Source: Syncephalis fuscata S228
Lineage: Eukaryota > Fungi > Zoopagomycota
Assembly: GCA_025786725.1 (NCBI GenBank)
Contig: JAHLTZ010000003.1
Coordinates: forward strand, 434,001 to 498,000
Length of the DNA: 64,000 nt
Direction: 5' to 3'
Shown: positions 1-64,000 of the stretch, piece after piece
How positions within the stretch are numbered: the stretch's first letter is position 1
Layout: each line of letters begins with the position of its first letter
The notes under the pieces: model-generated
Databases searched by the model: none
Seen by the model: the letters and a program-made list of their open reading frames with translations, nothing else
What the model was told of the DNA's origin: nothing
Translations under genes and position numbers: made by a program

Positions 1-802
1 ACCCAAAACAGTGGACTATTATGGTGTTAGCTTAGAAATAAGGTGTTGCTGTTCATTGCGACTTACTCATTTGGGCTTGTCATGCTGCCCATATCGCCGC
101 CAATGCCCATGTGGACAACGCCATGGGGTGGTCCTTCCATTGAGTTCCAGAATCCTTCAAACGTATTCTCATCCTGTTGAATGCTTAACAATGCTTCGGG
201 GGCATAAAGTGCAGCAATATCGGCCTTTTCGTTAAATGATCGCTGTAAGCAGCGACGTTCTGGCACAAATACCGACCAGTTGGCAAATCGGCCATTGGAT
301 ACACAATTGTCATCGCCTTCGCCGTTACCACCGTACATTTCATCACTGAAAATAGGTGACTGTTCTGGTGATTGTGAATCAAGTGACCAATCCTATACAA
401 ATATGATATTATTGTTATTATTGCTATTGGTTATGTAACAAAGCATTTTCTTACCCAATAAGGAAGTGAAACGCTAGAATCCACTCTTTGTAGAGCAAGT
501 TCAAAATCACGAATAAATTTACGATGCCATGGCAGAAAACTTGGGACGCCATGGGCAATATCCGTGTTGTCTAAGTGTACCTGTACAAAACGGTCATAGA
601 TCGATAGATCGCCATCTCGACGACGTTTTAGCTCAAGAACCGCGTTGAAAAATCGATCCTGGTCACCACGAGATAGCTTGCGAATCTCTCGTCGAATACT
701 AGGACGCATACACGTTTGCGCGTCGACTTGTGACGAAATGATTGTGGCCATCAGTAGGCACACGGACGCAAGTCGTCCAAACCACTGCAAATCACTCAGC
801 AT
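1..802 (-). CDS. Secreted tyrosinase/catechol oxidase-like di-copper protein (TYR1), 3' end runs off the window; exons 802-455, 392-67, 15-<1
   Basis: Signal peptide (..SSQVDA-QTC). CuA HLDNTDIAHGVPSFLPWH, then PYW|DW, GGNG, CuB MEGPPHGVVH..SPND|PLFW. GT-AG introns at 454-393 and 66-16. Confidence 0.92.
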
Positions 803-2203
803 GTTGGTATGCTTATTTCTAATCCGTTCTACAAAATTGTCACAGGACTGCTTTACAATGCTTTACAAATACCCCGGCTGGGCTCCGCAAGTTTTTACCG
901 GTAATTTAATACGTGTATTCGCACAAGTAGCTGTAATGTAATGGCTGGATAAAGGATTCCCTACAAGCTAAACGAGTGTTGCGAAATGCTAAAATGGAAA
1001 TGCAATGATATTCTTGTGTGCTCGAGTAGTAGAATGACGAGCAGTTGCTCATTTGAACAAAAATGATCAGTGCTTTCGGTAGGGGATGAAGGGGCTGCAT
1101 GTCTACGCGGCAGGTGCACGATACAGTGAGCGTCATAGATTCTACGTGTACTGGGGTTTTTATCGCTAATGGATATCGGTAGTAGTTTTACTCTGTGAAA
1201 ATGCTCAACTATTTGTTCTTTCAGGGGCTGATACGGCTAAAAAGGAGAAGCCACCAATTTATTATAGATTAACGTAATCCGACAGTGTTTAAGGACGCGA
1301 TAAACAAACAAACTAAGGAGAAAGGAGAAGATTTGAAAAAAGGAGCACGATCTCCTGGAAACATTGGATATAAACCGACTAAATATAACTCGCTCCGACA
1401 GATAATACATCTGTTATATTTAAACGTGTATATTTGAATTACAGAACTTGATACGATCGGGCCATCGCCACCATCAGTATGATTACCAACACATAAATCC
1501 AATTTAATATTTTATAATACTTAATCGAATACCAAAAAAAAAATTATTTAATGATGATGGTAAAAATGCATTACTTATAAATAAAATGGTTTCCATAACT
1601 AAATTACATTTTTATAATTATTTTCTTTAAAATTGTAACTAGTAGCCGATATATTTAATGATACATAATTATGAAGCATAATTTAATGTAAATAGATTTA
1701 CATTAAATTAGTTGGTAATAAAGTTTAGTATTGATGTACACAGCCTGTGGCTATAACTACTGGCTATATGTACAATTAAAATGGCACCAGTAAACAGTTT
1801 CAACGCAGTGTCGATCATACTCTACTATCGTTTATGCATACTGGTGATCTTTCCGTTGACCAAGTCTTTTTGTATAATAAACTGGACCATTCACATGGTA
1901 AATCCCAAACACCGCAACTGAAACTTTATAATATACCATCCGCGTGTTGTATATCATTAGGCATTGAAGGGGCAGCATGATGCACGTGAATGCATTTAAT
2001 TGTTTAGCTGCTGCATTGCAACGAGGCTTTTTTTGCAATACTCTACATTGAATGGCTATTGATATTTAGTTGAAGCAATATAAAGGAACATTTGCACAAA
2101 ATACAAAAAGTGTTACAGATTATTAGTAGCTAACGTTTATTAATTCTAAACAATTCTTTTTCGATATCAATTATACTGAATTTATCAATCATAAAATATT
2201 ACA

Positions 2204-3874
2204 ATGCGTGGAACAAATAGGCTAGCACTGTCGCTAGCTATCGTGATTGTTGGTGCTTTCCATACTTATACTAATGTTGTATACTGTCTACAAGCTTGTA
2301 AACAAATACGACAAAGACAGGAAATTCGCACATTAACGCAAGGGCAGCGAAATAGTTTTTTTAACGCTATCCGCCAGTTACAATCAGGTGCTAAACCAAC
2401 CAATTATGACAGGTAAGTGTATTGCCAATAGTTGGAATTCATAATTAATCGATGTCTTTTGTAATACGCTTTTAAATACAGATTTGTCGAAAAACATTAC
2501 CAGGCGCGTATTTCGGCCCATGGGTGGCCATGGTTTCTTACCTGGCATCGGGTATTTATTCGTGACTTTGAACAAAGTCTTCAAACTATTGACGACAACG
2601 TCATGCTTCCTTACTGGGTAATTATTTGGCATAAGTATAATCAACACACGCGTTTAAAGTCTTTATTTCTTATTTAGGATTGGTCTTATGACTCTCAAGC
2701 ACCTGAAATGTCGCCGATATTTAAAAACAACTGGTTCGGTGGTAATGGACGTCCTAGTGATAACTGTGTTGTTGACGGGCAATTTGCCTCGTGGCAGCCT
2801 TCTTATCCAAATGTTCATTGTCTGCGTCGCAAATGGGACCAAGGAAGCGCTATTAGCGCGTTTCACTCTCCAGAGACCATCAAGGCAATTGCTCACAACT
2901 CGACGGGGTTCGACCAGTTTCGCAAACAGCTTGAAGCGCCGACACATGGCCAGGTACACAATAATATAGGTGGAGATATGCCATCGATGTACAGTCCAAA
3001 TGAGTATGTGTGAAATAGTAGCTGCAATAATGAAACAAATACACGTATCCGGCTAACTTGCTTTATTAGTCCGCTATTCTGGGTGCACCATGCTTTTATT
3101 GATAAAACCTGGTATGAATGGCAGCGATTACGACCCGAGAATGCTAAATCCTACGGGGGCCGTAATGCAGATAACACACCAGCCAATATTAATGATCGTC
3201 TCACACCTTATCCGTTGAAGGTTGCGGATGTACTTGATACGCGCAATCTTTGCTATACCTACGCTCCATTCCGTGATACTCCAGTTCACCGGCGACGACG
3301 TGGCCTTGTATCGGATTTGCAGGCTACAGCCTATTCGGCCACCGGCACCAATCCTATTAATATGGCTGAAGTCGATGGCCTTAAACTACCCGAAGTGATT
3401 ACCAAAGCACTACCGATTAGTGTGGCCGGCATCCTGGATACACCTTCGTTTGACGATCGCTCAGAAATAATGGCACTACGGGACTGCAAGCCATTACCTG
3501 AACCATGGCTTCAAATGAATGGCTTAAACGTCACCCAGGTACGACATACCGAAACGATGATCCGTGGCGTGGTAAAACGGATCAATCTGCTGCCCGACTA
3601 CATTTCGCCGGTATCGCTTATTGCGCAACCGCGGCTACTTGGTGCACTCGCTGCTCGAAACCACACGTTTACAGCGACAAAAGGAGATCGGCAATGGGTA
3701 GTGACGGTTGCTACGGATGCCTTGGGGAAGGCCGATGTGGTAGGCACTGTCGCCAAGGTGCGCGAATTGCTTGGTTTGCGGCAGTTGACACAGGGCAAAA
3801 GTACGCTTAATGGGTTGACAGGACTTATAGGCGCCGATGGAACTAGCCAGCTTATAAGTAACTATGGAATATAA
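2204..3874 (+). CDS. Secreted tyrosinase-like protein (TYR2); exons 2204-2412, 2482-2617, 2678-3003, 3070-3874
   Basis: Signal peptide. CuA HYQARISAHGWPWFLTWH, CuB LEAPTHGQVH..DPLFWVHHAFID, LCYTY, RRRR site, C-terminal module. Three GT-AG introns restore the frame. Confidence 0.93.
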
Positions 3875-4174
3875 ATATATCATTAGAACTATTATATATC
3901 ATTAAGAATAGTGACAAAATATGAAATGTAATATATGCGTGTGTACTTGATTCAGTAACAAGTAATGATGACATAGTTTAATTAGTTAATTAGTTATTTA
4001 ATTATCTAGTTACTATATGGTAATCATGGTTTATTAGATGACGCAAACTAGCAATGTTGGTTAATGAACATAAATATAAGTAATAAAAAAGTTAGAGCTA
4101 TTTACTTTGTTAATGGTAGTCCGACTTTTTGTTAATAATAGAAGTGCTTAATTGAATTATTAGCTTTATACATC

Positions 4175-5663
4175 ATGTATCCATCTAAGGTTTTATCTAT
4201 CGGTATTATAAGTCATTTTTTATCTCTTGTTTAGTATTATTCTGTGTCAAGCTGGCAATAGCAGAGAGATGTAATAGTATTCGAGAACGACCCGAAATTC
4301 ATACAATGAGCTTAAAGCAGCGCAACGATTTCTTTCAAGCCATAAGAACATTAAAAAAAGGAGCACGGCCATCAATTTATGATAGGTACAAACTGCTTAT
4401 TGGTGTTTTTGAATACTCATTGATTTGCATAGGTATGCCAAAATGCACTATGACCATCGAAATATTGGCCATAATTCACCGCAGTTTTTCCCGTGGCACA
4501 GAGCATTTCTTCGAGAGTTTGAAAAAGAGTTGCAAAACGTTAATCCGACCGTTATGCTTCCTTATTGGGTAAGAATGGATGCAATGACGATCAAAAACAG
4601 AGGACTATAACAACAACAACGTGATTATAGGATTGGTCTGGTGATTCTCAAGCGCCGGAATTATCAAGAGTATTTTCTGCTGATATGTTTGGTGGCAATG
4701 GGCGTGATGACGACTCTTGCGTCGTTGATGGTCAGTTTGCCAATTGGCAAATTATTTATCCAACACGCCGATGCCTTAGCCGAAGCTTTGACCAAGGCAA
4801 TCAAATGTCGGCTTTTTCGTCACCCGAGGTCATTAAAGCATTGCAGAACTCTGCAACCAACTATGATCGATTCCGTCAGTTACTCGAAGTAAAGCCTCAT
4901 GCACAGATTCATAATGCAATTGGTGGCGATTTTCAAACAATGTACACGGCAAATGAGTAAGTATTATGCAACCAGCAAGCAAATCTAGCTTTTAATTTAT
5001 TTTTACTAGTCCATTGTTTTGGCTGCATCACGGTTTTATAGACAAAATATGGGCTGATTGGCAAAAAATACGTAAATCAAATGCCCGCTCTTACGGTGGT
5101 CAAGATGCTAATGGCGTATCGGCTCGAACACAAGACAGTATTACTCCGTTTAACTATCGGGTTAGCGAAGTGCTTGATACGCGCGAGCTTTGTTATGAAT
5201 ATGGTCAATCGTTTCTGAGCCGCCATAATGAAGAACGTACAAAAGCTATAGCCAATCTTCCGCTACCATCTACGCCGCGTAATGTGGCCGTCTGTGTAGG
5301 ACTCGAAATCTTGGGACAGCAAAATATATCGACAATGGCTTTGCCAGAATCAAGCGATCGGTCCGAGCTTGTTGCGCTACGAGATACGGCGCCGATACCT
5401 GACGAGTATATTGCAATGAATCATTTTAAGAAAAGACCGTTTTAGAAGCGGAAAAGCTTGTGCGATTTTTTACTCGACAAACTAACGCTAATTCAAATTA
5501 CATCTCACCAGCAGCACTGCTTAAACGGCCTGAGTTGCTTGAAAAAATAGCGCAGACTCACGACGTGCTATCGATCACCACCGGAACTACACAAACCTTT
5601 TTTAGATCTAGTGATATTTTTGAACAAAAAGCAACTAGTAATCGACTTTCAGATTGTACATAA
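4175..5663 (+). CDS. Secreted tyrosinase-like protein (TYR3) with two frameshifts (~4190, ~5434); introns 4386-4432, 4569-4630, 4957-5009
   Basis: Cu[19 protein letters not shown], Cu[23 protein letters not shown]. The C-terminal module is split across two frames. The ATG at 4175 is out of frame with the downstream hydrophobic signal segment. Assembly error or young pseudogene. Confidence 0.8.
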
Positions 5664-6370
5664 ATAGCAATCCCTTTCTTTGTTCCTGCGTATATTGCTG
5701 CTCTTTCTATGTATAAATAAATAAGGCTTGGCTAACTTGAATTCTCTAGTTGTTACACTAATGCGTACTGACAACATGCCAGCTTATCTTTCGCGCTGCC
5801 TAGTCGAAAATAGTATGAATGAAGACTGCATGTCTATGATATTTATAGAAAGATCCAATGGCAGGAGGTGCACGTGGCAAAATGGTGCATATCATTGAAC
5901 TGACCATAGTCGAGATTGCTTATTATGTAGAAGGCAGATTCGGCCATTTGTTACAGGTATTCCATTAGCGTGTGCGTAAATCACTCACACGGCGGCTGTG
6001 CCCTTCCATGATTTGTCCAGCCAATGGCCTATGTCTACAATACCCGTTACTGCACCTACGATTTGTCGACTGATGTAGGCCAACCAGTGTTTATCCAGTG
6101 GAACTAAGCACACGGTGTAGATGCGGAGTTATTTTCCACAACAATAAACAGCGCATGACGGCAGCTAATCCGCCTTTGGCATATGAATGCGGCACAATTA
6201 CTATAAATTCCAGCTCCTGCTTGGACCAAAACCATTTGTGATTTAATCATCGTAATTTATTCCTCTTTGTTATTTTGAAATTTTCGCTATAGTCTACTGT
6301 CCATTGAATATATAGTACCATAATATTGTCACATCTTTTTTAAATACAGACTGTTTAATTAAACGTTGCT

Positions 6371-7875
6371 ATGTGGAAAATTCTTTTATTAGTGACGGGC
6401 ATTGTAGAACTAGCCGTTCTTCCGTCCGATGTTGCCGGACAACGGTCGTGTTCTATCGGAGTACGACAGAGTGTTACAGATCTTTCGGAAGGAGACCGTA
6501 ATGCTTTTTTCAATGCTATTCATCAACTGCAGCAAGGTAGTCGGCCTAATCGATACGATGAGTAAGCAAAAACATTCAAAGCAATTTTATAGCATTTTAT
6601 TGATCAAGTAATAATAGATTTTCAAGAAAACATATAGCTGCAGCAATTCCAGCACACAATAATCCCAAGTTTTTGCCATGGCATCGTGCGCTAGTTTTTG
6701 AGTTTGAAAGAGCTCTACAAAGCGTTAGCCCCGGAATGATGGCTCATTATTGGGTAGGACAACAAGTGGATTATCACTGATGACAATTAACTTATATACT
6801 GCATTATTCTTATTATAGGAATGGTCTAGCGATTCACAAGCACCTGAGAATTCCCCTGTCCTTAGATGGCTCGGTGGCAATGGACGACAAGGCGATAACT
6901 GTGTTTTGACCGGTGAATTTGGCAGCTGGAGGCCATACTATCCAAATGGTTCGCCACATTGCATGAGTCGCAAATATAACAATGGCGACAGAATTACACC
7001 ATTTTCTAGTCCAGGCCAACTCAACAGATTGTTTGCTTATACTGATTACGACCAATTTCGTGCAGAATTTGAAGGTGTCGATCATGCGCAGATTCATAAC
7101 AATATTGCTGCGGAATTCTCGACTATGGCCAGCCCAAACGAGTATGTTGCCTGATACTTGAATAGCAATCATACTAATATAAACTGCTGTTTCTAGTCCA
7201 CTTTTTTGGATGCACCACTCTTTTGTTGACAAGGTCTGGGCACAATGGCAAAGCAGAGGCAATAATCGTGGAAAATATGCTGGCGGTCCAGCGCAACTTA
7301 GGGAAACTCTTGCAGAGCTTCCTGGCCATACAGTTGAGTCCGTGCTAGATATCAGTAATCTGTGCTACACCTATTCAAAGTTTGGATCTACTGGCCAGTT
7401 ATCTCGTCGTGACAGCAACGACGAAGGCCTTGACACTAACACTGGTACCACGAGATCAAAAGTCCGCAGAAATCTATTGGATATTATCTCTATGCATACT
7501 ATTACACTTGCTGAAGAAATATCACTGGTACCGGTTGCCGACCGATCTGAACTGTATAAACTACGAGATATTCATCCTGTTTCTGAAAAATATATTCGTA
7601 TGCATCACGCTGACGTTGCAACAATTCGTCGATATGAAGAAAAGGCACGTGAAGTTACACGCAAGCTTAATAGAACACCAGGCTATGTATCGTCGGCTGC
7701 TCTTATCAATCATCCAGAATTGCTTGAACCGCTTGTATCAAAGCAATCGACCTTTACTGCTACGCATGGCAAGAAGCAATGTGTGTTTGAAATGCCAAAA
7801 GGTGAAAAAGATCAAAGCATGGTGGATGCTTTGATTAGTAAGGCTAAGCTGTCGCTCAGTATAGAGCTCAGATAA
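6371..7875 (+). CDS. Secreted tyrosinase-like protein (TYR4); exons 6371-6561, 6618-6753, 6819-7141, 7197-7875
   Basis: Signal peptide. CuA HIAAAIPAHNNPKFLPWH, CuB FEGVDHAQIH..DPLFWMHHSFVD, LCYTY, SRRD site, C-terminal module. Confidence 0.92.
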
Positions 7876-9160
7876 AGCTTAAGCATATCATGCCAATAAT
7901 TGGGCATTTTTACTTGGTCCACATTTAACAATATATTATAATAACTGGATCAGTTTTTTGCATACAATTATATGATCAAATAAATTGTTTACTAAATATT
8001 GTAGTTTTTCTACTTAAATATTATTGCTGTCGCGTCATAAGGTTTGGCAAAGCAAGTTAGCAATGTGTATAAAAAATACAAAACGGCATATAATTTATGT
8101 GAGGTGAATGGTTTTTTAACATTAAGTTCAATAAGCTTTACCATAGGTGTAAAGTGATGGGAAAATCAGATAATTTTGTTACCATATTTGGCAATAGAAT
8201 TAAGTAATTAGCTTATAGCTTATTTTTAATTTTTTATCCAATAAAATATGTGATTAACACTAGTGTTAAACAGTTCATCGATAGTTAATTAATAAAAATA
8301 CAAAATAATACTTAATGAAATGTGTAAAATCTACACTGATTAAATTTTTGACGATAGTTATATCAAAATATAGTACTTGTAATTGTATTTGCCCCTTTAT
8401 TATAATTAGCTATGAGCTGAAGCGCTGCTATCGCATGACATTACCATACACTCAACAAGAAATGTACGCTATACAACTGTGTATTTTTAAATATCGATCC
8501 ATGCGGAACAACTATTTTTATCTTCAGTACAAGCGATTATCAGCATGCGCAATCCCCTACTTTAATACTACGCGTGCAACTGCTTTGTGCTGCGTACACT
8601 GTTCGGCAGTTTCAGTGAAAATGTTTTGTATTTATCTCACGCATGGTCGATGCATGCATATCACCGAATGTTAGTGGTGTTTTTAACAGCAACTAGCCGA
8701 GCCATCACGCTATTGGCACGCGCATGTCATGACCATAAGTCTTCCACACTCTCCTTTTATGCGCGTATTGAGGCCGGCTAAGTGCAAATTCTCACCTTTG
8801 CAGCCAGAAATATGGAGATCTATTTGAAGGTACATTGCTGTCGTTGACAAGCATGCTTCCATTTACCGAATGCTCGGTAATTCAAGCTGAAGGATGATGT
8901 GAATTTATCACGGAGACCACGCTGATTATCTCCTTCCTTTGAATGATCCGCCATAGAGATGCAGCGCAGCTCAAATGCTATATAGCTGACGCATTTCTAA
9001 CCCATCCTGATATTGTCTCATCCGCTACCATCTGTCTTATCTGTCTAATACTTGGCTTATTACATGTTTTATTGCCGCCAGCTGGTCTAGTGCAACTGCA
9101 AACAAGTACATTTTAATCTAAACGCATTTGTAGCTTTTCATTTATTTTCAACCTTGCAAC

Positions 9161-11001
9161 ATGGCAAAACTTTATGGCATTCTACTTGCCACCGCAATTA
9201 CTCTACTCCAACTTGGTTCGTCGGCCGATGGTCAATTAACAAGATGTCCACAAATCGTGACACGACGCGAGATTCGTTCTTTAAGCGATCAGCAACGAGC
9301 CAATTATTGGAATGCAATTAAACAACTGCAATCGGGCAAACAGCCAACTCAATGGGATAAGTAAGTTAATTGTATTTGTTATACGCAATAGTTTTGTATT
9401 TATTAACTTATTATTATCATTATTATTATTATAACACAATTAGCTTCGCATCTCAACACTGGAATGTTCGAAGCACTGCCCATGGATTCCCGCAATTCTT
9501 TCCCTGGCATCGCGCATATCTTCGTCAAATCGAACTAACATTACAAAAAATCGATTCATCCATCGTTATACCTTATTGGGACTGGTCGCTAGATTCGCAA
9601 GCACCTGAAAAGTCGCCCATCTTTCAAGCTACCTGGTATGGTGGCAATGGCCGGTCAAGCGATAACTGTGTTACAGATGGCCAATTTGCCAACTACCGCC
9701 CATACTACCCTCAACCCCACTGTCTTCAACGCCAATTCGACTCTGCTCCCGTAATGTCGGCTTTCTACTCGCCCGAAATGCTTGTGGCCATCCGGGAGAA
9801 TGCAAAAAACTATCAAGATTACTGCAACCAAATTGAGGTCCCACCACATGGCCAGGTCCATGTAAACATTGGCGGTGACATGCTTACTATGTACAGTCCC
9901 AATGATCCTATTTTTATTTTGCATCACACGTTTATCGACAAATTATGGTCAGATTGGCAAGCAATGTCGGCTAAAAATGCACGTGATTACGGCGGCACGA
10001 ACGCAAATGGAAGGCCAGCAGTGGTCACCGACGTTCTTGCACCTTGGACTTATACAGTCAACGACGTTCTCGACACACGTAATCTTTGCTATGTATATGA
10101 ATCGTTGACAACAACGCCTCCAGCACCTGCTCCTGTGCCACAACCTGCTCCTGTGCCTGCTCCTGTGCCACGTCCGGTGCCAGCACCACAACCTGTGCCT
10201 GCTCCTGTGCCACGTCCGGTGCCAGCGCCACAACCTGTGCCTGTGCCTGCTCCTGTGCCACGTCCGGTGCCAGCACCACAACCTGTGCCTGCTCCTGTGC
10301 CACGTCCAGTGCCACCACAACCTGTGCCTGTGCCTGCTCCTGTGCCACGTCCGGTGCCAGTGCCTGCTCCTGTACCACGTCCGGTGCCAGCGCCAGCACC
10401 AACGCCAAGTTCAGAAAATCCATGGAATTCATGGTTTAACAGATTCCAGCCAAATCGCTGGCGCTTCTGGAGACGTGCCGATGAACCAGCTGTTGACGCT
10501 GCATCACCTTCATCCAACAGCCCTGTTGTAGTGACCCAGCCAATTACCACATCTAATACATCTTTATTGCTGCCATCCGCCACTGATCGTACCAACTTGG
10601 TTGCTCTTCGTGCTTGTAATCCTTTGCCAGACCAATGGATTATGATGAATAACCACCAAGTAGCAGCGGTTCGCGCCCTTGAACAAACACTTCGAACACT
10701 AACAATCAATCTTAATCAGCACAGCTCGTATATTTCCCCGGCATCGTTAATTAATCGTGGTGACTTGTTGGCCCGTCTTTCAAGCACTACAAAGCAATTT
10801 GTTGCTAGCAAATCTGGCGTTAAAGTCAACGTTTCAGTCAAACAAAACGTCAGTGGTCTTTCGGTGGCACAAGCCATCTATTCAGAAGTCTACCGTCAAA
10901 TGAACTCGCTTCCACGCATGAGTAATTCGGCACAAGCGCTGCAAAATGCGCGCAGTGTTGTTGGCAAAGGCGCATATCAAAATGTTGCACCTCCATCATA
11001 A
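9161..11001 (+). CDS. Secreted tyrosinase-like protein with proline-rich linker (TYR5); exons 9161-9360, 9444-11001
   Basis: Signal peptide. CuA HWNVRSTAHGFPQFFPWH, CuB IEVPPHGQVH..DPIFILHHTFID, then a (PVPAPVPR)n linker and the C-terminal module. One intron. Confidence 0.93.
10117..10405 (+). repeat. Coding minisatellite (~42-48 bp unit, QPVPAPVPRPVPAP) in TYR5
   Basis: Repeated caacctgtgcctgctcctgtgccacgtccggtgccagcacca with variants, about six copies. Confidence 0.9.
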
Positions 11002-11391
11002 TACGGCTAAAAATATCTTTTATCGTATTGTCGTTGAATATTCCGTCATAAAATGAACCGACTAGTATTCACTGGTTCACTTTAGCATACCGAATAAAGA
11101 TCGTTATTAAACTATGGATATTGTGCGGGCGTGATGTCTTTGAATGCTAAAAGTGCTGCATACTATTTAGTTGCTTAACTTTTATTGTTATATTGTTATG
11201 TTTATTCTGTTTATTGTTATTAAAATAATATTTTTGTGCAAATAATAGCATATTATAAGCAGTTGCAGTTGGCGCAAATAATTACTCTATTCGCTTAACA
11301 GGCATCATAGTGATTGATTTAGTTAACTGCTATTTATTTACGGTTATCACAATAATTTCAAATATTTTATTAGCAACAATTCAGTGTTTTG

Positions 11392-11720
11392 TTTTGGTGG
11401 TCAAATGACTATATTAACTATTCACATTTTTAAATTAACTATTCTTTCTATTGAACATAAAACTAAGAGTAATTTACATTAGGGCTTAACACACTCATCA
11501 TTGTAGATTTATTATTCAATATGCATACAGTTAGTACACATATGTACTCTATTCATTTATATTATTATATACTATTTTATTATATGTAGCTACAATCTAT
11601 TTGAAACTATTATTTGTTTATTGCTAGCTCTGTCTGTTATAAACTTCAATGTACTTCAGTTTATTTCTCTCATTGCATTACTTATACAAAAATTTGTTCA
11701 CTACTGTTCATCATTTTTAT
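11392..11720. repeat. Degenerate partial copy of the repeat element at 24375-25300
   Basis: Shares ttggtggtcaaatgactatat, tctattgaacat, actcatcat..tagatt and agtacacatat...ctctattca in the same order as 24455-24625. Confidence 0.65.
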
Positions 11721-12444
11721 TGAATAATAATATGTAGTACGGATATAGCATGATCCAACGAGTAATCGATGCATGTTTTTTTTTATAAATAAAATGTATT
11801 ATTATAAGCCGAGTAATTGCTTAGTAATATAATGTATATAATAATTGTATATCACTTATTGTAAAAAAGCTATAGAATTATTTATAACTACTTAAACATA
11901 AGAGCTAAGTATAGACGTATTAAAAATAGGATCAGCTGCCATACTGGCCATTATGTGTGTAATGATCGGCGTGGTACAGCATGGCAATGGCCAGCTAATT
12001 GTCCCTTTTACGTGCGAGTACAACACGGAAGGCTATAATAAAGCTGGTTAAAATAGATATTTCGTCACCAATTAATTAGATAAATTTACGTCTAAAATTT
12101 AAACAATGCCAACATGCATGTACAAGGCCATTGGATTTAGAATTTGCAGCTCTACTGTGCCGCTAATGTTTTTACGGTAAGTTGTGCATAATTCGCGCAC
12201 GAGTTTTCCACGGCCTTTGTACAACGTGATTGGGATTACAAAGTAAAATAAATAGTGACAGTCCAGTATACAAATTTCACAGTCTCATTCATACGCTGTC
12301 TATTCCACAATTCATCCATTGCATACTGTTCATTTTCTTTATTCAATAACATTTCTATTGCATTTACCGCATCTTGTTTATAAGCAAAATCGAACAATTA
12401 TACTACTCATTCAGCATTAGCCAATCAATCTGCATTACTTCAAC

Positions 12445-13891
12445 ATGAAGCAATCTTTTATCTATTCGCTACTGTCCTTGCTTGTAGGCTCCAGCATGAT
12501 CTACGTCTGCGAGGCTCAAAATTGTGGTCCTCTTCAAGTGCGTCAAGATATTCATGATCTTACCGATACCCAACGCAATGCATACTTCAGGGCCATCACT
12601 ACACTACAGTCAGGGTCCCGACCAACCCGATATGACAAGCTATCTCAAATGCACTATGACGCCAGAAATACAGCCCATGGTTGGTCATGGTTCTTCCCTT
12701 GGCATCGAGCTTATTTGCTTGAATTCCAGAGACAATTACGAACTGTTGATTCTAGCATTGTCATTCCATACTGGGACTGGTCGGTCAACTCCCAAGCACC
12801 CGAACAAGCATCCGTTTGGCGCTCTGACTGGTACGGTGGCAACGGCCGATCAGAAGATAAATGTGTTGTAAATGGCCAATTCCGTAACTATAAGCCAATG
12901 TATCCACAGTCTCATTGCCTGCAACGATCATGGGATAGTGATACCAGAATATCTGCATTCTACTCTCCACAAGCACTTAGCTCGCTCATTGCTACAAGTA
13001 CCACTTTTGATCAATTCAGACAACGGTTAGAGTCAGTACCACATGGACAAGTACACGTTGCCATCGGTATGGATATGTCGACAATGTACAGTTCTAATGA
13101 GTAAGTCGACTAAATATACAAATTGTATTTTATTAATCTGGCTACTATGACAACATTAGTCCTCTTTTTTTCCTTCATCACGGATTTATCGACAAGCTAT
13201 GGGCCGACTGGCAAGCCAGCGCGCCGGGCCGCGATACCGCCTATGGAGGAAGAAACGCAGGCGGAAGCGCTGCCACAGTGAACGATATTCTAACGCCGTT
13301 CAATATTCCTGTTAGAAATGTGCTTAAGACACGGGATCTATGTTATGTCTATGCTCCACGTAGAACTGCGAGCAGAAGCATGATACAGTCAAATGCCAAT
13401 AATGCAGTTAGCATTGAAAATACCGCTGCAAATAGCAACACTACAATAACAGGGCTACTTCAGATGCCGTTGCCAAAAATACCACTGTTGTTGCTGTTCC
13501 TTCAACTGCCTCAGTCCTCCCAGCACCTGACGATCGAACGGAACTTGTAGCGCTTCGCTCAACTAAGCCTGTCCCCGAATCATGGCTACGGGCCAATAAC
13601 CATGACGTCGGCCAGGCACGTGCCACCGAATCGGACTTGCTCCAGACGACAAAGAAATTTAACGAAAACTCCAACGAGATTTCATCTGCTGCTCTTATCA
13701 ACCAAGAAGATGTACTAAAGTCCTTGGCGTCATCTGCAAAACAATTTACTATCACCAATGCTCGCAAGCGAGTTAACATTAATCTTAAAAATAGTGAAAG
13801 CTTGGTCGACGCCATAAAGAAAGCGGCCAGCTCTGTCATGCGCGTGTTAAGCAACGCGCACATTAGCAATCCGTTTCAAGTAGCATACTAA
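12445..13891 (+). CDS. Secreted tyrosinase-like protein (TYR6); exons 12445-13100, 13160-13891; frameshift near 13440-13500
   Basis: Signal peptide. CuA HYDARNTAHGWSWFFPWH, CuB LESVPHGQVH..DPLFFLHHGFID. The C-terminal module (DDRTELVALRSTKPVPESWL..) lies in a shifted frame. Confidence 0.88.
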
Positions 13892-14876
13892 ACAACTTGT
13901 CGTTTTAACTATGTTAGTGTAAATAGTATTTTGTTTCAGAATAAAATGATCGACTCTATGTTTAAACTGTTTTTTTAAATGAAATAAACACTATCAAAAT
14001 AATGCTTAATATTTTAAATTTCATGGCAGACAGTGATAAACCGTGCGTGCAACGCTATGCTATATAATGCGACAAGATTGAAAAGAAAGCTAAGACACCA
14101 AGTGTACTGTTAAAGTAGCACGGCTTGCCTCAATGATGTGTAGTTGCATTTGAAGATTGGCCCATAATAAAGAGATAGACATGATCATTTAATGAGGTGC
14201 TTATGCAGGAGAGATTTACACAAGCTGTCTTGTAGCATTGCTAAATCACCCCGTTTTGTTGATCCAAAGCCTCCTTGCACTCAAACAAATAAAGACATTG
14301 CTATCTTTTTATTTACTTATTTAGCTAATGTGCTAATGATGTACCGGGAATGCATGCCGTCATAATACATTCCCGTATTTATAAACCATTGTTTATTATT
14401 GTGTTTTTTTTAAATTAATAACATTCCCCAATCCGTTCTAACTATAGCTTTCTCACCTTGACTTGCTGTGAACTTGGTAAGCTATTCTTGTCATAGTAGC
14501 ATCATCGGGCGTGGTTGTTAGGGTGCATCAGTCATACAACAGCCGCCACGCCTTGTCAGGCGCGCGATACTATGGGCGGCCAACTAGATAAATGGCCAGC
14601 TTTTGTGAAATATTACTGAGAATATAGTATACAATCTCGTTTACTGTTCATTCGATTGTTTTATTGATTGTTGTCGCTGGCGCCAACATTATTTGCCTAA
14701 AGATAAATCAGCGGCCATTGCAACCTTAAAACTAGCCAATACTGACGTGTTTCTTATTGTAGGCTTATTGGATAGTAGCAGCAACAGCAGTAATAATAAT
14801 AGGCCTTATTTGTTACACTTGAACAAAAATTGACTTTCATAAGTTTGCCGTGTACTAGCGTTTACATCTAACAAAA

Positions 14877-16551
14877 ATGTTTCACACAAAACGACTATTC
14901 AAGCTTGGCCTACTTTCGATAACCGTTTTGCTTTTGTGCAGCGGTATAATCAGATCTACAAATGCGCAATATCGTGGTTGTAATAAAATAGCTAAAAGAA
15001 GAGAAATTCGTACATTGTCCAGTCGAGAAAGACAAACGTATTTTAATGCCATCAAGCTTATGCAATCAGGCCCATCGCCAACCTTTTACGATAGGTAAGT
15101 AATAAAACTAAAATTAACTGCAGCCACTTTAATTAATATTATTTAATATTTAGTTATACCATTCGACATTTTAATCCATCTAATTTTACTCATGGATTTC
15201 CACAGTTTCTTCCTTGGCATCGAGCATTTATACTCGACTTTGAAAACCAGTTAAAAAGAATTGACGAATCACTTACTATTCCTTATTGGGTCAGTACGCA
15301 CATAGTATATAAAAAACGACTAATACTTTAAAATTTATAGGATTGGTCCTACGATTCACAAGCACCTGAACTAGCGCCTATCTGGCGATCCGATTGGTAT
15401 GGCGGCAATGGCAGAGATAGCGATAGTTGTGTTGTCAATGGCCAATTTGCCAACTGGCATCCATTCTACCCGGAGCCGCACTGTCTGCGTCGACGATGGG
15501 ACAATAACGATACTATATCCGCCTACTATTCCCCAGAAATGATTCAATCAATTAAAAACAATGCACATGTGTTTGATGAGTTTCGACAGCAGCTTGAGGC
15601 GCCTCCACACAACCAAGTCCATGTTTCAATCGGTGGTGATATGCCGACACTATACAGTCCTAATGAGTAAGCAATTAATACAATACGTCTTTAATAGCTA
15701 ATATCTCTTTTATTTATTTGCTGTCTAGTCCTATTTTCTGGAGCCATCACGCGTTCGTTGATAAGCTCTGGGCAGAATGGCAGGAAATGGCACAGCCCAA
15801 CGTTATGTCGTACAACGGCATCAATGGAGACGGCACACAAGCAAAGCTTTCCGACCAACTTCTACAATTGAACTACAGTGTTGCGGATGTAATGGTTCGA
15901 GAAAAGCTTTGCTATGAATATGTTCCGGCACCATGGGAGGCAAACTTTCCAGGCAAATCAAAGGGCCGTGGTAATAATAATGGAACACCACATGCTCGAC
16001 GCGACATCGACAATAGCACGGATAGCGCAGCAAGTTCTGGATACACCTTTACGCAGACGAACATTGGCGACAATGATGGCACTCCCAACGCAAATGATCG
16101 TCACGAGCTTTTGCAACTTCGCGTCCCAAATAGCCTACCGGAGGCATCAATTCTTCGTAGTCATATGAAGGTCGAGGACGTACGTAGAGCAGAAGAAATT
16201 CACCGCCAGACGATATATGAGCTGAACAAACTCTCGAATTACATTTCGCCCGCTGCACTTATCAACCGACCAGAATTTATGGAAAGTTTGACCGGCCGCG
16301 TCGACAGATTCACCGCAACTGATGATAAGCAGCAATTGCAGATCCACTTGCCAAATAAAACGCCATTATCGCAAAAGGATATTGGCGATCTTGTCAGGCG
16401 GATTTATAGCCGTGGCTCAAATCAAAGCGTTTCGCAAAAGGCCGACGCGGATATTGAAACTACTAGCACTGCATCAAGCGACATTGATAAGATTATTGGC
16501 ACGGGCACATGGGAGCGTATCTGGTCAACGATATCTGCCAAAAAATCCTAA
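14877..16551 (+). CDS. Secreted tyrosinase-like protein (TYR7); exons 14877-15094, 15154-15289, 15341-15666, 15729-16551
   Basis: Signal peptide. CuA HFNPSNFTHGFPQFLPWH, CuB LEAPPHNQVH..DPIFWSHHAFVD, LCYEY, ARRD site, C-terminal module. Confidence 0.92.
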
Positions 16552-16729
16552 TGTCAAAGCAATGGTTTAATATTAAAGCCTAAACAGCCATAAATCCAAA
16601 GGCTTGTTAGCACTATAGGAAAAGCAAACTGATATTTTAGCAACATGTTTGCATGCGTATCAGTTTTTGAATTTTAATGAAATATTTGGTTAAAAAACAA
16701 TAATAAATATTAGTATTAGTAAACTATTA

Positions 16730-17010
16730 ATGCTGAACATGTTCTATAATGATGAGTGTTTTTTGGGCGTGAATGACTTTTATTCTTTTAATTGATCTTT
16801 TAATATACTGAATATATGTTCTATGATAATGAGTGTTTTTTGAGTGTAAATAACTTTTTATTATATTTAATTGATCTTTTAATATACTGAATATATGTTC
16901 TATGATAATGAGTAGTTTTGGTGTCAAATGACTTTTATTCTTAATGCATTTATTCATTTACTATTATTCTGTTCTATGATGTACCAACATGTTGGGTAGA
17001 TTGACTTTTA
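16730..17010. repeat. Degenerate AT-rich tandem repeat, ~74-79 bp unit, 3-4 copies
   Basis: gttctat(a/g)at recurs at 16741, 16818, 16897 and 16971; ttaattgatcttttaatatactgaatatatgttctatgataatgagt is duplicated exactly. Confidence 0.8.
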
Positions 17011-18622
17011 TTATTTACACTCCCTTGTTAATAAATTAAACTCGGCTGTTTATAAATATTGACTGACAGGCTCACATCTCACAATCTACGTCACTACATT
17101 TCTCTTTCTCTTTCTTTACACTTGACAGCATATATCCATAGCATATATTTGTACACTCCATATATACCATCTAAATAATGTCAGTAGTTATTTGACTACT
17201 AGTTAGATACACACACCTTCTACACTATGTGCTTGCATTGCTCTTTTGTAATCTGACCTTTTTTACAAATCACTTTGATTGCTCTGATCGTTGCTTTTGG
17301 CAGCTTTATTGATACGGTAAGTGCATTCCTGGCTTGTTTTATGTTATTTTGAGCATGTGCTATGTTTTGCTATAGATTGCCATTACAGGTCATCTCGCAA
17401 CAACATGTGCAATCTTGATAGTGGCAGTGCGATTTGCTGCTTTGAGATTATACACGCTGCTGTTAGTACGATCTGCAGTGGCGATCTATAGCAAACTAAA
17501 ATATACAATGTATTTGGTAGGATATATTCAGCATAATCATCGTACACAGCTGTTATGTGCGTATAGCTACCGACACGATGACTGCGATGGTTATACACGC
17601 TTTATCTCTTTGTCAATTACTTTCTTCTTTTTCATTTCTCACTTTTACTATTTAAACAAATTCATTCATCAGTACTTGTTTTTTTGCGTGTGACCAGTGG
17701 TGGCTGTACAAAGCTGAACTGGTCTTTTCATCACTACGTTGTGTGTCCCGTTTAAGTACTATAACCAGCATTAATGTTTGCAGCTGATCGTTGATCGAGC
17801 AGTCTACAATTATATATTCTACTAATCTAAATTATAAATACACTTTCCAAAATTAATAAATAAATTTTATTACAATTTTTATATTTAATATGTTTTCTAA
17901 AAGTACAAATAATATAATGTAAACGGAAGTAACCAAGTCTATCAACAACCCTTTAACATCAGCATAGACAGCCATCGTAGCATTGCTGTTGTTGTCTGTT
18001 GTTACGCGTGGCTGGAACTAGCACATATAAGCATTTATCCAATTGCCGCTTTTACGGCTGTTTAATGCACAGGTTTAAATGTAAAATATTTATTTATATT
18101 ATTGTTTATATTCATTTGTTGTTTTTGTTTTAAAATAAATTATAAAATTTATTATTAGTAGCAGTAGCTATATGAATATTGCTTAATCATCATTAAATCT
18201 ACTAATAATACAATAGAGTGCTAATGATAACTTTACTATTACTACTTCAGGGGTATTGAAAGCCCCAGTCTTTGTTCTCATTGAATAACATTCATGTATC
18301 AACATCGCTCTCCTTTAATTGTAAACAACGATTATACAATCTTTGAAGACTAGCAGTATACAAGTTGCCAAGACAACTGTACAGGGCGTCAACTAACGGC
18401 TACTTTTCGTCATTGGATCTTGGGCTACAAGAGCATTTCCCCTTGCATCCATGGAATTTAATATTTGTGTTGGATATATAAAGCGTATTTTACCATCGAT
18501 TATTGACGCTGAATGTAGTTACTTATTGCTAAAGCCTTTAACTGCAATTTTGTACAGAAATCATATTATTTTATAATTAGGACTAGATTAAGTAGTACAT
18601 AATACCGATTATTTTGATTCAA

Positions 18623-20259
18623 ATGAAAAATATTTTATCTTTTGCAGCGATAGTGGCCGTCATTATTGGTGTATTAAATGATAAAACATCAATTAAGGCG
18701 GTGGATGCACAAGCGTGTGGTCGGTTACGCCCACGGCGTGAATTTCGCATGCTATCACAACAGGAGCGTACAAATTTTATCAACGCCATTCGTCAGTTAC
18801 AATCGGGACCGGCACCGACACGATACGATCAGTAGGTGTTTGATATTGTGATTCGTGTCCACTAACTTGATCTTTCTTTGCATTTTCTCGCAGATATGTA
18901 AGCACTCATTGGAATGCACGAGAAAATACGCACGGCTATGCGCAGTTTTTCCCGTGGCATCGCTATTTTTTACGCGAATTTGAAAAAGAGTTACAGCGCA
19001 TCAATTCCAGTATTATGATTCCTTATTGGGACTGGACGTTCGACTCACAGTCGCCCGAGCTTTCTCCCATCTTTTCCGATTCGTTTATGGGCGGTAATGG
19101 ATGGGGTGGCTGCGTACGTTCTGGCCCGTTCGCCAATTGGTTTCCGTCGTTTCCGACCCGCAAGTGTCTTAGTCGTGTCTTTGATCGTGATGGTCGGCTA
19201 AGTGCCTTTGCTTCACCTGAGCAAATTATGGCCATTATGAGAACGGCCGACACCTACCATGATATGCGGATCTGGACAGAGACTCCGCCTCATGGCATTA
19301 TTCACTCAAGTATTGGCGGAGATATGGAAACGATGTATAGCCCGAATGACCCAATATTTTGGCTTCATCATGCGTTTATTGATAAGCTATGGGATAATTG
19401 GCAACGATTGGGCAATAATAGAAATTTCTGGCTTTATGACGATATTAACAACGATGGAAGTGCATCGATGCTGGTCGATCCGCTTTGGCCGTTTAACGTG
19501 CAGGTTCGAGATGTTATGGATTCGCAGCGGTTCTGTTACTATTATGAGCCATTCCTGCCAAACCGTGCCCCTATGGCATTTAATACCGACACGGCCAACG
19601 TTAGTTGGGACATGACAATGCGCGATTCGGCCGCACTAGACTGGCAACATACAACCGAGATGCTATTTGCCGTTAATACGACAACGACAACGACAAACAA
19701 AGCAATAACACCTATGCTTACCGTGCCTGACGATGACCGTTCCGAGCTTGTAGCGATACGTGCTTCAAAGCCACTTCCAGAATCATGGCTAAAGATGAAT
19801 CATTATAATGTCACGCAAGTGCGTATTATGGAAGAGAAGCTGCGCCGTGTTGTTGATCGCGTTAATCGTCTAAACCATTATGTGTCGCCGGCTGCACTTG
19901 CTCGTCATGATAACGCACTAAGCGCTATTGCACACAGACTGACAAAATCACCAGTACTTGTTGGAGCACTAACGGCAACAGTAGGCGGTAAATTGAAGCA
20001 TATTATGACCGAATTACCTCAACAAGCAACTGTTGCTAGTGATAGTGTACAGCAGAACTTGCCAGATCAGCATCGCAATAATAATCACCGCCATAAGGAT
20101 ACTGGTCACTCGAGTCGGGCTTTATCCCCCTCGAATATTATTTCAATTATTCGCGAACGCGTCGAAGCAATTACAGGTACTGAGCTTTCAAGTGGTCTTG
20201 TTCCAATTACGGACGAGCTACAAACAGCCGCACGCCTAGATGGTAGAAAACAGCATTAA
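18623..20259 (+). CDS. Secreted tyrosinase-like protein (TYR8); exons 18623-18831, 18894-20259
   Basis: Signal peptide. CuA HWNARENTHGYAQFFPWH, CuB TETPPHGIIH..DPIFWLHHAFID, FCYYY, C-terminal module. Confidence 0.93.
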
Positions 20260-21941
20260 ATGAACACAAATAAATATTGATTGATTTAGTAGGATGTGCA
20301 CAGCCGAGCGTTCCTAAGTGTTGGTATGGCAAAGGCTATCCAAAGTGCTAGGCTTTTCTTTTTACTTTGTAAATACCGATAAATTACTATTTTTGTTTTT
20401 GAGCAAATATCCGACAAATTGGCATTGTTGTTATTTTTATCATGGCCATATTAGGGTATTGTATTCACGCTTCTTTAGAATGGCAAACGAAGCACATGCA
20501 GCAAACAGGCCCATGATTGATGCACATGGTTTAAAAGTACAAAACTTCAAGCAGCAATGATGATAAAAGTGGAATAAAGGCTATGTTTTATTTACACAAG
20601 CACGCAAGGATAAGACAAGTAATTACACGGAGATATCCCAATTACACCAAACAGTAGTAACATAGACAATAGCCACCTGAAACAAATACTCGTTAAAGTC
20701 TCGACCATCGTGTTGACCTATTTGTTTATAGATGATGCGTGATTTATATTTAGACAGCAAGTCGTTATCTATTATGACTTTGAACAAAGCGGCATTAAAG
20801 CGATATTTAAAAAATCCAATGAAATGAGCCAAATTCCCAGCAACGGCAAAAAATAGAATCCAATAAGAATAAGGCAGGGATTTGTTTAAGCCAACGCCGC
20901 CAGCCAATGATGTTACGCTTGCCTTTTTAAGATGTTTGAGATTCTGTGCATTAATGCGGATTAGTAAAATTCCCTGCCATTTTCGGTGAAGGTATTGCAG
21001 CCCATCGTTACTTGACCATACGCTAATAACGATGGCTATTTTGGTTGGCCTTATCCATGCCTGTTTCACAGATACATACATACGTACATAGAGGCGGCAC
21101 TGATAGTGAATAGGTGAAAATGTCGAAACAAAAGCTCATGCTAATGCTATCCAAACTGTACGCAAGGCACATCTTGTCAGTGAAGCAGAGGAGCGGAAAA
21201 GCCAGAACTGTTTTCCACCAATCGTCTCAGCCATGATCTTATGCATGACGAAAAATCTGTACAACGTATTTCCCGCACATACTACCTAGTGGGTAATTGT
21301 ATGTCCTGTACTATTCTTGGATCTTCCAAGTTTGTATCCACCTACTTCCTAATTTATCTTTGTATCGCTCCGTCCCTGAAGCTAATAGCCACTCCGCAGC
21401 CCGGCATGCATCCATGATTGGCCTGGCCATTGTGAGTTAAATTACCCAAGAGAAAAAGGCCGAGGTACTACCGTTTCTCTATCTTTGTTCTAACAACAAT
21501 TCTGTCTCACTTTTCAAGTTCCCAGACTCAAGTATAAAGCAATAAAGCACTACGAATCTTTGACAGATTGGTTGCTTCTTTGCTTGCATTTTTCACTATC
21601 CATCTCTCGGCTGTCGCTTACATTTGTGCATCAAGCCACAATTCGCGCACTTTATCGCCATTGCTATAGGTACACACACACAGATTACATATCTATCACT
21701 CAAACTTCGTTTTTTGCACAGCTATTTTATTGCTGTTTTTCTTTAAACTCTTTACACTAACGCTGTCGACACTATCTCATTGCTCGTTGGCCTACTTATT
21801 ACTTTCTACCTAATATTTTTGAACTCCAGTGGATTTCAAAAGCACACCTACACATTTATCCAATACGGTATTGATGTGCCGTATTTCTTGAACTTGCTAC
21901 AATATCTGCTCTACAACTGTGATTAATCACTGTTAAACATC

Positions 21942-24059
21942 ATGCGATTGACTTCAACTATCCTTATTGCTGCAGCTTTGCTGTTGGCTGCCACCAACGT
22001 TCAGGCTGATACATGCAGCTCGATTCGCCAACGTCGTGAATTCCGTACTCTATCGGATGCTGAGCGCCAAGCTTACATCTCGGCCATTAAGACACTACAA
22101 AACTCTCAAAATCGCTCAAAATATGATGCGTATGTCCAACGTCACGTAGATGTCACAGCTTATGCACACGGTAACTCCCGTTTTCTTTCATGGCATCGTG
22201 CCTACATTCGTGCCTTTGAAAAAGATCTTCAAAGCATCAATAGTTCTGTGATGCTTCCTTATTGGGACTGGGCCTACGATTCGCAGGCTCCAGAAAAATC
22301 GATTGTTCTTTCGAGCCAGTACTATGGCGGTAACGGTGATAGCAAAAAAAGTTGGTGTGTTCCCGATGGCCAGTTTGCTAGCTGGAAGCCAAAAAATAAC
22401 TACAACTGCATCGTTCGTTCATACAACAACGGCCAAGGCTCTCACATTCCTGCCTTCTGGGGCTGGGAACCTATTCGCTCGGCTGTATTTTCTGCCACTA
22501 GTTACGATCAATTCCGTAAATCGCTTGAAGGTCCGCACGGTAACGTACACAACAACATTGGCGGCCAATTTTCGTCTATGCGCAGTCCGGATGATCCTCT
22601 CTTCTGGTTGCACCACGCATTTGTTGACAAATTGTGGTCTGACTGGCAAAATCTAAAAGCAGCCAATTTCCGCAGCTACGGTGGTCAAAACGGCGATGGT
22701 AGCACTGCTCGTGCCACCGATAACCTTGATTATGGCTACACTGTGAACGATTTGTTTGATACGCGCAATCTCTGCTACACCTACGCTCCATTCGATGGCA
22801 CTGTTCCGCCTGTCGTCACTCCACCATCGACCACGCCACCACCATCGACCTCGACTTCGACATCGACATCGTCCAGCTCGCCATCAGCCACTGGATCGTC
22901 TTCATCAAGTGCCACGTCTACTTCGAGCGGCTCTCCATCAGCCACTGGATCGTCTTCGTCAAGTGCCACGTCTACTTCAAGCGGCTCTTCATCAGCCACT
23001 GGATCGTCTTCATCAAGTGCCACGTCTACTTCAAGCGGCTCTCCATCAGCCACTGGATCGTCAAGCTCTTCGGCTACTAGCACATCGAACTCAAATGGAT
23101 CAACCTCCACTAGCACGTCGACTTCTACAAGCACGTCGACCTCTACTAGCACGTCAAACTCGAATGGATCATCAAGCGCTACTAGCACCTCAACCTCCAC
23201 TAGCACGTCGACTTCAAGTGGTTCGGCCAGCAGCACTGCTACCAGCACTCCAACACCAACTTACACAACGGTTATTCCGCCATACACCAACGGTACCATT
23301 CCTAACGGCGGTACTTACGTGAATGTTACCGTTCCTGGTGTCAATTCGACCACAGTCACCAACTCTACCTATGGTCCAGACTACGATGATCGTACCAACA
23401 TTATCAATATCCGTCAGCCACGTCCATTGCCTGAATCCTGGTGCCAAATGAATCACTTGAACGTTGATGACGTTCGTCAAGTTGAAAACAATGCTGCCAA
23501 GGCTATCGACCAATTCAATCACTTGCCAGGTTACATTTCGGACAGTGCTTTGGTCAATCACCCTGACGTTCTTAAGGATTTGGCCAAGGAAGGCGCCAAG
23601 TTCAATGGCTACGTTGGTAATCAGAAGATTCAGATCAACTACGACTCTCAGAATCCAGACGCTGCTGTTCAGGATGTCCGTTCCAAGGTCGTGAATGTAG
23701 TCCAACAAGTCTACAAGCAGGTCAGCTTTGTTTATCCACAGGTCGTGCAGAACATTATCAACGCTGTTGATGTGTTCAATGGCGGCAAAAACTCACTTCC
23801 AATCTATTCTGGTAACAACAACCAGACTGCCGGCAATGAAAACTATGGCGACGAAGACTGCGAAGAGCCAGCTGAGGAGGATTGTGATGATGAGCCAGCC
23901 GATGAGGACTGTGATGAGGATAACGCTAATGCTCAAGTGCCAGCTCCAGCTCCAGCTGTCGTCACTGAGCCATGTGACGAAGATGGCCAAGTACCAGCTC
24001 CAGCTGTTGTTCCATGCGATGATGCTAACAACACCACCACCACCACTCCTACTTACTAA
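21942..24059 (+). CDS. Intronless secreted tyrosinase-like protein with Ser/Thr-rich linker and acidic Cys-containing tail (TYR9)
   Basis: 705-aa ORF with signal peptide. CuA HVDVTAYAHGNSRFLSWH, CuB LEGPHGNVH..DPLFWLHHAFVD, mucin-like linker, C-terminal module, EDCEE/EDCDD tail. Confidence 0.95.
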   Translation: MRLTSTILIAAALLLAATNVQADTCSSIRQRREFRTLSDAERQAYISAIKTLQNSQNRSKYDAYVQRHVDVTAYAHGNSRFLSWHRAYIRAFEKDLQSINSSVMLPYWDWAYDSQAPEKSIVLSSQYYGGNGDSKKSWCVPDGQFASWKPKNNYNCIVRSYNNGQGSHIPAFWGWEPIRSAVFSATSYDQFRKSLEGPHGNVHNNIGGQFSSMRSPDDPLFWLHHAFVDKLWSDWQNLKAANFRSYGGQNGDGSTARATDNLDYGYTVNDLFDTRNLCYTYAPFDGTVPPVVTPPSTTPPPSTSTSTSTSSSSPSATGSSSSSATSTSSGSPSATGSSSSSATSTSSGSSSATGSSSSSATSTSSGSPSATGSSSSSATSTSNSNGSTSTSTSTSTSTSTSTSTSNSNGSSSATSTSTSTSTSTSSGSASSTATSTPTPTYTTVIPPYTNGTIPNGGTYVNVTVPGVNSTTVTNSTYGPDYDDRTNIINIRQPRPLPESWCQMNHLNVDDVRQVENNAAKAIDQFNHLPGYISDSALVNHPDVLKDLAKEGAKFNGYVGNQKIQINYDSQNPDAAVQDVRSKVVNVVQQVYKQVSFVYPQVVQNIINAVDVFNGGKNSLPIYSGNNNQTAGNENYGDEDCEEPAEEDCDDEPADEDCDEDNANAQVPAPAPAVVTEPCDEDGQVPAPAVVPCDDANNTTTTTPTY
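22881..23240 (+). repeat. Coding 54-bp repeat (PSATGSSSSSATSTSSGS) followed by (ST)n runs in TYR9
   Basis: Unit starts at 22881, 22935, 22989 and 23043. Confidence 0.9.
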
Positions 24060-24374
24060 TTCTCTCTTCATTTTTGTGTGATCACTAATCATCTTCATAG
24101 CGGCGCCAATACTATCCAGCACATACTTGCAGAGCAAGGCGTAGCTAGGCTGCTTTCCGCCACCATCAACTTTTAGTACATTTATATAAAAAGCAATTAT
24201 TATTGCATTGTCGTATACATTAAGTGCCAGTGATGTTTTATTTTAGCATGCATATAGTATAATGTAAAAGCATCTTTAAACACTAACATGTTGTAATTTA
24301 TTACATAAATAATATACGCTAGAATGATCACGAAAGCGGTAGCAGAACAAAGCACTTAATAACATTCGCGCAAC

Positions 24375-25300
24375 TGAACTGCACATTCAATCTATTGAAC
24401 ATGGGACAAGTGGTGAGTTTTATTTAATCATCACATTATCACACTTATTGTGATTGGTGGTCAAATGACTATATTTAATGGTATTTGTACATTTGAACTA
24501 CACATCCAATCTATTGAACATGATGATGGGCGGTGAGTGACGTCGATCATCAAAATACTCATCATCATAGATTCGTTATCCAGTATGCATATATTCAGTA
24601 CACATATATCCTCTATTCACCTATATCACTCCCATTCTGTCCCACACTACTGTGTATCATTCTATGATATACTAGACACATTTATTTTATATATTTTAAT
24701 AAACTTCACTCATTCCACTCATTACGCTATACACACTCTAACTTTAACCTCATTTTATATGCTCTCTTACTATACATTTATCATTCTACATATCACTCTA
24801 TACTCGTATAGCCATGCTCTATCCAAAACTACTTTTATTTTTGTTCTAGCACCACGGTTAGTAAATGTTGACTAATGTCGGTCATCTGCTCATGCATATA
24901 TGTTCAATAATTTTGACATAACTAATCGTCATTTCACTTTGTATATTCTTTGTATATATTATTTTATCATTTTATTATTTAATAACTATGCGCTATCCAT
25001 TGCAATTGTCCATTTAATTTTAGTTTTATTATTAATAAAAGTTTGCTTATTTTGTTCATTCACTCATTAAACTATATGTACTTAAAAACTATAATAGTAA
25101 AATGTATTCAGTGTAACATGTAATGATATATAGTAGTATAGACATATATTATTAACTATATAGGTGAATATTGGATATATATATACTGGATAATGAATCT
25201 ACAATGATGAGTATTTGATGATTGATGTCACTCACCACTCATCATCGTGTTCAATAATTGGATGTTATTAAATTTAGTCATTTTAATTACAAATCACACG
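24375..25300. mobile_element. Non-coding foldback/MITE-like element with long imperfect inverted repeats (~24449-24625 vs ~25158-25298)
   Basis: The reverse complement of 25158-25265 (acatccaattattgaacacgatgatgagtggtgagtgacatcaatcatcaaatactcatcattgtagattcattatccagtat..) aligns by eye to 24502-24625. The interior is AT-rich with no credible ORF. Target-site duplication not identified. Confidence 0.55.
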
Positions 25301-25405
25301 GAGTTATTGTTGATAAATACTTGAGATTATTGTAGTAGCCGTAACAGAAATAAATAATACAACCAACTGACAAAATTAATAACATATCATGATACTAAGT
25401 TTATT

Positions 25406-26741
25406 TCACTTGGTAATTGCTTGATTAAACAACTTTGCTGCTTCTATTGGTGCATCTCCATCTAGCCAAGCTTTGCCCAAATCATTAAATCCCATTTGAA
25501 CAACTTTCCGTCCAGCTAGATTGCATCCTGTCAATGCAGCGGCCAATACAGCCGATTCACCGCCACCTAGCCAGTCGGTATCTTGTCGACTCGCTGCTGT
25601 TACGCGTGCTGATGGCAGCCGTGAGACAAGACGATGTATTACGCCAGCAGTAAATGTATCACCCGCCCCCACCGGATCAACTACTGTCATCGATTCAGCG
25701 TCAAATTGTCGTGCAGGTGTATGAAAAACCGTTAAATCTGCTTGCACACCACTATTCTTCAAAGGAACCTGACAACTGTAGGCACCATGCTCGCCCCAAG
25801 TACAGAAAAGAAGTGCGCTAATTGACAAGTTAGCAGAAAATAAATAATAGAAAATAACAAGCCGCTTAATCAAATTACCCTGGTCTACATTGTTGGCTAA
25901 TATGCTTTAAAAAGGCAACACCATCGGTAGTGTCCGGTGTTGCTTTCTCCGCGTACAATCGCGAAAATAATGCCACGTCAACCAGTGGCAATAGCTCATT
26001 AAGGCCAACACGTCCAGGTGATTCAAATTCTTGTGAAATACAGCGCGGTGGTAATAGCGATGACGACGACGACGACGAACCATCCAATGCTAAATATTAG
26101 TTCAAGTCAGTTATAATAATAGCAACAATATTCTATTGTACTGTGGCTGGCCTCTATTTTTACCTCGCAACCATTTTGCAAAAGCAACAATCGTAGGCAC
26201 ATTACGACCCTCCAAATGAACCCAATCGACCGTTTGCCGGCCTTGTTTGGCTTGTGCTAAAGCTGTCGATTGTTGATTTGCTTTGTCAAATGTTAAACGA
26301 TAAGCATTTTGCAACTCATCCAGCGTAAGTTCTGGCACTCGCCGATACGATATAATTGTTCGTGTATTAGTTTTCCGGCTAATTAATACCATTGCACTAG
26401 GCAGCGATAATCCTGGCCGATACGCGCAGCCTTCCGTATCCACATGATTTTTGGCCAGCTCATTTAGGTAATGTCTAACAAAAAATATGTCTAGAACTAT
26501 CTCTGCAACGCGCTTAGTCTACTTGCTGTGACTTATCGACATCACCAAGAGAAGAGACAAGAAAGACACACCGTGCCGGAAATTGAGCCAAGACAGTTGC
26601 GGAATTGCCTCCATTGCCGCCGCGTCGTTCCTCGATAGCAAGAGAAGGCACTTTACTATCTTCAGCCGGATACTCTGCCAAGTGAAGCAATGTATCGACA
26701 TAAAAAGCACCTACCAACATAATACTGTATGGCTTGTCCAT
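25406..26741 (-). CDS. KHK: PfkB/ribokinase-family sugar kinase, ketohexokinase-like (multi-exon)
   Basis: Motifs RRGGNGGNSATVL, DWVHLEGRN, LFCTWGEHGA and VVDPVGAGDTFTAG (PfkB anion-hole signature) match the ketohexokinase subfamily. Probable indel near 26100. Confidence 0.8.
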
Positions 26742-27804
26742 GGTAAAAAGTAAAGAAACAGATACAAGCAAGAGTTGTTATCATAATGATAATAGTTGGC
26801 ATTATTTTGCCTCCTCATTCAGCACGTAAATCTTTTTACGCAATCAATTGTAATAATTTGAATAGTTGATTTGTGTTTAAATCATCATTCATAATAAATA
26901 TTAATGTAATATAATAACATTATCACTTCCATAAACTATAATTTATTGTAACAGAACATTGTATCAGTAATAATATTAAATATTTAAATAAAGAATGTAA
27001 CATACTATTTGAGTTTTTTGAAATATTTGAGGTCGATCATTGTTGTTACTGGCTATGTGTAAAAGATTGATTGAATATTAATAGAAGCCATATGATTGCG
27101 ATTCCATGTCATTCTGCATTTGTTGTTATTGCATCTGAATGATCTCTTATATTTTCTAATATTCTACTGTTGCATGTTGGGTATATTTGTAATGTAAGAT
27201 CAATATTAATATAATTATTATAAAGTCGTTTATTAAACAGCCATTTTCCCTATAGCCAATCTGACTAAATAAATGGCATTTTGAACAATCAATATTATAA
27301 TGGCAATATATATATATTAAATAATAGTAAATATAACTAATCAATTACATTATTGTATTGATAATTACGCATGAATTAGCTAATGTTGAATGCAATATTA
27401 TACATGTTATAGTAATGGATGGGTGCTTAATTGTATTTAAAGAAAAAGGTGGTGAAATGAGTAAATAAAAAATGTAAAAGTCAAGGTACAATAACTCCTA
27501 TATTTTAATATAGCCATTGCTGGAAATATAGATTAATGTGGATTATGCACTCCATATTTTTAGTTACACTGTTTTGCGCAATTATACATAGACACATAAT
27601 AAATTAATGTAATTAAATATGAAAATTTACTGTTACGCGATGATGTAGTAGTGTGTGATCAAGTATGTGTCAAAATTAAGAAAAAAGATAAAGGAAAGAC
27701 AATTGCTGTATTACTGTACTTATCAAACAAACGCTGGAATTAGATACTCGATGTTATTAGCTGATGGGATAAAGATTATTGAATTCAATTGAAGTAGTAT
27801 TCAA

Positions 27805-29512
27805 TTAAGCTGAGGAACCAGTAGAAGGATCGACAGAATACACGTTATCAAGATCGATAGGAACAGTGCTTGAATCGGAGTAAGTATAGACATCGGTTGA
27901 ATTGGTGCCGGACAATTCTTGTTGCTTCATTTCGTCAAGTGCCGCCAACTTGGTATTAGCAGCCGTAACCAATGCCGTTACATTAACTTGTCCATTTTCG
28001 GCGCGAGGCACGCTAACAGGCACCTGGGTATTGCCTCTTGCAACGTAAACGGTGGACTGTTCGGCTGCAACAACCGTCAGTAGTTCTTGATTATTGATTA
28101 TAGCAGCAGGTGAGATATAGCCTGGCTGCTTATTAAGACGAATAACTAGCTCTCGTAACATGGTCTCTGTTTCACGAATAAGCGTTTTGTTGAGATTTTG
28201 TCGACGGATAATTTCCTCTCTAAGCGGTGTGCAAGTACGAAGACTAATGATATGCTTGCGATCAGTCTCTTCAAGATCATCCGCCTGTCGTTCTTCTTTG
28301 TGCTGATAAATCTCGTCAATGTCCTGCTTGCTAGAACGCTGCCCTTTTGTCTTCCATTTAATTAGTTTGTGCTCTACAAAGGACGATACAATGTCATGTA
28401 TAGTGTGGCCAATGCTCACACCGATGCTAGCCTTGAGGTTACTGCCGATGCTGGCGCCCACGTTAGCACCGATGCTATTGCTGATGCCGGTGCTAATACC
28501 AAACAAGCTATGGTCCAATAGACCTCGACGACTGAATCGGCTATTATTGTTTTCATTGCGATTGGCTAGTCTGTCATAGACGTAGCAGAGACTGCGAGTG
28601 TCCATAATATCACCAACGCGTACATTAAACGGAGTAAGCACATCGTTAATGTTAGCACGTGAGTTATCGGCGTTACGGCCACCGTAGTCCCTAGCATTTC
28701 GAGAACTACGTGCTTGCCACAGCGCCCATTGCATATCAATAAACGAGTGATGGATATAGAAAATTGGATCATTGGGGCTATAGGGCGTACCCATATGACC
28801 GCCAATATTAGCATGGACAAGATTGTGCGCGGGAGATTCAAGTCTCGCATTAAACTCGGCATAGTTTGCCGCTTCATCGGCAACTATTCTAAGTGCCTCA
28901 GGCGAGTAGAAGGAACCTAGACGGGACCCGCCATTAAAACGTCGCTGAAGACAGTAAGGCCGAGGAAAATGTGTTCGCCATCTTGCAAGTTGGCCATCCA
29001 TGACGCAACCATCGCTCCTACGGCCATTGCCGCCAAACCAGGTTGGTGAAAAGATGATATCATTGTCGGGTGCTTGTGAAGTAACCGACCAATCCTATAA
29101 TAAACAATAAACAGGAATACATTAATATTGAATCAATAAAATGGTAACTGCAATAAATAGAACTTACCCAATAAGGAAGCATCACACTAGGATCGATGCG
29201 TTGTAATTGGTATTCAAATGATCGGATAAACAAGCGATGCCAAGGTAAAAACCATGCCGTACCATGGGCTCTGGTCTGGTATTGGGAGTGTAGATTAGCA
29301 AACGCATCGTAGCTGTTTGGACGTGGTAATGATACCAGAGTGCGAAGAGCGCTGAAAAAAGCATCCAACTGTTGCCGGTTCAGCCTTTTAATATCCTGTC
29401 GCACACGGATGCTACATCCTTGAGCATCGACTGATGGGATGCCAGTGTCAACACCGGCAAATAGACATGTAGCAACTGCTAATGTTGCTGTTAAGAAGCG
29501 AGAAAACCGCAT
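27805..29512 (-). CDS. Secreted tyrosinase-like protein (TYR10); exons 29512-29168, 29094-27805
   Basis: Signal peptide. CuA HSQYQTRAHGTAWFLPWH, CuB LESPAHNLVH..DPIFYIHHSFID, LCYVY, SRRG site, C-terminal module. Confidence 0.93.
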
Positions 29513-30314
29513 TTGGATGTGTTACAATGTGATGCTGATTACGATGTAAATATTAAATGCAGCAATTAATCGAATGCCAGATAGAAGTTGTGTTATTATT
29601 AGTAAATTTGAGTATTAATGCGAGTAAAGCGGAATGATGAAGCACTAAGCAGCTATTTGGTAAACGGTCGACCAGCGGTAAACTAATGCGAATGCACAAT
29701 AAAAAGGCAATATTAAAAGCTATGTGGTTGTCTAAACGTACTGCTTCTATATCGGCGTGCTTTTATAAGTCATGTAGCAATGGCCGTGTAGCAATGGTCA
29801 CGCAGTATTGTCCAAAACAAGCTGCTCTATAAATCATAATACATTTCCATATAAGGATCAACTGTATCATATTGTATGATGTTGCTCGTTAGGAGACAGC
29901 TTTTTACCATAAACAGACATGCAAACCATCTACTTTTCTGGTTTATTGAGAACCTGGACAAGCATTACCGGATTATCAGGCTGTGGTTGTCACAGATATA
30001 CGTTTCCGTTTATTCTCCTTGTTTTACTGAGTATTTGCAATGGCAAACGGAATAGAGCTATTTTAAAAGCAATAATATATAGATTTACTGGATATTATAC
30101 GAAACATTGTATTGAGGAAAAAACGGCTAACATGCAAGCACTATACTATTTTACCGAACATTAATGATGCAATATATTAAAATTGAGCATATGTTTGAAT
30201 AATAATTCAAGCATTTTAATTTTAATTATTCAAAACAACGATACAACATGCAAGCGCGTTTTAAATGCTGCTATTTATTAATTCAAATTTAAACATGTCT
30301 ATACACATTTAGCT

Positions 30315-31146
30315 TTATTGCTGTTTTTTAGATTCAGGGAACTGAATAACACCTTCAAGAATAGAGCTAAATCGCTCAGGAGCCTGGATCGGAAATGGCA
30401 CAAGTCCCATGTGTCGTTGCTCATTTAGTGCGGTAATTAATTCACTATAGATAGAGTAAGACCAAGTATACGTGTGGCAAAAATACACAACCATGCACAG
30501 CAGTACTTACTCGCATTCTGCTGCAACCAAATAATCCTCTTTATGAAGAGCAACTGCCAGTTCCGCCTGATGATTATCCATCAAGTCGGTGTTGGCTACG
30601 ACAATAAGGGGTTTATTCCAGCGTAATGTTTCCAAAATAGACCCTGAACCTAGTTATCCGGTTAATCATATTTTCAATAACTAACATCACTGCTGCTATG
30701 GCAATATTCATCGTGAACTAACCAGCATGGCTGATCACTAGATCGGCCATTCGTAAATCGCCAGCCAGAGATGGTCGATAGTCGTATCCTGAGATGACAA
30801 TTGTCAACTCATAGTCTGTTTTATTACTGCTATCATATTCTTTTTCTACCCATTGGATTAGTGTTTCATCAGTAACTGGGTTGTAATGATAGTGTAGCGC
30901 GTTGTTTGAACTATTACTAGACAGTGCTGTTGTGAATGTTGGTTTACTGCGGCCATACTGTACAGTAAGCCGTTGGTAACCAGCGCGTACTGCAGCGTGC
31001 AGGAATGGCGCCGACGTGACGGTACGCACTAACGCGTCAAAGCCCGTTGAGCCTACCGTAACAAAGATGGAGCGGCTACCTGCACTTAGAGCATACTCAT
31101 TAGATGCTGCCGTTGTATAAACCGAATGTGGATAAACAGCGGCCAT
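30315..31146 (-). CDS. ALG13: UDP-GlcNAc transferase catalytic subunit Alg13 (GT28 C-terminal domain), 3 exons
   Basis: [23 protein letters not shown]|[31 protein letters not shown]. Confidence 0.9.
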
Positions 31147-33164
31147 AAGTAAAAAATAAATAGATAGATTCACTGCTTTAGCCACAATGGCTGTGTATTA
31201 ATTTGTTATTATTATGCGATCACAGCTGCTAGATATAATGATGCTAATTCACATTGTCATTTGACCGCTAAATCACATTCAATGGTTAATAAACCGTTTT
31301 TCTATAGAAGTTGTATTATAATATTAAATAACACACAACATATCATATGTTTATTAGGTGAACAATAATATGCGCTCTTTTATAGATGCATGATCTAAAA
31401 TATTAGCCTGCCACATAGGTCTGATGTTTAGAAAAAAGGAAACGAGAAAAAAATAAAATAAAAGAGATAAGACGTAGGAAGAAACCTTGGATGTTAAGGC
31501 ATTAAGGAATAAGATCTGTCAGATCAAGGAGAAGAAAATGGGCGTAGTGTAAGGTCTACGCCTTTTTGTTACAATATCTTACTAGTACTATATTAAAGTA
31601 TCTAATAGAGCCATACGAATTGTCTATAAATATAAACAGTGTCAAATAATTTTACTATTTATATACAAGAACACCCTATAACATAGTAAACATTGGTAGT
31701 TATTAGTTAATGGTATATAAGTAATTCAGCTAATAATTTATTTAAAACGGAATGTTAATGTGTTGTCACTCAGTGCGTAAGCTCAGTATCAAAAGTTAGA
31801 TGGAATAGGCAACTGACCTATGCTACAAGTACACCGTTACATCTAAATATCTATTAAGCCTTTAAAAATCATTCTAGAATAAAAAGTATTATTCTATGCC
31901 ATTCTATTGCCAGCTGAAAATAAGCATGCGCCTTGTATAAATATCATGTCAAAATAATTTGAAAAACCGCATCATACTTTACTCGTATTCATTTACTTAT
32001 CTTATTTGTCCTCTGTGCTTGTCCCTATAAGCATGTACATGTTTACTGTATGGTCCTCGCTTTTACTGTTTAAACATCTGTAGGAATAAGCTATGATAAT
32101 GGTATCGACCTGCCTGACTATCAGTTAGTCAACAGGCAAGTGGTGTTGGTTGGTCACAGAGGCAGCTACGCTACTTTGCAATATGGTCACTCCCGAACGG
32201 GCACTGCCAAAAATCAATTTCTATACTGTGTTTGCTTCAGTTTTAGTATTTATGATGGATCGTATATATGTCTACAGTTATTTGTGTAAGCCATAGTATA
32301 TTGCTTTGTTTATAGGATCTATTGGTCGTTTGCTACTTTACCCCTATCAGTTAATTGATGCGATTATGCCGTATTAAGGGCTTGATTACGTACAATGGAT
32401 CGTACGTAGACGTGGCCGTCGAGTCTCAGTATACACTAGTCCACCGACTGTAGTTCAAATGTGCAATTACCAGGATATGTTTATTGCCTTAAGCATAGGC
32501 TCGAGTAGCGAAATGGTGAAGCGCTCAATGTGAGCACGATGGCGTTGGAAGGGTCATAGGTCGGCGGGAATACCAGCGGTAGATGGCCGCGCTAAGGATG
32601 CGCTCGTATTGCCACAGATTACCTTGGATCTGGTATTGGTCTCGCGCGACAAGCACTCTGGAAACGGCCAATTGCAATAGTCATTTTAGCGTCCTTTTCC
32701 GTACTCATTCGATAGATAGACATTTGACGTATCGACAGTAGCTTTTTGGTATATTTGAAAGAAATCATACCTGTTTATGACGACAAGGGCGTCGGACCTC
32801 CATCGGATATTATTGCCCGATGCGAAACTGGTACATCAAGAGTTAAACGAGATAGACCAGACGGCTTATACCACAAGAGTGATGGTAAATACACTACACG
32901 TCTTTGGCATATAAAAATCACTTTATAAATGCTATATTGTGGACAAATAGCTATGCGTTCTATGTAAAGAAGCATGCTGTACTAGCTAATAAACATATCA
33001 TACATTCATCATACATATTTGCTTTAGTTGTTTTGTGTGCTCGGCTTTTATACTTTGTTGTTTACTGCATAGTCGTTATTTTTAATTTTTAATTCTATTT
33101 ATTTATTATAATGTCAATTAACAATTACCAATCTAAATACTGTTTAAACTGTTATATCAAGTAT

Positions 33165-35249
33165 TTAGTCCTGTCTTGGTTTTACGAGCTGTCTAAGATG
33201 TCGAATAAATTTTAGTTCACTTTTTATACTACAAAATGGTTAATGGTATTAACTGTATAGTGTTTGTTCATCTCATCTATCTATCTATCTATCTATAAAG
33301 GATACGTGACAGCGGCAAATGGTAAAAATACGCCTAAACCAATGCCAATATGCATTCCCTTGTTTCGTAGTGTAATCCAGCCAATGTATTGTTCAGACCA
33401 CCATGTTACAGCACAAGCTAGCAATGCAATCAGACTAGGTAGTTTAGATGGCAACATATGTTTAGCCGATAAATAAGCACTGGACTGATCATTTGTTGTT
33501 GATACCGGCCCTAGTGCCGATTCAACTTGTGTGACACGACTTTGAGCAAATCGTAGACTCCATACAATACGGAGCAGCATGTTAAACGCATTAGCAATGA
33601 CCAAGGCAGCAGCACCCATATGGAATACACGCATAAGTAGAGCACCCAGTGCTAAATACATGGCCGAGAATAGCATCATAGCACGACTTTGAGCGGTAAT
33701 ATCCATAGGTCGTGCAACTGCTTGCACAAATGATTCGGTAACACCGTTGACACCCATAATGGGAACATATATACAGTAGAGGGCAAGAACTGCTGGAGCT
33801 GCTGTTTTAATCGACCACTGGGAACCGGCCAAAATGTCTACAAGTGTACCGGTATAAGCTGGTGCAAAACAAACAAATACAAGCCCACATAATAGGTGGA
33901 ACTTGATTATGGATACCAAGACTTGACAGACATATTTAATTGCGTTCTGACATGGTTTACACGTGTAGCATCTGCCTCTGATGATTCAGTCGATATAGAC
34001 ACAAGTGTGTCGTCATTAGGAAACGTCTTGGCAAAGAATACACGAATGGTTTCTTCCATTGGCTGATAAACAATTCTAGCTACTAATGAACCTATTGACA
34101 GTATATATGTGTAGTGTTATCCATTGCCTACAATAAAATGCAATGCTAGACTTACCATAGTTAACGACAAATGCATAGATACCTTGATCGTAAGGTGAAC
34201 AGAATAACGACATTAATATTTTGTCACCTTCAGTAAGTAAATGTTTGAGTATAGACTGTTTAGCAAATGTGCCGGCCAATCCAAGTAACTGACGGTTAAA
34301 GTAATAACGCCTAATAAATTGTTACCTATGTTTTATTGTTGTTTTAAATAACTTACCGCTTATCAGCAGTCATAATAGGTCGAGGTACAAGCTGCCATAG
34401 AGGTATGGTATTAATGTCGTTTGGATGTTGAAAGGCTTGTTTAACGAAATACAGCACATGGCCCCCTACAAATAACAGACTGTAGGTAAGTTGAGCAGCG
34501 GCAAATGCCATTATACCAAGTTGATTGACACCATCTGGACGGAGCGACGCTTGCTGTGAGCCATAAAGAGTAATACCCAACGTTGTAAGACAGCGAACAA
34601 CAACGCCTACACCTTCGGTGACAACTCGTAGTCGAAATAGCATATTCACCTGCGTAAGAATGAAAAGAGGCTCAGCTGCCAGTTCTATTAAAGATGAAGC
34701 CCCATATAGCAGAACGGCAATGTCGTAGTATGGCGGTTTATCTGCCTCTGCAACCGAATACCACATGTAATAGCTGCAACATAAAATAGAAGCTGCTGTT
34801 CCTATTACCACTGGCAAATAGGAAAGATTAATCAATTGTTGTGTACGTCCCATACGACTACGCTCCAGCACAAATGTACGCTTTTCGTTCGTTAAATCCC
34901 TGGAAGAGTCGTTGCCATCATTATTGCTATCATCGCCATTAATGGAGGTATCATCGGTACGCAGTAAAGCACAGCGGAATCCCTCACGAGATAGAAATAA
35001 AACCGACGCAATTAATAGTTCTAATTGAATAGAAGCTACGCCAAGAACATCGGGTGTAGTGTAGCGTACTAAAACCTGATTAAGCGTAAAAGTAACCATA
35101 CGCGAGAAGAATTGTAGCATGACGAGATATGAAGCACCGCGCATGGTTTGTGATAATACATTGTTGCTTGAAGACGCGGCATGAGTGGTGGTGGTATTGG
35201 CAGTATTCTGTGCCGCCCCAGCACGTCTTGTTAAAGTCGGTTCACTCAT
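33165..35249 (-). CDS. RFT1: Man5GlcNAc2-PP-dolichol translocation protein Rft1 (multi-exon, probable indel ~33950)
   Basis: LQFFSRMVTFTLNQVLVR, LFLSREGFRCALLR, KQSILKHLLTEGDK, VVNYGSLVAR, NGVTESFVQAVA. Confidence 0.9.
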
Positions 35250-35528
35250 ATTTAGTTGTAAATAAAAATAAATTAGCTGCTCATTCAGTAGATTGTTTTA
35301 TTTAAAGGAGCAATAGCGAGAATTAAGCTGTAGACGAAGCAACACATAGATTTGAGATAGTTTAATTAGACTTGCAGAAAACAAATTGACCAAATTACTT
35401 ATTCATTTGGTAACATTATTAATTAATAATGCCATATTTAATAAATTTTAGATAAAAATTCCACATAACATCCCTTCTTTTATGAATAAGAAATTGCTTT
35501 TGCTTTTATTCAATAAGTACTTGTAATC

Positions 35529-36728
35529 ATGCCAGTTGGACGCTACTTACTCCGTTCTATCGCCTCCTCCAAACCACTGCTTTCCTGTTGGCAGCCTTAT
35601 GCCGGCGGTATGCAGCGCACCATCTCTAGCACCGCAGTAAGCAAAAGCAGCAGTGATAAGCAATAGATGTGTAATAATAATTGCTGCGATAGCTAGACGT
35701 AAAAATCGTCGAAGTAGGACCTCGGGACGGTCTCCAGAATGAAAAGAAGATTGTGCCAACTGAGGTCAAAGTAGAGCTTATCAACCGTTTAACTGCAGCA
35801 GGCTTACCTGTAATTGAAGCTACCTCGTTTGTATCGCCCAAATGGGTACCACAAGTAAGCGATTTATGAACATAAATAGTTATCTGGATAGGGGGCAATA
35901 AAATTATACCAAACGGCTAACTGACGAGCTATCGATAGATGGCCGATGCCAAAGAAGTAATGCAGCATATTAAGCGACAGCCACACGTTAGCTACCCTGT
36001 ATTGACACCAAATCTAAAAGGAATAGAGCAGGCGCTTACAGTGGGCGTAGAAGAGGTAGCAATCTTTGGTGCTGCATCAGAAACGTTTAGCAAGCGTAAT
36101 ATCAATTGCTCGATCGACGAAAGTCTGGCCAACTTTGATGAGGTTATGCAACTAGCAAAACAGCATAATGTTCGTGTTCGAGGGTAACTATTGTTTATTT
36201 ATTGAAGTTGAAACAATACTGATTTTACGTACTATTAGATACGTGTCATGTGTGCTTGGCTGTCCCTATGAAGGTGCCATTAGCCCCAATAAGGTGGCTC
36301 AAGTTGCAGAAAAGTTACATCATATGGGCTGTTACGAGATATCATTGGGTGACACAATTGGTGTAGGCACACCGGGTGCTATGAGAAACCTAATAGAAGC
36401 CGTGACCGAGCGTGTACCGGCCAGCAAACTAGCCGTGCATTGTCACGATACTTACGGCCAAGCATTGGCCAACATCCTAGCTGCTTTGGATATGGGCATA
36501 CGCACGGTGGATAGCTCAGTGGCCGGTCTAGGCGGCTGTCCATATGCCAAAGGCGCAACGGGAAATGTAGCGACTGAAGATGTTGTCTATATGCTTGAAG
36601 GTCTAGGCTTGACGACAGGCGTTGATTTGGCACGACTTGTATCAGTGGGTAATTATATTTCAGAAAAGCTTGGACGGCCCAATGCTTCTAGAGCGGCCAA
36701 TGCTATCACAGCACGCGATCACTCATAA
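35529..36728 (+). CDS. HMGCL: Hydroxymethylglutaryl-CoA lyase, probably mitochondrial (multi-exon)
   Basis: [73 protein letters not shown]. Arg/Ser-rich N-terminus resembles a presequence. Confidence 0.93.
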
Positions 36729-39557
36729 TATATCTGCGTTTTAATGTATTGCTTCAATGACATTCGTATACTGATATCGTGTTCACGCTGCTATGCCAAT
36801 GTGGTTAAATATATATATTGTGCTATTGAATAAATTGCTATGATCACATGTGAACATTCATAAAAATAATAGCATTAATTGCTAATAATAAATAACTATT
36901 ACAAAAATATGAATAATAAACACTTGTTGATTGTAGGCATATGCTTAATAGCATATACTACTAATGCTGTATCGATAAAAATATATTACATAGCGTTTAA
37001 ATTCTATCATTAGCTACATTTGCTATAAAATGCTAACACAATAAAGATAATATTGTTTAGTTTTATTTTTGAGACTAAAGCTGTAACAACATAAAAAAGG
37101 TAATACTAAAATAGTATTAATATACCATTTTCAACTGTACTATACAAAGTTCAGTATAAAATAATATGTTAGTTAGATGTCAGTTCATTTTATAATAATA
37201 TTCCATTATTTATCTAATCAACAGCAATATGAATAATAAAAAATACTGTTTGAGTGTTGAAAAGTAAAGGCTGCTAGTATAACAATGCTAGTATGATACT
37301 ATCCGGGTATATACTAATTATATCATATTTAAATCAAAATTATTTGTTTATTGCTACAAGTTTGCATAGTTGAATAGGCACAGCTGAGTGCAGGCCTATT
37401 GCTAATATAGCGGTCCCATTGATTGAAGAACAAATAAGCCGAAATATCGGCCGAGAATCGATATATAAATGGACTGGTCGGCAGTTGCAAAATGGTCTTG
37501 CTTTTTATCAACGATATACCTAAAATGTATTCAACTGACATCCCAATTACGCTAAAAATCCTAATTCTTTGCTGGCAAGAAATCTTTATATTTATAAATA
37601 TATACAGAAATACCATTTAGTTAACATATAGGCCAACAATAAAAAACTTTACTTACCGGCTATTAGTATTGAATTGTTGGCACACGCGTTGAATAGTAGG
37701 TAATTAGCGTATAGTCGATAATATACAGTCTCACCTACGATCTATTAATGTAGGTTATTGGATAAAACAATAGATAGCATATAATTAACGCATAGCTAAT
37801 TATTATGTTTCGTCACTTACAAGCTAATGACGTTATTAAATATACAAATTACATAGGATGCAATTGGCGTATAGTCAATTAATACACACTACCACTTACG
37901 TTCTACCAATATCAAATTGTTGATACACATAGTACATAGTATATAATTAGTGTATATTTAATTAATACACACAAAATAATTATATAATTAGTATATAGCT
38001 AATTAATATATAATCTTACTTACCAGCTATTTATATCAAATTTTGATAAATGAAATAATATGCAATTAGTCGACTATTTAGCTACTTTTATTCTAGTTCG
38101 CCTCCTATTAAAATCGATTTAGCATACTAGTAAATATCTAGCTTGTATAATTATTATAATCACGGCATACCACGGCGGGCTAGAACAGGCTTGGCATCCT
38201 ATACCGGGCTATTAATGCACAAAACTGCTATTTTTTACATATATATTATGGTGCTCAAGTTAGCCATAAATATTGGAATCATAGCAGTATACTGATTGGT
38301 TCATGTGTACATTTAGTCCAACAACAAGATTATTGTTGCAGAAAACGCATTTTTGATGCTGTGTACAATATATTTATACAAGCCTATTGTTTACGATTGA
38401 TTGCCAGCATTAATGCTGCATGTTGTGTTTATACATTTTTGAAAGTAAAGCATTCTATTTGGTCATTGGCAGCATCCGATAGTTCATCATATCATGTCCA
38501 ATATTTTTTAGAAACAGGCATTAAAATCTAGAAATACTCAACCATAGGTATAAGGAAATTACAATGGCCTATAGCCATTTTGGACACATTACACCAATAC
38601 ACAATACATTTACTCATGACTATAGTATCAAGCGTGTATTTGATCATAGGCTACCGCCGACCAAATGTTACTTGGCCTTTGGATCAATAAAACTGGATCA
38701 AATATTGAATTTATTAATTTATATACATCACAGTACTTTTATTGACTTTGGATGTGTAGGCAATACGTTGTAAGTAAGCTTATACACTAAGCAATACTCA
38801 AAATATATATAAAAAGCATATATCCATATGCTATAGTTCCTGGTATGTCTTAATTATACATTAAATAACAAACAACAGCCATCAGCAGCTATGCCTATAC
38901 ACTAATCTGTCGACTGTATTTTGCCAACATCTATTCTCATTTCAACTTTTATGCAATGGCACATGTACACTAGTAACTAGACTATAGATGGTTTTCCCAG
39001 TTCAGCATTACATCGCTATTTTAATAGACATGTTATATTTGCTACATTGAAATAAAGCACTTGTATTTTAATGATATTGATATAAAGCATTATACCTTGC
39101 CGCAATTCTCATTGTATTAGATTTTATATGTAGTGTGAAAGTTTTTATTAATTAATTGAATGAGTATGTATTACGCCTGTATGAGAATTGAAAGCTATTT
39201 TATTTTCTAGTAAAAACAAAGACTGCTCTAAATAAATATTTATATACTTTTACAAACTGGATAAAAGTAATAATACATTTATATTATACTTGCCTCTCTC
39301 GACTGGTTTGCCCGCTTGTGACTGGCATTTGTTTGCTTAATTGAAGTGCGACACGCTTCGAATATTTATTTTTAACTTTGGTATAGCTATTTTCATTATA
39401 GAATAACTTAGTAAGTTACAATTTCTAAAGCTGAAGCTGTAATAATGGTTTTGTTTTAATAATAATAGCGATTAATAATATTATAGCTTGAACAATCATT
39501 TGCGATACATATAACGTTTATTCAAATTTCTATAGCATGCTTATGTCTATACTTGGA

Positions 39558-41882
39558 CTAATGATGCTTTTGAAGCATAAAAAGTCGAAGTGCTTGACGC
39601 AATCGTTGATTGAAGCCATGTAGCATGGGACGTAGTTCATCTACTACTTGCACGGCCCAGCCTTGTCCATAGCGAAGTGCATCAGACGCTGTGCGTAGAA
39701 TATCATCCTGTCGCGCTAATAACGAGGCAGGTGATATGTAATTTTGTAATCGATTGACAGCGCCAATTGTGTTGCCTAAACGAGCCTCCACTTGTCGTAC
39801 ATGCTTTTTATTCAATCCGTTCATTACGATGTAGTTATCGGATAGTGGTCGAGGCGTTTTAATTTGAACCAATTCGGGCGTTCTACTAGTCAGTCGTGTT
39901 AGCCAGGTCGACTTTTTATCAAGTACTGTTGCCTTATAAACGGCATTCAGATATTGGCGTTCATTTTCATTGCCATTAGTAACAAAATCTGGCCAGTCAG
40001 ATGTATTTAAAGAATCATTTGAAAGTGGACTCAAAGCACTATTATCTTGCGTACTATCATCTGTGCTATTAACGGCCACTACATAGACGGATTTAGTAGG
40101 CAATGCCCATTTTACATTGGTTTTAGCAGCACCACTATTGTTGAATGGATGTTTAGCAGTACTATCGCTATTAGTACTATTGCTGCTATTGTTGTAATGC
40201 TCATTTTGCCAAGAATCTCTTAATATGCGCAGTATGCGCGGATCCTTATCGTCAAAAATCAATGATTCTTGCAGAGTGCTATTACCAGTTGAGGCAGAAG
40301 TCACCATTGTTTGTTGTATTACCTTACGGACTGATGAATTTGGCACATAGTCAATATAGCGATAGCATAGACCGGGTCCTTCAGTGTTGAGCGCATCGGA
40401 ATTCAACACGTTAAACGGCTCAACGGTTGAGTTAAGATGGCGTGGCTCGTAAGAATCGTCGACAAAGCCGCTAAAGTCGTTAAGATTTTTTATGCTACGT
40501 TTCTGCCATTGCCACCAAATCATGTCAACGTAGGCATGATGAACCCAAAAGATTGGATCGGACGAGCTGGCCATTGATGTGAATGAGCCGCCAATGCCCG
40601 CATGGATGGCACCGTGGGGCGGGCCTTCAAGCGTGGAACGTAACTCGTCATATGTTTTTGACGAAACGATAATAGCATCAATAGCCTCAGGCGAGTAAAA
40701 AGCACCAAGACTATTACCTTCATCGTAGCTACGTGTAACGCAAGTAACACTCGTTGAGTCTTCACCATCGACGTAAAGTGACCCCCAATTGGCAAAATAG
40801 CCGGTAGATAGACAGCCACCGCGCGATTGATCGCCATTACCGCCAAAGAATCGATTGGATAGCACCTCAGAGGCATGTGGTAATTGTGAATCAATGCTCC
40901 ATTTCCAGTATGGCAGTATAACATTTGGATTCTGTTTCCATAACGCTTCTTGGAATGTAGCAAGATAAAGACGGTGCCAAGTAAGAAAATCAGGTAGACC
41001 GTGCGCATTGTTTGCGTACTTTTGATGTACAACAGCAATTTGGTCGTAAAAACTAGGTGAAGGTCCAGCGTGCATACCACGCACAGCATTAACAAAATCG
41101 CGCCATTCTTTAGTTGTAAGCTGGCGTATTTCTTTACGTTCGACAATTTGGCCGTTACATGGTCGCTTTATGTTTAATAACTCAGTTACTATAGCCTCTG
41201 GCGTAAGTAAAGATATTGTTTCTATAGTAGGTGTAGATGTAGGTGTTGTAACTGCAGCTGTCTTTGTTTCTGTTTCCGTTGTTGGTATAAAACGAGAGGT
41301 AGTTGGTAAACTTTCTATTATTAAAGTCGATTTTACCGTATTTATTAATGATGTTGTTGTTGTTGTTGTTGCTGTTGGTTGAAGTGTTGCTGGTTGCGAG
41401 GTTGGTAATGGCGTTGATAGAAGTGATATAAAATCCGGTTTATCAACTACTGGTTCTAGTATAGTTCTATCAAGATTTTGTAATAATGAATCCAGTAACG
41501 GTTTAGTCGGTGCACCTTTACTATATGAAAATAATAATGGTACATTATCACTTGGTACATCGTCACTTGGTACATCGTCACTTGATAAACCATCCACTTC
41601 AGTATTTGTATCCGATGTAGTATCAGAAGATGAATCCACCGACTCTTCTAACGATTCAGTCTCATCTTCAGGCGGATCAGAAGATAATAATTCATTATCT
41701 TGTTGACGTTCTAGCGTCAAATGTTGATAGATTCGATGGCTATGCAATATGGGATCTATTTTTAAATTTGCAACGGTCACATCCGGTACCACCACAGCAT
41801 TGACTACAAATGTAATATTTGCTAGTAAAAGCAATATTGATAATTTACAAAAATCATATTCGGACCATAAAGACAACTGCAT
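39558..41882 (-). CDS. Intronless secreted tyrosinase-like protein with long N-terminal extension (TYR11)
   Basis: ATG at 41882, hydrophobic signal, ~210-aa acidic/Thr-rich extension ending KR-PC. CuA HQKYANNAHGLPDFLTWH, CuB LEGPPHGAIH..DPIFWVHHAYVD, LCYRY, divergent C-terminal module. Confidence 0.92.
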   Translation of the reverse strand: MQLSLWSEYDFCKLSILLLLANITFVVNAVVVPDVTVANLKIDPILHSHRIYQHLTLERQQDNELLSSDPPEDETESLEESVDSSSDTTSDTNTEVDGLSSDDVPSDDVPSDNVPLLFSYSKGAPTKPLLDSLLQNLDRTILEPVVDKPDFISLLSTPLPTSQPATLQPTATTTTTTSLINTVKSTLIIESLPTTSRFIPTTETETKTAAVTTPTSTPTIETISLLTPEAIVTELLNIKRPCNGQIVERKEIRQLTTKEWRDFVNAVRGMHAGPSPSFYDQIAVVHQKYANNAHGLPDFLTWHRLYLATFQEALWKQNPNVILPYWKWSIDSQLPHASEVLSNRFFGGNGDQSRGGCLSTGYFANWGSLYVDGEDSTSVTCVTRSYDEGNSLGAFYSPEAIDAIIVSSKTYDELRSTLEGPPHGAIHAGIGGSFTSMASSSDPIFWVHHAYVDMIWWQWQKRSIKNLNDFSGFVDDSYEPRHLNSTVEPFNVLNSDALNTEGPGLCYRYIDYVPNSSVRKVIQQTMVTSASTGNSTLQESLIFDDKDPRILRILRDSWQNEHYNNSSNSTNSDSTAKHPFNNSGAAKTNVKWALPTKSVYVVAVNSTDDSTQDNSALSPLSNDSLNTSDWPDFVTNGNENERQYLNAVYKATVLDKKSTWLTRLTSRTPELVQIKTPRPLSDNYIVMNGLNKKHVRQVEARLGNTIGAVNRLQNYISPASLLARQDDILRTASDALRYGQGWAVQVVDELRPMLHGFNQRLRQALRLFMLQKHH

Positions 41883-42296
41883 AAACAATAATCATCCAAT
41901 GTTTTGTCAGTCAATATCAATGGTAATAATAGTAATAAAAAGATTATGGTTAAACCAACCGATCAACTGACCTTTTTAAAGACCGTAGTATCTGCATTTA
42001 CGATGACGTTGGTTACAGGGGCACTGTTTCTACGTGGTAGTCGAACGAAAGTACAACAAACGCAAACACCATTTGTGCTGCGTTGGCGGGGTGCATCCAT
42101 TTACTAACGATCGGTCTTATTGTCACCTTAGCAACATTACGCGCTTTCACTCTACCAATTTGTTAGTGCAAATTTGACCCAATGGTAAACTTGGGATTTG
42201 AATAATTTTTCTTTTTTTTTTATTAAAATTAAATTATTGTCTCTTTCCCCCTCTCTCTCTTTTACGCTTGCTGCATAATACTATTCAGTCGGTACT

Positions 42297-45200
42297 ATGG
42301 AGGCATTGTTTAGCAAGATTCGCACGCAGCAGCGCTCTAAATTAGAGAATCAGCAGCAAGCTGCAACTGCTTTGCTAGCAGTGGAGGCAACACTTGATGA
42401 ACAAGGTGGTGACCGCACGCCAGCCGCCTATTTTGCTGTACTTTTTGCACTTTTGGCCGGTCAAACATCGGGCAAAGAGAGTGCAGGACTGCGAGCAGCT
42501 CTTATTTATTTGTTGTCGGCGGTATTTCCTGAGCTACCTACAGCGGTACTGCGCCATAAATACGAAGCAACCGTAACGGCTCTAGGTGAGATTTTTGTTG
42601 CCGACAAAGATGTTGCACCCGTAATGCGCGCAGCTATCGGCTGTTTGGATGCGGCGCTGGCTGCCCAAGATGCGCATACATGGACACAGCCACTAGCCCG
42701 TCAGGCCTACCAAGCACTATTGATGTCCACAGTCGATGGCCGCCTAAAATACGACGTCGTGCACAGGAGGCAATTGAGCACTTGTTGGCCACGCCACCTC
42801 CACCAGCAACACGCCATCCTGCTTCGGCAGCAACAGCTGAGTTTTGTATACGCGTATTGAATGAATGCGCCAAATCTGATACGCAATCAACGATTCAAGT
42901 ACTTGTACTTGCCAAGATAACGGCCAGTGCTTGGCCTGCCGCCGCTTTACCGCGTCTCTGCGAGCTACTGCTTCATTTGCCAAAGCTTAATAATACATAT
43001 TTGACTGTTGCGGCTCTTGAAGTGTTTGAAACGCTATTCGGACTCGATCAGCAAGAATTGACAGAAACACGACTCGCCGAAGTATTGCAAGCAATTCTAC
43101 AGCTTAAGCCAAATGTTAACGATGTTCAGCTAATGCCAGTCTGGTTACGTGTAGTGTCACTTGGCTTTGGCGCATATGCATTGAGTGATGCTAGTGCTTG
43201 TGCTGATGCACTACCTCAGCTATTCACAATGATATTTCCCAATCTTGAAACAGACCGTCCAGCTATTCTAGCTGCTTCGTCTGTTGCTTTGGCTGAACTT
43301 GTTCAGTCGTGTATTACGCCTGCTACTATACAAACACATCTGGCTGCAATAGATAGAGTTGTAACGATGACTACGACCGGTTTAGGCTATCGGTATCGCA
43401 TTGCTTGGACGGGTGTTCTTACCATTATAGAAACACTATTTGCACGTCTAGGACGTTATGGACTACCAATGATGCAAACGACACTTGAAATGCTAAGCCA
43501 GCTAAGAATGGAGCCAGAATTTGACTGTAAAGATGAATTGGACCAGACAATTGGTGCAGCTGTACGTCATATTGGCATTCAGTCTGTATTGAATGTTCTA
43601 CCCTTGAATCTTGACGAACAAAGCCGTCAGTCAGAAGGCGGACGCGCTTGGCTATTGCCGGTATTGGCCAATTACACAGCCAATACAGAATTAAGCTATT
43701 TTGTCGATACGCTTATTCCAATGGGCGATCATCTTGCACAACGTGCCACTACTTTCCGTGCAGCTGGTCGCGAAATTGAATGGAAAGTCTACACCACACT
43801 TACACATCAGTTATGGCATATTCTACCTGGATTCTTTACACTTCCCACTGATACGTCACAAGTAAGTATTATTAATGAAATAGAATTAGAATTAGAATTA
43901 GAATTAATTTTTAATTTAAATAGTGCTTTAATGATAGTTTAGTTGAAAGACTAGTCGGTGTTATGCAGAATGAACCCGAGTTATTGCCGACTATTTGTAC
44001 GGCACTACAGCTTTTAGTTGAGAAATATCAAACATTTTTGCATATTTGCCGTGAAGCAGAAACAACCGAAGAATTAACGGTTGATGGCGATCTTGTTTAC
44101 GATTTAACACAAGTATCGGTTGAAAACTCGCTAAAAGTTGTATCGAATCAGTCAAAGAAATTGCTAAGCGCTTTATTTACTGTGTATGGCGCAACAGCAG
44201 CAGAATCGCGTGGATATATTCTAAAGGTTATTCAAGTTTACTTGACAATTACTGCTGCAGCCGATGTCAATGCTACTTATCGCAGTGTACACCAAGTATT
44301 ACTTAAAGTTCTCTCTGATCCTAAAGCAGCTGCAGCGGCCAATCTACCTGATGCTGCCACATTATTAGATCTGGCCATTGGTATGCTTGACCAATTGGAC
44401 ATTGATAGTCTACGCGCTTTATTGTCCGTGATTATGTCATGGCTAGGTCGCGGCGATGAGCCTACACTGCAAAAGAAAGCACATCAAATTCTACGACGTG
44501 CTGGTAACTGTCCCAATGGACAGCAATTATGGCAAGAAGGATTCGAGGATATTTGCCAACAACTTATTGCAGCAACGGGCAGCATATCTGCTGCAGCCAA
44601 AAAGGTAAAATTACAAATTAATATAAACATTTACTAAATAGCTTATTTAGGATCGATTACTGGCCTTGAAGGAATTGATGAAACGCCTGCCATCTCATCA
44701 ACTAAATCATGTGCCCACACTACTATCCGAAACAATTCTATGTACGAAAGAAGTCAACGAACGTACACGCGATCTGGCTTATGATCTGCTCGTGACAATG
44801 GGCTACCGTATGAAAGATGGTGGCATGATAACAATGGCCGCTATAGATGATAATGACACCACTACAACTGGTAAATACTAGTTAATAGAGAAAAATAATG
44901 CTATATACTAATAATTGTTGATACCATTTAGCACAAGCCACGTTGACCGAGTACTTCACCATGACTGCAGCTGGCTTGGCCGGTGCTACTCCTCATATGA
45001 TTAGTGCAAGTATTGCAGCACTATCGCGTTTGTTATTCGAATTTAAAGATGACATCTCTCAAGACACAATTGATCAGCTATTGGAAACGGTCCACGTATT
45101 TATTGTGTCGGGCAACCGTGAAGTAGTAAAGTCGGCACTTGGACTGGTTAAAGTTGCCGTTATTACACTTGAAGCACCAAGATTCCAACATCATTTGGAA

Positions 45201-46594
45201 CATTTGATGAATGCACTTTTACGTTGGTCTAATGATCATAAAGGTCATTTCAAGGTCAAAGTACGACATATTATTGAACGATTAGTGCGTAAGTTTGGGT
45301 AAGTTAATTAATGGAATGTAGCTTCAAATGTGTTTATACTAACCAACAAATAGATACGATGCCGTTGAAGCATTAATGCCCGAAAAGGATCGTAAACTTA
45401 TTGTCAATATCAAGAAGCGCCGTCAGCGTGCCAAACGTCGTCGTGAAGCAGAAGCAGAAGGCAACGATGACGACAATGAAGAAGCCAGTACCAATCAAGT
45501 AGGCTATAATGACTAATTAATGAATGAATAGTAACGATAATATTAAATTGAATAATAGACGGCCGGTAATCAGCAACGTAGCAAGGTTGATGCCTATGAA
45601 GATGCACTTTATGGCAGTGAAAGCGATCTTGCTGATACAGACGATGAGGTTGATCAGGATAGACAGGCTCGTCGTACTGCTAACAAGGTAAATCCATCAC
45701 GAGTAAGTATATCATGGTTTATTCTATTTGTATATAGATATGTATGTATAAATGCTTACAATTATATAATATTAGAACGGAAAGTCATGGATTAAAGAGG
45801 ATGAGGATACACCATTGGACTTTTTGGGCGACCAAGTTGTATCTCAAGTTACAGGCAAGTATTTTAGATAATAATGTATTAAACAACAATTATATATTAA
45901 CTAACAATCATAAACATTTATTAGGTTCGGCACCATCTAAACGTAATAACCGACTGGGTCAAGAAAAATCAGCCAAACTGGCACACAAATTTGCCACCTC
46001 CGCCGATGGCCGTATCATGATTGAAGATGGCACTGATCGAGAAGATACGATCGTGCAACCAGGAGCTGGTATCCGAAACAACGATGACGACGATGACGAC
46101 GATAATGACGATAAAAACAGAGGCGAAAACTACTACATGGAGTCGAAGCAATCACGGGAAACTTACACACGCGTTGGTCAACGTATTAAATTTAGCAATC
46201 GTGGTATTCGTGCTGAAGCTTTCGGTAACGATAGCGATGGTGAAGGCGAAGGGACTTCAGCATCAAAAACAAGCCTGGGCAAGAAAGGTCCACGACGAGC
46301 TATGAATGGCCAGGGAGCAGCACCAAAACCATTGATTGGCCAAGCTTACCGATCTAAAAAGGCGAGCGGCGATGTTAAAAAGTCTGGCCGACCTGATCCA
46401 TATGCTTATATTCCATTGAATCCATTAGCACTTAAAAAACGGTAAGTTACTCCACCTTAGCGGTATAAGGACTAGTTTTATACTGTGTTATTAACTTTAT
46501 TAATTTTATTTATTTATATAAATTTAGTGGACCAAGGGCCAAATTGTCCGTCAGTATTACGGGGAAAAAGAGCGGCAAAGTTCATAAGAGATAG
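42297..46594 (+). CDS. RRP12: Ribosomal RNA-processing protein Rrp12 (NUC173/HEAT repeat), multi-exon, indel ~42743
   Basis: N-terminal SKLENQ..LLAVEATL, GRAWLLPVL, TPHMISASIAALSRLLFEF, HFKVKVRHIIERLVRKFG, C-terminal GDVKKSGRPDPYAYIPL. Confidence 0.9.
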
Positions 46595-47333
46595 TTACTT
46601 GGCAAAAGGACTTGCGGCTTTTTATTTACCGAATCCGGTAACAATAAATCTTTTTTATCTGTTTCTTAGAGATATGTGTTTCATAAACAATGAGGGGCTG
46701 GCTATAGCCTTACCTCAGCCGTAATAGCTATATGTACATTCATTTACTTATTTATATAGATAGAAGTGAGTAGGTGTATGAATGGTGGTGATAACAACAC
46801 TGAGTGGACAGATGTGACGGCTTTTGACCTTGGCCTCGATATAGATGTGCAAGATTCCACGCTTACAGGTAAGCTGTCGTCATTATACAACAGTAGAAAT
46901 CAACGATACTTGTATAAATATAGCATACATACATTTACAGCTAAATAATAGTATACTATTATTTAATTACACTTTTATATTTGATAATACCCAATTAAAC
47001 TATTTATTCTTTTAAGCTGTACTGCCTTTGATAACGCTCGATATTAATCATAAATTGCACTAATAACGAGGTAAGCACGTGTTCTATCAAATGATACTAT
47101 TGTTGCCATTATTACGGTTACCAGCATCAACGTCGCTATTACTGCTACTAGTATTCATTACCACTATATACACTGAATATGTAGTATAATTGTCATAGTG
47201 ATGTAGAATAATGCGGTGTATATAAAATGGACCGTATGGTCGTGCTGCCAACGAATAATGTGTGTGGTGAATTGGACATAAAAGGGAAATCAGGAAGGAA
47301 AAGGGGCGAAACACTCACGCACTCATTGCATCT

Positions 47334-47397
47334 ACACACACACACACACGTTGAGCTTTCCTTCCTTCAACACACACACACACAACTTTCTAACTCC

Positions 47398-47428
<31 letters not shown>

Positions 47429-47430
47429 CA
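47334..47430. repeat. Interrupted (CA)n microsatellites
   Basis: Three CA runs at ~47334-47349, 47371-47383 and 47398-47422. Confidence 0.85.
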
Positions 47431-48165
47431 CGCATACATCCTTCTACACCCACACTCAGACCCAAACTTGCTTACTCTACTACTTCTTTTCACTACTTTG
47501 TGTGCGCGGTGCGTGTGTGTGTGCATTGTCGGCAGATTATCGTATCTCTTACTGGTATACGCGGGTTTGCTCATTTTCGAACTAGGACGACTATTCATCT
47601 AGCGATCGTGTTATTATTACTATTATTATTATTATTGCCATTATTATTGCGGGTCTCAATCTCGCTTTTGCTATTTAGTACTGCGAGTATAGCTACTTGT
47701 GTGGAGTACGGTAAGTGGATGAGCTAGTGAAACGAATCAACACTCTAACTCATAGTAATGGCTATTGTGTTAAATGGATGGTCACCTTGGTGTACACAGG
47801 TATTACATTGCTGCGAGTTCATTATAAAGGTCGGTATATGTATGAATGTGTGTGTATATGTGTGTGCAAGCGTATGTGTAAATGTGTGTACATGTATGCG
47901 CAATATTCGGTGTTTGTATTGGTATATACATATATAGATAGATACCTTGCTAGTTGGAGCTTAGTCAACGATCAGCTGCTAACCAAACGGACTATAGATA
48001 TTGCGCTATATCACCGTAGACAAACTGCGTTCAAGTTGCCGGGTTTCTTATCGCTATCGTTGCCGTCTTTGTTTCGTTTCGTTTCGCTCCTACTTCTGTG
48101 TGCGTGTGCGTGTTAACTTGGCCTAACAGGCCGTTCTTATTTTCAATTATAATTATTAAGCTCCC

Positions 48166-50824
48166 ATGTCGGTCACTGCAGCTCAATTACTTTCGATGAC
48201 ACCGCAGCAACTGTCGGTAATGTCACCGCCGCCGCAGTCTCAACCATTGCAACAGCAACAACAACAACAACAACAGCAGCAGCAGCAGCAAGTGCAACAA
48301 CAGATACAGCCATTGCAACAGATGCAACAACAGCAGCAAGTGCAACAACAACAACAGTTGCAGCAACAGATTCAACAACAATTGTTTCAACAGCAGCGAC
48401 TGCAGCAACAAGGTGCGCAATCTGGCAATCCTATGGCTGAATTTCAAGCGCAACTAACACATCCAGCTCTTGCGGCAGGGCAAAATCCACTATTAATGTC
48501 ACAATTGGCAGCTGCTTTTCCTCAACGCATCACAGCTAGTTTTGCACAGCAGCAACCGCAGCAGCAAATACAACAAATGCAATCGCCACAACCACAGCAA
48601 CAACAACAACAACAAGCACCACAACAACAGCAGCAGCAACAACAACAACAACAACAACAGCAGCAGCAGCAGCAGCAGCAGCAGGCACAACAGCTACAGC
48701 AACAGCAGGTACAACAACAGGCACAGATTCAACAGCAACAACAGCAAATGCTACAACAACAACGCCATCATCAATTTCAATTGCAACAACAACTTATGCA
48801 ACAGCAGCAACAGCAGGCTCAGCACCAACAGTTTTCGCAATTGCATGCTGCTGCTGCCGCTGCTGCTGCTGCTAATGCAAACGCAAACGGTCGAGTTGCT
48901 CCTCAGTCAGCACCATCTGCTGCCGCAGTATTAGCTGCCGCTGCTGCAAGTGTTAATTTATTTTCACCCACTGGTAATAACGCAGGAATAGGCAATGTTG
49001 CTATGCAACGATCTGTGACACCTGGCTCAGCAGTAAGCAATGGCAATCCACCTATTGGAACGCCTAAGCCATCTGCTGCGGTAATTTCTAATACTGTTGG
49101 TACACCTATGGGAGATCCAGTATCAGCTCCCAATAATGGCCTCGTAGGATTAACATCACCAGTAATGTCACCAGGAGTAATACCCATGTCGACATCAGTA
49201 ACAATGGCACAACAACAACAGCAACAGCAACAACAACAGGTACAGGTACAGCAACAGCAACACTACCGTTTATTGCAGCAATTATCTTCCACTATGCAAA
49301 ATAGTCAGCTATTAGCACAAGTTCAAACACAAGCTCCTTCGCTTATACCGCAATCTGCTGCTGTAACCATACCATCCATGTCGCAGCCTATGACAATGAA
49401 TGAACAACGACGCTCAACGCCCCAAGCTTCATTAACTGCACCTCTCCACTACCGTCCCATCAGCAACAGTTGCCGGCACAGTCGCAACAGCCACAGTTTA
49501 ATAGCCTATCCACCTCTGTTACACCAACTACAGCATTAGCTACCGAAAGTGGTATGGCTGCAACACAACTACTTCCTATGGGGTAAGTTTTATGATAACT
49601 ACACCTATATTTGGTTATTGATTATGGATATTTAGTACACCAGCCGTTGGATTTGCAATGATACGTTTGTTACAATACGGCGAGCATCTTTGTAATCAAA
49701 ATGGCGAGGTAGGCATTATTAAATGATAGCTTTGCATAATATTTATTATTTTTATAGCAAAAACAGGATCTTAGTTACTGGCATCGATTTGTAGAAGATT
49801 ATTATTCGCCTAATGGCACCATGAAATATACATTATGGAATTCTAAAAATCAAACAAAGCGGTCCTTTGGTAAGTAGTAGTAGTTAAAACTATTATAGGC
49901 TTTTATATCTTACTAACAAGTTGTTTAGAATTAAAAACAAAAGCCATTGCACATTTTTATCATACACATTTTATTTGTGGTGTGCAGTCCATTCAGTTTT
50001 GCATTGAACAAATTAAGGAATTTACGATGACTAATGGATTTTTGGTGGCAGATTGTCCACGGGCCAGCCTACATTATTTATTAGAGGATAATTCTACGGT
50101 AAATAGACATATGATGGATGGTACGTATTATTCAAATATTAATGGATATTAAACAATACAGGTACATGCTACTGGCTCATTACATGTGCGATTTACACAA
50201 GGAATGAAGCTGGAGACTTTAGAGTTTAACACACAGCAACATATTGAACTTGTGCCGCGATCCATACTCCAACAAGTATCCGATGCAGCCACAGCGGCTG
50301 CCAAGCCACCAAGACGGAAAAAAACTGATCCAGCAGTTCTTGGTGGCGATAAAGGCACGTCATCTGGCATGCCAGCTTCATTGGTCAACGAATTTGGTAT
50401 TATACCAGATGCAATGCAAGTACTAGAGGTAATTACACAAAGATTGAGTTGACGATAATTAAAGGATAAATATTAACATATTTATTATCGATAATTAATT
50501 AATTACTAGATGTCAGATACATTCCATCAAATGGGCGATCTTTTCCAATTGTCTGCTTTGGGTGGCAATCAATCACTTCCAATGGGTAAGTTGATAACTA
50601 AACTTATTTAATAAGCATCATGATATATAATTGTTGTCATTAGATGTTATGAAACAGTATTGCTCTTTAGTAGCGGAGATGCAACAGCCCATGACAAGCA
50701 TTGGTGCTAGTACACCTGTTAGTAATAATAGTATGTCAGGTAATCTAACGGGATTTGGGCCAGCTAGTAATGCAAGTACTCCAGTTGTTCAACACGCACC
50801 CGAGCCGACAGCAACAGCGGCTCC

Positions 50825-50857
<33 letters not shown>

Positions 50858-51512
50858 ACAGCAGCAGCAACAACAACAACAACAACAACAGCAGCAGCAG
50901 CAGCAGCAACAACAACAACAACAGGCACAGCAACAATCCCAGCAGCAACCACAACAGTCACAACTGCCTGCCACACCTAATGCGTATACTACTGATATGA
51001 ATCATCTATTTGCATCAACCATGTCCGCGTTTACACCGCAACAACAAGCATTTTTGGCCAGTGTAGCCAATATGACTAATACAGTGCAGCCATCATTAAA
51101 TGCTAATCACTCGATGATGGTGGGTGTAAAGTCGGAACTTAATTCGCATAATAGCATGGATCTTTTGCAATCGCCTGTTCTTGGTAAGTATTAATATTGT
51201 ATTTAATCAAACGTATGTAACTAATAATTGATTGTAGGTGGTATGCTTTCTCCGACAATATCCGGTGAACCAGAGACGGCAGCCACGTCAGGATCACCGA
51301 AATCATCGCAGCCTACACCGGCCGGTATGGCTCCCACTTCGTCAAAGAAACGAAATCGCAATCCGGCATCAGCACCACGTCCACGCAAAAAAGCCAGCTC
51401 GACCAGCAAAGCACCGGCGACTAAAGGAGCTGCCGTGCCAGCAGCTAACACAGGCAATGATGCGGCTCATTCGGGTCACCATCCCACCACACTGGTGACG
51501 GGCAATCCTTAG
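48166..51512 (+). CDS. Poly-Q transcriptional co-regulator with LIM-domain-binding (LDB/SEUSS/PtaB/Mfg1-like) domain, multi-exon
   Basis: Short exons at 49640-50590 translate to IRLLQYGEHL, DLSYWHRFVEDYYSPNGTMKYTLWN..KRSFEL, KLETLEFNTQQHIELVPR, VNEFGI..MQVLE, typical of LIM_bind. Flanked by poly-Q tracts and a basic C-terminal segment (putative NLS). Confidence 0.75.
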
Positions 51513-52160
51513 TAGAGTTCTACACTAGTATTATTCATATTTTATAATCAATTTGCCCATCTCTCTCTTTATCCCTTTTTCTCTTTTTTTCGTCCATATA
51601 TTCTTCGTCAATAACGACTTTTGTATTGTGCTCTTAATACTTTTTATATACATGCCCAATACGGTGCGTGGCACCTTTTATTTTTATTGTTATTACGTGT
51701 GCAAATCGTGATAGCTGGTTTCTTGCATTGCCTTATCTTGCTGTGTCACTTTTCTCTCTTTAAACCACCCACCCGAATTTTCTTTCTCGACAATATTGTT
51801 GTTTTTATCCGTAGTCGGAAACGTCATTGTTAAAATACCACTAGCAATTGGCGTCGTTTCTCGATTAAATCATTATTAAGCATGTTTTATACCATTATTG
51901 TTTCTTTATCCTTTTGATTTGTAATTATAAACAAGTAGTATAGCCGATATTTACAGTTGCACATTGAGTATACATCATGGCATGCAATAATGTCAAGTAA
52001 ATTGAAGTTGTTTGTTTACACACAAAGGTTTACTAGTTAAAATTAAAGCAGCAAAGTTATGAATAAAAATTGTTTTGAAATAATGCATAGCTATGATATA
52101 GCAAAACTACTGCTATCTAAATATTTAAACATCATTTTAAATAGCCGATTACAAGTAATA

Positions 52161-53320
52161 TTAATTGACTTGTTGAGCTATGGTGACATTTTGTAGTTCC
52201 TCATCTCTAGTAGTGGTCACATTATGAGTCGGTATGGTCGTTGGTGTTGGCATCGGCATGGGTTGGCCTGGAACAGTATACATAACATTAGTGGTTGGCA
52301 TTGGACTAGCTGGAACATAGACAATTACAGGCACCATGCCTGGAGGTGCTGTCACTTGAGGATGTTGTGCTGGTTGTATGGTGGCATTCATTTCAATTGG
52401 TACGTCATAATTTTGCATTGCATTTCTTGGCGCCAATGTAATGAGATAGAAGACTACTAATCCAAAACTTATAAATATTGCCAGGCCCAGGAATATAACA
52501 GCAAAGCATAGACAAAGTATGCCATAAAGACACATTAATCGTATTGCTTGCTGTGATAATAGTTAGTTGCTGTTATACATTAATGTAATCATTATTAACT
52601 TGCCTTTTTCTTTTGCATAGTTACATTTGGTGAATTCTTTGGTATTACTAAAATGTACCAGATCGTAATAACAAATCCAAAGATTGCAGCAGTCAAATTG
52701 ATAGCATAGGCAGTAATTCCCATAATGTACATGGTAGAATATATAGAAGATTGGCCCACCCGCAATGCCACGGTGGCAATGCTAAGGACAGCCGAAATAA
52801 AAAGAGCACCCATCCATGTATAAAACATGTATTGTAGAACCATTGCTTTCTTTTTTCCAATGCGCTCTTCCATTGACCGGGCCCTGTGTAAATAAATTGT
52901 TTGTAATATTAGTAAAAAGACTACAGTTTATAGTATCCATGTGTCATTCACTTACCATTGGATGCTGTAATAAGCAAGAATAGCCAGCAAGATGGACAGT
53001 GATGGATACCGCTGGAAATCAATATAGCGATAAAATCGACAAATGCCAATGATGTTTGAATACATTGTACTAGTATTATTGTGTAAGCCAATAATGTATA
53101 TAATTTATGCCAAGGTATATGTATACTTACAAATCAACGGAATTAAAAACAATATCTGTCCCTTGGATTTAGTTTGGCTATAGCGGAATATGGTGAATCC
53201 AGAAATGACAATGTAGATAATTAATTCAATACCATGTACACTTAATAGTGGCCAATTGATATAAAGCAACTGAAGAGCCACATCATCAACATCAAAGCTA
53301 TCAAAATAGTATTCATACAT
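52161..53320 (-). CDS. Hypothetical multi-pass membrane protein with Pro-rich C-terminal tail (about 5 exons)
   Basis: Successive hydrophobic ORFs (53105-53320, 52595-52873, 52161-52535) joined by plausible GT-AG introns. Family not recognised. Confidence 0.6.
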
Positions 53321-54608
53321 GGGTGCAGAATAATGTTGTTTCTGTTACTGCTACTTTAAAAGCAAATAGGAATATGAAATAAAAGCTGGATAAAAGTGTT
53401 ACTGCTACTGTCAACGCGAGAGATATTGTCAACTTAAAGGGCGGCGGACTTTTGCAAGTAAAGACTCCGCATTTCTAAATTATTCCAATTTGGTTATTTG
53501 AATGATCAATGGAGCAATAGCGATAGGCCTTTGATATTGGACCAATTTTTATTTATATCCCCAAACTTTGACACTTTATGCCAATCAATGCCAAGAAATT
53601 TGCAAAACCGACAAGAATAGATCTATACCGTAAGCGCATATCCATATTGCTATTTATGCGGCTTTGTATTAGTATAACAAATATGTACAAATTACAAAAC
53701 CATACACTGGAATTTAGATACAGTTAAAGCATACTTGATATACAATTGGCAACTATCTTCATACTTCCACATGCTTCAAAATAATTGTTTTGAATAATAT
53801 TACTATGATTCATACAACTGGTTTTTTTACTATTTTTATTTATTTTATTTATAGATACAACAATTCATGTAGTTACATGTTCCTTTTTATTATTCTATTT
53901 GACTGTCTATTTATATACATTATATTTATTGCTTTTGTTTAATCAGCCTGTATTGCGACAATTGCTTTTAGTTTTGAAAAATTAATTTACATATCAATTA
54001 TAGTTTAAAATATTATTGTAATTAGTATATTATATTAAACATAGTATATTATTAGTATATAAAATAGCTGTTTGTATATTTTATTATGCTTAAATTAGTA
54101 GCATTGGTTATTGATTATTTACTGATGATTATAATTTATTATATTGTTAGATTAGACAGCTAATAGTAATAAAATAATAATCTAGTAAACCCCAGTACTT
54201 TATCATAAGATGAATAAACCATTTGTATATTATATTGAGCGTATGTTATGCAAACAGCTAGTATATATACGAACAATCTCTAGAGTTTCATGTCTTTAGC
54301 TCTATATTTAAATCGCAACAATGTTGCTATTAATCATTTATTACTATTTAAATAATATAGTGCTGCTTATTAAGTGTTTACATACTTGTTGATAAATAAA
54401 TAGTAATCATTATAGTTTACTAAACAATAGGTTGGATGATCAATTATTTTATTAATGATAATAGAAATAGTAGCTCCATAGCAATAATCCTAGTGTAAAT
54501 GAAAACATGATTTGATTGGTTAGACAATTTATACTTTTTCTTTTTCTTTTTTTCATTCTTGTCACAATCGTTTGCATCTTCTTTCAGTCTTTTTTTAAAA
54601 AAGTAATC

Positions 54609-56637
54609 ATGGGTAAGAAGGCAGTTCAACCTGAAAACGAGGCCAAGGTTGTCATCACTGCACTAGAGGATGAGTGTAAACGCAAACGCAAGAGAAAGTC
54701 GGCGGTCTCTGCAAAAGCAAGCGAAGAAGTAAAGGATGTGCCGGCTAAGACTGATGAACAAACCACTAAGAAAGCCGCCCAGGACAAGGTAGCGAAAAAG
54801 GCACGCAATGTTGAACCAACGACTGAATCTACTAGTGAAAGTGAGAATGAATCAGAATCTGCGGTAAGTGTATGAAAATGATCCAATTGAGTAGTCTATT
54901 TATCTACATATTGAACATTAGTCGAATGTGATCGATATTAAACGTCATGGCAAATTGGACATTCAACGAGAAACTGTAGTTGAAGGTTCAACTGAAGGTG
55001 CACCTACTTATTCTCTGAACTTGGCTTATCCGATGCTACTATGCGGTCAATTGAAGGTATGGGTTTCAAGACAATGACAACGGTCCAATCACGTACTATT
55101 CCACCTCTACTGGCTGGTAGAGATGTACTCGGTGCTGCCAAGACGGGCAGTGGCAAGACAATGGCCTTTTTGTACCAGCTGTAGAAATGCTAAATAGACT
55201 AAAGTTTAAACCACGTAATGGTAAGTAGTAGATTACAATACTATAGCTAATTAACAACACTCATTAATCTACTATTTGTATCAATGCAATAATATTAGGC
55301 ACTGGTGTAATTATTATTTCACCCACAAGAGAATTGGCATTGCAAATATTTGGTGTGGCCAAAGATTTAATGGAGCATCATAACCAAACGTTTGGTATTA
55401 TTATGGGTGGTGCCAATCGTAAGGCAGAGGCTGATAAGCTTATTAAAGGTGTCAACTTAATTGTAGCCACACCTGGTCGTCTTCTTGATCATTTACAGAA
55501 CACAAAAGGTTTTCTAGTAAAGAATCTAAAGGCACTGGTCATTGATGAAGCAGATCGTATTTTAGAATGTGGATTTGAAGATGAAATGAAACAAATTGTC
55601 AAGATTCTACCATCTGAAAGCCGTCAATCGATGCTATTTTCAGCCACCCAAACTACAAAGGTTGAAGATTTGGCACGTGTTTCGTTGCGAAAGGGTCCGC
55701 TTTACATCAATGTCGATGAACACAAAGCCGATTCGACTGCCGACGGTCTCGAGCAAGGCTACGTTGTTTGCGAGAGTGATCAGCGCTTTTTATTGCTATT
55801 TACCTTCTTGAAAAAAAACCTTCGTAAAAAGGTTATCGTCTTTTTCTCCTCATGTAATTCAGTCAAATACCACGGCGAATTATTGAACTACATTGATGTA
55901 CCTGTGCTTGATCTACACGGTAAACAGAAACAACAAAAGCGTACCAACACTTTCTTTGAATTTGTCAATGCCGAATCAGGTATTTTACTCTGTACGGATG
56001 TAGCAGCCCGTGGCCTTGATATTCCAGCCGTTGATTGGATTATCCAATATGATCCGCCCGATGATCCACGCGATTATATTCATCGAGTTGGCCGTACTGC
56101 CCGAGCAGGTAGTCGTGGACGATCACTTTTATTTTTACTGCCTAGTGAACTCGGCTTTTTACGCTTCCTTAAACACGCTAAAGTACCATTAAACGAGTAC
56201 CAATTCCCACTTAAGAAATTGGCCAATGTTCAGACACAGGTAAATATTTATATTTATATTACAACATTTAGCAATACTAATAGTATAATAATAATATATT
56301 TATTAATTAATAGCTTGAGAAGCTAATTGAAAAGAATTACTATTTAAACAAGTCAGCCCGCGATGGATTCCGCTCCTACTTGCAAGCTTATGCCTCGTAT
56401 TCACTTAAACAGATCTTTAATGTAAACCAGCTTGATTTAGCAAAAGTAGCACGGGCTTTTGGCTTTACTGTACCGCCCAAAGTGAATCTATCGATTGGCA
56501 CGGATGCCAAGGGCGATAAACGACAACAACAACGACGACAAGCTTACCGTAATGATGGATCAGCGGCGACTACACATCATAAGACGAAACGAGCCAATGC
56601 CAATCCAAGTGAAGGTGCCCACCAATGGTCGCGCTAG
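54609..56637 (+). CDS. HAS1: DEAD-box RNA helicase Has1/DDX18 (multi-exon, indels ~55010 and ~55173)
   Basis: [61 protein letters not shown]-terminal [21 protein letters not shown]. Confidence 0.93.
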
Positions 56638-57692
56638 TAATAAAATCTATAAATGGATAAATTATTTCAATTCGATCACTCATTCTCATTGTTAAAAAGG
56701 CAATGATTGATTTGACATACGTAAAAGTGATTTATTAATTAGTGTATTGATTGAAAACTGTTTAATTGTAGTGGCTGTATGTTCACAATGCTTTATTTGG
56801 CCCGACTGTAAAGGGAAAAAGACTGCTTTGATTTAAACAGCGATAAAAGATATTTACAAAAAATATTTATCTATCTATAGGCAAGCCAGTATAAAATAGA
56901 TTCTTTCTTTTTTTCTGCTCAGTTCTTTGTTCTTTATCGTTTAGTCTAGTATCAACTATATACTAAACGACAAAGATATATTATACAACCACAAGGATTA
57001 ACAACCATCGTAATTCTATAACTGTTGATTGAGTGTCATGCAGCTATTTTATCACATCATCATCGTTACATTTTTATAACATTTTATTATTTCTATTAAA
57101 CACCACTATCAACATATATATCTTTTTCTCCTTATTCTCTTTCCAACTGATCCCGACCCGTTTCGTATCTCTCGCCTTTCACTTTCAACTCTCTCACTCT
57201 CTCACTCTCTTCTACATTGAGATACGTACAAACCACAAAAGCACGTACACAATCCATAAAACTACACAAGATAGCACGTACATCGCGTGACAGGGAGGGA
57301 GAGCGTTAAAAGAAGACGGATGTCGACTGTTTTCTTGTCATCCAATTAGCATATACTCTTTCATCTATAAAGCGAACAACGTCAACTGTATTGCGATCGA
57401 TGGTTGTAGTCGTAGCAGACACTTTGCTACTTGTATTTCTTTTATTTTCTTCGTTTCTCTATACTGCGATCTGTGCCGTTTACTACTGATTGCCAGTAGC
57501 CTTTTGTAATCACTGCTGTATTTGTGGACGGTATTCTTTTACTATTGTTTCACAGACTAGGATCTTTTGCATAACCAGTTGTTCATTTAAGACTTTATTG
57601 AACGTTGTAAGTAGAGTAACTTATAGTAGCAATTACTGCTAGTCGCATATAACCTTGTATATACTCACTGCATTTAAGTAGTACCACTCGAC

Positions 57693-60600
57693 ATGCAGCA
57701 TCAGGAAAAAACGACAACGGGTCAACCGCATGGAGTCGGCTATCCTTCCTATAGATCGCAGCTTAGTTATACACAAAACCAAGCCTCTTTGGCAGCAACA
57801 GCTGTAGATATGACAGACTCAAGTATTCCGTACAGCTTAACCAGCATATCAACAGGCACTTCTCCTCAAGATACTGAAATGGTGGATTCTATGGCAGTTA
57901 TGAGTTCAATGATGATGAATTCTCCCTATGAACATAATCTACTTAAAAATACAGCTAGAAATAGTACAACTACTGGTGGTACAAACCTTATTAGCGCTGA
58001 TATTAATAATACAGCAGCCTATGATGCTACAATGCCTGTAAATTATACGGCCACTGGACATGCCAACAATCCAATTGCTTCATCTCGTTACTTTAACCGA
58101 GTGTTACCCGATCAACAACAACAACAACATAGTACAGGTGGGTTAGCAAGATCGCGTACTATAGATGGTCGATTACGTGGATCTACAGGTGTATCATCTG
58201 TACTTTCCCATGGTAGAGACACCACAACATGCAGTGGTATTTCTAATGCATTTGCCTCTCATCATCGTCAATCTTCATTAAATACAGTGGATCATTTATC
58301 AATAGGCAATAGAGGTGGAATATTGCCTTCACTGCCTAATGAGTTACTTGCAACACAATGTTATGAAGGAAAGACGAATATTGGTGGAGCATTCCATATG
58401 CCAGCAGATACAACAATTAATACGCAAAGTAATCCAATTGGCAATTCATTACCTTCAGATGATATAAGCACTTCGTCACAACTTTTATCTGCTCGTACAC
58501 TTCATGAAGCTTATCATACACAATTACAGCAACAACAACAACAACAACAACATGTATCTGATACTTCTTTATCGCCTCAATCAGCTGCAGCTGCAGCCGT
58601 AGCCGTAGCTGCACTTTCAATGCTTCAACAACAACAACAACAACAACAACAACAGTTAACACCTCAATTTCAAATGATGGCACAACAGCCTATAAATTCA
58701 TTAGTGCAAAATCATATTCAAGCTGGTACATATAATGAAGTAGTATCACTTGTATCTGGATTACAACAACAACAACAGCAATCTACATATAGTTTGTATC
58801 CTTCTGCCTCAGCTGTTGTTATAGCTGCTGCTGCTGCCGCTGCTGCTGCCGCTGGAGGAGGCGTAGGCGGTAATAATCCATCAGCAATCCGTTATTCTTT
58901 ACCTGCTATGATGATCCCACCACCTTCACCAAACATTTATCCATTTCTTGCTGTAGCTGACGATAAATGGAGACGTGATTCTACCTGGGGTGGCGTGGCA
59001 AGTCCACGACAACAATACTATGATCCAGTACGTCCTCATGCAGATTTAACGCATATGGGGCGACGAGCACCGAATGCTGATTATTCACGATTAATGCGTG
59101 AATATGGACGGCCAGTTGAAGAGATTATGGCAGCAGCAGCAACGGGACAATTACCACAAGATCCACAAGCTCGCCAATTACTTGCAGTTGCTGCTGCTGC
59201 AGTTGCTGCCAATACTCATCATGGGCCATTATCTCCTACACAGACATTAACGCCTACACACCCACAACAACAACAACAACATCACCACCACCATCATCAC
59301 CCACAACAACAACATTTGCATTCACATCAAACGCAATCATCACATCATGCATTGGGACTACCATCAGCTTCATTAGCAGCTGCAGTGGCGGCTGCACAAC
59401 ATCAACAGCAACAACGACATCAACGACATCCTCATCCACTATCTCAAGTGCATTATCAGCACACACCAACACTAGCAAACCCTTCTTCTACAACACGTCA
59501 ACGTGTAGCTATACGGCAACAACAACAACAACAGCAACAACAACAACATCAGTTATTAGCTGCTGCTGCTGCCGCTACACCACCCAATTCGGCATTATTG
59601 CCATTGAATGCTAATAGTTCATTAGTAACTTCAATAGCAGGCATATCGGCACTTCCTTCCGACCTTGCCTATCAAGATATTCACAGTGAAGCACTGCGTG
59701 GTAAGTTAAACCATTTAATAGCATGTATTTATAACTAATATGTAACTAGATCGATTGCTGGCACAGGCTCATAGTATGTATGCAACAAAGCCTCGTGACA
59801 ATTCACTTTTACCTTTATTAAGCCTAATTCACACACATCATCCGGATCATTTACCTACAATGCTATTGATGGCATGTGTTTATTTTGCACATCAGCATTA
59901 TCAAATGTCACTTCATTATAATGTGGAAATTTTAAAACGTGATAGTCAATATGTTGAGGCTATGAGCAATATTGGCACAACACTGCGTGGTATGGGTCGA
60001 CACACCGAAGCTGAAGCTTGGTGGTGGCGGGCCATTCAACTTCGACCCAATTACTGGGATGCTGTGGACAATTTAGTCGGTGTTCTATGTAGCGTTGGCC
60101 CCGAAGGCAAGGCTGATCCAGTTCGATATCGTGAAGCACTTAAAGTATGCGATTTTGTAGGTGCCAATGTTATTGCCGTAATGGCTGTGCTATTGTACGG
60201 GCCAGTCAGATACCACGTCTACAAAATGTACTTCATGTTTCAGCCAATCTACACTATCAACTAGGTGCACTAGATGCTGCTCGACGTGAATATGAACGCG
60301 TGCTGCGTGTCATGTTCAACGGCATTACTGTTGAATCGATTATTATGCGTATTGCTCAAACATTTGGCCAATCATCGGGCAATTTGCTATTATTACTTCC
60401 TGAACAAGCAGTTAATCTAGCCTCTATTTTATTCCCTGCAACCGACGGCATTCTACCTAGTTTAACTAACACTACTGCTACAACCATGCAGCCAATGGAC
60501 CAGTTAATGGAGCGAGTCACGAACTTTCTACGGCTCAACAGCAACAAAGTAATCAAGTAACAGCAACTATTTTATTAACACTGGCCAAATGGCACCAAGA

Positions 60601-63600
60601 TACAACGTCCTGTCCACCGGCTGCCCTTAGTCTCGTTCTTCCACTATACTACTTTTCTCTTTCGTTACATCGATCGCCGTCAACATGTAATAATTTGGGC
60701 ATTTTACTAAGTAGCATTCAACAGTCGGTACCGGATCCCACCAGTGGTACACCGCTAAATGGACCGCAACTAGCGATGCGTTATTACACGTATGGATTAA
60801 AATTGGATCCACGCCATGCACATCTATACACCAATCTTGGATCATTACTAAAAGATGCGGCCAGCTGGAACAAGCAATTCAAATGTACGAACGAGCCGTC
60901 CAGTTTAATCCAAAATTCGATGTAGCTTTGGCAAATCTGGCCAATGCAGTTAAAGATGCTGGTCGTGTTCAAGATAGTATCCAATGGTATAGAAGTGCCG
61001 TTGAAGTCAATCCAGACTTCTCTGAGGCTGTTTGCGGTCTGGTCAATGCACTAGGCGGTGTATGCGATTGGCGAGGCCGTGGTGGTGTAGCAGCCGGATG
61101 GACAAGTGAACGTGGCTGGATGGAGAAGGTTATTGAGATTGTCGATAAACAGCTAGCAGATAGTCGAGGCTGGGCCAACGGTGTACTGACCAATACTGAA
61201 GATGGCCGCAAATTCGTTAAAGAAATCCAACTGGCCTGGCTTGGCTTTTCTTCGGTTGCATTTAATGAACGGGAAATGGATATCAAGCAACTTATTCCTA
61301 AATGGCTTAATCCTAACGAGTTAATGCAACTACGTAATCAAGGTGGATGGGTATTCCGTGCTTTGGATAAATGTCTACGTCGTATACAGCATTACTGGTA
61401 TATTGATCAACATAGCAACAATATGAATCCCACTTGTTCAAAATCACATCGCTATCGTCGCCAGCTTATTGGCTCTATTAAACGACAACGTCCAATGACC
61501 GCCGATGATTACCGACGACCACGTTTACCATTAATGGCCCCACCACCTGTTCCTACGGTATTGCCATTTCATACATTCACTTACCCGTTATCTTCACTGC
61601 AAATACGGCTTATTTCGCATCGGAATGCACTGAGAATATCACATAATACTCTTTCAGCTAGTTGGCTGCCATCCTCGGTCTATCCACCACCACCACCACC
61701 TGCACCCAAACTACGTATTGGTTATGTGAGTTCAGACTTCAACAATCATCCATTGGCCCATTTAATGCAGTCAGTATTTGGATTTCACGATCGTAGCCAG
61801 TGTGTTGTATTATGCTATGCCACAACACCGGCCGATGGCTCACCATACCGTACCAAGATTGAACGTGAATCCGATACATTCCTTGATGTATCAACTTGGA
61901 CAACACAAGCAATTGTTGAACGTATTGTGGCCGATGGTATACACGTTCTGATTAATCTTAATGGCTATACGAAAGGTGCGCGCAATGAGATATTTGCAGC
62001 TCGTCCATGTCCGGTACAGCTAGCCTATATGGGATTTGCCGGTACACTGGCTGCTGGGTGGTGCGACTACTTTATCGTTGATCCAATTGTATGTCCACCC
62101 GAAACAGTAGCCTGGGAGAGATGGCGTGCTCGCTTATCCAACGGTCTACCTATTGAACAGCTACACGATAACGGTGACTGTGGACAAGATATTGATCCCG
62201 AAGACGAAACAGAACCCGACTGGGTCTACAGTGAACGTCTTATCTATATGCCGCACTCCTACTTTGTTAACGATCATCGACAAGGTTTCCGCGAAGAAGA
62301 TGAAGACGTTAATGCCGATGCTGAAACGAAATGGTCACACGAAGAAGACCGTCGTTGGCGTATGCGTCGACAAGTATTCCCTGGTCTACGTGACGATGTT
62401 GTTGTTTTCGCCAACTTTAATCAGCTTTACAAGATAGATCCATGTATATTCCGAGCCTGGCTACGTATTCTAGCCAGTGTGCCTAATTCAATTTTATGGC
62501 TACTCCGATTCCCTGTAGCTGGTGAACAGCACATTCTAAATACGGCCGAAGAATGGGCTGGTAAAGAAATAGCTTCTCGCATTGTATTTACAGGTAAATA
62601 GATGTAACCTGCTATTAACCTGCCTATTAACCATAATATTATTATTTAGATGTTGCGGCAAAACAAATCCATATCCATCGTGGCCGAGTAGCTGATTTGT
62701 TCCTTGATACACCAGAATGTAATGGACATACAACATCTACGGATATTCTATGGTCTGGTACACCAGTGTTAACATTACCACGACACTATCATAAAATGTG
62801 TTCACGAGTAGCGGCTAGCATTGCCTTTGCTACTGGATACGGCGATGATATGGTGGTAGATACTGAAGAAGCCTATATTGCACGGGCTATTGAATATGCA
62901 CGCACACTTTATTGGGATTATAGCTCTGATCCAATGCCGCCATCATCATTTGCCTCTACGGTCATAGCAGCCAACAATAGCAATAGTAACACCAGTCTTA
63001 TTGCTAATATGCCATCTTCCAATGCCCGTCTACCGCCTACACTACTCGATCAAGGCCATTCACCATTACCAAGAGCTGGTCTACATCGACGTGGCCATGG
63101 ACCATTAATGGAACTACGTAAAAAGCTATTCCTTACCCGTGATGTTTCACCATTATTCGATACTGGTCGTTGGGTACGCAATTTAGAAAAAGGTTACTGG
63201 GAAGCATGGCGACGATGGGCATCGGGTGATGAATTTACCATCGATGATAATTTTGATAAGAACGAGAATAACGATAGTTCAATAACTATAGAACAATTGA
63301 TGACTAAAACTGGCTGTATCCTTATTATGGACGACACCGATGGTGCAGCCTCAAGTCATTCTAATTATGCTACAAGTCAACCACGAATAGATAGCAACAG
63401 TAATACGATGATGACAACAACAACATCGACTACACCAGCTACTTCTAATTCAATATTGAATCAAGATATCCACCATTCTCATGATAGTCATAGTCATTTT
63501 ATAATGAACCACATTATCATCATGCAAATCATAGTCAATCTACTAGCAATAATAGTAATAGTCATCATAATGAAGTGGATAATATAATGACGATAACAAA

Positions 63601-63700
63601 TATGGCTACTTTACCATGTTCTGACACTTCATTATCACAAAAAAGACGCTCAATTCATACGACATCACCCAGACCATCAGCTGCAGCGGCACTTAGTTAA
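57693..63700 (+). CDS. OGT: O-GlcNAc transferase (GT41) with TPRs and long low-complexity N-terminus; multi-exon with several indels; stop at 63587 as assembled, more likely 63700
   Basis: TPR segments (YVEAMSNIGTTL, ALANLANAVKDAG), RIGYVSSDFNNHPLAHLM, NLNGYTKGARNEIFAARPCPVQ, FANFNQLYKIDP, FLDTPECNGHTT, SRVAAS. Confidence 0.9.
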
Positions 63701-64000
63701 CTAATCAGTAGATTCTACTTTTGTATTATATACTCTATCCATAATCATTATTATTATTATTATTATTATTCTATTGTTTGTAAAGTGGTTTAATAATATG
63801 AATACTCTTTCTCTTCTTTCTTTTCGCTTTATATAGCATTCTAACTAGCATTTAAAACCTTTATCAATGACTTAAATAAATCCCACTCATCTTTTATTAA
63901 CAACTACTATTTAATAATACTTTTTATTTATATTCTACATACACACATCTATTAGATATTTAATCAAACTCTGCAGGCCATAATCGATCAAATACACTTC

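Follow-up and report, generated by a model that had tools for sequence, protein, structure and literature searches.

Some type-3 copper proteins have C-terminal elements by which the copper site is inactivated or covered prior to their removal; examples are the C-terminal extension of Verrucomicrobium spinosum tyrosinase and the beta-sandwich domains PF12143 in plant PPOs and PF14830 in mollusc hemocyanins. In the long fungal PPOs, such as A. oryzae MelB and A. bisporus PPO4, the shielding domain (PF18132) also stands at the C-terminus, after the catalytic domain's Y-x-Y end and a linker; its proteolytic removal is expected, and a conserved aromatic residue in one of its loops is a possible placeholder. 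The plant, mollusc and long fungal PPO domains are mutually homologous, and a C-terminal shielding domain is a hallmark of 'type 2' PPOs (PMC11803259). Streptomyces tyrosinase has a small partner on a separate polypeptide, the caddie protein MelC1 (PF06236), with copper-relay His and Met residues. The caddie protein is SH2-like. It places a Tyr in the active site and, once the enzyme has matured, departs (PMC11608171). Fungal short PPOs (type f; AoCO4 and TtPPO) are defined by having no C-terminal domain, and these two secreted enzymes are processed by Kex2/furin at the N-terminal end (PMC6238066).

The Syncephalis fuscata tyrosinases described here carry, after the catalytic domain, a module that matches no plant, mollusc or long-fungal-PPO domain by sequence or fold. 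We see about an even chance that this module is an unannotated C-terminal pro-domain of secreted early-diverging-fungal tyrosinases, cut off by a kexin-type protease. It resembles the PF18132 shield in its position after Y-x-Y and a linker, in its expected proteolytic removal and in a conserved loop aromatic that may serve as placeholder, but it has no sequence match to that domain, no CxxC and an alpha+beta rather than a beta-sandwich fold. Like MelC1 it is the small partner of a tyrosinase with a very similar catalytic domain (Z 28); unlike MelC1 it is fused to its enzyme, lacks any conserved His or Cys and resembles the caddie in neither sequence nor fold. The host enzymes share with the short PPOs their secretion and a similar catalytic core (Z 27), yet all 28 tyrosinase loci in this genome bear the module and the Kex2 cut of the short PPOs is N-terminal. 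The host looks closest to the bacterial tyrosinases and short fungal PPOs, which are placed in PPO type 1, not type 2 (PMC11803259).

Within the catalytic domain H38, H46, H55, H167, H171 and H193 are invariant or nearly so, and both the six copper-binding His and the four-helix core that characterise PF00264 are present. The earlier note had likened this domain to the fungal short PPOs. The similarity holds, with the catalytic model aligning to A. oryzae catechol oxidase at Z 27.1 and the sequence at E 2e-17, but bacterial tyrosinases are at least as close: B. megaterium tyrosinase aligns at Z 29.4 over 242 residues (rmsd 2.0), Streptomyces tyrosinase at Z 28.2, and the bacterial sequences reach E 1e-29.

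Syncephalis fuscata is a zoopagomycete mycoparasite. In the first 42 kb of the window, by which we mean the whole stretch of 64,000 nucleotides that was analysed (contig C223, 434001-498000, of a 29.4-Mb assembly), eleven tyrosinase genes stand in tandem; their introns are short and the spacers between them AT-rich. Two of these genes correspond to public models annotated as Syncephalis fuscata hypothetical proteins, TYR4 to P0005 (100% identity) and TYR7 to P0003. For whole proteins the analysis used these two models and the unspliced TYR9 rather than joined exons of the spliced paralogs. TYR1 is partial at the window edge and its module falls just beyond; the remaining ten contribute the following features.

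2205-3874, plus strand: TYR2 gene in four exons, with signal peptide, CuA, CuB, linker and module, as read from the sequence and its open reading frames
3437-3841, plus strand: TYR2 module, profile E 2.9e-37, AlphaFold2 pLDDT 92.1; 3452-3640 is the conserved core
5332-5597, plus strand: TYR3 module, seen as two partial matches in different frames because of a 1-nt frameshift near 5440
7516-7872, plus strand: TYR4 module, profile E 5e-36; full-length model of P0005 with pTM 0.89
10561-10980, plus strand: TYR5 module, profile E 3.9e-39
13505-13873, plus strand: TYR6 module, with Glu in place of the conserved Tyr and a frame change upstream in the linker
16072-16512, plus strand: TYR7 module, profile match; gene model P0003
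19714-20076, plus strand: TYR8 module, profile E 3.2e-30
23358-23762, plus strand: TYR9 module, profile E 5.4e-44; the gene is unspliced, 21942-24059
27922-28293, minus strand: TYR10 module, profile E 4.3e-30
39684-39887, minus strand: TYR11 module, the core alone (profile positions 12-79) followed by a divergent helical tail, E 3.9e-18

The block, first seen in TYR2 as the in-frame translation of 3452-3640, is found in all ten module-bearing paralogs of the window, after linkers too divergent to align. Its internal spacing is fixed: in a motif scan the distance from the D-R motif to Y/E-[IV]-S is exactly 144 nt (48 residues) in TYR2, 4, 5, 6, 7, 8, 9 and 10 and 143 nt in TYR3, the difference being the 1-nt frameshift, and TYR11 has the block with a variant start. 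The strings that the earlier note gave for TYR5, 8, 9 and 11 occur in the sequence, and convergence after very different linkers, as described there, is borne out. In the genome-wide search the window copies match the profile at E 5e-44 to 4e-18, a similarity far beyond chance. The wider claim that all ten complete paralogs share the block needs qualifying, for ten carry it but only eight copies are intact, the exceptions being TYR3 and TYR6. Similarly, the proposed length of about 65 residues describes a conserved core, and the unit is longer: conservation in the nine-copy alignment reaches about 130-140 residues (nine of the ten copies), taking in past the core a helix, a beta-hairpin and two more helices.

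The TYR3 frameshift is consistent with a gene in decay. In TYR6 the frame changes within the linker (13445-13550) where no intron is visible; the copy could be in decay, or the assembly could be wrong there. In P0014, a TYR6-like protein that is intact, Gln stands at the position of the conserved Tyr.

The module comes after the catalytic domain's Y-x-Y end and a variable linker of at least 36 residues. Its order is an extended arm (D-R-x-E-L-x-x-L-R-x-P-x-P-L-P-E-x-W), a short helix, a long helix (R-x-x-E ... L-N) and a G-Y-[VI]-S-P loop, after which the long form adds a helix, a beta-hairpin and two helices. Conservation across 101 aligned modules stands at 100 for Asn56, 93 for Arg21 and Glu45, 92 for Ser63, 91 for Arg42 and 86 for Asp13, then 83 for Tyr61 (with Phe a further 9), 80 for Asn34, 75 for Trp30 and 58 for Met33. 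Position 61, aromatic in 92 of the 101 and replaced by Glu in TYR6 and Gln in P0014, lies within the G-Y-[VI]-S-P loop, the best conserved loop of the module and the one with which the short form also ends. The module has no CxxC, and no Cys or His is conserved across the 101 sequences. Since such ligand residues are lacking, and Met is found in 58%, the Met-Asn/His copper relay that had been suggested by analogy with the caddie finds no support.

Modelled alone with AlphaFold2 from the 101-row alignment, the TYR2 module is predicted with confidence (pLDDT 92.1, pTM 0.82) as an arm, helices at 28-33 and 38-56, a 13-residue loop containing G-Y-I-S-P, a helix at 71-78, a hairpin at 83-96 and helices at 107-117 and 127-149. 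The predicted fold is therefore alpha+beta, with five helices and one hairpin, and its terminal helix is long and amphipathic. The expectation of a probably helical domain different from the CxxC-bearing, beta-rich shield agrees with this model, which is largely helical.

This fold has no counterpart that we could find, and the description of the module as unrecognised holds at the levels of Pfam, PDB sequence and structure. Pfam-A hmmscan of nine window modules gave no match at E<=10, with PF18132, PF12143 and PF14830 among the families covered, so that no characterised domain of the fungal tyrosinase C-terminal kind is matched at that threshold, and PF00264 is the sole precomputed domain on the relatives in the protein collection. 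Among PDB sequences no chain falls below E 0.16 with either the 9-module or the 101-module profile. For the module model Foldseek returned E>=1 throughout, VIA-align reached a best Z of 3.0 with none at Z>=4 among 48,161 chains, and ESM Atlas searches on features and on shape brought no lead (TM<=0.35); neither caddie nor beta-sandwich shielding domains are among the module's fold matches. Weak SH2 rows in Foldseek (E 1.7-3.7, TM below 0.2), of interest for the SH2-like nature of the caddie, were rejected as insignificant. A search of the full-text literature likewise found no description of the module.

How the module sits on its enzyme can be predicted from the full-length TYR4 protein (P0005), for which AlphaFold2 with a 45-row alignment gives pLDDT 88.6 and pTM 0.89, the module itself lying at 92-98. 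By our estimate a pTM of 0.89 for a protein of 250+130 residues implies a confidently fixed arrangement of the two domains, and on this measure the module is predicted to pack against the catalytic domain. Only residues 252-266, which hold an S-R-R-D site, fall below pLDDT 50. In structural alignments of the full model the aligned range extends to residues 326-347, inside the module, for every listed chain with a shielding domain (hemocyanin units, latent abPPO4, BtTyr), and ends at about 250 for the listed chains that have none. These ranges, which are not a contact map, faintly suggest that the module lies where the shields lie. Mean-field DCA of 85 full-length relatives (Meff 83) gave a noisy signal in which a clique of subfamily columns prevailed; a few inter-domain pairs show sensible covariation, catalytic Glu88 (D-S-Q-A-P-E) with module Arg302 and Arg309, and Val/Ile196 with Leu/Ile308, and are not relied on.

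Among relatives the shortest linker has 36 residues and the median is 66; those in the window measure 55 to about 200. Of 122 linkers 78 contain [KR]R, where composition-preserving shuffles give 37.8 +/- 4.3 (maximum 56 in 2000), and in 56 linker sites Leu stands at P4, as kexin prefers, from a background of 5.4%. Six of the ten window paralogs (TYR2, 4, 5, 6, 7 and 10) have a dibasic linker site, and the linkers of TYR3, 8, 9 and 11 have none. Candidate sites in the window are as follows.

3290-3301, plus strand: R-R-R-R in the TYR2 linker, a candidate kexin site from its sequence and the family-wide enrichment
7405-7410, plus strand: S-R-R-D dibasic site in the TYR4 linker, within the residues modelled at pLDDT below 50
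10471-10476, plus strand: W-R-R-A dibasic site in the TYR5 linker, from sequence
15997-16002, plus strand: A-R-R-D dibasic site in the TYR7 linker, from sequence
28525-28530, minus strand: S-R-R-G dibasic site in the TYR10 linker, from sequence

The site is unevenly distributed in the family. Sixteen relatives, among them P0059, P0063, P0064, P0077, P0092, P0125, P0132 and P0140, have a hydrophobic tail resembling a GPI signal after the module, and they look like a surface-anchored sub-architecture. A linker site occurs in three of these 16 and in 75 of the remaining 106 proteins. As a separate observation, the public model P0002 (S. plumigaleata, the TYR9 ortholog) lacks the whole Ser/Thr-rich linker present in TYR9 and P0001, which was probably removed by the annotator as a false intron.

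In the 29.4-Mb assembly, 28 module copies (from 30 profile matches) face 28 PF00264 loci, and each sits on the same strand as one tyrosinase locus, 0.2-1.1 kb downstream of it (28/28). Searches with the module profile and PF00264 found neither a stand-alone module nor a module-less tyrosinase in the assembly. Two pairs of tyrosinase loci on separate contigs (C13:231816 with C73:4074, and C23:3878 with C113:358911) agree exactly or nearly so in profile score and in the length of their reading frames. These probably represent duplicate haplotigs, leaving perhaps about 26 distinct genes at the 28 loci.

Beyond this genome, the nine-sequence profile matches 268 clusters at E<=1e-3 and 130 at E<=1e-10 among 1.84 billion representatives. 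Named matches come from Syncephalis fuscata, S. plumigaleata, S. pseudoplumigaleata, Thamnocephalis sphaerospora, Entomophthora muscae and Massospora cicadina, most of the rest being metatranscriptome or Logan contigs. In a local set of 151 proteins (150 listed profile matches plus P0001) the tyrosinase domain is present in 102 and absent from 49 of the matches listed. We rejected these 49 as stand-alone proteins, as they start inside linkers or at C-Y-x-Y, or are truncated or fused models; one of them is the S. pseudoplumigaleata 'WD40' model, which has its linker in common with a full tyrosinase. On the question whether the module ever occurs without a tyrosinase domain, no copy in the genome does so, and the matches elsewhere that lack one look like fragments or truncated models.

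Two forms of the module can be told apart among 169 module-bearing proteins of the local set, a long form in 134 and a short form in 30. The short form, of about 65-70 residues, ends soon past G-Y-x-S-P-A-A-L, often 3-30 residues from the C-terminus, and is found in Entomophthora, Massospora and the chytrid Globomyces (47.8 bits). The arm and helices alone are matched more weakly (15-34 bits), at the right position, in tyrosinases of Calcarisporiella, Batrachochytrium, Conidiobolus, Entophlyctis and Podochytrium; since the E-values refer to a small local set, we regard these matches as probable. The short form and these weak matches elsewhere point to the block of about 65 residues as an ancient core.

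The conservation of the module, its one-to-one linkage with tyrosinase, the confident fold with no known family and the enrichment of cleavage sites are observations; docking, which we take from pTM, cleavage and the role of pro-domain are what we infer from them. That role, put forward in the earlier note, fits the kexin-site enrichment in the linkers together with the confidently predicted two-domain model, and the N-terminal Kex2/furin processing of AoCO4 and TtPPO offers a precedent (PMC6238066). As a pro-domain the module would accompany the enzyme through the secretory pathway, aiding its folding, holding it inactive, or both, and a kexin-type protease would then sever it at Leu-x-[KR]-Arg in the linker. 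That the G-Y-[VI]-S-P loop plugs the di-copper site is only a hypothesis. Counted against a pro-domain are the four window paralogs whose linkers have no dibasic site (TYR3, 8, 9 and 11), the replacement of the Tyr by Glu in TYR6 and Gln in P0014, and the fact that secreted short PPOs of Dikarya function without any C-terminal domain. In the relatives with a GPI-like tail, mostly devoid of a site, the module would remain attached, and a permanent domain fits them equally well. Such a permanent accessory domain of the mature enzyme, which would support its structure, bring about oligomerisation or hold it to the cell surface or a substrate, is a reading we regard as possible though not probable; any cut in the linker would then leave an assembled two-chain enzyme. 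The TYR4 model is that of a confident compact two-domain protein, the module of the 16 tailed relatives stands between enzyme and putative anchor, and a long amphipathic helix terminates the module, all of which suit this reading, as do the linkers without a dibasic site. It is the anchored variants lacking a cleavage site that keep it alive. Leu-x-[KR]-Arg enrichment in the non-anchored majority, however, is hard to explain if separation serves no purpose, the module has none of the Cys-rich or aromatic-rich features of known carbohydrate-binding modules, and the short form retains the arm and the Tyr loop although hairpin and terminal helices are missing from it.

A fused, caddie-like copper chaperone, which would hand copper to the apo-enzyme through Met/His and then depart as Streptomyces MelC1 does, appears improbable to us. 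No fungal enzyme stands closer to the catalytic domain than does the caddie-requiring Streptomyces tyrosinase (Z 28, E 1e-28), and a Tyr is conserved in the loop. After its module TYR9 has an acidic tail (23763-24056) of repeated Cys flanked by Asp/Glu, an arrangement seen in ten of the 169 module-bearing relatives, TYR9 included, which could be a metal-binding appendix. Against a chaperone, the module itself has no conserved His or Cys and the Met of its M-N motif is present in only 58%; MelC1 is absent from the PDB profile matches at E<=10 and from VIA rows at Z>=2; and entries for B. megaterium tyrosinase, the closest structure, have no caddie chain, unlike the Streptomyces entries. B. megaterium tyrosinase loads copper unaided. 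That the block is no real domain, arising by chance similarity, low complexity or the wrongful joining of a downstream gene, can hardly be credited, and we consider it refuted: module and catalytic domain share one open reading frame in unspliced TYR9 and TYR11 and one transcript contig in TYR2, E-values go down to 5e-44, the 268 clusters reach distant fungi and the fold is confidently predicted. Returning to the pro-domain, we advance a fuller version of it only tentatively. Early-diverging fungi may have evolved their own alpha+beta latency and maturation domain for tyrosinases, independently of the beta-sandwiches of plants, molluscs and Dikarya. In it the G-Y-[VI]-S-P loop would act as a plug in the manner of the caddie Tyr, and release by kexin in the Golgi would couple activation to secretion; the site-less GPI-anchored variants would be latent surface enzymes and the short form of 65-70 residues the ancestral minimal plug.

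In Zoopagomycota the tyrosinases rank with the most expanded secreted families. They serve as an indicator orthogroup for the secretome of the phylum and average about 48 copies in Entomophthoromycotina; the papers that report this expansion do not mention the module (PMC9391592, PMC10079182). PPO types d and e are described as mainly zoopagomycete, secreted and uncharacterised, with nothing on their C-terminal domains (PMC11803259). Should the module be a second, unrelated C-terminal domain of this kind, control of phenol oxidases by C-terminal pro-domains would have arisen more than once. To our knowledge none of the expanded Zoopagomycota tyrosinases has been characterised. If our reading is correct, there is a new domain family to annotate, with a fold that has no detectable relative among solved structures, and anyone expressing these tyrosinases would know the probable end of the mature enzyme. 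The module is relevant, too, to the use that mycoparasites and insect pathogens make of melanising or quinone-forming enzymes.

A transcript of TYR2 can be followed in one public run, probably of RNA, in which a 3269-nt contig, the one transcript contig that was found, has introns 1 and 2 removed at GT..AG and continues unbroken through the module. The same contig retains the third intron (3004-3070, GTATGT...CTAAC...AG), which brings in a stop ahead of the last CuB histidine; either intron retention or RNA not yet spliced could account for it. It also extends about 1.6 kb beyond the TYR2 stop (3875-5500), towards or into TYR3, an extension that could reflect read-through, a joined assembly or DNA in the run.
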